A DNA stretch of 60,733 nucleotides, counting the filler, from Basidiobolus ranarum (lineage: Eukaryota): assembly GCA_040143965.1 (NCBI GenBank). It is 8 parts of 8 records of this genome, joined end to end, with 100 filler letters (N's around TTAATTAATTAA, not from the genome) between each part and the next. Parts side by side here need not be neighbours in the genome. Positions count along the whole stretch, not along the records: positions 38,069 to 45,560 come from JASJQH010007988.1; 7 more parts are not named here. The stretch is one strand, 5' to 3'. Below the pieces are notes generated by a model. It was not told where the DNA came from and searched no databases. It worked only from the letters and a program-made list of their open reading frames with translations. The translations under genes were made by a program, and so were the position numbers. Position 1 is the first letter of the stretch; each line of letters opens with the position of its first letter. Of this stretch, positions 1 through 60,733 are shown piece after piece.

Positions 1-299
1 GCAGGATCAGAAAGACTGTGTGTAACACTTCTAGAAGTATTGGAGAAGGAATATTTTTCTGGGGTGAGTGTAACCATTCTGGAAGGATGCCGAAATTGGA
101 CTTAAACAACTGCATGAATCAAAGTAAACAAGGAATCTGATGAACATTTCACATTGACGTTTTCAAAGGGAAGCGAATGCCTGCCCATCCTACATATTTG
201 CATTAAAGAATATCATTACATTAGTGTATTCTTACATCGGGGGATTTTCTACTCGATGCCTATGTCAACTAGATCCTCGCTATCTCTAAGAAATCCTTC

Positions 300-1450
300 C
301 ATACGACATCAGCCAAGAGTTTCCCATGCCACTGACCCATCCCTGGAGACAAGTAATTGGTAAGACAAAGTGGTGTATATACCATTAAAGCGGGTTTACT
401 GTGTGAAACCATCTCCCTCAGATTTCAAACTCTCCGTTATGCCCCTCCAATATCCATTACTTCTCGGGCAGTAAGAGAACCATATATCAATCAGAGTATT
501 GGTAGTCTTTGTCCAAGTAAAATGGGAATTTTTACCGCAACATTTCGGGCCCAATTCTTGTAGCCCTCTTCACGGTTAAGGTCAGTGTATGGAACTGCTC
601 CAAAGAATCGGTGATTTTGAATTTCCTCTTGATTATTCTTTTTTAACGGGACCTCCACACACTCTAATAAATTCAACTCGAAACCCTATACAATTGGCAT
701 TAACTTGACTAATTTTGGAAATCAGAAACGAATGAAAACCAATGAGCTGTCTTCACTCATTTCGCCAGCAAATCAACTTCATTGGAGCTGAAAGGAAGAG
801 TTACAAAGAGTAGGTGCCGACAGATGTAATAGACTAGTTCTAGAACATTACCATATATGGACGGGGATGATACACGTTTCAATCACGGATCCATTGACTT
901 CATTTGGAGTTAACAGGAAACTTAAACGTCCGTAAAGGGCTGATGAGTATACTGAAGATAAAAGCAGCCAATGAACAGTATGTGTGTTACTGGTGGTCTC
1001 ATGAATTATGGGTCTATTAGATATACTCCGTAATAGATTTCAACTAGATCTTGATTGCAGTCACTGTTTTCCATGTTGATTTGCGCATTGTCTCCAGTAA
1101 TCAGATCAATCCACACATCCATTCAGTTTGACTATGTTTTCTTCCCTAATAGGTAGAATGAAACTCCCTCTAATAGATAGCATGAGAAAGATGTCATGGA
1201 TGACTCACGCAGTACAAACAATTCAGTTTGGCCAAAGGATTTACAAGATCAAACTTGGCTTTGATGCATGCAAAAGCTGCTTCACCAGTGAATTGAGTGA
1301 AGATAGTCGGGCCCTACCATGATATGAGAGTCATCCATAATGCACGATAGGCTTTAGAGATGGTGGTTAATCCATGCAAACCATTAGCTAAAAAGTTAGC
1401 AATAGCAGTTGTTGTCTTAGGGATTGGGGTCACATTTGCACCAGTGAGGA
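300..1450 (-). mobile_element. Possible decayed KDZ (Kyakuja-Dileera-Zisupton)/CxC4-like transposase relic
   Basis: Manual minus-strand translation through stops and frameshifts gives, in order, FDLVNPLAKLNCLYCVSHP (CxxC..P), RFFGAVP, and CGKN...T...IWFSYCP...G...SE.DGF...TRF. This is the motif order I recall for CxC4-associated KDZ transposases. Heavily degraded; boundaries approximate. Confidence 0.35.
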
Positions 1451-1543
1451 ATTATAGAACTGTCTATTAAGCAAAATGTGAGGATGATAACTAGGGGTCT
1501 CATCAATATTCAACATCAATCACTATCTGCCTTGAAGTATACC

Positions 1544-1859
1544 TGTTGGATAATTAATCTTTATTCAACATCTTAGTTGACTTTAGTTAGGATAAATATA
1601 TCAGAAACAGAAAGCAATGTATCTATAGCCCCTATATTCTAAATAGGAATATCTCTATATCTATATAACAAGTATGTCTTTTTACCCCCACTTATCTATT
1701 ATATCTTATTACACAAACTCCTGAATATCTCAAACAATTGATTTACTTCTCTGCTACATAGGTCACCATACTCTCTTAAAAATAAAGTAACTAAAAACAC
1801 TATCATAAGTTGCCTCTGATCTACAAAGTCTACACTCATTATATCAAGATCCTCTAACA
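1544..1859. mobile_element. Solo LTR, family C (316 bp) with 5-bp TSD ATACC
   Basis: Begins TGTTGGA and ends TCTAACA (TG..CA, short terminal inverted repeat). ATACC at 1539-1543 and 1860-1864. A near-identical partial copy lies at 22859-23096. Confidence 0.88.
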
Positions 1860-2074
1860 ATACCTAACATTCTGTCCATGTTGTCAAAAATAGTGAACCA
1901 AATTCTATGCATAAACTTGCTGATATACTGTGAAGATAATTAGCCTCTTCTTACTCTATATTGTATTAGCCTATACTATTATGCTCATGAGAATTTCCAC
2001 AATAATTAACATTATAAAATAACGTGAGTGTTTTTAGTCATCAATAAATCCACGCATATATACATACAGTACAG

Positions 2075-2401
2075 ATTTTTGAAGTGGTTTGGAGAACTAG
2101 AAGAACTGGTGGTTTTCACTCTTTGATTCTTTGAGTAGAAAGTTAACATTTATAGCTTTATCATGATGTAGAAAACAAACAATGAGAGTATATTAAGAAA
2201 GCTCACAAAACATTTGTGCAAAGTTTGGGGCTTTTAGCATAAGCTTGAAAATTCTATATATTTGAGAGCTTCCAAGTTGGTAAAAATATTATAAGTAAAT
2301 TTCAATTGAGAATTGGGAGTGATATCTTAATGAAAAGTGAAATAACTAAATACCAATCTATATATGACTATACAGATGCTTAAGCTATGCTAATTTCAAC
2401 A
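2075..2401 (-). mobile_element. Copia LTR family A, 3'-truncated copy
   Basis: Reverse complement of the ~348-bp LTR seen at 23574-23921. Ends GCTAATTTCAACA on + (the LTR 5' end TGTTGAAATTAGC). Confidence 0.78.
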
Positions 2402-3782
2402 TGGATATATTAGAATAATGTTGGAAACATTCAAAAAAGATAAAAAAACTTTAATCCCAAATTCCTGAACATCTTAGGAACATATCTGGGTTATTACTCC
2501 TCTTCCTACTTCTTATACCTATTTCTTCTAATTGTCCTTGACATATCCAATTCATTCCAAATACTCAACAACAGGAAAGTTAGAAACACTCAATTGCAAT
2601 TAGGGTTTTCCTAGAAATTCAGTAGGAAATAGAACAAGAACATTCAATAGCCAATACCAATATATAGTTGTATGAAGAGTCCACAAGAAATTTTCAGTAA
2701 CTGTAATTGACTTTATGATTATATTACTCTACAAGTAGACACCATCTATTGTAATTCCGAGTTTGGCTTATAGGATTGTTGATATATGACCTTCTAGCAT
2801 CTAGTGGGTATGGGGCCATATCTGAAATAGATGGCAATGTAAGTCACAAATATTATGAGGGAGATAGTAAGCATATAATCTAAATCGAACAAAATGATTT
2901 TCTGAGTGGTATAGAATTAGATTTCGCAAGTTTAATTCAGTTTAAATGCCAAGTTAAAAACCCACTAACCATGAAGAATCCATAAATCATTTATAGACTT
3001 TAGAATATTTCCATCTATTTAACGATCTATCACTATCTCCTTATGAAACAGAAACATACTCCTTAAGAAGAAAGTTTTATTAAATGAAGTGATCAACAGT
3101 TAGCCTATGATACTGTCCTAATTGAGGAGATGATTTCCATCCAATTCACCAGTGGAAAGATCATATCATCTATTTCATTGAGATTGATGAACGATACTTT
3201 ACTCACGAGCCAAGCCATTTTGGCACTAAATGGTTAGGTCATTTTATTGGATGATGGGTTTCATTCAATACATCGCCACTTTGTAGTATGATATTGAGCT
3301 GATGGTGCGATGAACGATGAAAAGTAAAGTCATTATAATATTCATATGAGCAAGGGTGCATAGGGTAAGAAAATGAGAATGGCTACAGAATCAATTAACT
3401 AGTGATTGGTATGTAGACTTTCGATATCTCAATCATTATAGTGATTCTGATCTCGATTAAGTTCACTGATACTATACTTTGCACTGTTTACCAAGATACA
3501 TGTTATATCTGCGAGAGGGTTTGTTATATTTAATCAAAGCGTATAGAGTGTGGTATGATTAAGTTGGGAAGGGAGGGGTCATAGGTGGGGATCGATAGAA
3601 ATGTATGAGCCAAAGACAAATAAGAGAAGGATGAAATTAGTTGATGTTTGCAGGGTTAAGAGAGAAGGGATGGTAGAGAAAGTTGCTCAGCAAAACAGAT
3701 TCCTAGGATATAAATAACGGGTGGATTGCATAAAAGGTATGCAAGTTTGTCAGTCTAACAACGACACGAGGTTATCTTGAAT

Positions 3783-5630
3783 CTATCGACATTCCCATAT
3801 CTTAATGGTTTGATCTACACTACCAGTCGCAACCACTGGACTGAGAGCATTGAAAGCAGCGCATGTCACGAAATGACTGTGGGCTTCTAGAGTTTTAACG
3901 CATCTTCCAGTTTTGACCTCCCAGATCTTCATGGTTTTGTCATCCGACACACTGATAAGGAATTTCCCACTAGGATGAAATACTAATCCGCGAATCCAAT
4001 TGTCGTGTCCAATCTAATAAATGAGCATATTAATCCAATGTCAACCTGTACATTGGTAAATAAGCCGTCACTTACAAAAGTGCGCACGCATTGCCCAGTA
4101 GCGTCCCAAAGCTTGATGGTTTTATCTCTGGAACCAGAAATGACATATTGTCCTGGAATAGGTTGCTCTTTCGAAGCAAGCCCCTGGAATCAAATGGAAA
4201 TCAAGGTTAATCGATACCCTAATTATAGCTCAAGTATAAAACTAACATTAGCTCCAATGAGTTCCTTGATGAAAGGATAGGCTGTGATTGGAGCGAAAGT
4301 GGCACATTCAACTACATGATCATGTCCTCGAAGGTCAAGCTTACATTCGCCAGAGGCAACGTCCCAAATTTTAACGCTCTACAAAAGAAACACTTCGATT
4401 AGAGGTGGTGACCATCATCATGAACATAAGAACTAGGTGTTACCTGGTCGTTAGAAGCTGAAACTAGGAGCTTTCCATCCTCAGAAAGGACAACTGTGCG
4501 AACCCATTCTGCATGACCAATGAGTGTCTTGACACAATATCTGCACATTATTATAATTAAAAGAAAATTCCCTCTATCAACATTGAAAGAGCTTACCCAG
4601 AAGCGAAATCCCATATTCTGATTGTTTTGTCTCTAGATGCGGAGATTATTCTATCTCCAGTGGGGAAGAAAACAACGGAAGAGATACTATGATCGTGCCC
4701 AAACAATGTTTTAATACATTTATAATCATTAGCTAAGTCCCATACTTTAATTGTGAGATCAGCAGAGCATGAAACTGCCAAAAAATTAGATGTAAGCTTG
4801 GTTTTTCTTATGTATGCAAGTGACTCTGCCAAAGGGGAAGAATTCTTACCAAGATAATTTCCTTTACTATCAAAAGTAATATCTGTGACAGCTTTGGTAT
4901 GACCCTTGAGTGTACGCTCGAACTCTCCCGTCTCGTAGTCCCAAATTTTAATTGTGGTATCTTCTGAAGCAGAGGCCATAACAGAAAATACTGGGTGAAA
5001 TGCAATCCGAGTAATAGGATTCCGATGACCTGATAAAGAATATTTTTCGGGTGGTCTGGGAATCCAGTCAACCGAGTTGGTAGCTTTACGAACTGGGGCT
5101 GCGCTAAGCTCTTCCTGAGTAAGAGACAATTGCTTCTCTAGGTCCATAATCTGAAGGGGAGGTTATATATATGGAATTTTACGTAAGAAACATAGAGAAA
5201 ATGAAAAGTCTTCACATTTTGTTCTTTCACCAAACGTACCTTCTTTTGAAGCCTGATTACTGAAGTCCACTTTTTTTCCAGCAGACCAGAATATTTCTGC
5301 TTAGGGTCTGGATCAAATTCTTCATTTGAGGGTTCTCGTCTCAAGACTTCAAAAGATTCTCTATAACCATTGACGTGTAGAAAGTCAAGGATTGCACGTT
5401 GTCTTGAATAAAAGTGAGAAAATGATAAGATGAGTATATATTTTCTTATCCAATATAAGTTTAAAAAGAAGAATGGTTAATGGATGGGGAGGCTACTTAA
5501 TCAACGAATCGATGCAAAGTTTGTATTAAGTAATCTCCAAAAGGAAACCAGAGTAAAGTTCCAAAGTAAATACCAATGAGCATACATACAATTCTTCTCG
5601 CTGGCGACTCGTTAGTAGTGAGGTCGACAT
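3783..5630 (-). CDS. PAC1: Lissencephaly-1 homolog (LIS1/NudF/Pac1), dynein regulator; LisH + coiled coil + WD40, multi-exon
   Basis: Exon 1 [14 protein letters not shown] (5630-5590); LisH exon [13 protein letters not shown]...[44 protein letters not shown] repeats ending [18 protein letters not shown] introns. Confidence 0.96.
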
Positions 5631-6717
5631 ATTTGTGATATATCTTCTTAACAATTCACTTTATATAAGTAAGGTCTAAGGGTCTTTAGAATGTAGTTCA
5701 AACGTCGAACAACAATATGTTTAGCTCTCCGATAGTTGGCAAAACTTAGGGGTGAGAAAGGTGAGCTAAAGAGTGAGTGATGTTGGGGGGTACTTATTGT
5801 TCACCTCATAATTGTGGTGAATGCCTCGCAGGATTTTTAAGTTTGTAAATAATTTAAACCATTTCTTATTTCTTTGCTAATAATTTATGAAAAATAGGAG
5901 CAATTATGGATCTGTCGAAGGCACATCAGATTGAATTTATCTACACCAAGCAAGCACTCTCCCCTCACCCTCTCCCCTTGTACAGGAAAGCAGTAGTGAT
6001 GGCCATTTTTGACGTAAGCCTAGATCTCTAGATAAGATCTCTGATTCATGACTACGGTACTCGTATTTCATGACCAAATGGAAACAGTAATTATTCCCTC
6101 AATGAATTGTCGCGTGACATTTAGAATTAGCAATGATTTTTAATCCATGTAACTGATACAGCCAATTGCAATACGATGTGAAATGGTTTAATCTGCGAGT
6201 GTAGGGAATTAATGTAAACACTGTAGAGATCATGGGGCCCAGGTGGCTGGTTTAAAAGTAAGCCAAAAATAGAATGGCAAGATTAAGACTCTGATAGTGC
6301 TTACCAAAGTAATACTTGGAGCGAATTAAGGGATGAAGGAAAGGTGCGGCATTTTAAAAGTGGAAGCTATCAATTAGGTTATACCGTACTGATCATAAAG
6401 ACCATAAGAGATGAAGATTTTCTTCGCTCTATACCATCAGTTCGGGTGATACGTAAAAGGCCTCGTAAAAATACTCTACCTAGATAACACAACTAAGGGA
6501 TGGTAGAAGGGATTCATTAAATTATAGTGGGGAGGGTATAGTAAGAGGTGAAATCACGAGGTGTAATCCAGTTAAAACATTCGTGATATAGTTTGTTTAC
6601 GTGTAGAAAAGACATTGATGTTCAATTGGATAGCAAGTAGTAGCAAAGGGCCAGTCAATGGAACCCTAGTACAGATAGGTAGCTTTGTAGCAGCAGTAGT
6701 GGGTGGCCAATTTCTAT

Positions 6718-7525
6718 CTATTTATCCAAAGATCCTTTGTTAAAACCAAACATGCGTTGAATTTCCAGAATACGAGCATTCTGTGAATTGCCAGGTTCAG
6801 CCTTGCTCTGCTGACCTAAAAGTTCTTCAAATGAGGCAACTGATGCTCTGTATGAAGTGCGTGAATCATTTCGCGGTACAGGTGAGTATAGCTTCGTATC
6901 CGAAGGAGGTGGCCTTTTATCTGAAGATGGCAAACCTCCGGAGATATTAGAAAGTTTTCTTCGGATGAAACTCTGGAAGTATTTACTAGCTTTACTAAGG
7001 CGTTTTTCGAATTCCTCTTGAGCTTCCGAGTGCTGTTCTAGGAACTCGCGAAGCTCATCAACCCCTTGCTTTGTATGTTTAGGATCATAAATGAGTTTGA
7101 ATATTCTATCCAGGTGACTCATCTGCTCCACCGACGACAGTTTTTGTTCCGGACTGGGTTCATTGGTGTTACCCTCCTCCCAGCCATCATTTTGGCCTTT
7201 GCCCTGGGGCTCTTGTGCATGCTCTTTTTCTTCAATCAAATTGCTATCCACATGCTGAGGTGCTGATGAAGTAAGCAAAACAGTAGTAGACATTGAGGAA
7301 CTGCTGTTAGAGACATTAGTATCAATTGCTGCAGATAGAGAGGTGGGCGAAATACCATTCGTGATAGTTTTATCAAGATACGAGCGTAGATAAGTAACCA
7401 CAGGAGATGATTCTGCGTGCATCATTTCCGCCTTTGCTATATAACTATGGACATATCTTCTCAAAGATGATTTATTTAAAGGTTCAAGAAATATCATGCC
7501 ACGAAAATATCAAGATCGCTTCCTA
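6718..7525 (-). CDS. STU2: XMAP215/ch-TOG/Stu2-family microtubule polymerase, C-terminal part (5' cut by contig end)
   Basis: LDRIFKLIYDPKHTKQGVDELREFLEQH...LSKASKYFQSFIRRKL resembles the ch-TOG C-terminal helical motif ([21 protein letters not shown]...SSQFFQSYVERGL). An in-frame stop upstream of 7497 implies an unresolved intron near 7440-7500. Confidence 0.72.
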
Positions 7526-7625
7526 NNNNNNNNNNNNNNNNNNNNNNNNNNNNNNNNNNNNNNNNNNNNTTAATTAATTAANNNNNNNNNNNNNNNNNNN
7601 NNNNNNNNNNNNNNNNNNNNNNNNN
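7526..7625. other. Artificial contig linker
   Basis: 44 N + TTAATTAATTAA (stops in all six frames) + 44 N. Confidence 0.99.
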
Positions 7626-7794
7626 TTTCTTGTTGGTTTGGAAGTCCAAAGTAAGACGAGGATAGTACTTCTCAATGATGACTCTGGAGGCCTTCTTTAC
7701 GGTTTTAGTACGAACGCGACCCTATATATCGAATGCTATTAGATGGATGAATGGTGGTAACAATTGGATTCATAGATTCGTTTGTATATACCAT
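7626..7794 (-). CDS. RPS17: 40S ribosomal protein S17 (eS17), 5' part
   Basis: ATG-only exon (7794-7792), GT-AG intron 7791-7722, then [32 protein letters not shown]; cut by the linker. Confidence 0.96.
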
Positions 7795-8226
7795 TATATT
7801 AGCTGTTTACTCTAAAAACACAAGAAAAAAGATTCCGAAGAGCAAGATATATTCGCCCACAAAGGTTAAGAGAAAGACTCTAATCAGAGCAATGGCCTCC
7901 TTTTTGTGAATTCATCCAACCCCACAGATATTAGGTGAAGTATGTGTGATTCAAATACTTCTAAACGAATTGAATTCTTTAAAATATTATCAAGATTCCT
8001 TGACTTATCGATTGCCAATTTCTTACTGATTTGGGTCTAATTTATGACATATAGTCAAATACTGGCTCAATAGTCTAAAGTCCATCACATGCGAGAAAAT
8101 AAAATTTAGAAAACTATTTCTAACCCGCAGCATCGCTACGCGTATATTGATGCTTCAGAGTTCAACGATCTTTATCCCTGGATACGTTAGCTGATCACTT
8201 TTCAATCTAGTTTAGTTTCCGCAATT

Positions 8227-9556
8227 ATGTCCACGATTTCTATCGAAGTAGATTACTATGAGCTATTAGGTGTCAATTATAACAGTACAAGCTCCGAAAT
8301 CACCAAAGCGTACCGTAAAAAAGCACTTAAAGTTCACCCTGACAAAAATCCAGATAATCCGGATGCTGGTAATTCTTTCAATTTCTTAAGATTTCGCTTT
8401 TATCAAAGTTAGATTTTAACGCTTTATTCGATCTTTTTAGCTCATAAATTTCACGAACTAAGTGTTGCTTATGAACTCTTGACTAACGCCCAAAAGAAGC
8501 TTGAATATGATAATAAGTTGAAGGCCAAGATCGCCAACAAAAAGAAACATCAAGCTTTGGGCACTCAACGAAGAAAATATAAAGAAGGTATTTATTTGTA
8601 TGAATTCATATCACTCAAGGCGCATGCTCATCACGATTTTCATAAATAGAACTCGAAGAACTTGAAAATGCTGTCAAGAAACAGAAACAAGATGAGATGG
8701 AAGCAGGAATCAAACTTCAGACAGAGCTTGAAAATCTTCGTACCGAGGGTTATAGAAGACGCCGAGAACGGGAAGAAAAAGAACTTCTAAAAATGATGGA
8801 AGCGGAAGTTCAACAGGCTAAACAACCCAAGCAAGGTAACATACAAACTCTCCCCTCTTTACTTTTGCCTTGACTAATGTAAATCAATCTTCATTCTATT
8901 TGGCTCTTTCTTAGATACACTCTTGGCCAATCTATCCATAACAGACTGCTCTTTGAAGATAAAATGGAAGAAGAAAGTATATACTCCCGATACTCAAGCA
9001 CTCCAAGAGCTATTTTCAAAGTTTGGAGAAGTCAGCGACGTCATATCCAAGAAACAAGGGAGCGCTTTGATAGTTTTCAAGTCGGTTGTCTCTGCTGTTA
9101 GTATTAACAATGATTTTCTTCAGAAGTGGTGCTTTAATTAACATATTCCCAATTTAGCATGCAGCGATAACTAGTCAAAATACAGATCCTCTACTAGAGC
9201 CATTTGAAATATCATGGGCTAGTGGTAGTGAGCCTGAAATTGTCAAGAAATTAGATGAAATTAAGCCAAAGAAACCCCAAGGAAAAGCTGCCATATTTTC
9301 GCGAACACCAGAGATCGTTGCTGATAAACAACCACAGATAATCAACAGTGCACCAAGCTTTTCATTTGTAAGTAAGCAGTATTATGTATTATGTAGCATC
9401 AATCGCTTATTTTCTTTATTTTAACAGGATGCCAATATGGGATCCAATGATTACGAAACTATCACGCTCATGAGGATGCGTCAGGCTGAAAAGGATCGTT
9501 TAGCTGCCGAAATTCGTCTTCAAGAAGCAATGGAAGAAGAGAAATCCACACAATAA
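8227..9556 (+). CDS. CWC23: J-domain + RRM spliceosomal co-chaperone (Cwc23/DNAJC17), multi-exon
   Basis: J domain with HPD ([17 protein letters not shown]); degenerate RRM (LKIKWKK...[11 protein letters not shown]...[13 protein letters not shown]); C-terminal [14 protein letters not shown] typical of DNAJC17. Stop TAA at 9554-9556. Confidence 0.88.
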
Positions 9557-10074
9557 ATGGAACCCTTCTTTTTATGTATAGTATGATCTCGCCATTCCTT
9601 TTTCGTGACTTTGTAACTTTAGCAAGCATACTACTGTTTTCATGTAAAAATCAGACCCGTGTTTCACCCCTTTTTCACAAATACATTTATATTTTCATCA
9701 AGATACCAGATTTATATAATGGATCCTTATAATAGAACGTAGCACTGTTTCAGGAAATGCAACACAAGAATAAACACCTGATAAGTCCATACGTTTGACC
9801 CATTGATGCTTTGTTATTCCATAGCTCTCCAGTTTGCTTGTGAGTTTACAATATAGACAAGACAATGAAGTATCTATGTTAATTACTTTTATTAAATACA
9901 GTTTTATTCAAGCAGCTCTAATACATGAAAGGAAAGAAGGATGCGAAACAGCTATAAAACAACAGATACTTCTAAACAAGAAAAGTCGAAGTTCAGTTTC
10001 GATGTTTGTGAAATTATTGGCGTCACGAGAAAAATACTCCAAAGATATGTAGAATGTGTATAGATTTTGCGAAT

Positions 10075-11545
10075 TTACTTCGCAACTCCAACAACATTCT
10101 TCTTGCGTTCGGCCACACGTGGAACAGTTCCTGGCTTGGAATGTTTCCGTAAGTTTTCTTCTTTGACCTTTCTGCTTTGTACCATAACCTTTTTGGTTCT
10201 TGATGCCTTTGCAATGGCCCTGGGAACGTGACGATGTTTGTCGATACGTCTGATTTCCGGCAAGTGCTTATATCTATTCTTAAGTTTCTCATTGTACTCG
10301 AGATGGGTACGTTCTCTAGTATCTTTGCTTCCCATTCTTTCAGAGGCATTTGCGCGCCAAAGACGAACATTAGCATCATCAGAACCAGATATAACGTACT
10401 TATTATCCATAGAATATTTAACGCAGAAAATTCTTTGCATACGCTTGGTATGATAGACATCACGACTGTGTCCTTCTCTGGCACGGAAAATACGAATAGA
10501 GCGATCATAAGATCCTGTAACAATCTCCTCACCAGTTGGTGAATAATCCACATCAAGAACAGCTGATACATGGTCCTTCAAGACATTGATGGCTCGGTCC
10601 ATCTTACGCATATCAAAGGTATAACAGTTGTGATCTTCATTGGCTGCAGTGAAGTTAAATGCCTCCATAGGGTTCCATGCGAGTGCGTTAGTTTTGAGTT
10701 GCATAACGAGTTTGGCCAAGGGTGTTGAAGAACGAAGATCGTAAAGAGTGATAGTACGGTCGGTTCCACAACTGGCAAGAATATTGGTTTCAGTTTGGTT
10801 AAATTTAACTGCGTTAATGGTGTCAGCACCCCAACTGAAGGTCTGAGTGGGTTCGGAGCGGTTGACATCCCAGATCTCAACGTCGTTACCAGAGGTGGCA
10901 AACCAGGGTTCTTCACGATGATGATCAACGGCATTGAATACACTTTTACCAAAGAAGGTGTTGACAGGTTCATCAGAATCAAGGCTCCAAATTTTTACTG
11001 TTTTGTCTACACCCACAGAGATAAAATTATCGAGTTGTGGGAAGGCGCAAACACCACGAACAATACCCTTATGGGCATTAGGAGCCCTCCACAATGTTTG
11101 TTGCTCAGAAAGTCTCCATACTCTAACCTCTAAATACATGCGTATATACATTAACATATAAAATATAGACTATAAACTGTGAGGAAAATATCACTTACCA
11201 CCATCACCACTTCCTGAGATCAAGTTCTGCAAATCTTTAGGATGTTTAGCCATGCAATATACACCATCAGCGTGACCAGTCAGGGAGGCAATAAAAGGTT
11301 TAGCAAACATCCTCTCAAGTTTAGTTGCGTTCAAGGCGCGGGTATATTCTCTAGCTTTCTCAAAAGGGTGCAATGAAGGGTCTAAATTTCTCTGTAATTT
11401 ATGTATGTCATTAGATCTCTCTCGAGTATACTCCCCGGCAGATCTTGATAAAGCTTTGATTTTCTAAATAGAATGGTGTAAGTATTTCAGTGTGTTCTTT
11501 TCTTTCAACAATCAGGAGTATCTTCAAAGAATAATATATTACCAT
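10075..11545 (-). CDS. SOF1: U3 snoRNP WD40 protein Sof1/DCAF13
   Basis: ATG exon at 11545, then KIKALSRS...RNLDPSLHPFEKAREYTRALNATKLERMFAKPF, WNPMEAFNF, HSRDVYHTKRMQR, and a Sof1 C-terminal domain. Confidence 0.97.
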
Positions 11546-12127
11546 GATAATTAACACTCGAATTAACGTATAAGGACCAAGTGCAGAGAAGCCGAAGACT
11601 TTTGGCTACACGGTCACAATATGTGAGAAGTGAAAAAAAAAGAAAAAAATAGGCCATAAAATTTATTGTGAAATATTTCCGCAAAATCAAATTACATTCT
11701 GTAATATTACCAACTAGAATAATATCCTGATAAATGCCAAATAAAGAACTACATGGCATGAAGTAACATGAAGGGAATAAAGGCAATCTATAATCTGACA
11801 AACCAAGTGGTAGTAAATCCAAATAGGGGTGTCTTTTATTATCGATAGATGCTGGATAATATCATCAATATTGCACACGCATTGAACCTCGGGCTTTGTA
11901 AAGGTTTCCAAATTGGCAGGCGAATCTCTCAATTTAGGGGAGATGCAAGGTAATCCGGTTATCAATGATAATAGAGCCATGGTTGAATCAAAGTTCAGCA
12001 TCATACTTCTATATATCCAAACCTCCTCGGTTTCTCCTTTCCATAGAATACCACCTTTGTGACATTAAACTAAAAATAAATATTCGCTCTTGGTACAACT
12101 ATTCCCTCATTCAAACACTATTGAAGT

Positions 12128-14705
12128 ATGGCTGAGGAACTGAGACAGTTCGCTATGGAAGGTTCACTATTTTAGTTTATTGAAGTTTTTCTATGCGTGT
12201 AACGGTAATAAGCACAAAGCTTTGTAGCGCTGACAGTCATTTTCATTTTTTATTGTCATAGGTGGAATCGGCACTTGTGTTGCTGAGGAGGATGCCTCTA
12301 AGTTGGTTAAGAATACGTTGCCCTTTTTTACAGGCATGTTGGAGACGTTACCAGACATAAAATCATATGAATTTACGTTTAACAATTTCTCTTGAAAAGG
12401 CGACATAATTGTAATACTTGACCACATCAAAGATGACATCTACCAGGTATTATTTTGCCTCATTGGTTTACCATATTCCTGCATTAAAACTATGTCACTA
12501 TTCAGGGGTATTGTGACGACAGAATTGGCCACTTCTCTATTGATTCTGTACACGTAATTTACTTGAATGTGGTCGGAACTCCTGTTCGCAGAAGAGATAC
12601 TCTATATAATGATGTCAAAGGTATAAGTAGAAGAGCAAAAGGTAGAGGACGAGACAATAGTATGTTACTCGACACTGAAAATCAGCCCGTAGATCTGCGT
12701 AAGTTAACGCTAATAGATACCTCCGAAAACGCAAGCAATGTCAGTGTAGTTGTGAAATCTAATGGAGAATATAAAGAGAACGATACAGATTCAAATAACA
12801 CATATACTACCAAGTCAGCAACAGAGTTGGCTACTTCTCTCGAAAAAGACCCCGTATACAATACATCACCTTTACAAGTTCCAGCATCAAATGAAAGTTC
12901 TGATGGAGTCACAATTCTTTTGACACCATCGCATGAAGCGAACACCATTGATGTGCAAGGATACTCTTCCAAAGAGGAGTGTGACGACATCACCAAGGAG
13001 GTCAGCCTTGCCAGAAACGAAGAGGAGATATCCAGTTTAAACAGTGGAAGCGCAAGTTCGCTTCCTCGTACGATGTCTAAGAGTTCTGCGTTCGATGACG
13101 ATCCTGAAGAGCCATTTAATCATCCTGAAGAGACGGACCACTCCAATCCAGGATCTACTAATCAACATTTGACTGTAGATAATTATGGTTTTTTGTGTGA
13201 TGCATCCGACTCTGAAAGCTTTATAAGTATTCAAGATTTAGGGTAATCTACTGTACTTCATGATATTGATATCGACATTTCTTAACTCCGTTCCTAGAGC
13301 GCAACACTCTCGTCTGGGAAGAGTCTTGGGTTTACACAAAGACAAAGAGGCTAAATGGATTGAAATCCTTTCCGGCTATAATGTTGACTATGTCAAGCAT
13401 TCAACACGGGTTAGTGTTTACACTTTAATGAATCGATGACATGGCCGATGAATGACACATGTGTATGAAGGTTAAGCGGTTGGTAGGCTATGGCATTCCG
13501 GATTCACTTCGAGGCCAGGTGTGGCAATACTTGGCGGATAGCCATGCATATCGTCAGCCAGGATTGTATCAAGTTGGTTGCTTCTACGAATCAAACTTAA
13601 ATAATTTCCAGCTGTATTGACTCTATCGTATTTGATGTGTTCAGGAGCTTTTATCGAAAGAAAGGTTGGAAATTTACGACGTTATTGAAAAAGACATCCA
13701 AAGATGTTACCCGGATCACATCATGTTTTATGAAGCCAACGGTGATGGGTATGGTCCATATATTACTAGCCTTCATGCGAACGCTAATAATAGCGTCCGT
13801 TCATTACTACTTAGACAAGTAAATCTATACGACGTCCTAAAAGCCTACGCCCAATACAACCCCGAGGTTGGCTACTGTCAAGGAATGGGTCGTTTAGTAG
13901 GGATGATGTTGATGCAAAACATATCTCCAGAGGTAAAACGACGCGTTTATGAAATGCACATATTCTTGCGTTTAACATCGTTCATGCTTCAGGATACATT
14001 TTGGTTGCTTGTGGCCACCATTGATAAGTATCTCTCTGGATACTACACTCCTACATTATCTAAATTACGAATCCATGCTGCGGTTTTTGATCGGCTCCTG
14101 TTAATGCACAATCCCAAGTTGCACCGAAAATTGGTACAGCGACAAAGCACTTTCGGTATTGAACATCACTAATATACTACTCCAAAGGCCTCCAATGACG
14201 TAGTTCCTCTAATGTACATGACGCAATGGTTTCTTACTGTGTATACCATGACATTACCTTGGTCGACCGTACTTCATGTCTGGGATCTGTTGTTCCTTAG
14301 AGGTTAGTTTTGTATCTACAGGTTAGATGGCACGCTTGACATTGACCTCTTTTGGATGTCTACTGCAGGCGTAAAAGTGCTATTTCGTATCGGCTTAGCC
14401 ATTCTAGATTGTTGTAAAGGTAAGTGTGGAGTAGGTAGATGGACTTGCATGGACATGTCCTAAGCTTTCGTTTGAATATAGACCACCTTCTCAACCATTG
14501 TCCATCGAACACTGAAATTCTTTCTTTCCTACTCCATATTCCTCACGAGTTACTCCAACCAAATGCTATTCTAGAAGCATCGAAAAAAGTAAATCTCAAA
14601 ACAAGCGATATCGAAAAGCTCTCCAAGAAGGCCGAAGAACTAGGACTTGCAGATAGAGGACCTACTAGAGATACCAAAAAGTTAAGAAAGAGAGGATTGA
14701 TTTAG
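12128..14705 (+). CDS. Rab-GAP TBC-domain protein with N-terminal SH3-like domain, multi-exon
   Basis: Spliced N-terminus MAEELRQFAMEGGIGTCVAEEDA...LPFFTGDIIVILDHIKDDIYQGYCDDRIGHF; low-complexity linker; VDNYGF; GIPDSLRGQVWQYL; IEKDIQRCYP (Arg finger); YNPEVGYCQGMG (Gln finger); YMTQWFLTVY; VWDLLFL. Confidence 0.9.
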
Positions 14706-15143
14706 TCAGCTTAATTATACTTGTATTGAAGAAATGAAATCCATCTATTTACAACCTACTTACGAGATGCCTCTCAATATCCAATTCCATACTCTTCTAT
14801 TGTATATAGCCTGGACCTTCCTTTACCAACAAGATAAAGCTCCTGTTTTCTAATAGCCATTGACTATATCCGTGACACACCTTTCTTGATCTCACGGTCA
14901 TGTGTAAGCGACAAAAGTGATGGAGGTAGTACATCTAGTTTAGATACCAATATTTCCCGAAGAGTGGGAGGGGTATAGAGGCACCAGTGTTTACTAATGA
15001 TCCTTATCAGCCACCAAAACATCTCTAAACTACGATGGGCTTGGCCAGCTGTGGTCACTGACCAAATATTAAAGTTTGATGCGATTCAGAGTATGCCCTG
15101 AGTTATGACAAAGTAGTTAGTGGATAAAACGCATTGGCTTCTG

Positions 15144-15243
15144 NNNNNNNNNNNNNNNNNNNNNNNNNNNNNNNNNNNNNNNNNNNNTTAATTAATTAAN
15201 NNNNNNNNNNNNNNNNNNNNNNNNNNNNNNNNNNNNNNNNNNN
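15144..15243. other. Artificial contig linker
   Basis: 44 N + TTAATTAATTAA + 44 N. Confidence 0.99.
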
Positions 15244-15776
15244 GACTTAATCGCGTTGCCAAGGCTGCTCGTCTCGCTCCGCGGCCCGTTGACGGACTTC
15301 TCAGACCTGCCGTCAGCTGCCCTACCATCAAGTACAACACCAAGCCTAGATCCGGTAAGGGTTTCACCTTGGAAGAACTCAAGGAAGCTGGTATCAGACG
15401 TAAGGAAGCTATGACCATTGGTATCTCTGTTGATCACCGTCGTCGTAACAAGTCCGATGAATCTCTTAACTTGAACGTTCAACGTCTCAAGGCTTACAAG
15501 GCCAAACTCATTGTCTTCCCCAAGAAGGCTGGTAAGGCCAAGAAGGGAGACAGTGAAGCCACCGATGTTGCTGAAGCCAAGCAACTTTCTGGCCCTGTTA
15601 TGCCTGTCACCCAAGTCTACAAGAAGGAGAAGGCTCGCAAGGTCACTGATGAAGAGAAGAGTGCCTCTGCTTATGCTACCCTTCGTAACGTTCGTTCTGA
15701 GCAACGTTACCGTGGTATTCGTGAAAAGCGTGCTAAGCTTAAGGCTGAAGAGGAAGCCCAAAAGGTTAAGAAGTAA
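15244..15776 (+). CDS. RPL13: 60S ribosomal protein L13 (eL13), 3' part
   Basis: [42 protein letters not shown]...[33 protein letters not shown]; strong codon bias. Confidence 0.97.
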
Positions 15777-18700
15777 ACAACTTTTCAACATACTACGCAA
15801 TAAAACATTTTCAATCGTGTGGAATTGTAGCATATATTTCCTGACTAAATTCATCTCATTAACATTGAGTTGTTGATGGTTTAGTAACAGTTTATTCACC
15901 ACTGCTCACCATGTCTTTACTGGGATTTGCAATTATGTTTCATATAAGGTTTGAACAAGGGGTAATGGTAATAGCGTATGTATTAGAGTATAACTATCTC
16001 ACGAAGTAAAATATTAGCAGAAACCTCAATAATGAACAGCAGTTGATGATGAGCCAAATCCTAGTAGGAGGGAAATATCCCCCGAGAGCGGTTAGTGAAA
16101 GCCGCTTTATATTTAAATTCACGTTGGTGATAGAGAAGAAAACCATAAACATCTGAGGTTTGAGGTAATAAGGAAATATTTCAAATGAGTTGGTTAATTT
16201 TATATGTGTAGAGCTCTACATATCGACTCATAAGAATCTACCAAATTACATGACTAGTAGCTGAAGTGCAGTAGATATTCTCGTTCAAAAGTCGCGTCTG
16301 TTAAAAACATGTAACATAGATGAAGAATATCTGTCTAGACAACTGCAGCAAAGAGCCAAGTAACATCCTAATTTCCAATCTTGGTACTTGCACTCAAGTT
16401 CCCGTTATAAATTATCTCCATGTGAGATTCAGATAATAAGAAATATCCTAAATGAGTAAATACCATAATATTTTTGGCAAATTTGAAGGCTCTTGATGCT
16501 TTGATACTCAATGTTGGTAATTGCAGCAATCATCAGACGAGAGAGTGTTCTCAGTTGCATCAATATCTATCATGAAATGAAATTCATTTCAATACAACAT
16601 CAATTTAGCAATGAATTTTTTAATGTGATGCGAGTACACAGCGGTAAGGTTCCTGATCTTCCCCAACTATACACAACCAGCTGAGATTACAAATTACCTC
16701 ACAGAATTCAAGGATTTTGGTCCAATCAAAACGCCCATACGCTTGAAAATCAAGCTTTTGCTATTCTGATTCCCGACACTGCTGGTTCGAGATACATCGC
16801 AAGATCACCAATGATGCACAGGCTAGCAAAAGAAGAAATCCCACTAATCCATTCGCAATATCCATAGCTCAACCAATATTATGGAACAAGGACAAACCTT
16901 GGATGTTACGTGTAGTTCCTCTCAATTATACCTTATATATAATGGGTACCACCAGCGCTGCACAAGATATTACAGGTTGGTCATTGTGTACCACTTTAAT
17001 GGCTTTAATTATTGCCTGAAATGGAGCTAGTAGAAGACAGGGGTTGATGATAATTCGTAAACCATCCAATTTGTCTTTGTGATGAGCCGCCTCCTCTTAT
17101 GCCCGCAGATTTAGCTTTTGGGGCAAACATAGGACAATCTTTTCATTAGCATTAGATCAGTACCATCAACTGTCTTTGCGCGTGTTCAAATTCCCCTGTA
17201 AACGACATATCGCCATCATTTAGATAATATTGAATGGTACATTTTGTTTGAGAGATTTGACTCTAGATTAAATTGAATTGACTAGCACTTCAATTTTATT
17301 CCGACCAAAAGAGCAATACTGGCATCTCCATCTCTGACACTATATATACAGCAGTTGCCTAAGAAGCAAGTATCAGAGAGGTATATGTCCTTTCTAGTGA
17401 GTGCTCTAAAGTACAATAGTAATGAAGGTAAGATCACCATACCATACATATGGTAGTAAATAGGTTTGACCAGAAAGCCATACACTTGTGTGGTAGTCAA
17501 GTGCTGATCTATTGTCGATACCGCTCTAATGGGGTTTAACAAGAGCCATGTCTCCTTGGATGTTTGCGTAGATAGGGTTGATGTAAGGTGGAATATAAGT
17601 GTTGTATGTGAATATTCAAACTTGATTATCGGAGCATAAGCGATGGATAACAGCCTCCATATGACTCTTGAAAGGGACTCGAGGGCAGCGCTTTCTCGCA
17701 AGTATGATGGGCTCAAGAAACCCCTTTAAACGAGAGACGACTATGTCCAAGGCTGAATACCTACATGAAGTTACCGATGTCTTGTTTGGTTAAAGATCAG
17801 TACTATTAAGCAGAGAATTTGAAGAGTGAACTCGAACTCGCTTAAATCCCAGAGCTGTATTATGGATGATCATGTTTAGAGATTAGTACCAATAGCTGGC
17901 CATAGACTGAACATTTACCTGCTATTTTTAGAATCCATGGTGGCAATTATGTCATTGATCTCGATAATTTCAACATGACTCCCACATGTGCTTGGACTAG
18001 GTACAGCTCGGAAGGAGGTCAGCCAGTCCACCATGTTTTGTCCACTTATACCCAGTTGATGAGACCATTGCCCGAAATTCACCGTAAAATCCGCAAAATC
18101 CGGATAACCCTTATTCTTGACTTACCATTGGGAATTTACCATGAATGTGAAGCGCCTTCCATATTCGGAAATAATTTTCGCGAGGTAACTCGAATTGAAT
18201 ATCCAATATGCAGAAAGCTAGTACACGTTTTCTGTAACTCATTAGTGTAAAATGCCACATATCTCGCCATCTAGCCTCTTTCACTCCTGATTCGGTTCAC
18301 AATGTTTTGGTATTGCTTTGACGACTGTCAACATCACGTTCCCCATTCAACACTAAGTAGCTCGTGTGTTTGGTAGTATTGCAGTTGCTGATGGAGTGGT
18401 CGAGCACCCAGTGCCTCTGGCTCTAACGACCATCGTTGGTGGGAGTCTGCTTCCAGAATGATGCTGGAGGGGGGCCATCCAATTCATACATATTCAGCCA
18501 TCGCTTCATTGCACTAACTCTAGTTCCATAAATTAACCTTGCAAACATCGAGTGATGCCCGTGAGTGCACGAATGGAAACAACAATGTGCATTCCTCAGT
18601 TCCTCTGGAATCCCCTCAAGCTCCATGTGATCTGATGATCAAATTTCTCAGTGCAACTTCGAATCCATTGTCCATTGGCTTGGAAAATCTTAATTCTCGC

Positions 18701-19355
18701 TTAAGTTGGATTCTCAACCAGTTTCAAGATACTTGCGCTTAAAAACGTTCGTGGATCTACTTTCACCTACAGGTGCAGCGAATCAAGGGCACCAAAGATG
18801 TACGACGACATTCATCAGCTACATGCGATTCACAGAGTGCAGCGATTCCACTGACATCAGGCTTTACTGAGGCTATTCTAACTCAGGTGGGATCATCGTT
18901 GTGCAGTTTCCATTGGATGGGTCTGAGGATAATTGATCATGCTGAGCCAGAGCACCTCTATCCATCAATACAATAAGGTCGGGAATATTTAGGGCATTGC
19001 GCTTTGATTGGCTATTGGGCAATGTACATAATTGCATTCCAATTAGATTGTAATTTGCCATGGCTTTTGGTCACTAATCTATCCTGAATCCAAGTCAGTT
19101 TTATCCTACGATTCCCCATATTGTATTCAAGAGCACAGAATACTGTGAATCAATTCTTCCGACTAGCCTACAGCGGATTTTGACCTGTCCTTAATATTAA
19201 TATAAACAAATCCCATTGATTTCTCTTGAAGATTTCTTTACTCTTTTGTCTTCCATATTCATCCACCTTTAAACAGACTTCATTTTCTCTCTCTCTTCTT
19301 TCCTTCACCCTCCCTCAATCGCAACTCCCTTTCAATCCGAACCTTTTAAAATATC

Positions 19356-20052
19356 ATGAGTAAACCCGTTATTCCCCTTCACAAAGTCATCATGGTCGGA
19401 AGTGGTGGTGTTGGTAAATCCGCCTTGACTTTGCAATTCATGTATGGAGATTTCGTAGAGGAGTATGACCCAACCAAGGCCGATTCATACCGTAAGAAGG
19501 TTGTTTTGGATGGAAGCGAATGCCAAATAGATATTCTTGATACTGCTGGTCAAGAAGAATATGCTGCTGTAAGTGAGCCATGTCCTTCCAACTCGAGTAC
19601 ACTATATATTAAGTTTCTTCCTCTGATAGATTCGGGATAATTACTATCGCTCCGGGGAAGGTTTCCTCTGTGTATTCTCCATTTGTGAACACGAATCTTT
19701 TCAACATGCTGACGATTTTCGTGACCAGATTCTCCGTGTATTAGACGATTCTTCGGTGAGTTAGTTTCTTGATATTTATTTAAACTCTTTCTAACTAACA
19801 AGAAACCTCTTTTAGATACCTTTTATTTTGGTAGGTAATAAGACTGATTTAGATCATCTTCGTAAAGTAAGTCGCGAAGAAGCTGAAGCCAAAGCACAAG
19901 AATGGGGCTGCACTTACGTGGAAACCAGTGCCAAGACTAGGGAAAATGTGGAACAAGTTTATACCGATGTAATGCGTAAAATTCAAAACCGCAAGTCAGT
20001 CACTAAGATTTCCACTAAAACTAGTAGTCAAGGGTGTTGCATCTTGCTTTAA
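19356..20052 (+). CDS. RAL: Ral-family small GTPase (3 exons)
   Basis: [23 protein letters not shown], effector loop [55 protein letters not shown]-terminal CCILL. Introns at about 19569-19629 and 19756-19815. Confidence 0.93.
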
Positions 20053-20454
20053 GAAGTACGTGAAGAACTTCACAAAAATAGTGAAGGAAATTTTCATACT
20101 CTTTGCTGTCTGCTTTCCCCTCCCCCCTTATCCACCTCTTCTATCTCTCTTTTGCTTAGCAAGAAATACTTCCTCCTCGTATGGTATCGTGGTTCCCGAA
20201 AAAACTCCCAACTTATTTTACTACATTCTTTTTGATTTGTCCTACTATGCTAACCTAAGTAAGCCAACTTTTAGACTTGGTTCGAAAAGGAGGCATTATC
20301 TAGGTCTTTTCCTTTCCTTTCGTTTCGATTTATATCCAAGTCCATTTTTTCTGGTTCAAATATTCGCCAATATACAAACTGTTTTAACCTAAAGTAGAAG
20401 GAAGTGGAATTATTTTGGTTTTTCTTTTCTTTTCTTTGCAACTACTCGAATTTC

Positions 20455-20642
20455 CTTTCTCTTCTCTTCCCTTCCCTTACCTTACCTTACCTTCTCTTCA
20501 CTTTTCAATTTAGGTGGTTGCTATTACCAATCATCTTCATCTTCACCTTCTCCACTCCCATTAAAATTCAAAGTGAATTGTAAGGAAAATAAACGTTTGA
20601 ATCACATTACGGGACTCAGCCTCACCCTCACCCTCACCCAAC
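20455..20642 (+). repeat. Pyrimidine-rich simple repeats: (CCTTA/CCTTC)n and (CTCACC)3
   Basis: Directly visible downstream of the Ral stop codon. Confidence 0.6.
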
Positions 20643-20918
20643 CGTATGGAAACATCGAATCAGATCAATATAGAAAAGGCTATATTTAAAAGTTCAAAAT
20701 GGATAAAGTAGAGGCCATTCAGTTACATTCACCCATTCATCTATCGAAATCCAATGTGGATGCTATGGTGAAATACCATTACATGCACACTGATACTGAT
20801 ACTCCATTGGTTGATACATGTTCATAGAATATTAGTATTTCTGATATAATCGAGATTTTTAGAGGAGGATTGAATTTAATTATATTTATGGATTCTATTA
20901 GATATTATACATAGTAAA

Positions 20919-21345
20919 TGTTGAAGTGTTTAAGAGTTTATTGGAAGTGGTTCGGAGAACTAGAAGAATTGGTGGTTTTTACTTGTTAATTTATAAATGT
21001 AGAAAGTTAACTTTTATAGTTTTGTCAAGATCTGAACCAATAAACATGTAGAATGTGTTAAGGAAGGTCCCAGAAACATGTGTGCAAAGGTTGGGGCTTC
21101 TAAGGCAAGTATGAAAAATTTATGTATCTGAGAACTGCTAGGTTGGTAAGTATATTCTGAGCAAATTCTTATTGAGAATAGGGTGTGATATCTTAGTATA
21201 ATATGAAATAACTAAATACAAAGCTATATATGACTATATAGGTGCTTAGGCTATGCTAGGTTTCACACTCTCCCTTGGCTCAATAGTCATATAAACTATT
21301 CCCAAGGAAGCACTAAGTGTCTCAAGTTTTTTCCAGTAAGCTTAT
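20919..21345 (-). mobile_element. 3' end of a copia element: RNase H tail, PPT and 3' LTR (family A, 21267-20919)
   Basis: The minus strand reads ...KKLETLSASLGIV, then purine tract AAGGGAGAG directly before TGTGAAA..., followed by a full ~349-bp family A LTR ending TTCAACA. Confidence 0.78.
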
Positions 21346-21403
21346 TCTCTATGCTCTCCCTGATATATGATGTCTAATATCAATATATTTGTATCTAGTA
21401 TGG

Positions 21404-21633
21404 GTTAAGGTGTTTTGGGTGTTTGTTGGAAGTGGTTTAGCAAACTAGAAGAATCATTAATTTCACTTTAAGATACATTGAGTAAGCAATTAACATTTGC
21501 ATTTATGTCAAGAGATAAATATTCCAGTATGTAGAATATGATAAGAAAGGGCTCAGGAACATGTATGCAAAGTGTGGGGCTTTTAGCACATGTTTGAAAA
21601 ACCTGTATATTTGAGAGCTTGAAAGTAGGTAAC
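21404..21633 (-). mobile_element. Copia LTR family A, partial (interrupted by family B LTR)
   Basis: Matches the 3' two-thirds of family A in reverse orientation and stops at TGTTGAAG at 21634. Confidence 0.7.
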
Positions 21634-21970
21634 TGTTGAAGTTACATATACTTTTAAGTCAGATATTAGATTCTGGGAAATATCAGTTGTGTACTTGGAA
21701 TTAATTTAATATTTGTTTGATTTAGATTAATGATATTTAGGATGCTCAAACTTGTAGAAATTTTAAAGCTGCCCTAAAGCCTCCAAACTTTATATACAGA
21801 ATCCTGACATGTTTCTATCCTGAACTCATTATTAGCTTACAGTATTTCTGACAAAAGTATAAATCCCAAAGTTCCAACCAATAAACTAATAGGTCATATC
21901 CATACTTTCTTATCACAATCCATTTCACATCCATACTCCCTGAGAATTCCAAACAGGTTATGAGCCCCAG
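21634..21970 (+). mobile_element. Copia 5' LTR family B (21634-21955) + PBS
   Basis: TGTTGAAG...CCAAACA followed immediately by GGTTATGAGCCCCAG. Confidence 0.75.
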
Positions 21971-22005
21971 CTTTGCAGCTTTGGAAGATGCATACTGTTC
22001 ATTTT

Positions 22006-22415
22006 TGTTGAAATTAGCATTGCCTAAACACCTATACAGTCTTATACAGCTTTGTACTTAGTTATCTTATATTTCACTAAGATATTATACATTATTCTCA
22101 ATTGGAATTTACTTTGAATATTTTCACCAACTTAGAAGTTCTCAGATATACAGATTAGCAAACTGATGCTAGAAGCCACAAACTTTGCACACATGCCCCT
22201 GGGACCTTCCATAACATATTCTACATGATAGCTTGTATACATCTTGACAAAACAATAAATGTCAACTTTCTACTCAATAAATCAATAAGTGAAAACCACC
22301 AAGTCCTCTAATTCTGCAAACAACTTCCAACAGGCTCCCAAATACTTTAACAGGTTATGAGCCCCAAGCTTGCACTCTCTGTAATGTCTACTTCTCAAAT
22401 TTATGGAACTTTTCA
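22006..22415 (+). mobile_element. Copia 5' LTR family A (22006-22352) + PBS + leader
   Basis: TGTTGAAATTAGC...TACTTTAACA followed by GGTTATGAGCCCCAAGC and the same leader as the copy at 23220-23274. Confidence 0.88.
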
Positions 22416-22561
22416 TTGGGAAAATATGGGCTGTTTGGAGAAACTTTAGAAAAGTGGAGTTGTGAATAGCTTTGTGAGATAATTATTTATTGTCCAGAAA
22501 TAAAGCATCTATACATTTTGATAGAAATAGAAAAAACTAACACTGTGGTTGTGTTCAGAAC

Positions 22562-22758
22562 TGTTGAAATTAGCATTGCCTAAACACCTATATAGTCATA
22601 TATAGCTTAGTACTTAGTTATCTTATAAATCACTAAGATATTATCATTTATTCTCAATTGGAATTTACTTGGAATATTTTTACCAACTTAGAAGTTCTCA
22701 GATATATAGATTTTTCAAACTTGTGCTAGAAGCCCCAAACTTTGCACACATGTTCCTG
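22562..22758 (+). mobile_element. Copia LTR family A, cut by contig end
   Basis: Starts TGTTGAAATTAGC; high identity to 22006-22352. Confidence 0.85.
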
Positions 22759-22858
22759 NNNNNNNNNNNNNNNNNNNNNNNNNNNNNNNNNNNNNNNNNN
22801 NNTTAATTAATTAANNNNNNNNNNNNNNNNNNNNNNNNNNNNNNNNNNNNNNNNNNNN
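22759..22858. other. Artificial contig linker
   Basis: 44 N + TTAATTAATTAA + 44 N. Confidence 0.99.
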
Positions 22859-23096
22859 ATCTATAGCCCCTATATTCTAAATAGGAATATCTCTATATCT
22901 ATATAACAAGTATGTCTTATTATCCCCACTTATCTACTATATCTGATTACACAAACTCCTGAATATCTCTAACAATTAATTTACTTTTCTACTATATAAG
23001 TCACCATGTACTCTTGAAAAAAGTAACTAAAACACACTATTGTAAGTTGCTTCTAATACATAAAGTCCACCCCCATTATGTCAAGATCCTCCAACA
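22859..23096. mobile_element. LTR family C, partial, abutting/inserted into gag of a family A element
   Basis: Aligns by eye with 1621-1859 and ends GATCCTCCAACA. Confidence 0.82.
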
Positions 23097-23973
23097 GTTT
23101 TGCATTGTTTTCTTCTCCTACAACAGTGTGCCAAAGTCCTTTTTATTGCAGCAGCATTTTCATTTTAATTTTCCAAACTTGATAAATAGTTCATCCAATT
23201 TTTCAGAAGAGGGAAAAGATCCATAAATTTGAGAAGTAGATATTATAGAGAGTGCCAGCTTGGGGCTCATAACCTGTTAAAGTATTTGGGAGCCTATTGA
23301 AAGGGGTTTGGAGAGTTAGAGAAATTGGTGGTTTTCACTTGGTGATTTATTGAGTAGAGAGTTGACATACATAGTTTTGTCAGGATGTAAGCACACTAAT
23401 GTGTAGATGTACTAAGGAAGGTCCCAGAAACATCTGTGCAAGGTTTGGGGCTTCTAGCACAAGTTTGAAAATCTATAAATCTGAGATCTTCCAAGTTGGT
23501 AAAAAGATTCTAAGTAAATTCTGATTGAGGATTATGGATAATATCTTGATGAATTTTAAGATAACCAAGTACTTGTTGAAATTAGCATTTCCTAAGCACC
23601 TATATAGTCATATATAGCCTAGTACTTAGTTATCTTAAAATTCATCAAAATATTATCCATAATCCTCAATCAGAATTTACTTAGAATCTTTTTACCAACT
23701 TGGAAGATCTCAGATTTATAGATTTTTCAAACTTGTGCTAGAAGCCCCAAACTCTGCACACATGTTTCTGGGACCTTCCTTAACACATTCTACATGTTAG
23801 TTTGTTTATATCTTGACAAAACTATAAATGTCAACTTTCTACTCCATAAATCAATAAGTGAAAACCACCAATTCCTCTAATTCTCCAAACCACTTGCAAC
23901 AGGCTCCCAAATACTTTAACAGTACTAAGCTATATTTGACTATATAGATGCTTAGGCAATGTTAACTTTAAGT
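23097..23973 (-). mobile_element. 5' end of a copia element: family A LTR (about 23973-23275, split by a nested LTR), PBS and gag N-terminus relic
   Basis: Minus strand: ...TTTAACA GGTTATGAGCCCCAAGC, then a frameshifted EKLDE.IYQVWKIKMKMLLQ*KGLWHTVVGEE, a typical copia gag N-terminal motif. Confidence 0.85.
23574..23921 (+). mobile_element. Solo LTR family A (348 bp) with 5-bp TSD GTACT, nested in an inverted family A LTR
   Basis: TGTTGAAAT...ACTTTAACA; GTACT at 23569-23573 and 23922-23926. The host LTR sequence continues on both sides. Confidence 0.92.
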
Positions 23974-23989
23974 GATATTATTATTGACT

Positions 23990-24545
23990 GAATGCCAATG
24001 TAGTCATATATTGCTTAATATCTAGTTATTTCAAATGTCTCTCAGATATGACCCCCTATTCTCAATCAGAATTTACTCAGAATATATTTATCAACTTGAA
24101 AGTTTTCAAAAATGTACATTTCTGAAACTAGTGCTTGAAGCCCCAAACCTTGCCCATATGCTTCTGGTAGCTTGCTTAATATACTATACATGTTTGTGTA
24201 TTTACATCTTGACAAAGCTACAAATTTCAACCTTCTACTTAATAAATTTTTAAGTAGCAACCACCAATTCTTCTAGTTCTCCAACAACTGCTAACAAACA
24301 CCTAAAAGTACTTTAACATTACCTTCTTGGTAGTTTGCAAAGTGTATGCTTTGTCAAACTGGTCCAACCACCCCAAACTTAGTGTGCAGGTTCCTGGGAA
24401 TTATCTGAACATATTGTGCAAATCTGTTTGTTTCCTTCCTGCCCAAAGCATTAATGTCAAGTTGACAATATAAGCCAGTAAATGAAAATCATTAATTCAA
24501 CTAGTTCTCCAGTTTAGTTCCAGCAATTACCACAATTGTTGCACA
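23990..24545 (+). mobile_element. Diverged family A LTR (ends 24318) followed by an older LTR-like relic
   Basis: Contains GAAGCCCCAAAC...CATCTTGACAAA...ACCACCAATTCTTCTAGTTCTCC...TACTTTAACA; a weaker second copy lies at about 24340-24545. Confidence 0.65.
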
Positions 24546-27500
24546 GTATATTGTAAGGAAGCCATAAAAACAGGACCTCAGAGCTGCTGAAGCAGGAGAC
24601 ATTGATAGAGCAGGTCTGGACCAATATGAGTTTCATAAATGTCAAGATTTACTGTTGAAAGAATATACCAACAGAACCAGTTGTTCTTCTTTGATACTTC
24701 ATGGCAACATAAGTTAGTAAGCCTTGGGGAAGTTAAGAAATTACTCTGTAAAGAGTAGACAATGTGTATATTGAACCAGATGCTAGGAAGCCTTAGCATT
24801 TGTAATAACCTTGTAAAAGTCATATGACCAGGGCAGGAATACTAAGAACAATACTCTAACTAACTGATACACTTTATCAGACTAATACATGTTAGGTTGG
24901 AAAAAACACTACGTCAAAAAGTATATTAGTCAATAAATATGAGTACTTGACTTCTAGGTAGTACAAAGAATCAGTTAAAATAGTTAGTAATATACATTAT
25001 TGATTAGTAATATGTATAACTATCAGAGAAAATTGGTGAGCATATGACACCTTCATATGAATTGTTAGATTTTGAATACAACTTAACTGGGAATTTAAAT
25101 ATACCTTTCTTGAGATATTGATGTGTGTTTTTCATATTATGGAAGTATTTAGGAAATTCGAAAGTACTTCATGTAATCTATATGCTTGAATTGAAAACAA
25201 GCATTGATTGTGTGTTAAGTACAATATCAAAGAATATTAGACATTGTTGCGATATTGAAGAGGGCTGTGCTTTGAACCATTGGCGCACGTAGATTTTGAC
25301 ATCACTAAACATAGATGCGCCTTAACAGTAAATATATTGTTGAATGTGTTTCAGAACTCAGTAAGCAAAGGTCAAATATGAGATATGGATATTTAGGTGC
25401 TATGCTCTAGTATTTATCCTATTGGTCTTTGCTCTGAAATACGGTGTAGCTCTAATGGCAATTCAGATGGGTTTAGTACTGTCTATGTTGATCTATCTAC
25501 AAACTCACTTCTCCCTTACATTATCAGAACTATCCGGATTTGAATTGCAACAAGTAACCTTTAGACATATTTGTTATTCCTGATGTACTGGATACTCTTT
25601 AATGAAATAATTGGATATAAATATATCTTAGACATGAATCTGGGAACTTTGTACATATATATAGTAAGCTCTGCCGAATGTTTGGAACTCCTGTTCGAAT
25701 CAGGATTTGCAGTTTATAAGAGGCAACATCCACTCCCTTGTAGTAGCTATTTAGTGACTACGTGATTATAATCATAGACTTCGACGTACAGGGGTAGATA
25801 GAAAGCACTTGGCACCATGCACTCTTGCAATTGCCGTGTATCACGTGCCTATCTGCTACAATGCAGTATACTAAGAGTACCAAACATTATCTCCGGGATC
25901 AAGGCTTGGAAGAAACCATTACTACCTTTCCTCAGGCAGTACCAAGTTTCTACAAGGTATAAGGTTGGCCCTGAATCAAGTAGGGATCATGGAGTAGAAT
26001 AAGTCTGAGACATGATTTCTATGGTCTTTATCATGGCCATATTGGCATAGGATATAGAGGTCATTTATCCTAGTCTCCAAGTTTCCTGGTTGAAAATGGT
26101 GGGATTATAATTCCAATTGAGAGAGCACTTCCTTGCTCTGACTCAATTTAATAAAATGGCAAATATGGCACTTGTATGAGAAGTATTGTTATCCTCCGAA
26201 AATAGTCTCACTTACGAATGGCTCACTTAAGCTTTCGAGACACTTTGAGCAGAGGATTCAGCTTTACTTGGTTGCATCTGTCTGCTGGTTGCTGACATTT
26301 CGGCTCTGATACCATCACATCTATATAGTTCATTTCGGTTGTGTGACCGGAAATGCGGCTGATCTATCATTTGATAGTATTTACGCGATATTTGCCAAAA
26401 GAATGTGATCAGCATCAAGCCTGACTGCTTTTAGATTTAAAGAGTCACTTGAAATTCTAGTGCCTCGAGCTAATGGGTCCATAACAAGGAACTGGTTTCT
26501 AAATATCTTTACTAGTGTATATGATGTTATTGAGTCAATTAGGAGAGCGACTTCAGGAGCGGTTCAGATAAAACCAACATAACGGAAAGTATGATAGTTC
26601 GCACATTGTGCAGAATTGAATCCACCTAACGTCGTTTGTCTTACACCTTTCGTGTCTTCGGGACATTTCAATCGAGTGTTGGGACTTCTCAATCATGAAG
26701 TTGCCATACCAATTGCACCAGTTAACTCATCGACATAGTCACCAACCTGAGGACATAATGAATCTAATTGAAACAGGATCGACTGCCTATGTGCCTTCAT
26801 ATTCATGGATAGATTGAGGTGAGTGTTGTGTTGTCTAGTGAGTAAAGATGGTGCTGAATGGGTTAAGAAAAATCGATTGTCTTGGATTAATTTGTGCAGA
26901 GTTTGACATATACTCCATATCAGTAGAAAGCTGGTGTCACAAGAAGATTTGCTGTCGACTTTGAGTGTAATGAATTGTAATGTTTACGATGGAAAATCAA
27001 CGTAATTGTAACCACAAATGTACCGAGGATTTCCAGAAACCCATCCTGAATTTGGCATTTCTGAAGGAGTGACCTTGCCTGTAATGGATAATTTCACACT
27101 ACAGATTTTATTTGCAATTATCACAGTGATATACTTTAGGGTGTACAGATCTACTTGCACAATGTTGTTTCGCTAATCTAGAGCTTCCTTACCTTCGACG
27201 CGGTACGGAACAATAAGGCTACTTAAGTGAAATGGCAATGATAGTCCAATGCCGTGACAGGCGATTAAAACCATTTTAGGTCACATCTTTTGTTGACCTA
27301 TCAGCTGGTGAAGGAGAGAAACGATCACCATGATTTTGCTTCTCCTTTGCAAAGGCCATTCTGGCTTTAGAAACATACCTAAAGCCAACATCATCGACGC
27401 TAAGGAATAGCAGTAATCCACAAGGGTTTAGAGATATCATACGAGTAAATCGAAATGATGTCACCTATTCATTGGACAATTTGATTAATAAGCTACTAAG

Positions 27501-29974
27501 AGGCTTGCCTGATCTTAATCACATAGAATTTGTGTTCGTAAAACGGAGCTTTTGCCGAATATTGCACCAGTGAGTTGGTCGCTGTCTCCTTGTACTCTTC
27601 GCTTCTGATCCAAATCAACCGGATCATTTGGTAGGAATTTAGTGAGCGTTTTGTTCCATCGACCTCAACTTCATTGACTATGGTGATCTTATTGAGTCTG
27701 GTTGTATTCCTTGTTACACGCGTCTGTATTTCTGGCGGGTATTCGAACAACTGAATTATATTATATTGAGACGCGAGTGTTATTTCAGAGAACCATCCAA
27801 ATCGAGAAGCAATATAAAGGATCATCTGTGAGTCGAGTAGGGTGTCTCATCATAGAATATTCATGAGTAATTCAAAAGATAAAAACCAATCATATCTCCT
27901 GAAACTGAATTAATACCCAAATATCCTATTATTTTCACTGACATATATGGCTACATGAGAAACGTGGCGAGATTGTCCAAGATATCCTCACCAATCGGAG
28001 TATTATAGAATTATGCACACAATAGGGTGGTTGGCCCTAAGACTTGCCTTGAAAGGCGGGCACTGGAGTAGAAGTGATGCTTCTGCAGCATCATGTAATA
28101 TTTTGAGCATAGTACCTAGTCAGAGGTTTACCAGCAGAAGGACGGTTATGACCCGCTATGGCCGGGTTTGATGCGTGGGTAGCAGAAATACGATACTGAA
28201 TCATGCCAAACTACGGTTAACTATTCTCGTTGTGAGGTTCTACTTAGAATCCATCCAGCGTGGTAACTTGAGCTAAATTCTTGCTATCCACAGCTCCCGA
28301 TGTACTGGAGAAACCGTTGTTATATAGTTATGGGTTGTTATAGATTACATGTATTTCTGAGAAACAATCAGCGTAAATAGCTTCTTCAACTATATAGTTC
28401 ACGTATTAATTCCTGCTAATATCAGGAAAACTGTTTATATATATATTATATTATAAGCAATACTATCATAGGATATTGTTTAAGAGAAAAATATTGCCTA
28501 AATCTTGCTTAAAATAGCCTTGCTTTACTATGCTAACAAGATCGTCTGTCAATCATGTACAATCAGCAATGAAGCGACTTGGGGGCCTCACACAATACCC
28601 AGAATGGTACCTGTTTTGGTATTTTGCCCCAAGAAATATTCAAGGATGATCTCTATTTGTATGGCATGGTAAGTATACTTATAGTGAAATATCAGAACTC
28701 TTGATACTGATACTCAGCAAACTCCATGAATCAGGTTCTTGGACTCAATAGTCAGTAAAGGTTACATTTTAATCGGACTTCGGTTGTCATTTCTACATGC
28801 TCTGCACAATTATGTATTGCTAGGATATAATATGTAACATCTACACCTAAACTATTCGAATCATGGATTCGTATCAATCTGAAATAACTTCAACACCCGA
28901 TTTGATAGACGCGGAGATATGCAGATTTACAGAGCTCTTGCCTTTTCCTAAGCAGAAACTCAAGAAGATACTTCAGCCTGTAGGTTGGTTTCAAGGTTCA
29001 TGTGAAAAACCTATCCACAGAGTCGTGTGCATATCGTTGCCCGTCAAGGAGCAACACAATATGTCCTTAATAGCACAGCAGATGGTTAGCCGATTTGATA
29101 TATTCGAGTAGGGCCTAACTATTAGTGCTCTTCAATTTACAATGGATCCTCTTTTTAAAGGGGAGTGGCACTTTGTCCCTGTTCTCATGTAGCATTTGAG
29201 GGGAGTGGTTTTTGAACTATTGCCAAACAAGCCTCTACATAGTTGAAAAGGTAGTTGGTAAGCGTCAGTCCTTATTGGTTAGCATGTAATACGTTGCTTA
29301 CTTATGATCAATCGTGGAGAGAAGTAGAAAGCATGCTAATCCAAGGAAGATCTCGAGATCAGCCTTCAACTCATCGACTTGGCTCTGTTTCAGAAACCTG
29401 TTGGTGCTGCTATATGGGGATGCCCTCAAAAATAGTTGTTAGTACAAATGACCCCATTTTTCTGTGCGTTGTCTCGCCTAAGCTAGGGTTAAATCAAGCC
29501 AAGTAATACAATGCTCATTTCAAATTGTTTCCAAGTGCAATTTCACAGCAGATGATTTCCCGTTAAATTCCGCTTTTGACGATCTTTTTTCTGTACATCA
29601 CTATAAATTTCTAGAGAATTCTATTATAGTTTCGATATTATGATTGTCCACTTCATAGCAGAAAAAGGTAAAATTGAAGTCAACCACGATCAGAAGAATT
29701 GTAGGAGCAAGCCCACATACACTAACATTGATCCCAAGAAGAATCTACATTAAATTGAGGCAGCCGTGCTCCAGCTTCATTTCGACTTATCCGCTTTTAA
29801 GTGGCATGTGGCCAAGGGGAAATGGTTTGATACAGAGCATAGGGGCCACGAAGCTGGAGAAAATTTATTACCTGTTTCGTTGTTACTATATAATGCAAAG
29901 GTTGGCGCACTTCTCATTTGTAAGATCCTTTTATCATTCCTTTTTATTTTACTGTTCGAAATAGTAAAGTTACA

Positions 29975-30372
29975 ATGAGTTTTTCAAAAGGCGAGCAAAT
30001 CTCGGAGGAATGCATGGAGTCTCCTATTCTACCCAGTCCACGCTCACTGTTCCCTGAGTTATTCAGAGAGAATCTACATCACACCAAGATTAATGTCACC
30101 TCCTTCAAGTCCCAACCTTTAGCCATACTTGTAAATGATAGCCCCGATAAATCTTTGACCCCACAGAAACACAAATCTATAAGCATTTTTGGGTGTTGCG
30201 AAGTTGGCTGCAACTGTGATGCCAACATATTGGGTAGCTCTGTGAGTTATAGTTCTTCGGAGGCGTATTCTGGCTCATCATCCTGTGGTTCATCTCCCAC
30301 GCCATCGTCTCCAGAGGGATTCAGCTATTTACGCCAACTCCCGGAGCGAAAGAGCAACTTCAATGATTGCAA
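29975..30372 (+). CDS. Hypothetical Ser-rich protein, 5' part (possibly a transcription factor N-terminus)
   Basis: Open for 132 codons to the contig end; contains LPSPRSLFPELF and S/P-rich segments; no recognisable domain. Confidence 0.45.
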
Positions 30373-30472
30373 NNNNNNNNNNNNNNNNNNNNNNNNNNNN
30401 NNNNNNNNNNNNNNNNTTAATTAATTAANNNNNNNNNNNNNNNNNNNNNNNNNNNNNNNNNNNNNNNNNNNN
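30373..30472. other. Artificial contig linker
   Basis: 44 N + TTAATTAATTAA + 44 N. Confidence 0.99.
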
Positions 30473-30866
30473 TAGTCATATATAACTTAGTAATTAGTTA
30501 TCTTATAGCTCACTACAATATTGTCAATTATTCTCAATCAGAATTTACTTAGAATATTTTTACCAACTTAGAAGTTCTCAGATTTATAGATTTTTCAAAC
30601 TTGTGCTAGAAGCCCCAAACTTTGCACACATGTTCTTGAGATCTTCCTTAACACATTCTACATGTTAGTTTGTTTACATCTTGACAAAACTATAAATATC
30701 AACTTTCTACTCAATAAATCAATAAGTGAAAACCACCAATTCCTCTAATTCTCCAAGCCACTTCCAACAGGATCCCAAATACTTTAACAAATAAATCAAT
30801 AAGTGAAAACCACCAATTTCTCTAATTCTCCAAACCACTTCCAACAGGCTCCCAAATACTTTAACA
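30473..30866 (+). mobile_element. Copia LTR family A (5'-cut) with tandem duplication of its last ~77 bp
   Basis: The LTR ends TACTTTAACA at 30789; ATAAATCAATAAGTGAAAACC...TACTTTAACA is repeated to 30866. Confidence 0.85.
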
Positions 30867-31084
30867 TGATTTATGTAAATCAGAATCCAATCACAAGAAT
30901 GAAGGAAATGCTTTAATAGGCTATGGGAAACCTTCCTATAAAAATTGAAAGGACTTTAAGAAGAAAAGTAATGCATTCTGTGATTACTGTAAAAGAACTG
31001 GCCACTTGAGCAAAGATTGCTATAAAAGAATTGCAAAAGAAGAAAAGCATACTGAATCTGGAAATATGGTTATAACAGAAGAAA

Positions 31085-31345
31085 CTTGGCACCCATGTGC
31101 CTGAGACCTTCCTTAACACATTCTACATGTTAGCAAGTTTACATCTTAACAAAAGTATAAATGTTAATTTTCAACTTAAAAAATCATTAAGTGAAAACCA
31201 CCAACTTCTCTATTTCTCCAAACCACTTCCAACAGGCTCCCAAATACTTTACACAAAATACCTTAATATTTTAGTTCAGTATGGAACAACTGAATACCAA
31301 GCTATATATGACTATATTGATATTTAGGCTATGCCAAATTCAACA
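31085..31345. mobile_element. Two family A LTR fragments in opposite orientation
   Basis: A 3'-half fragment on + (about 31085-31255) and a 5'-end fragment on - ending GCCAAATTCAACA at 31345. Confidence 0.7.
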
Positions 31346-33410
31346 GATACAATCCTACATCTACCCAGGTGATTAGCACATTTGAAAATGGATTTAGTCT
31401 CAGTGTATTGCATAACCAAGAGTCAACCATTAACAGCCTTTGCTCAATATAATAGTGCAAAATGAGTAGTGCCCCTGAAGGTAGAGATATTTACTGATTT
31501 TCAATACAAACTTACTGAATTATGCTTGCATAGTCAGTTATACATGATGGTGCTAATTTGAAATAATGAATTTAGATTTGAAGCCTTGGCAGCCACGATC
31601 TACAAGATTCAGGTTGTTAATGGCATCGTTTGCATGGATTACTTCACATCAGGAGATCGACTGAGTGTTTGCCATGAACTCTAGTACAAACATGTTAGTA
31701 CTTACGCGTAAGCCATGGAGTAAAATACCTGAGACCAAGCGCCATCGATAAGCTAAGGTTGTGTGGGTGTAACTAGCGCAAGTACCCTTGAAGTGAGTAC
31801 CGAATCCAATCAGGAGAAAACCCACCGCAATAACTAGCATATGACTAGAGATCTGGTATTATTATCGTTTTCAAGAGCAGGAGTCAAAATCGGAGTGCCA
31901 CACAAAATACAGCAAGTCATCTAACCAATAAATGAATTGAAAAACACTCTTGGCAGTGAACCGGGATCAATTGCTGTCTCAAGATGCGATTCAGATACTT
32001 AATTTAATGCCTCTGAGGCTTCTGTGCAATTTTCCGTTCAGCTCATTTCGTTTGATTTTTGGGATGGTTGCCCAATGAGAAGCCACTCCATTTTCTCTCT
32101 CCAATCACATTTCCGGATTATCCAAGAAAAGCAAGCAGAGAGGGAGCCAAAGTCATGGCCTCCTAGGATCAGGTAGAATAGAAAAGGGAATTTCCCATAC
32201 CCTCGATTTCAGAAAAAAACCTGTTTGCGCCTTTTCTTCCCCACCAGGATCGATGTTCAGACGTTCGCTTTGGGCAGGATAGATCTTTGGTTCATTGGAA
32301 GCAGAAGGACTTTCCTACTAACAAGCCACCCAGTTAGCGAGCTCCTTTGGTGTCGCCTCTTTAGCGACACCTAATGCTGTTTCCGTTAGCTATGTACCTG
32401 GGAGTCTACACCTCCACTACCGGGTACGGTTCTAGGGTGCTTAGGTACACTATTGGCACAACAATTTCCAAACCAATACTGTGGATTGGCGATATTAGCT
32501 TATTCTCAAGCGCCCGAGTTCGATGATTTGCTTCTCAGCTTAAAATGCCAATGCCTTCCAACTCTGCGCCTTGTCAGCAGCCATCGGTAATAGTGCCAAT
32601 TATCTGCCAAAAGCAGCTTGCCCACTAGCTACACAGATCGTGGTTACTATGTATGCAAGCATGTGTAATGATAACCAGTTTATTCTTCATCCCTGGAGCT
32701 CTTCCACCCGTAAATCCTCATTGGCGCCTACTATCCTCCATCAAGTCAGGGTACGTTCCCCAGAATGCCACTCGACTACGTCAGTAGGTCGGCTATTACA
32801 GATTCATCTGCTCATATCTGCTTTTATTCGATTTTTGATTTACTCTCGTCACTGTCCTTCGGTCAGGTGCAGGTACCCTACCTGGACTACTAATGTGGCA
32901 AGCTAGCATATTGGGTCTGCCACACTGGATTGGTCATCTATTTTAGCCATACTACCAATGTCCCAACGGGTTTTTCCTAATTTGGTTTATACCATCTCCC
33001 ATCCGTTCTCATCCATTACCCGAGTCGATCAACTCTTCCACTCTATCAATTGCCAGTACCACCGGAACTTGGTAAAAGTAACCTGGGCTCCCTTATTTAG
33101 CTAGAAAAGTTTGTCACTCATCCATGAATACTCTTCATTTACTCTTCTCATCTTATCAAACGTTTTCTCTTCCTTTAAGGTCTGAGATTTTCTTGTCTAT
33201 TTTCTTCGTATATAACTTTCTTTTTTAAATACCCCTTCATACTTCAATAGTATTCTTTGCACGTCCTTATCCCCATTACGATATACTTCAACTGACATTC
33301 GACGAGAATTTCCTGTGGTTAACTGAAGCGATTCCTTTTCTGACACTCCAAGAATATCTAAAATTAACTACCCACTGTTACCTCTCACTCAAAGTACTTC
33401 ACAAGCACAA

Positions 33411-34228
33411 ATGTCGAAGTTTACTTATAATCGGAGGCGTCTTGGCGTTTCAATTGTCCGCCCAATCTTTCTCGTACTTGTCCTCTTCGAATTGGTAAGC
33501 TCTTTTTTCCAAGCTATAAATGTATATGTCAAAATACCAGTTTGAACTCACAAATTCGCTTTCTATTTCCAGATCACGTACTCTTTTTTGTTATATTTCG
33601 ATTTGGTTCAATTACGCTCGCGAGTTCTTTACATCCCTTTAATTACCAACGGGATATTTATACTAGTTGCAGCCTTGGCAGTTTTGGGTACCTTGCGATA
33701 TGTCAAGAAAATTCTTCTACTAGTAAGTGACTAGATTTAATATTAATTTTTATGAGCAAAGAATTTATGTGTTACATACGCATTGCTTAGTATTTTATCT
33801 GGTGTCTTCTACATATCATATGGATTATACTATGCCTCCTTACAAGCTTACATATGATCAAACTTGACCACGGACTTCCAGCTACTGAAGAAGTGCTTGA
33901 TTCATCCAACTCGCCCTCCGAAATACTCTCAGAGATTGCTCAGTGGTTCTTATCTACACCTATTCCTTATGCGTATTCAATGGGTTGGCAACTAAGTAAG
34001 CCACTAGGGATTGAGGCCCATACATTAGTATTGATCGTGTTGGTGTGGCAATTTGTTATAATAGTGAGTATTTCTTTTGATTTTGGCCGATGGAATTTTT
34101 TACTCATGAAACTAAATCTGCATTGTGAATAACAACAGACACTATCCGGAATCTTTGCTCTGTTAGTTAGAAGAGCATACCTGGCCGAGCAGCGTAGTTG
34201 GGACGATCTGGATAACTGGGCAGTCTGA
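33411..34228 (+). CDS. Hypothetical 198-aa four-transmembrane protein (4 exons)
   Basis: Exons 33411-33494, 33573-33722, 33791-34063 and 34139-34228 are joined by three phase-0 GT-AG introns into one ORF with four hydrophobic segments: MSKFTYNRRRLGVSIVRPIFLVLVLFELITYSFLLY...YFIWCLLHIIWIILCLL...TLSGIFALLVRRAYLAEQRSWDDLDNWAV*. Confidence 0.75.
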
Positions 34229-36664
34229 AACGCCATATGATATATTCAGCAATGGCATCTGCTACGATGCACCTATCAGTTCATGATAGCTTCTTTTCAA
34301 TTGTATATTTTTATTACCGCTATTTGCATTCAAAAACGAAAAATCACAACTCTTCAACATGGACCAAGCGAAACTTTTCGCCAAATCCATCAACGTACAT
34401 ACACATCAAACAAAGCCAAAAGGCAACGAAGAGGCCTTTCTATATCATACAACAAACCATTGGAACGACAAACCACTGTCTAGCAGACATTCTCCAGAGC
34501 TTTGTAGAGATTTACGCCCCTTACCCCACTGACCATTAGACTCAAACACTTCACGTCAGTGATGCACAAATTTGAATCCATCCCCCAGACTTTCGATGCA
34601 TTCCATTTATCTTGATGTAATATAAATCACTGTATACCCATTCTCAGTTACCCTATTTTGGTTATTGTGCTTCCTTTTGTCAGCTTGTACTATTCAAAGC
34701 AACTTGCTAGTCAATAACTCCGAGTAAATCTCATTGAAAATACGGAAACTCCACATGACTTGATATCTCTGTCTAAAAAGATCTACTCCCAAGAACCATC
34801 AAAACCTCGCTATCAATGATCCTTTTCTTTTCGTGTTGGACCTTAGAAATGCGCCCAATTTTGTGTTAAAACAAAGCCTTGCAATGAACTTTAGTTACGA
34901 TTAATGCACAATGGTAGCAATAGCTAAGAGCCTCTGTCTAGTAAGGCAATAGTGTCATCAACAAAACGGTGTTTCAAACAAGTTCTAAATAAATGAAGTC
35001 TCATGTCGAAGGACCCCATCCGAAAGCCGGAATACCTCTTCAATCAGACACTCTGATGGTACAAAGGAAGGTTCTATGAAATCTTCATCTTACTGTTCCT
35101 AACCACAATAGTCCAACCATGATGTCATCGATAGAATAGCCCATTTCAAAAATGGTTTAGTTCATGATGTAACCAATGAACGCCTCGACTATTATATTGG
35201 CGATTTCAATTCAAGCTGTAGGTATGAATGAGGTTTCCTAGATGAGCCATGATTACAATGAAAAAGGTAGGGCTCGTGAAAGCGAGTACATCTCTTAAGA
35301 TACCTCTAGTCCTTGGTTACTCGGAGCTTTATTTACTAATTACTTAATTGGCTCCACTTATATTAATGTAACACTTACTTTGACTCCTTGTATTTTAAGT
35401 TTTCTTTACAATTAAGGAATGACTGAGATGTGGCACGTGAGGATTCTATTAATAAAGTTTGATTTCCAAGCAAGAAGGCAATGTATAAATATAGATCAGT
35501 ATGGAGTCCTCTTGCTGTAACGATTTGCGTGCCATTTCTTCAAGGTGAAAGATGGTCAGTGACTATGGTGCCAGTTTCAGCAGAATAATCGTAAGTGAGC
35601 TAGTATAACTGGCATTGACCTGTTTTTGCTACCTCGTGTAGGAAATGTCGACTCAAGTGCCATATTTTGTATCCACAAAGCCGCTGAATAAGAAAAGACA
35701 TGCGATTTTGGTGATTAGCTCAGAAGCATACATGCAATATGAAGTATTTTAAATGAAGGTAGAATATCCACCTGTTTTGGAAGGAACCATCATTCGGTAG
35801 TAGCACCATATTCATAATACCTTCACTATAAATGACTGAACAAGGTTTTGGTTTACAAGCCCGGGCATCTGATGGCATCACTCTGTAAGGAAGTTGCTCC
35901 TAATCACTACCTGGGTATAGCTAACTAAAGTGAGGTAAAATAAGCAGCCTAGTGTGAACTAACTCTAGAAAGCTTCAAACCCATGGAATAAAGGCGAGTT
36001 GCTTTTTTTGTTCCCAATACAACTGCAGTAGCAGTTATAGGCTTAATTTTATGTTAGTGACCAACAAATAAATGCCATATATTCAGCCTTTTGCTAAGAA
36101 TACCAAAGTGATTATTTGTAGTTTCATTTACTGCCTATCATAAATGGTATCTGCTCAGTAGATGTGTAGTTTGTATGCATTACTAATTTTATCAGAATGG
36201 AGCTAACTACCAAGTTTATTCTTGGAGTTGAATGCAGCAGGGTGAATATGTTCTAGGTAAGCTTGAAGCAGTTGGGAGACTCTCATATATTCTCCTAATT
36301 GTTCTAGGGGTTATCATTAATTCTCATACATGCACATTATTTATACTAATTTATTGTAATGGGAGGAAATCAAACGACTAGTCACCAAACCAACAGCCTG
36401 TGAATATCCTGAAAAACTATGCTAATTTCCCATTTTTTCACCCATGTTTCGATATTTTTTTTCTGTGACTCTTCTCACCATATCCTATTAGGATATGATG
36501 ATGTTTGTTTTGTTCAGATTATTATGATGATTTGAATTCGAGGCTAAAGTATTCATATCAACGATTATAGTTGCTATTTAGGAGTGAGCTGTTGATATTT
36601 ACAAGAGATATCCTTTTACAATCGAACTTTAGGAAGTACTTTTTTATCTTTGACCTTTTTCAGA

Positions 36665-37968
36665 ATGTGCGAAGAGGACGTCACTACTGCGGTGGAATTT
36701 CTAGAACATCAATCTGCATTAGAAGCAGAAGCCAGAGAACAATATCCTGGTAAATTCGAACGGTGTACCCATAGTCTAGGGTATCTACACCAAGAGCTGT
36801 ACGTGTGCAAAACATGTACTCCTGATTCAAGTGTTTTCGAGAAGTCTAGTGAGGAGGATTTTTCTTTGAATAAGGAGCCTGATTGGTATCCTGGCGGCAT
36901 TTGCTATGCTTGTAGTATTGCTTGTCACGCGGACCACGATCTTCTTGAATTATGGAGTAAGCGTGGTTTTAGGTGCGATTGTGGACTAGAAAACAAATAT
37001 CCAAATAAGTCGTGTACTCTACAACCCAAAGATATAAACACCGATAAGAACATCTTAAACAAATATACTCACAATTTTATTGGGCGTTATTGCTGGTACT
37101 GATTCTACTGATTGACTTTTCTCCATTGAGGTACCTCTTGATGCTAATCTTCTGCCCTGCCTCTTAATCTACAGGTGTAACGCGATATATGATCCTGAAT
37201 CAGAGGATTCGTATATGGCACAGTGTTCTATCTGCTGTGACTGGTTTCATGACAAATGTATAGGAATAGAGGTTTGTATTTTGAATTTTTTTAACACCGC
37301 TTTACAAAGCTACTCAAAACTGAAGATATAATATTTTATAGAGAGAAATGTTGGATAGTTGTGATGGTTTTGTTTGTCGTAATTGTACTGAGCGGTATTC
37401 ATGGCTACGAAAAGTTGGTGCTCTAGCTGCTCAAGAGTGTCAAAACTCGAATCAAACCACTGATACTGCTAGTGCAGTACAGACCAATTCGTGCTTGATA
37501 AAACCTATAGTGATTGACAAATCCAAACCAAATCAACCCGAGGCAGCAGAACCTTCAAGTAAATATACTCAATTTAGCCAACGGTTAGTCATGTCAATAG
37601 CTGATTGTGGAATTGATTTATCATTTAGATGAGAACGCTTCAACTTCTGTGCAAACCAAACGGCAGCCTGAAGAGATTATTGATGTTGAGACTGTTCCGA
37701 AGAAAGCCAAACTTACGGACGAGTCTAACTGTAAGAAGGAGGATACTAAGAAAGTGGAAGGCGAATGTAAACTTAAAGGTATGCATATGTTGTCCCTTCT
37801 AGAATTAAATGGTAATTGATGCCAATTGCTTTTTACCGGATCCTGTAGATGTTGAGCCTATATCCCAAGATGTCCATTTACATCTGCTTTGCATGAGCGG
37901 TTGGAAAAAGCGGATATGTCAGGGTCAGGAGGTAATTGCCCACATATTGCGTTTAGGGTCTAGATTGA
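36665..37968 (+). CDS. UBR7: UBR-box + PHD zinc-finger E3 ligase (UBR7/Mlo2), 3' cut by contig end
   Basis: TAVEFLEHQSALEAEARE...CTHSLGYLHQELYVCKTC...GICYACSIACHADHDLLELWSKRGFRCDCG...NKYTHNFIGRYC; PHD MAQCSICCDWFHDKCIG...FVCRNC. Confidence 0.92.
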
Positions 37969-38068
37969 NNNNNNNNNNNNNNNNNNNNNNNNNNNNNNNN
38001 NNNNNNNNNNNNTTAATTAATTAANNNNNNNNNNNNNNNNNNNNNNNNNNNNNNNNNNNNNNNNNNNN
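37969..38068. other. Artificial contig linker
   Basis: 44 N + TTAATTAATTAA + 44 N. Confidence 0.99.
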
Positions 38069-38153
38069 TTTGGCGCCTGGAGACACATACTCCATTCGTG
38101 TGATCACTGACACAGGCAGCGACCGCTACAGCCACTACTTCAAGATCAAATGA
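38069..38153 (+). CDS. 3' end of a Kre9/Knh1-like (Ser-Thr-rich GPI-anchored family) Ig-like domain protein
   Basis: LAPGDTYSIRVITDTGSDRYSHYFKIK* matches the G..Y.I......YS..F.I pattern, but only 27 residues are visible. Confidence 0.45.
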
Positions 38154-38944
38154 GTATATCCGCATGTCACTATAGCGCTCTTCTTTCTTACACTTGCAAT
38201 GTCTTCTAGATACCGAACTAAATTCGCTTGTGTTTATCCCAGTTATCGAAATAAGATCTTCTAATTTCCCTTAGATACCGAAATAAATTCTCCTTCTTTT
38301 AATCGATAGTTTGAAAGGAAGTATAAGTCAGGTTACGAAAATACCTAGTTCCTAACGTAGAATGTGATAATTAATAAGATGGAGTTCTACTGATACTCTA
38401 CATATTGTATATGGGCCTTTCGAATAGCTGAAGTAGAGGACGGTTTAGAGTGTAAAATATATTGGAGAATATACAATCGTACAACTGCTCATTCCAACAG
38501 CAAATATGAACAGGAGGTAACTCTGATATTAACCGGTACGTTAACTCCTAAAAATACATATTTGCATCCATTACACTTAAACCAAGCACACACATATAAA
38601 TAGCTATATCTTGTGATTTCAACGTCTTGATGGTATTGATTTTGCCAGTTTTTTGAACCAACAGTATACTTGTAAAACCATCTAAAAGTAAGCATTAGTC
38701 GAAAAGTAAGCATTAGAATAGCTAAAAAACTGCTTCCTTCTCGTAAAATAGGATTGGTTAGAACTTCTTTTTTATATCAACACCAATAGGTATTACATTT
38801 GACATCTCTTTCATCAAGCTCTCGTTGTGGGTCATGATAAGTAACTTAGGTTTGATTATTCAAGATCGACATTAACATCATGCCCTTTAGTGACTATCTT
38901 AATTTGTAACCATTGTAATCAAACTTCTCAACTTAACAATACCC

Positions 38945-39041
38945 GAGTTCTATTTAAGCGAGAACTTGAGGATTTTATTTCAACTTGAAGCAACTCTGAG
39001 CTCTATTTAAGCGAGAAATTCAGTATTTTATTCAAACTTAA
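38945..39041 (+). repeat. ~53-bp degenerate tandem repeat (2 copies)
   Basis: GAG(T/C)TCTATTTAAGCGAGAA..T.AG.ATTTTATT..AACTT occurs twice. Confidence 0.6.
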
Positions 39042-39169
39042 TGATAATTTACAGTTGCATTCAACAACTTCTTTATAATAAGTATTGCGCCACATGGGAC
39101 TGAATGCATTTAGAGAATATTTCAATGTGGTGTATATGCTTCCTAGTTTCAAGTTATTGGATAGTGAAA

Positions 39170-39945
39170 TTTTTTCCCGATTCCATTCAAACCTTAAATC
39201 CATATTTGTCAAATAATTGGACGCACTTGTTGGTATGATATCTCGGGGTAGAATGGACAGTGCATTCACTACACGACTCATAACATAAGGCAACGTGCCA
39301 CCAGCATGAGAAAGAATGATATCAATGTCCGGACATGAACGGAAACAACCTGACAAGACAAGATCCACGGCCGTTCGTGTGGTGCTTTGTGGATAATCAA
39401 CTATAGGTCGGGGTAAGAAACCAGCAATGAATTTGGGCAGAATGGTAGCAGCAGTGGGATGAATGAACACAAGGGCTTTGTACTTGTTCAGTTTCTCCCA
39501 AATTGGAGCAAATTATTCATCTGACAACAGACAATCCCTATAGGATGTCATAATAACTACTCCGACTGCCTTCTTTTGTTTTTCAAAGATATATTCTAGT
39601 TCCATTAGAGTTCCCTCTACATCAGTCCAGTCAGGCGTAGATGTAAAAAATGCCATACGATCTGGATGTGCCTCAATAATGTGGCCCACCTCATCGTTCA
39701 GTGTGCGTGTAAGAGCGCGTCCTTCAAGTCCATTCCCGGCAATGGCAGGTCCAGGAGATGTAATTGAGAGAACAGCTTTTTGGATATCATTATCATCCAT
39801 AAATGATAGGCATGATTCCTCAGTCTAATCAGGATGTGCAAATCCCGATGGATCACCCCCAGCTTCAACGATAGCTTGACGTAGCACTGATGTGACGATG
39901 TGAATGTGAGTGTCAATGTATCTCAGTGCCAAGATATGCTTGAAA
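39170..39945 (-). pseudogene. Amidohydrolase_2 family decarboxylase pseudogene (6-methylsalicylate decarboxylase-like)
   Basis: IDTHIH metal motif, GGDPSGF, AVLSITSPG, PIWEKLNKYKALVFIHPT, DYPQSTTRTAVDLV, IILSHAGGTLPY. In-frame TAG (39827-39825) and TAA (39515-39513); C-terminus lost; no introns. Confidence 0.85.
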
Positions 39946-40264
39946 TCAGCGAAGTTAAAAAGCAAATTAATGTCCTCAGTTCTTTATATATCGGTAAACC
40001 TAGGGAAGATCCATAGCGCCGTCCCACCGGAAAATATATGTATGTTGAATCCCGATCTCATCATACATTCACTCCGTGATTTCACCGGTCCCGATAGGTT
40101 GTAGTCTCTATAGTTCTACTTCTCATTGAGGATTTGACGTTACTGCAACCTTTCACTTCTCGATTTTGACAGCCATGAATTTTATCATTTTAATGCTGTA
40201 GTGGCGTTTTATTAGGCTCCAAAAATCACGAAATCATATACAACCATGCCAAAAATAGTTACGG

Positions 40265-40853
40265 TTACACGTGAATCTTAAGCAACGTCTCTGTATTACG
40301 ATAAGCAATCATCGCCAACTCATCCTCGGTGACTAAGCCACTCTTTGAGAGTTCCTCCATAAACTGGCTTCCTTCTTCATTGCTCGCAAAAGGATAGTCA
40401 ACGCTATACAAAATCCTATCCATTCTGGTTGTACGAATGAGACAGACAAACGGAGTGAGCGTGAACATTCCACTGGTCGTGATCCATACATTATCCTCCT
40501 AGACCTTCTTCAAGTTGCGTTTGTTGGGCACCATGGTAGACAGGAATGCATCAGTTCGATCCAGCATATATGCCCAATAACGATCTTGAGACGCGGATAA
40601 CGATCGAAAAGTCGTGAACAAACGTAAAATATGTAGTCCCGTATCTGAATGCCAACCCCAGCCAAAAGTAGAGAGGATACCAGTGGTGTCTTCAGAATAG
40701 TTTCCCTGATATTGTGACATCATATCCTGGGTGGCATTGGTGGGATGAATGTAAATTGGTACATCAAGCTCCTGAGCGCGTTCAAAAAAGGGCCAGTGTG
40801 ATTCGTCATCATAGAATTTACCATTTGCATGATTAGATATAAGCGCACCAACA
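40265..40853 (-). pseudogene. Amidohydrolase_2 family decarboxylase pseudogene (2,3-dihydroxybenzoate decarboxylase-like), 5'-truncated
   Basis: VGALISNHANGKFYDD...ERAQELDVPIYIHPT, GWGWHSDTGLHILRL, LFDRYPRLKIVIGH (out of frame), V*EDNVWITTSGMF, DRILYSVDYPF. The N-terminal half is replaced by an LTR fragment. Confidence 0.88.
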
Positions 40854-40854
40854 A

Positions 40855-41012
40855 TGTAAGTTTGAAGCTTCTAGCACAAGTTTGAAAAACCTATATATCT
40901 GAGAACTTCGAAGTAAATTCCAATAGTGAGTGATATTTTAGTGAAATATGGAGTAACTAAACACTGAGCTATATAAGAGTATATAGATGTTTAGGCTATG
41001 CTAATTTCAACA
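40855..41012 (-). mobile_element. Copia LTR family A fragment
   Basis: CTTCTAGCACAAGTTTGAAAAA...GCTATGCTAATTTCAACA matches family A. Confidence 0.8.
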
Positions 41013-41023
41013 ACAAATACCTG

Positions 41024-41900
41024 TTAGGATGCTTGTGGAGAAGCCGCCTGGAGCTTGATTCTCAGGTCTTTATCAATGTTAGCTAATAAAAAGTTTGGAG
41101 CAAAAGTATAGCCTACTTCGAATACCTCAGCAATGTTTAAAAGTGTTAATGGCTCCAGGGTGATCACTGACGCAGCTACTTGAACTTGATTTGCTCCTGT
41201 TACAATGGGTGTGATGTGATTCTCAATTAGCCCCGCTACATGGTCACATCCGACCCAATTCAATATGGTGTCTGTGGATTCAAGCTGATAATCGTCAACC
41301 TTATACTTGGCTGCAACAAGTACGTTTACAATAGTGGGTTCAAAAACTTTTTGGTTACCTGTAGAGCCAGAGGTAAGTAACAGAACAGTCACCTCGCTCA
41401 TGGTACTTTGATTGGTGAAATTCAGGGATTCGAGTTCAGTGAAGTCGGTATTAGCATCAAGGCTCTCTCAGGCTTTGAAACTGTCAATGGGTTGAACATT
41501 CAGATTTGGAGCCAAGGAAGTGAGTTCGTAGCAATCTTTCTGGCGGCAAAGAAAGATTGGCTTATTGAAAGGTGTATCGAGATGTGAGAGTTCTATTTCC
41601 TTTTTCTCAATCACCTTTCAAGAACACATGGCAGAAAACCGGCGGCCAGCGATCCCTAAAAGTGATCGATTGTATCCTGATAATTGTCAAAATACAGCAC
41701 GACTATTTGACAAGAGGTATTTTGAGTGAGTACATGTATCTCTTTGCCAATGTTATATGCCCACGTAAGAAGACTATTGTAGGTGTCGAATGAAGGATTT
41801 GCAATATCGTCCGAATTGTTGATGTAGTAAAGGTTAGATGGTTCTTGGCTGTGTCAACGAGAACCTGTAGTAAATTCATGTTGCTGCTTGATTGAGACAT
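41024..41900 (-). pseudogene. Adenylate-forming enzyme (acyl-CoA synthetase / FAAL / NRPS-like A domain) pseudogene, 3'-truncated
   Basis: A3 P-loop LLTSGSTGNQK, LNWVGCDHVAGLIENH, GANQVQV, YTFAPNFLL. Frameshifted N-terminus; ends next to the LTR fragment. Confidence 0.82.
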
Positions 41901-44555
41901 GTTGTATAATATGCTAAATGGTTATTAATTACAAGATACAGTTAGTTGTATGTCTGCATGAAGATTTCCATCCATATTACTCCGACAATTACACTGCCTA
42001 CGAGAGGTTCTTAATAACCATAACTACGATACACTGATAGCGCTACTGATAGGCTTAGTTTCATATCGTACCTTATTTTTGTTTGCTACAGTTCTTATTG
42101 GGCGACAATTGGTACCTCGTTCAAAGAATCAATGATCGATCAGTTGCTAGGTGTGAAGAATTAATAGCTAGTCGTTAAGTCTTGTAGTAAAATACAGTTT
42201 AATTATAACCTAGAGCTAAGAGAAACTATGATCACCACCATGAATTTTAACTAACAAGTATCTATAACTAAACTAGAGATGTAAGTAACGCACGTAATAT
42301 CCTAGTTTCAATTCCTCAACACTGTACGAATGATCTAAATAGACAAACGAAGGGAAGTATCCGTTAGAAGTACCAAAATATGTATTGAATACAACAACAT
42401 CGGAAACAAAAAGGGTTAGGTAATTTAACCAGCTATGAAATATCTGAGTGCATTATCAGGATTTTTCTAGACTTTGACTACTAGTATAAATATTCTTGAG
42501 TGGATTCTGCTATAACTCAAGAATCTCAGTTTATCATGGTCATCATTTCCTCATTTCTCCTTTTGATACTTGTTGCTACTTCCTAAAAACCTCACATTAG
42601 GCTGTGAAGGATCTAACAGGGCAAAATGACAATGATTGAGATTAACATAAAGCATTACAGGCCGAGAATTTCAGGCTGTATAATTTTATTCTCACTATGG
42701 ATATCGAGCAACATCGAAAAGAGGACTTAAATGTTTACTCCTTGACATGATCCAAAAAGACCTTACGATACTAAACAGTTCGAAATTTTACTTGCTCAAG
42801 CAACAGCTGAAGAAGACCGAACGACTGTAACTACTATGATCATATCTACTATTACATCCCAACTTCACATGCTTCTTGTCAAATTAATGAGCTACAACGG
42901 AGCTTGATGGCTGACGCTTGATGATTAACAATTACTTACGAGAGAGTCTTGGTACCTATCTCAGCAACCTCAGTCTCAGATCAGCAGTGTTGGATTTCAA
43001 TTGCTATAATGAAAGGTAGATAATATGTGATAATGTGTAATATAGTCAGCTTACTACACTAAATTCATCTCTAACCATAATCTAACCCTAAGCGTTAATG
43101 ACAAATAAAAATACATACATATCAAATCGCTGTCAAGGTTAGTGTTATATATGTATTATATCATATTAACGCCATTTGTATATATACATTTATTGATGAT
43201 CAAGGTCATGCATTTAGAAGTAAAATCTACGTACCCAAATTCAATATATATGTCTATAGATCTACCATAGAGATCATTTAAGAGAGGGAGGAGAGGAGTG
43301 AAGGCAGCGTAGGGTTGCTAATAAAGGTTAACATGAAGATCATTGCATTCACTGTTCCCTCTTTACTAGAAGCACAGTATTTAAGATTGACCTTGCTAAA
43401 TCTATAATGGCATCCATCTCATTGAGTTCTTTTTCCCTATCGATACATATAATGGTCAATAGAGCAAGTTAATTAAAATATTAGAATTGAATGCTTTAAA
43501 GCTAAAACAAACCTTTAATCATTTCCCCCTCTTACACCTATTTTAATACATGGATATACATCTGTAGCCAGGAACCATTGATATTCCAGATGCAAACCCA
43601 ATATATACAAGGAATACCCTAGTCCTCCCTCAACAGCTAATATTTGGATGTCACCTCAGCTGTATATGATCTATAATACTAAAACATGGAGCCGACTATT
43701 CAAGTTTGTGAGATATTCTATCGCTATCACCTGGCAAATTATGGGAGTTGATTCACAATTATTCGATGATTGAGTTCCTAGAATGCTAGATAAATATTCA
43801 ATGTTTTCCTGATCACTGGTTATTAGAAATGAATGCCACTTCAACACTGTACGCAAAATAATGATCCTAAAAGTGAAAATAATTGCACCTTCGAAATCAT
43901 GGAACGTGATCCTCCAGAACCGTAAAATGGATAAGAATTAACTCAACTGCCAACAATACAGTTCATTCCAATATTGTTATCAAGAAGCACCTCATGAGGT
44001 GCAGGATTCATTTGTTAAATTCTTTGTTTTGAATCGTGATAAATATGATGGTTTAAACTTGATTGCAGTCAGTATATTTGCACATGTCGAATTAGCAAAA
44101 CTTGCTACTTTTTCTACCAGAATATTGATATAATCATATTTACACCAGCAGAGGCTGTCTTACCGGCTCTATTGCCACATTGTTGTCCAGATGGAGAATC
44201 TATACAAAGTTATGCTAACTAACCTGATACTATTGTTACACTATTCTTGATGCATGTAGCCAATGATTGTATTGCATCTAATGTGATAGTTAGACATTTG
44301 CAATATCTGCTAACACTCATGTGTACTCCATTATTCTTGATCAGTAGTATTGGCTTAACCGAGATATATTCAAGAGATTTATTATCTAATTCGGTTAATC
44401 GATGATAAGGAGCTTGGTACAAGTATTGCCAGTTGGAAAGGGGTATGGTTGGGCTATTGGTAAGCTCTAAGTGGGTATAAGTAGGTATAGGTAGGTATAA
44501 ATGGGCATACACGGAAATAATGAGAAGAGGGAAGACAGATTAAACTCCCAACAAT

Positions 44556-45560
44556 CTACTCTGCTTTTATATCAGAAGGTTCACTAACTCGGAATATACC
44601 CCAGAGACCATCAAATATATTGGTGAACATGACTCCATCTCGGTATGCCCAGTCGCCTGGATACGCACTGGCGTAAAAAGTGTTACTCTGTGTGAACCCT
44701 GGCGTGATGGCATTGTTCGTCGCCGAGAACTCACGTCCTGGTCGGGCATTCTGTGACAACCATCCATGACCATGTAAGTGCCAGGATGCGGGTCTCAGTT
44801 TGTCCAAGCCACCAAGAATGCGAAAGCGTTGTAATACACCAGATTGAGCACTGAAGATTCGAGTGGATGGTTGATCCGTACGAAGCCAATCAGGTGCACT
44901 TGCTGGATGATTTCGATAATTAAAGGCTTTTTGTCCTTGATCTACATAATCCACATAAATAAAGCCATTGCTCGGATCGATGTTAGGTGGTGCGTCACCA
45001 TTTTGATCACCATCTTCTATGTTGTCTTCTTCATCAATTCCTAGATCGGGAACTGGTTTATTCAGATCCCCATTTTGGAATAAGCGCAATCCACTCTGAA
45101 CAATCAGAACCTTATCTTGATAGATTAGTGACTTGGAGCCATAAATGTCACCAGCATGTGAGGGTGAAGCGCTGTGATAATACACATCGGTCTCTGCTGA
45201 GTACCACGAATCAGGTTGATCGTGAGGACCCAAAATGATCAGAGCACCAACCAGGCCATGATGTTTATGGTTTCTCACATCAGCGAAATCTTCTAAGAGG
45301 ATTGGACCTAGGGGTTGATCAGCATACCATGTGTAAGTTCTCGTTTGCTTTGGGGGAACGGTCTGATCTGAATTGAAGCCAACGTTGCTTCCATCATTGT
45401 CGCGAACATCATATCGAAGCAGGTCGGCACGTATAGAGACATGATTAGAGACTCTACGGTCCGGATTGTCAGCCGGAACTTGAGGAGCAAAAGGTTCAGG
45501 ATGGAGCTTGTCAGGTAGATTGTTTCTCAAATGTATTTGAATAAATTCTCCGGTACGGCG
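44556..45560 (-). CDS. Multicopper oxidase, MnxG (manganese oxidase)-like, C-terminal two cupredoxin domains (5' cut by contig end)
   Basis: Open and intronless to the contig edge: RTGEFIQIHLRNNLP...SNHVSIRADLLRYDV..NDGSNVGFNSDQTVPP.QTRTYTWYAD..LG...L.DFADVRNHKHHGLVGALII; DQGQKAFNYR; WHLHGHGW; PGDWAYRDG....IFDGLWGIFRV. This motif series matches my recollection of Bacillus MnxG domains 5-6. Confidence 0.8.
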   Translation of the reverse strand, partial: RRTGEFIQIHLRNNLPDKLHPEPFAPQVPADNPDRRVSNHVSIRADLLRYDVRDNDGSNVGFNSDQTVPPKQTRTYTWYADQPLGPILLEDFADVRNHKHHGLVGALIILGPHDQPDSWYSAETDVYYHSASPSHAGDIYGSKSLIYQDKVLIVQSGLRLFQNGDLNKPVPDLGIDEEDNIEDGDQNGDAPPNIDPSNGFIYVDYVDQGQKAFNYRNHPASAPDWLRTDQPSTRIFSAQSGVLQRFRILGGLDKLRPASWHLHGHGWLSQNARPGREFSATNNAITPGFTQSNTFYASAYPGDWAYRDGVMFTNIFDGLWGIFRVSEPSDIKAE

Positions 45561-45660
45561 NNNNNNNNNNNNNNNNNNNNNNNNNNNNNNNNNNNNNNNN
45601 NNNNTTAATTAATTAANNNNNNNNNNNNNNNNNNNNNNNNNNNNNNNNNNNNNNNNNNNN
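45561..45660. other. Artificial contig linker
   Basis: 44 N + TTAATTAATTAA + 44 N. Confidence 0.99.
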
Positions 45661-45829
45661 ATCATGGGAGTTACAAGATATATCTGGTAATGGAGGGCAA
45701 TTTTGGTTTATTATAAGCCGTTTCTAGGCAATTTCATTACACCAAGTTTACCATCTGATTATTTTACTGCCATTCAAAAAGTGTTCAAAATCTAAATCAA
45801 AATTGGCTGCCAAGTCAAAGCCTGCTGGC

Positions 45830-46240
45830 ACATAAGGAAAAAAATCAGCAAGAACAGAGGACTTAATTGATCATAGCCTGACATAAGATCAAATTTGCAA
45901 AGACTTTGGCACTACCAAGTTGATAGAATAGCTCTTCCATCTGGGCAATAGAATATTTGTTCCTTGTAGTAGCTGAGTTCAAAGCACAGTAGTCAACACA
46001 AATCCTCATACATCCATCTTTTTTCTTAACCAACAAGACTAGTTCTCCCCAAGGTGACTTTCTTGGTCAAATGTATCCTTATTACAAGAGTTAGTTCATC
46101 TGCTTCTTAACTTCTTGTGGCTGCAAGTCTACCTCTCTGGCTTGTTAAAGATTGGTCAATTTATTGGGAAATACTTCCTGATAATTCTTCAATACCTTTG
46201 TCATTGCATTAGAGATAGCATTCAGCTCCTTGTCATGTGC
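45830..46240 (-). mobile_element. Ty3/gypsy reverse transcriptase relic
   Basis: VLKNYQEVFP...EVKKQMN.LL..GYI.PRKSPWGELVLLVKKKDGCMRICVDYCALNSATTRNKY...EELFYQLGSAKVF, with stops. Confidence 0.85.
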
Positions 46241-46429
46241 CTACTGTGACAAATTACTGGAGCATGGTGTGACTGTTTACTAATGCTGATTGATATCCAG
46301 ATAACTACTAACTGATGGTACTGATAATACAATCTGGGGATAATTTTGAAAAACTGATAATACTAAATATTGCATAACTTAACTAATATCCATGCTGCCA
46401 TGATTAGTAATTCAAAACAAAAAAGATAT

Positions 46430-46890
46430 TCAGGTATCTGAGAGGAACTTTTGATCTGGTATTAGAATGTGGTGAAACTCCTGGTGCACTAGATTTGGAA
46501 AGCTACAATAATGTGTATTGAAGAAACAACTTTGATGGTAGTAACTCAACAACTGGATGTGCTTTTCTCTATTGTAATGGAGCCATGACTTGGAACAGCA
46601 AGAAGCCACTGGCCGTAGCACTTTCCACTACAGAGCAGAGTTTTTGGCTCTCTCCGCTACAGCACAAGAATCTATATGGTAAAGAAAGTCCCTTACTGAC
46701 ATAAGTTACATGCAAAGCATGTTATTAATACATTTCAAGATAATCAAAGTTTTATTGCACTAGCTTAAACACCTATATTTCATGCTAAAACACAGAATGT
46801 GAACATCAGGTATCCTTTTGTGACAGAAGAAATGGAGAATGGCAGAATGTTACTAGTCAGTGGCCCTACTGAAGTAGTGATAAACCAAAT
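46430..46890 (+). mobile_element. Ty1/copia RNase H relic
   Basis: Frameshifted VALSTTE..F.ALSATAQE.IW, QDNQSFIALA*TPIFHAKTQNVNIRYPFVTE. Confidence 0.75.
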
Positions 46891-47605
46891 GATGTTTTCT
46901 TTCAAAGCTGTTGAAGCCTGGAACTTTGCACAGAATGCTTTATACTTGCCAAAGTATGATAGCTTGTGGTTGCTTTTGGGCCTGTTGATTTTTACCAGAA
47001 ATGTGACAAGAAGGTTTATAATATGACGTCTTTAGAGAAATATTCATGGAAAATGAAATAAAATTAGATTCTTTAATTTTGCTGTTCCAGGCATCTTCAA
47101 CAGCATTTATCAATGAAGTTAAATAATATTCACTTTTTGAAGCTCACAATAGAAGCTTCTCCCAATTTTACCACCATCAATAGTGTATTGAAATCTGATT
47201 GAGCAATAGTTTTTGTAGAAACAAAATAAATTAACTAACTGCTTTCCAGCAGATATTAGAGTATACAAGCCACAGTACTTCTCAAATAGAGCTTTAAGGT
47301 AGCAATAAGAAAGCAAATAGTTGCTTTTGGGTAATGAGTAATGACCTTATTAAGTAGATGGAAAGCATGTGGCTAATGTTAAATGAACTGGCACAATATA
47401 GATCAATCTGTTTTGGCAATGAAATTTATCCAAGAATTTTAACTATTATTGTAAAATGTTATGCATTTTGTATAATAACATTGCTGTTTGCATTAATAAT
47501 CCTGAAAATTTCAAATATGTTTAATTCATGGATATTACATAATGAGCTGCATCAACAAAATTAATTATGATTCAATCTGAATCAATTTATTGCAAAAGAC
47601 AAAAG

Positions 47606-47937
47606 TGTTAAGGAGATTTGGAATTGTTTTGGACAAGATTTGGATTTGTAAATTAGACACTTAAGTTTTATTGCATTGAATATGTCCTATTTATAGTTTA
47701 CTATGAAATAGGACTATTGGATGTGCCCAGATCATCACAAACATGCCTGTAAAGTGTGGGTGAAAGTTTGAGGTGATTTGAAGAAATTTAGAGAAAATAG
47801 TGAAAATTGGTAAGAGTGATCTAATTGATATTTCTATCAATTAGAGCAATAAACACACATTATTGAATGGCAGAATTGAGTGCTAAATAACCAGAATATT
47901 GATAAAACTACTACTAAATAGTGGTATGCTACTTACC
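47606..47937 (-). mobile_element. Diverged copia LTR-like sequence at the 3' end of the pol relic
   Basis: Begins TGTTAAGG on +; weak similarity in layout to family A; directly follows the RNase H end of the element at 47940-50165. Confidence 0.4.
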
Positions 47938-47939
47938 TT

Positions 47940-50165
47940 GTGCTTTAGCTAAAGGTTGGGTCAATATGTCAGTTATCATTTCTTCAGTAGAGCAATAGAC
48001 AAGTTCACTTATGTCATTCTCTATTAATTTGATGACAAAATGATGCCTACTATCTATATGTTTTGTTCTAGCATGAAATGTAGGATTTTCAGCTAATGAA
48101 ACATAACTCTGAGTTTCTTAAAATATAGTAATAGCATATTTTTGCAGGTATCCCAAGTCTGTAAATAACTTCCTTAACCACATAGCTTCTTGGGTAGTAG
48201 CAGAAGCAGCCATACACTCTATCTTTGTAGTGGACAGTGCTTAGGTAGGTTGCTTCTTACTATTCCAAGTTTTGGCTCCATTACCGTAGAGAAAAGTGTC
48301 CCCAGTTATTGATCTTCTGTCATCAAGGTTTCTTCCTCAGTCTGCATCACTATAGCCTTCAGAATTTGTGCATCAGCAGTGGGAGAGTATTCCAGAACTA
48401 GATCTACAGTGCCTCTCAAATATCTGAATATTTGCTTTATGGCAGTTTGTGCTCAGATCCCGGACTTTTGAGATATTGGCTGCCAGTTCCCACTGCCACA
48501 GCAGTGTCTGGAGGTGCACCAACCACTGTATACATTGAATTACCCACCATGGATTGATAATGGAACTCCTGGCTTTGATTTGAGTCATTTTGGGCCAAAA
48601 GAGATAAAATTTTGTTGTATTTCACATTGATATCCATTGGTGTTAATACAGGCTTGCTATTCCCCATGTTGAAGTGTTTTAAGATGTCTAGGATGACTGA
48701 TTCAGCATGATTGTCTGATTGGGTTTGTCTCCCTCAATTTATATTTCTGGAAAGTAACTTAATTCCCCCATGTTGGTAATTTGAAATTGGTTTCATAACC
48801 TGCTTTTTGTCTGTTTAAGTGCTCTTGGATTACTTGTGGATATAGTCATCCACATATAGTGCCAAGATAAAGATCCTATTTCTGGTGGTTGGATGTTAAT
48901 AATGTGTTCTGGTGTGCATTTTTGGAACTCTAGTGATTCCAAATAGACATATATCTTCTTTTGCCATGCTCTGGGTGCTTGCTTGAGTTCTTATAGCATT
49001 TTATTCAGCTTACTGACTATATCAGGATGCTTGCATCAGTAAATTTTTGTAGTTACTCCATGTACATCTCTTCTGTGAGATTTCCATTCAAAACGGCCGC
49101 TTTTACTTCTGTTTGATATAAACAAAGGTTATGGATGGCTGAGAGTGCAAGGATGAATCTAATGTAGCTAAACTTAGCTATGGGAGTATGTGTTTCATTA
49201 AAATTAAATCCTTGAGTCTGAGAATAACCTTTAGCTACTAATCTTACTTTGTAACTTTCTATAGTTCCATCAGTTCAATCTTTGATGCTATAGACCCATT
49301 TGCAACCAATTGGCTTTCTCCCTAATGTAAGAGGACTTAAAACCCTTGTTTTATTGTCCTGAAGTGAAGAAAGCTCATCAGACATTGCATTTTCCCATAA
49401 TTATGATTCTAGACCCTCCAAAGCTTGATCTGGAGTCTATGGCTTGACACAGAATACTGCATAAGCAAATATATCATCATTGGGAGTGTTCCACCAGTTT
49501 CCTGGCTTATTTCTCCTTCTGGATGATCTTCTGGGTCCTGAATCATATTCTGATGTAAATGGGACTGTAATTTTTGTTGAATAGGGCTTGGATACTGCTG
49601 GAATCTTTTCAGACACTTCCTAAATAGAGCTGATTGTGTTTTCTGGATCAAGAACAGTGATTTGAGGTGAGAAATTTGCTTTTTCATCAAAAATCACATC
49701 CCTGAACTGAATTAGCTTTGGATATTTGGTATCACACAGTCCCTAGGCCTTTAAACCATCACAGTAACCAAGAAATATGGATTTTCTGCTTTTGGATTCC
49801 AACTTAGAGAATTTTTGAGATGGAGTTAGGAAATATACTGAGCAATCAAAGATTCTCAGATAATCCACACTTGGTTTTGATCCATATAGGGCTTCAAATG
49901 TTATAAAATTTTGTAGCACTCTTGTTGGGAATCTGTTGTTGATATAGACTGCAGTAGAGACAGATTCAGCCCAATATTAATAATCTAACTTGTGATAATG
50001 TGATAGTGATCTTGCCATCTTCATTATGGTCATGTAAGCATGTTCTGCAACTTCATTATGCTGTGTATTATTACGTACAGTAGTTTGTTGCTTAATTCTA
50101 TGTTTAGAACAAAAACTAGCAAAGTCTTTGGAGCAGTATTCCCCACCATCACCACTGCTTAGTAC
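47940..50165 (-). mobile_element. Decayed Ty1/copia pol (integrase core, RT, RNase H), copy 1
   Basis: DGGEY, QHNEVAEH, YWAESVSTAVYI.NR, LESKSRK.IFLGY, RKPIGCKWV, YKVRLVAKGY, YQSMVG, GYSDAD...DDRRS, FHARTKHIDSRHHF, ITDILTQPL; many stops and frameshifts. Confidence 0.92.
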
Positions 50166-50169
50166 CCCC

Positions 50170-53149
50170 TTTTTTTCCCTTATATCTAACTTATATGTTG
50201 ATAATTCAAATTGTGCTTTAGCTAAAGGTTTACTTAAGATGTTAGCAATTATTTCTCCAATAGGGCAATTGACAAGTTCAATTATGTTGCTCACTATTGC
50301 TTTAATAACAAAACAATGCCGAATAGCTATATGTGTTGTTCTAGTATGAAATGTTGGGTTTCAGCTAATGAAATACAACTATAATTATCTTCAAATGCAT
50401 TAATAGCATGTTTTTGCATTTATCCTAGCTCTGTAAATAACTTCCTTAATCACAGAGATTCTTGTGTAAGTGCAGAGGCAGCCATATACTCTGCTTCTTT
50501 AGTGGAAAGCACTAAGGCAGGTTGCTTCTTACTACTCCAAGTTATGGCTCCATTACCACAGAGAAATTTTACCCAGTTGTTGATCTTCTATCATCCAGGT
50601 TTCTTCCCCAGTCTGCATCACTATAGCCTTTGAAATTGTGTGCATCAGGAGTGGCAGAGTACTCCAGAACTAGATCAACGGTTCCTCTTAAATACCTGAA
50701 TATTTGTTATACTGCAGGTTTGTGCTTAGATCCTGGATTTTTGAGATTATGGCTGACAGTTCCCACTGCCACAGCAATGGCTAAACATGTTCTTACCATT
50801 GTATACATTAAACTACCCACCATGGATTGGTAGGGGAACTCCTGGCTTTGATTTAAGTCATATTGGGCCAAATTAGAAGAAATTTTGATATATTTCACAT
50901 TGGGATCCATTGGTGCTGATACAGGCTTGCTCTTTTCTATGTTGAAACACTTTACAATAACTAGGATGTATCTTGACTGATTCAGCATGATTTTTTGATT
51001 GGGTCTATCTCTCTTGATTTAAATTACAAGGAAATAACTTAATTCACCCATATGAGTCATCTCAACTTGGTTTGCCAAGCTGCTTTTTGTCTGATTAAGT
51101 GCTTTTAGATTGCTTGTGGCTATGATTAAGTCATCTACATATAGTGACAAGATAAGGATCTAACTTCTGGTAGTTTTGATGTATATACTGTAATCAGCTG
51201 TGCGTTTTGGATCTCTGGTGCTTCCAAATAGGCAGCTATTGTCTTGTGCCATGCCCTAGGTGCTTGCTTGAGTCCATATAGCAATTTTGCAGTTTATCAA
51301 GCATTTCAAGATGTTTTGTGTCAACAGACCCATCTGGTTGCTCCTTATATACCTCTTCTTCTAGATTTTCATTCAGAAAAAATGTTTTTATATCTATTTG
51401 ATGTAAATCAAGGTTATAGACAGCTGAGATCAACAGGATTGAATTAATGGAGCTAAATGTAGCTACTGGAGCAAAAGTTGCATCAAAATCAACTCCTGGT
51501 GTATGGGAATAACCTTTTTGCAACTAATCTGGCTCTGTACCTATCTGTGCTTCCATCAGCTCAGTTTTTGACTTTTTAGACCCATATACAACCTAGCAGT
51601 TTTCTCCCTGATGGTAGATGACTTAAAACCTTTGTTTTATTGCCATGAAGTGAAGAAAACTCATCAGACATTGGTTTTTCACATAATACTTATTCTGGAC
51701 ACTCCAGAGCTTGATCTGGAGTCTATGGCTTGTCACAGAATACTGCACTACCACATACATCACTATTAAAAGTATTCCACCGGTTTCCTGGCTTACTTCT
51801 CCTTCTGGAAGATTTTCTGGGTGCCAGATCATCTTCTGATATAGTTGCTACTGTAATTTTGGTTAAATTGGACTCCTATACAGCTGGAATTTTGCCAGAC
51901 ACTTCCTGATCAGTGGTGATGGTGAGTTCTGGATCAAAAACTGTGATTTGAGGTGTGAAATTTGCTCTTTCACCAAATATCTCATATCTGCACTTACTGA
52001 ACTTCTGATTTTTGGTATCAAACAGTATATAGGCCTTAGAACCATCACTGTAACCAATAAATATGCATTTTCTTCTTTTTGGTTCCAATCAAGAGCATTT
52101 TCAAGCTGGAATTAGGCAATATGCTGTGAAACCAAAGATCCTGGGATGATCCACCCTTGTTTTTGATCCGTATAGGGCTTCAAATGGAATAGAATTTTGT
52201 GGCAGTCTTGTTGAGCATCTGTTTTGAATATAGACTGCAGTGTAGACAGATTCAGCCCAATATTGGTAATCTAACTTTTGATCATGTAACAATGATCTTG
52301 CCATTGCCATTATGGTCCTATTAGCACATTCTGCAAATCCATTTTTGCTGTTAAGTATAATGTACAGTAGTTTGTTGCTTAATTCTGTGTTTAGAACAAA
52401 AACTAGTTAAGTCTTTAAAGTGGTATTCTCCACCCTTATTACTCCTTAGTAACCTTTTTTTTGTGCTGCTTCTTTCTCTGCCATTGCTTTGTGATGTTTG
52501 AACATAGCTAAGGCTTCAGAATTTAGTCTGAGAAAGAATGCCCCAAGTATATCTTGTCTTGTTATTAATGAAAGTCATAAAGTACCTTTTCCCACTTGGT
52601 GAGATGTTTTTCATGGGCCCACATAGGTCAGAATGAATCAGTGCATAAATCTGAGTGGATCTGATCTGTCCAGAGCATGCAAACAGCTGTCTGTGATGTT
52701 TTCTATATATGCAACCTTCTTGCAGAACCAATTTAGTGACATTTTCAAATTCTAAGCCTGACACAAACAGATTTCAGATCATTTGGGTTGGTTTTTGTTC
52801 CCCAATGTGGCCTAATATTCTATGCCACGTTTGAAAGCATATCTCACCAGTTCGGGCTAAGGCTGCATTGCTCAGAATGCATTATGTTGATTTCTAGCTT
52901 GTAAAAGTTTTGAGTTTTGATCACAGTAGCTAATTTCAATTTTGCAGATGGTGTAGCTGAATTTTGGTCTAAATTGATTACAACTATGCCCTAACCAACT
53001 GCATCAAATGCATAGTCATCACCCAACTGGAGTTTCCTTGTTTGGATGGGTTTTAAGCTGGAAAACCAATCTTTCTTGTTTGACATATGCTGGAAAGCTC
53101 CTGCATCAATCAACCACATTTTTGAGTCTTTTTTAGTGATTACTGATAG
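50170..53149 (-). mobile_element. Decayed Ty1/copia pol (protease to RNase H), copy 2, head-to-tail with copy 1
   Basis: WLIDAGA (protease), WHRILGH, LIHSDLCGPM...YFMTFI, YWAESVYTAVYIQNR, PGVDFDATFAPV, LHQIDIKT, YVDDL, YQSMVGSLMY, GYSDADWG, ILSKPL. Confidence 0.93.
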
Positions 53150-53249
53150 NNNNNNNNNNNNNNNNNNNNNNNNNNNNNNNNNNNNNNNNNNNNTTAATTA
53201 ATTAANNNNNNNNNNNNNNNNNNNNNNNNNNNNNNNNNNNNNNNNNNNN
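53150..53249. other. Artificial contig linker
   Basis: 44 N + TTAATTAATTAA + 44 N. Confidence 0.99.
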
Positions 53250-54436
<1,187 letters not shown>

Positions 54437-55888
54437 TTAAACACAATAAAGGATATTTTTTTGGTTTTTTGAAGATTGGGTGAAGAAAGGGTTAGATGAA
54501 GGGAACTCACTTTAAGATAACCAATCTCACTGGGAAGTGACCCTCCCCCCTCACAAACACACACACTCATCACACCTCACCCTTCACCTCTTTCGTCCTT
54601 TCCCTCACCAGGAAACACTTTTAAAATACTAGCATTCAATTGATTTGGGATTCTCTTGACTTCATATTTTTAAAAGATATGTGCATTGAAGTCAACCAAT
54701 TGATTTAGAAGTCAAAGTGGGAAGTAGATGATTTCACACGAATAAGGATATGATGTTCATCCTATCAAGTGCAGTAGGAGGAGTCAGGGGATTAGTTACT
54801 ACATATTTAACCCAGCTAATAAGGCTGATTAGGGGTTTCATATCTTTACCAACGGAAAGCAGGTTTTAGGAACCATATATCATTTGATCGTTAGCCAGAG
54901 ATATGCTTCAAGGAAATTACGTATCACATTAAGGGAGACCAAGGTTAAGCCAGCTATATCATAATTCTTCGGGGGAGTGTTTTGAGTTGCCTAAAGGTTG
55001 TAACAGAGAAATCATTTAATGCATCTTAGTGAGGTTGGTTTAAGCAAGAAGATGTGCATATTGCTTAGACGAGGTGAAATAAAACTTGATGCCAGCCAGA
55101 TTGGCTACAGGGCTTGAAACATGGCCTATGGCTCTGTATTTGAATCTGACAACTTCGTAGGATTCAAAATTCGTGAGTAGATAAATCCAAGTCACAATAG
55201 CAAGGCTATGACTGAGATTTTGGATGGGAAAAGCCTAAACCTGGTGCGAAAAAATGACTACGAGAAGGTAGGTAATAGGTCACTGATTTAAGTGTGAGTT
55301 CGGAAACCAAAAAAGTAAAAACTGTGTTCCTCAGCTTCGAATAAGATTTGTGAGTGATCTATTAGTTTTTACACGGAATTCACGTAAAAAGGTAAGCAGC
55401 TTCACAAATAGAAACGAGTTTTTAGCGTCTTAAATAGTTCCACGTATATCGGCACCTGTACCAAATGTATCGCGCAAAGCGAGTAGCAACTGAAAACCCC
55501 TTAGAGATACCCGTTTACCACTTAAAGACCTTTAAATAGGGCTTGTATTGTATGTTAGTTACTGGTGTTATTAGTATACAAGTGTACATAATGTTAGTAA
55601 CTGGTAAAGTTTATGGTGGAAAACTTCCCCTATTTCGCGAAAGAAGATCCCAACTAACATACTCATTAATTACAAATCATTTTGATATATTGTCACACTC
55701 ACCAAGGGTTCTTTGTTGTTAAATAACTCCCCTAGAGAACCTAGAGTTTCACCGTCACATGTGCCTACTCAACTCGGAAAGTTTTCAGTTACGTACCAAG
55801 TAGTGACTTTAAAATGAAATCATCTTTCTCGGTATTAATGCCGTACCAAGATATGTTTATTCCGATTATTGGGTATTAATAGAATATT

Positions 55889-56893
55889 TTACTGAAGTAG
55901 AGACCAAGCTCTACCAGGTGCGTCGTTCTCCCAAGTGTCAACACAGCCAACACCTTGGCCATCTGGGGTATCAATACCACATCTTCCAACGATGTGTAAA
56001 GTAGTGCCATGCTTTCCAGCCAACTCGATGTTGGTTGGGTAAGTGAAAGAAACTTTGATAGAAGCCAAAATTTTTCCTTTAGGTGAAATCTTGAGTACTT
56101 CTTGACCACCATGACGAACAACAAATAGATTTCCTTTAACATCACTGCGAATACCATCGATATTGAGATGAGCGGTATTGACTGTAGCAAAATCAAAGAA
56201 TAATGTTTTATGGCTGATACTTCCCGTCACTGAGTGAACTCTATATCTCCAGATTTTGTTGGATACCGTGGTTGAGTTTCTATCTACAGCTTCAGAAACA
56301 TATAAATATTGATCATTTGGACTTAATTCAATCCCATTTGTACGGCCGAGGACATCTAAGCGTCTGCTTTTCCCTTCTTTAGTGCAAAGCCAAATATCAC
56401 CGTCACCGACCTGAGTATCCTTTTGGAATCTCATTCCAGACAAATATATCCTACCATTTCTAGCAAGAGTGATATCATTTGGTTGGATGAATTTGGGATT
56501 GGAGCAGTGTGTTTTGCCGGTAACTTTTCCTCTAGAGTCCACCTTAACTTTAACCACCCTATGATTGATATAGTCCGCGGCGTAGGCTACTTTATAATCA
56601 TGATGGGCTTCCTTGATGCCGAATCTGATTCCGTTGAAGGCAGTTCCAGGTGTTTGGGTATCCTCGTAGAAAAGAGATTGCTTAGGAGTCACATAGCCCA
56701 GAGTAGGTAGAGTAGAGTTATTTCCGTAATTTACTGCGTAAACTTTTCCTTCCTTATCCACAGAGGTACCCTCAATGAAAGGTCCAAACTTGGAATTTTT
56801 GGCGGTAATCAATGGCTTTGCTTGATATTGTAGAATGGCGCTGGCTCCACCAAGGATCAGCAGAGCTGAGAAGCAGGATAGTTTGAAGGACAT
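55889..56893 (-). CDS. Secreted SMP-30/gluconolactonase-like six-bladed beta-propeller (paralog 1)
   Basis: Signal-peptide-like N-terminus; IEGT, FNGIRF, QPND, TNGIELSP, IDGIRSD, PTNIEL motifs; intronless, 334 aa. Confidence 0.9.
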   Translation of the reverse strand: MSFKLSCFSALLILGGASAILQYQAKPLITAKNSKFGPFIEGTSVDKEGKVYAVNYGNNSTLPTLGYVTPKQSLFYEDTQTPGTAFNGIRFGIKEAHHDYKVAYAADYINHRVVKVKVDSRGKVTGKTHCSNPKFIQPNDITLARNGRIYLSGMRFQKDTQVGDGDIWLCTKEGKSRRLDVLGRTNGIELSPNDQYLYVSEAVDRNSTTVSNKIWRYRVHSVTGSISHKTLFFDFATVNTAHLNIDGIRSDVKGNLFVVRHGGQEVLKISPKGKILASIKVSFTYPTNIELAGKHGTTLHIVGRCGIDTPDGQGVGCVDTWENDAPGRAWSLLQ

Positions 56894-58296
56894 GTTGAAT
56901 GAGTGAAAGAAAGCAACAGAGTCAGGATCTCCGGTGTTTAAATAGAGGTAGGAGAAATTTCCGAGAAAATCGAAAGCACAGTTCCTTTGAATCGGTGATA
57001 AGGAGAATAAACAAATTCGAAGTGGTATTTATAGTGAATTTCGGAAGAGCACTTCGATTGACGGTTTACCTTGATTAATTTGGACAACTCTTGTACTCTT
57101 ACCTCAAGATTCAATTTACCTTAATAAAGTGCTCTTAGTTACCTACTACTTTGTACTTGTCTGGTGTGCTACCATAACGACATCTGCCAGATTATGGAAT
57201 TCCTTTTGACAACCACCTTCTTCGTCCAATGTGCCACGCTACGTAATCATGTGCAATGAACTTTTCTTGAGATAAACAATTTGGCCATGCTTGAAGAAGA
57301 GCTCTAGTTATCTTCATTTTGCCTTCTATCATATTCACTTCATATCACATGCTAGAGTACGGTCGGAGTTGTCTAAATAAGAAGTGTACCCGTATAGGTT
57401 AAACCTGTTTGAGCTCCCGAAGAAGGTTGGACAAAATCAATGAGCGATAAGGGATTTGTTTAGTAGATGACTAGGTTGAAATTACTGATGAAATTTACTG
57501 AGAACGTCTCAAACAATCAAAACCCCACCATCACATTACAGCTCTTATGATCACTTGGGCTAGTTAATATGTTCATTTGGAGCAATAATGCATAAATAAT
57601 CAGTACTCTTGGCCAGTGTAACGTTTGACAGATAGTCGGGTATTTGACTTTGAGATCCACGATGATCCTCCTCCCATTCACAGCCTTTGTTATAGAAATA
57701 CAATAATGATGTTGACATGTAAGGGAATCTAGAGGCCTTATCAAGTAGTAATGTTTTAATTAGACTAAATCATCATATACTGGACTGGTTCACTAAAAAA
57801 AGAAGCTGCAGTACGATTACCGGATTAGCCCCAGTGCAATTTAATGTGAATGCGGGTACAAGCGCGAGTGTAAAGGACTCTCCAAAGCACCATCGACCAC
57901 GCGTATAATAGATCGGTTGGCTATACTGATAACAGTTGGTAGTTAGTAAGCCTAGCCTTAATTATAAAAGTTAGATCCAATTTTGGGTGGTCGATCTAAT
58001 CCTATACAAGTAAAATAGGCTTTATTTCCTTGTTCGCACGTTCTATAGTGAATCTATGCATATTGTAACTCAGTTTACTTGCTTAGGACCAATACGCTAG
58101 TTACCGAGCATCTCTCATGAGTTCCCGTAATCAACAATATGGTGATATTTAAGATTCCTTCTGGTTTCTATTATTCATAAGGTTTCAGGTATAGTAAGGC
58201 TGATGAGCTCCTTCAGTATAAGAGCAATGATTGCTCCTATGTTTAAAACCATACTTTGGCATATTTTCTCTTCTCAGTAACAACTACCTACGTACA

Positions 58297-59289
58297 ATGT
58301 TCCTCTTTAAGCTGCATTCAATCTCCATTCTGTTGACCATCTCTGGAGCAACCGCCGCCATCGCTCAATATAAGACAAAACCATTGATAACCTCAGACAA
58401 GTCCCAGTTTGGACCATCCATTGAAGGAACTGGCGTAGATAAAGCTGGCAATATCTATGCAGTGAATTATGGGGATGCCACCAGCTTAGCAACTCTAGGT
58501 CAAGTAACTCCACAAAGATTATTTTATGAAGACAAAGTCACCCAAGGTACTGCTTTCAATGGAATAAGATTCTCGAGAGGAAATAAGACCGTCGCCTATA
58601 CTGTCGATTATATTAACCACAGGGTAGTCGAGTTAACAGTAAATGGGCCAACAATCTCCTCAAGGAACCACTGTTCTAGTCCTGACTTTCTTCAACCAAA
58701 TGACCTCGCATTATCCAAGTCGGGATACATCTACCTGTCAGGTATGAAATGGCAAAGCAACGGGCAAGTAGGTGACGGTGATCTTTGGGTGTGTTCACCT
58801 AGCGGCGTACCCAAGCGTTTGGATTTGTTAGGACGTACAAATGGAATTGAACTCAGCCCAGATGACAAGTATCTTTATTTATCCGAAGCTAACAATCAGA
58901 ATGGTACTCCAATCAGCAATAAAATTTGGAGATATAAAATAGATCCAAATACCGGTAACGTATCGAACAAGTTCCTTTTCTTTGACTTTGCCAAACTTCA
59001 AAGTCAAAGTGTGGATATCGATGGCATGCGCACTGATATCTCCGGTAATCTATTCGTGACTCGAAATGGTGGTCAGCAAGTGGTGAAATTGTCAAGAAGT
59101 GGTAAAGTCTTGGCCATCATTAAGACCTCTTTCTCCTCCATTACTAATCTGGAGTTTGGAGGAACTCGAGGTAAAACTCTGCATATCGTTGGTAAATGCA
59201 CTGACAACTCTCCTAATGGAGAAGTGGTTGGTTGCGTTGATACTTGGGAGAACAATGTACCTGGTAGAGCTTGGTCTATCCTTCAGTAG
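58297..59289 (+). CDS. Secreted SMP-30/gluconolactonase-like six-bladed beta-propeller (paralog 2)
   Basis: ATG at 58297 gives the signal peptide MFLFKLHSISILLTISGATA; same motifs as paralog 1 and the shared C-terminus VGCVDTWEN..PGRAWS.LQ; intronless. Confidence 0.9.
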   Translation: MFLFKLHSISILLTISGATAAIAQYKTKPLITSDKSQFGPSIEGTGVDKAGNIYAVNYGDATSLATLGQVTPQRLFYEDKVTQGTAFNGIRFSRGNKTVAYTVDYINHRVVELTVNGPTISSRNHCSSPDFLQPNDLALSKSGYIYLSGMKWQSNGQVGDGDLWVCSPSGVPKRLDLLGRTNGIELSPDDKYLYLSEANNQNGTPISNKIWRYKIDPNTGNVSNKFLFFDFAKLQSQSVDIDGMRTDISGNLFVTRNGGQQVVKLSRSGKVLAIIKTSFSSITNLEFGGTRGKTLHIVGKCTDNSPNGEVVGCVDTWENNVPGRAWSILQ

Positions 59290-59557
59290 TTAAAACTTCA
59301 TGAATATCGCTTTTCATTTGGCGAATTCAATAAATTCTTAACATGGCTTACCTGAAGCTACTTACAAGCATTGACTAGATCTTAAACTGAAATATAAATT
59401 CTATTTATTTTAATCACTGATACAAAATCAATCTAAAGAGTGGTAGGGTGCATAATGATTTGGTTGATAAAGGGTTTGCACTGTAAAAAAAAGGAGTTTA
59501 CGCATAATGAAACGATGTATATGAGAATGTTAAAGAGTATTGCGAAAAAATTACATC

Positions 59558-60733
59558 TTAATTTTGACTTTTTTCTGCTGAACCTTGATTGCTGCTAGAT
59601 GTGGGATTGATGGCGCAAAGAAGAGAAGTAATCGGATTTGGATTCACTGCACACATCCAAATTCGTGTTTTGTAAATCTTGAAGAGATCGCGTACCAATT
59701 CTCGGAAATCAATACGACGTTCTGCAACAAAATAGAAAGTCAACTTACGACGGTCCCTGTAAATATATTGAAATTCTTGTTAGCTATGGACTACTCTCTT
59801 GAGGTCATGTATTGACATATTTACCATTGATACTCAGCATCCACTACTTCCATTGGCAATTTCTTCTGGCGGACCTTTGTTTGACAAATCAACATAGCTT
59901 TGGCCTCATCTTGGCTTTTCGTCATGAATATAGCGATCTCAGAAGACTGAGCAAGGCGATAAATCAACTTCGGTTGTATCTCCTTGTTATTGAATCGTAA
60001 ATCTCCAGATCCTCCTTCAGCTGCTTGATTTTGCTGCAATATTTGAAGGTGCTGTGGAGTTATAGAGTCATTGATGACCTTACCGAGATCTTTACCACGA
60101 TCCGCTTCTACAATGACTAGATCTCCTACATGGCAGATCAAACCACTATTCTCGGCAGTATAAAATACATCCGTTCGTCCTCCCTTGAATTCGACGATGT
60201 AAAGAGGTCCCTGGCTTGGCAAAGTATTGAGAGGAACTCCCTTACCAAGTTCAGAGAATGGACGTTGGCGATGCTCATCATTCTCGAAAAACTCCTCCAT
60301 CTCGTTAATGGCATTTCCAAATGAGCCTACCCGGATAGAATCATCAATTTGAATGGAATCTAATGCCTCTGAGAGGAATCTATCAGTTTGATTATTAGTC
60401 ACTTGAGAGGGACCGGGAGCAGCCACGGAGTGACGACGATAACTCATGCTATACTCAGGCTCAAAGCTAGACCTATCAAAGAAAATCGATCACAAAATTG
60501 TCAGAGGATATTAAGTTTAAAACCATAAATAAAAACAATCACCTATTATTCATACGCATATTTTGTAGCGAATCTGAATATTGTAACTCTTGGAATGATG
60601 GTGAGGGCGCGAGAGAGTATCTTCTTTGTTGATGCAACCTGTTCAACCTTTCGGCATTGAGAGCTTGGGCATAAGCATTGACTTCACTTGAGCCTGGATT
60701 AACTCCAGCGTTTTTATCCCACATATTTCCGAC
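59558..60733 (-). CDS. PSP1: PSP1 C-terminal-domain protein, 3' part
   Basis: [14 protein letters not shown]...[15 protein letters not shown]...[10 protein letters not shown] / [37 protein letters not shown]; introns near 59758-59822 and 60470-60541. Confidence 0.9.

Follow-up and report, generated by a model that had tools for sequence, protein, structure and literature searches.

The window, a stretch of 60,733 nucleotides of Basidiobolus ranarum DNA, contained a coding fragment which, judged by its sequence, encodes the final quarter of a MnxG-type multicopper oxidase with six domains and about 1,270–1,340 residues. MnxG-type oxidases are the best understood of the bacterial manganese-mineralising enzymes. 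The explanation that we favour, and regard as quite probable, is that the fragment is the 3′ end of a nuclear MnxG-type gene of B. ranarum, and that this gene belongs to a multi-copy family derived from an old bacterial transfer shared with chytrids. Since there are several Basidiobolus copies and the family is shared with a few chytrids, it has the appearance of an old, settled gene family and not of a fresh import.

The coding fragment and its family

The coding fragment (44559–45560, minus strand; translation P0001) comprises the C-terminal 334 codons, with cupredoxin domains 5 and 6, and is followed by the stop codon TAG, read in the sequence at 44556–44558 on the same strand. The stop-to-stop frame starts at 44556 and runs into a run of N, its 5′ end being cut at the contig end, where the linker begins at 45561; some 940 codons of the 5′ part are missing. 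The preliminary description had reported an open reading frame of more than 330 codons open to the contig edge, and the 334 codons agreed with this. It had also called the gene intronless, which holds for the 1 kb present and reaches no further than that 1 kb. The motifs that it had listed were all found verbatim in P0001, including RYDVRDNDGSNVGFNSDQTV, TYTWYAD and DFADVRNHKHHGLVGA, as well as DQGQKAFNYR, HLHGHGW, PGDWAYRDGVMFTNIFDGLWGIFRV and VSIR.

Domain 5 (residues 1–156; 45093–45560, minus strand) was delimited by strands 6–155 of the AF2 model and by Pfam Cu-oxidase_3, which matched residues 62–112 with 23.8 bits and was the sole Pfam match of P0001. It contained S42-I-R44, for which the family consensus is S-x-H, and the histidine cluster RNHKHHG (H98, H100 and H101). 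Domain 6 (residues 224–334; 44559–44891, minus strand), defined by model strands 235–326 and the motif alignment, possessed HLHGHGW (H261, H263 and H265) and the C-terminal GLWGIFRV, and was without an HCH motif. Between the two lay an acidic, weakly conserved linker or insert (residues 157–223; 44892–45092, minus strand), recognized from the AF2 pLDDT and the alignment. The pLDDT was below 50 at residues 170–186 and 190–223, and the linker columns were mostly gapped in bacteria; at positions 129 and 135, for instance, 187–207 of the 262 rows had gaps.

Membership of the MnxG family was established by sequence and by fold. In a phmmer search of the PDB, P0001 matched the MnxG chain 9bxa_A far beyond what chance would give (E=6e-38), residues 16–329 of the query corresponding colinearly to 906–1207 of the chain. 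The AF2 model of P0001 was of moderate confidence (pLDDT 69.4, pTM 0.70), with a disordered linker; its best Foldseek match was again 9bxa_A (E=7e-17, TMq 0.62), and the model reproduced the C-terminal domain-pair fold of MnxG. Furthermore, the nearest relatives, P0002 to P0006, were proteins of 1270–1342 amino acids with six cupredoxin domains in one chain, and the full-length relative P0002 matched 9bxa_A with E=4.1e-196 over residues 62–975 and beyond. By this comparison, the six-domain chain is homologous over its full length to bacterial MnxG. NF041487 copper_ox_MnxG, a profile of 1894 positions, was the only NCBIfam match of the fragment. Its equivalog cut-off of 3100 bits was not reached by the fragment (35.6), the full-length fungal proteins (183–248) or the Bacillus-type P0041 (295). 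The results were in accordance with the earlier assignment to MnxG and not to the three-domain laccases or ferroxidases: fungal laccase, Fet3 ferroxidase and ceruloplasmin chains were absent from the five PDB sequences matched at E up to 10, and membership of these groups was rejected. The two-domain laccases (SLAC) were likewise rejected, P0001 having no Cys and a sequence E of 0.07–0.11 to them, with a likeness in fold only.

Residence in the fungal genome

The window contained 14 runs of 44 N, paired around TTAATTAATTAA, which form seven linkers joining eight contigs of 7484–7525 bp each. The oxidase contig is the sixth (38069–45560), and inspection of the N runs placed the artificial linker N44-TTAATTAATTAA-N44 directly after it, at 45561–45660. 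The copia LTR that had been described on the oxidase contig is not there; the copia-type ORFs (RVT_2 and SH3_retrovirus, 49056–52088) belong to the adjoining contig (45661–53149), across the linker. Because unrelated contigs have been strung together in the window, arguments from linkage across the linkers are invalid, which is a technical lesson.

The contig is short (7.5 kb), ends inside the gene and has lost its supposed copia linkage, which leaves room for the view that it is a bacterial contaminant or was assembled as a chimera, and that the ORF is not fungal DNA. This view is hardly credible and was practically ruled out by base composition, the neighbouring pseudogene, codon usage and a shared repeat. 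The GC content of the contig was 0.386, like that of the other seven (0.36–0.395 for all eight), of which six carried eukaryote-type gene matches. A Sof1 ORF in the window was 100% identical to the sof1 protein of B. ranarum. Downstream of the oxidase ORF, the sequence was AT-rich for 3 kb (GC 0.353) and free of long ORFs. A dispersed repeat of the host, about 155 bp long (40858–41016), had copies on contigs 1, 3, 4 and 5 of the window, with 10 matches of 69–91% identity and E down to 6e-30 when contig 6 was compared with the other seven by blastn. Moreover, a 6-methylsalicylate-decarboxylase-like amidohydrolase pseudogene of fungal type with two in-frame stops (39006–39962, minus strand; Pfam Amidohydro_2, read through the stops) had its best matches in Mortierellomycotina and Mucorales proteins at 58–65% identity. 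The GC3 of the oxidase fragment was 0.362, against 0.383 for the pooled host genes and 0.54–0.97 for the nearest bacterial homologs (L001–L010), and its RSCU correlation with the host was 0.55, the host controls having 0.61–0.80. In addition, the closest relatives were genes annotated on contigs as long as 127 kb in two assemblies of Basidiobolus. The oxidase contig is fungal and the gene is resident in B. ranarum, as the preliminary description had it.

Two more remnants were found on the contig. One was a second amidohydrolase with a frameshift and a stop (40268–40870, minus strand), for which Pfam Amidohydro_2 matched two separate ORFs and the frame break was read in the sequence. The other was an isolated AMP-binding (adenylation) domain fragment (41027–41467, minus strand), which Pfam PF00501 matched at E=2e-6 with 27.3 bits, the cut-off being 29.9. 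With both amidohydrolase neighbours broken and only a piece of the AMP-binding domain present, the oxidase locus may be decaying.

Gene family and phylogenetic origin

The family is multi-copy in Basidiobolus: no fewer than five MnxG-like loci were found in B. ranarum, and three in B. meristosporus. Besides the window copy, the B. ranarum copies were P0004, P0005, P0007 and P0022, and those of B. meristosporus were P0002, P0003 and P0006. P0001 shared 86% identity with P0022 of B. ranarum (K7432_013123, residues 927–1021), from which it differed in 13 of 95 overlapping residues, and 69% with P0002 of B. meristosporus (K493DRAFT_374135, residues 958–1270, covering 97% of the fragment). In the trees, the Basidiobolus sequences formed two subclades, each with members from both species. 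The subclade of the window copy, with P0022 and P0002, had a support of 100/95 in the careful tree of domains 5–6, in which the window copy and P0022 were paired at 100/82.

The careful trees were relied on, and FastTree and quick trees were not used for deep nodes. Rows with fewer than 250–270 aligned residues were left out, except P0022; loci L014 and L053 were also omitted because of stops in their matches. The Basidiobolus clade was supported at 100/100 with full-length sequences and at 99/99 with domains 5–6. In the full-length tree, its sister was P0367 of Fimicolochytrium (98/99), all 10 eukaryote sequences grouped together (91/89), and a bacterial clade was sister to them (99/96). Fungal monophyly was moderate, with 80/53 for full-length sequences and 83/65 for domains 5–6. 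The branch of Paulinella was very long (about 3); its placement was unstable, and it was not resolved in the domain 5–6 tree. The AU test rejected forcing Basidiobolus with bacteria (p-AU 0.008), the group having been picked after inspection of the tree. Composition or branch length could have drawn the eukaryote rows together. The eukaryote group was nested in the bacterial radiation, separate from the Bacillus MnxG branch, and the fungal clade within it consisted of Basidiobolus and chytrids; to this extent the bacterial relationship proposed earlier was upheld. Taxon names were known for 29 of the 150 listed representatives, drawn from 498 matches, so additional eukaryote members or a nearer bacterial donor may exist.

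The preliminary description had proposed horizontal acquisition of a MnxG-like gene that could give the fungus a bacterial-type route of manganese or metal oxidation. The wider family is indeed overwhelmingly bacterial, relatives of MnxG being encoded in 438 of the 587 stretches of bacterial genomes scanned. A recent, lineage-specific transfer into Basidiobolus might also seem in keeping with the lack of an intron in the 1-kb fragment and with the bacterial gene acquisitions for which this genus is known (Tabima 2020, PMC7466969). Nevertheless, it is very improbable. The highest bacterial identity to the fragment was only 38–41% among the matches listed, the two subclades are old and shared by both species, and the codon usage is host-like. 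Furthermore, the chytrid sister, the loci in two Basidiobolus species and the AU test speak against a recent, lineage-specific acquisition. Because Basidiobolus forms one clade with a chytrid sister, and the eukaryotes are grouped within bacteria, the sequences point to an old acquisition from bacteria by eukaryotes, followed by duplication.

In the favoured reading, the source would have been a branch of the MnxG radiation other than that of Bacillus, and one that worked without MnxE/F. The transferred gene would since have adopted host codon usage, and several copies would have gained an N-terminal hydrophobic segment of secretion type.

Copper sites, partners and comparison with known systems

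In multicopper oxidases of this kind, the copper ligands belong to the motifs HxxHxH and HCHxxxHxxxxM of domain 2 and to two HxH motifs of domain 3. The domain 2 motifs, and HxH and HDH of domain 3, were kept in every full-length fungal row that extends over them, namely P0002, P0022, P0003, P0004, P0005, P0006 and P0364 in the motif alignment; the gene model of P0367 was without the aligned domain-3 HDH stretch, and that of P0379 without the domain-2 stretch. The canonical type-1 and trinuclear motifs thus sit upstream of the window fragment, which itself has no type-1 copper site, because none of its 334 residues is Cys. The reading SIR in place of S-x-H, noted earlier, was correct, Arg44 being encoded by CGT at 45429–45431 on the minus strand in the place of the His of most family members. 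The suggestion that the copper sites might be remodelled found no support, since the canonical motifs are in domains 2–3 and are conserved in the paralogs. Position 44 was His in 207 of 262 bacterial rows (79%) and Asn or Ser in 48; among the eukaryote rows it was His in 10 of 12, with Arg only in the window copy and P0022. By these counts, the change from His to Arg affects a semi-conserved, non-canonical histidine.

It could be supposed that the window copy is a young pseudogene, a duplicate that is truncated or dying, within a family that is functional as a whole. Its contig neighbours are pseudogenes or fragments, a His kept by most bacteria is replaced, only the last 334 codons are present, and the exact P0001 protein was not found in a collection of 15 billion proteins. 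We consider this quite unlikely. The 334 codons were stop-free, and of the 28 columns with a conservation of 90% or more in the 262 bacterial rows the fragment kept 26, compared with 23–26 for the paralogs. Its end branch in the careful domain 5–6 tree was short, measuring 0.10, while that of P0022 measured 0.15 and that of P0002 0.28. The change to Arg is shared with P0022, which otherwise looks intact, and bacterial proteins also tolerate Asn or Ser there. The window copy is putatively a catalytically competent member of the family.

If so, a probably secreted oxidase would take single electrons from its substrate at the type-1 copper of domain 2, and O2 would be reduced at a trinuclear copper cluster where domains 2 and 3 meet, a mechanism suggested by the ligands conserved in the full-length paralogs. 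Domains 5–6, with no blue-copper site, would close the six-domain ring, and they would bear a semi-conserved histidine cluster of which one member is Arg in the window copy. Secretion of the fungal proteins is suggested by their N-terminal hydropathy maxima, which were 2.4–3.1 in P0004, P0005 and P0006 and 0.58–1.43 in 21 bacterial proteins; the signal was judged by hydropathy and by eye, the P0003 model being without one and P0002 having a weak one at 1.38. To our knowledge, Mn(II) is the only known substrate of the MnxG family. Mn(II) as the substrate of the fungal enzyme is an extrapolation, since the fungal clade is only about 29–31% identical to Bacillus-type MnxG in domains 5–6.

PDB matches and an iterated search were used for the partner subunits of the Mnx complex (MnxE3F3G), because neither Pfam nor NCBIfam has a model of MnxE or MnxF; the seven flanking ORFs tested matched no family in these databases. 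The queries of the iterated search were MnxE and MnxF of locus L073, verified against 9bxa_B and 9bxa_E. Neither subunit was found in the window, nor near the closest bacterial relatives among the 80 loci searched. The earlier observation that no mnxE or mnxF partners are visible was correct for the window and is uninformative, since both genes adjoined only 13 of the 80 bacterial loci, all of Bacillota.

A bolder possibility is that early-diverging fungi and the amoeba Paulinella carry a eukaryotic clade of secreted, MnxE/F-independent, true Mn(II) oxidases of the six-domain MnxG type that go back to a single ancient transfer from bacteria. We hold it to be conceivable but rather doubtful. 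The chytrid carriers would be spizellomycetes and rhizophlyctids, beside the Basidiobolus loci. If it were true, eukaryotes would possess an enzymatic route to Mn oxides distinct from that of Dikarya, which have laccase-like oxidases and Mn peroxidases. If active, the fungal proteins would provide biochemistry with a form of MnxG that does without MnxE/F and that a eukaryote exports, and they would help in asking whether early fungi of guts and soils contribute to Mn cycling. Moreover, the patchy clade of Basidiobolus, chytrids and Paulinella offers a test of ancient transfer with losses versus spread between eukaryotes. Our literature search, which covered MnxG with Basidiobolus or Chytridiomycota, found no paper on MnxG in eukaryotes; supplements of the large fungal HGT surveys may include these genes. 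Copper, cupredoxin and manganese are not mentioned in the main text of Tabima 2020, of Ciach 2024 or of the mBio 2024 HGT survey.

Compared with MnxG of Bacillus sp. PL-12 (Mnx complex, PDB 9bxa), the fragment was homologous in domains 5–6 and, by way of P0002, the family over the whole chain. In both, the copper motifs are in domains 2 and 3 and not at the chain ends. The fungal genes belong to a different branch of the tree from Bacillus-type MnxG, and the hydrophobic segments at the N-termini of their proteins had no counterpart in the 21 bacterial proteins checked. With respect to Pseudomonas-type MnxG (NF041487), the fragment fell far below the equivalog cut-off, as did the Bacillus-type P0041. 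The SLAC-type two-domain laccases shared the two-cupredoxin fold (Foldseek E about 1e-10, TMq about 0.5), and the sequence similarity of the fragment to them was marginal. The proteins that group with the Basidiobolus genes are EV422DRAFT_539939 and EV422DRAFT_603527 of Fimicolochytrium jonesii, HK104_006708 of Borealophlyctis nickersoniae and g76826 of Paulinella micropora; these chytrid and Paulinella homologs were 35–40% identical to the fragment among the matches listed and had long branches. The nearest relatives of all are the Basidiobolus proteins K493DRAFT_374135 and K7432_013123, annotated as "Cupredoxin" or hypothetical, of which the latter is another copy in the same genome and the former keeps the His at position 44.

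Layout of the window and origin of the oxidase contig

The oxidase coding fragment (334 codons; translation P0001) was located on the minus strand at 44559–45560, with the stop codon TAG at 44556–44558. The frame was open from 44556 on into the N run, and all of the motifs quoted in the preliminary description, VSIR included, were found in P0001. The whole window contained 14 N runs, which gave seven linkers of the form N44-TTAATTAATTAA-N44 (7526–7625, 15144–15243, 22759–22858, 30373–30472, 37969–38068, 45561–45660 and 53150–53249, the sixth read from the sequence as the edge of the oxidase contig) and thus eight contigs of 7484–7525 bp, arranged longest first. The oxidase contig spans 38069–45560. 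Because the frame reaches the contig edge, the 5′ part of the gene is absent from this contig, and the window holds only the non-catalytic C-terminal quarter of the oxidase. Since the window consists of joined contigs, linkage arguments across the linkers are invalid. The copia element described as lying on the oxidase contig was not found there: the copia-type ORFs (49056–52088, minus strand) belong to the next contig, so the copia argument for a fungal contig fails. These pieces on contig 7 were degenerate, with RVT_2 and SH3_retrovirus each occurring twice, which suggests two decayed copies. The same contig carried a short reverse-transcriptase-like ORF (45863–46066, minus strand), gypsy-like by eye only. 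Contig 8 carried two long, divergent, intron-free ORFs with SMP-30/gluconolactonase/LRE-like (SGL) domains (55892–57028, minus strand; 58231–59286, plus strand).

The fungal nature of the contig was nevertheless borne out by evidence other than copia. A Pfam scan of 133 ORFs across the eight contigs recovered eukaryote-typical genes (LisH/WD40, Sof1, L13e, RabGAP, UBR and RRM proteins) and a Ras gene in two exons. The Sof1 ORF matched the NCBI sof1 protein of Basidiobolus ranarum at 100% identity, which assigns the window to this species. The GC content of the oxidase contig was 0.386, compared with 0.36–0.395 over the window contigs, and an AT-rich stretch of 3 kb (GC 0.353) with no long ORF lay 3′ of the oxidase gene. 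Furthermore, a repeat of about 155 bp (40858–41016) was shared with contigs 1, 3, 4 and 5, and the closest relatives of the neighbouring amidohydrolase pseudogene were from Mortierellomycotina and Mucorales (58–65% identity). The GC3 of the oxidase ORF (0.362) was near that of the pooled host genes (0.383) and below that of the nearest bacterial homologs (0.54–0.97). On these grounds, contamination is a very unlikely source of the oxidase contig. Copies of the dispersed repeat were 69–91% identical, several of them on contig 3, and the repeat resembles a short, non-autonomous host mobile element.

The oxidase fragment was the sole intact-looking coding stretch of its contig. An amidohydrolase pseudogene resembling 6-methylsalicylate decarboxylase (39006–39962, minus strand) contained two in-frame stops, and a second of the same type (40268–40870, minus strand) contained a frameshift and a stop; together with an isolated AMP-binding fragment (41027–41467), they may represent what is left of a small secondary-metabolism cluster. 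The broken or fragmentary state of these genes would fit a reading of the oxidase copy as a pseudogene too, but of 28 columns with conservation of 90% or more in bacteria, the fragment retained 26, in line with its paralogs, and its end branch was short in the tree of domains 5–6. Therefore, no sign of decay was seen within the ORF, and a pseudogene is considered unlikely.

Family assignment and copper motifs

Pfam matched P0001 to the tail of Cu-oxidase_3 alone (23.8 bits). Among solved structures, the sole strong match was MnxG of Bacillus sp. PL-12 (9bxa_A, E = 6e-38), with residues 16–329 aligned to 906–1207, covering cupredoxin domains 5 and 6 of the six; the earlier domain pairs of MnxG gave weaker internal matches, and no fungal laccase, Fet3 or ceruloplasmin chain was matched at E up to 10. 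The AlphaFold model, built from a 27-sequence alignment (pLDDT 69.4, pTM 0.70), consisted of two beta-sandwich domains with a disordered acidic linker between them. Its top Foldseek match was again 9bxa_A (E = 7e-17), followed by SLAC-type two-domain laccases at about 1e-10. The assignment to the MnxG family, as first proposed, is therefore sound. As a family member, the oxidase is hypothesized to oxidize Mn(II).

In the full-length alignment, the canonical copper motifs occurred in domain 2 (HxxHxH and HCHxxxHxxxxM) and domain 3 (HxH and HDH), and were conserved in all fungal rows covering them. The HCH motif was never present in domains 5–6, and P0001 contains no cysteine, so it cannot hold blue copper. 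Its histidine set is semi-conserved in the 262 bacterial rows (H98 in 246, H101 in 232, H263 in 174 and H265 in 189). At position 44 these rows had His in 207, Asn in 38 and Ser in 10, while Arg occurred only in the window copy and its paralog P0022 among 12 eukaryote rows. The SIR change noted earlier is thus real, but the copper-site remodelling drawn from it did not hold, since the catalytic copper motifs lie in domains 2 and 3; Arg44 is a modest deviation at a non-canonical site.

The lack of visible MnxE/F partners had also been remarked on. In Ureibacillus manganicus, two small ORFs upstream of the gene matched MnxE (E = 6e-27) and MnxF (E = 6e-15) of 9bxa. All six-frame ORFs from 80 bacterial loci and the window were screened by an iterated search, which found both genes in 13 of the 80 loci, all Bacillota, and neither in the window. 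The search also recovered neither gene from the loci of the clade closest to the fungal ones, where seven of L001–L011 have about 2.5 kb or more upstream; hence, their absence from the window is expected and uninformative.

Relatives and origin of the fungal genes

The top matches among longer proteins were all from Basidiobolus (three from B. meristosporus and four from B. ranarum). B. meristosporus K493DRAFT_374135 (P0002; 1270 aa) was 69% identical to the fragment, and bacterial proteins ranked next at no more than 41%. P0022 (K7432_013123) shared a 95-residue overlap with the fragment, with 86% identity; since both belong to one genome, P0022 is a second copy rather than an ortholog. At least five MnxG-like loci occur in B. 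ranarum. The P0002 model is about 40 residues short before domain 5 (around residue 955), where all the other fungal copies, such as P0022 and P0003, have them, probably because of a wrongly predicted intron in the B. meristosporus annotation.

An exhaustive HMMER search of 1.84 billion cluster representatives gave 498 matches at E ≤ 1e-3, including 48 at E ≤ 1e-30. Four further eukaryote proteins were present among the 29 named of 150 listed representatives: two from the chytrid Fimicolochytrium jonesii (P0364 and P0367, with consecutive NCBI accessions, both on a 459,799-bp contig), one from the chytrid Borealophlyctis nickersoniae (P0379) and one from Paulinella micropora (P0418). MnxG-type six-domain oxidases thus also occur in two chytrid orders and a rhizarian amoeba. 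The family was widespread in bacterial genomes (438 confirmed stretches), the best 80 of which came from Myxococcota, Cyanobacteriota, Alphaproteobacteria, Actinomycetota and many Bacillota, at no more than 38% identity. Gut Clostridia (among them Lachnospiraceae, Clostridium perfringens, Romboutsia and Ruminococcus) held a large MnxG-like clade (L012, L023, L025, L026, L028, L030, L033, L034, L037 and others), and no MnxE/F was found beside these genes.

In the site-heterogeneous tree of domains 5–6 (53 rows), Basidiobolus was recovered with support of 99/99, the window copy with P0022 at 100/82 and these two with P0002 at 100/95; Basidiobolus plus Fimicolochytrium P0367 received 90/90 and all fungi 83/65. 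The corresponding values in the full-length tree (39 rows, 1270 columns) were 100/100 for Basidiobolus, 98/99 with P0367 and 80/53 for fungi. All ten eukaryote rows grouped at 91/89, in 92% of 200 bootstrap trees, with a bacterial clade of 23 rows as sister (99/96). Bacillus-type proteins fell on the outgroup side, where P0041 is essentially the solved PL-12 enzyme (2368.7 bits to 9bxa_A). Forcing Basidiobolus with the 23 bacterial rows was 61.6 log-likelihood units worse (p-AU 0.008), for a group picked after the tree was seen. The eukaryote grouping could be inflated by long branches and composition, and spread by transfer between eukaryotes is possible. Most simply, a bacterial gene would have been transferred into eukaryotes long ago, duplicated before or during fungal diversification and lost many times. 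The oxidase, for which horizontal acquisition had been proposed, is a genuine MnxG-family protein of the fungus and belongs to an old, multi-copy and ameliorated gene family that chytrids also have.

The Basidiobolus proteins already have public records, labelled hypothetical or 'Cupredoxin'. No literature pairing MnxG with Basidiobolus or with Chytridiomycota was found in the library searched, and the words copper, cupredoxin and manganese do not occur in the main texts of three fungal HGT studies; the supplements of these studies may list these genes. Compared with the bacterial proteins, several fungal models differed at the N-terminus. A strongly hydrophobic segment was present in three of five full-length Basidiobolus models (15-residue hydropathy 2.4–3.1) and reached 2.07 in one Fimicolochytrium model, whereas 21 bacterial proteins ranged from 0.58 to 1.43. 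From its hydropathy, this segment is read as an acquired, putative secretion signal or anchor.
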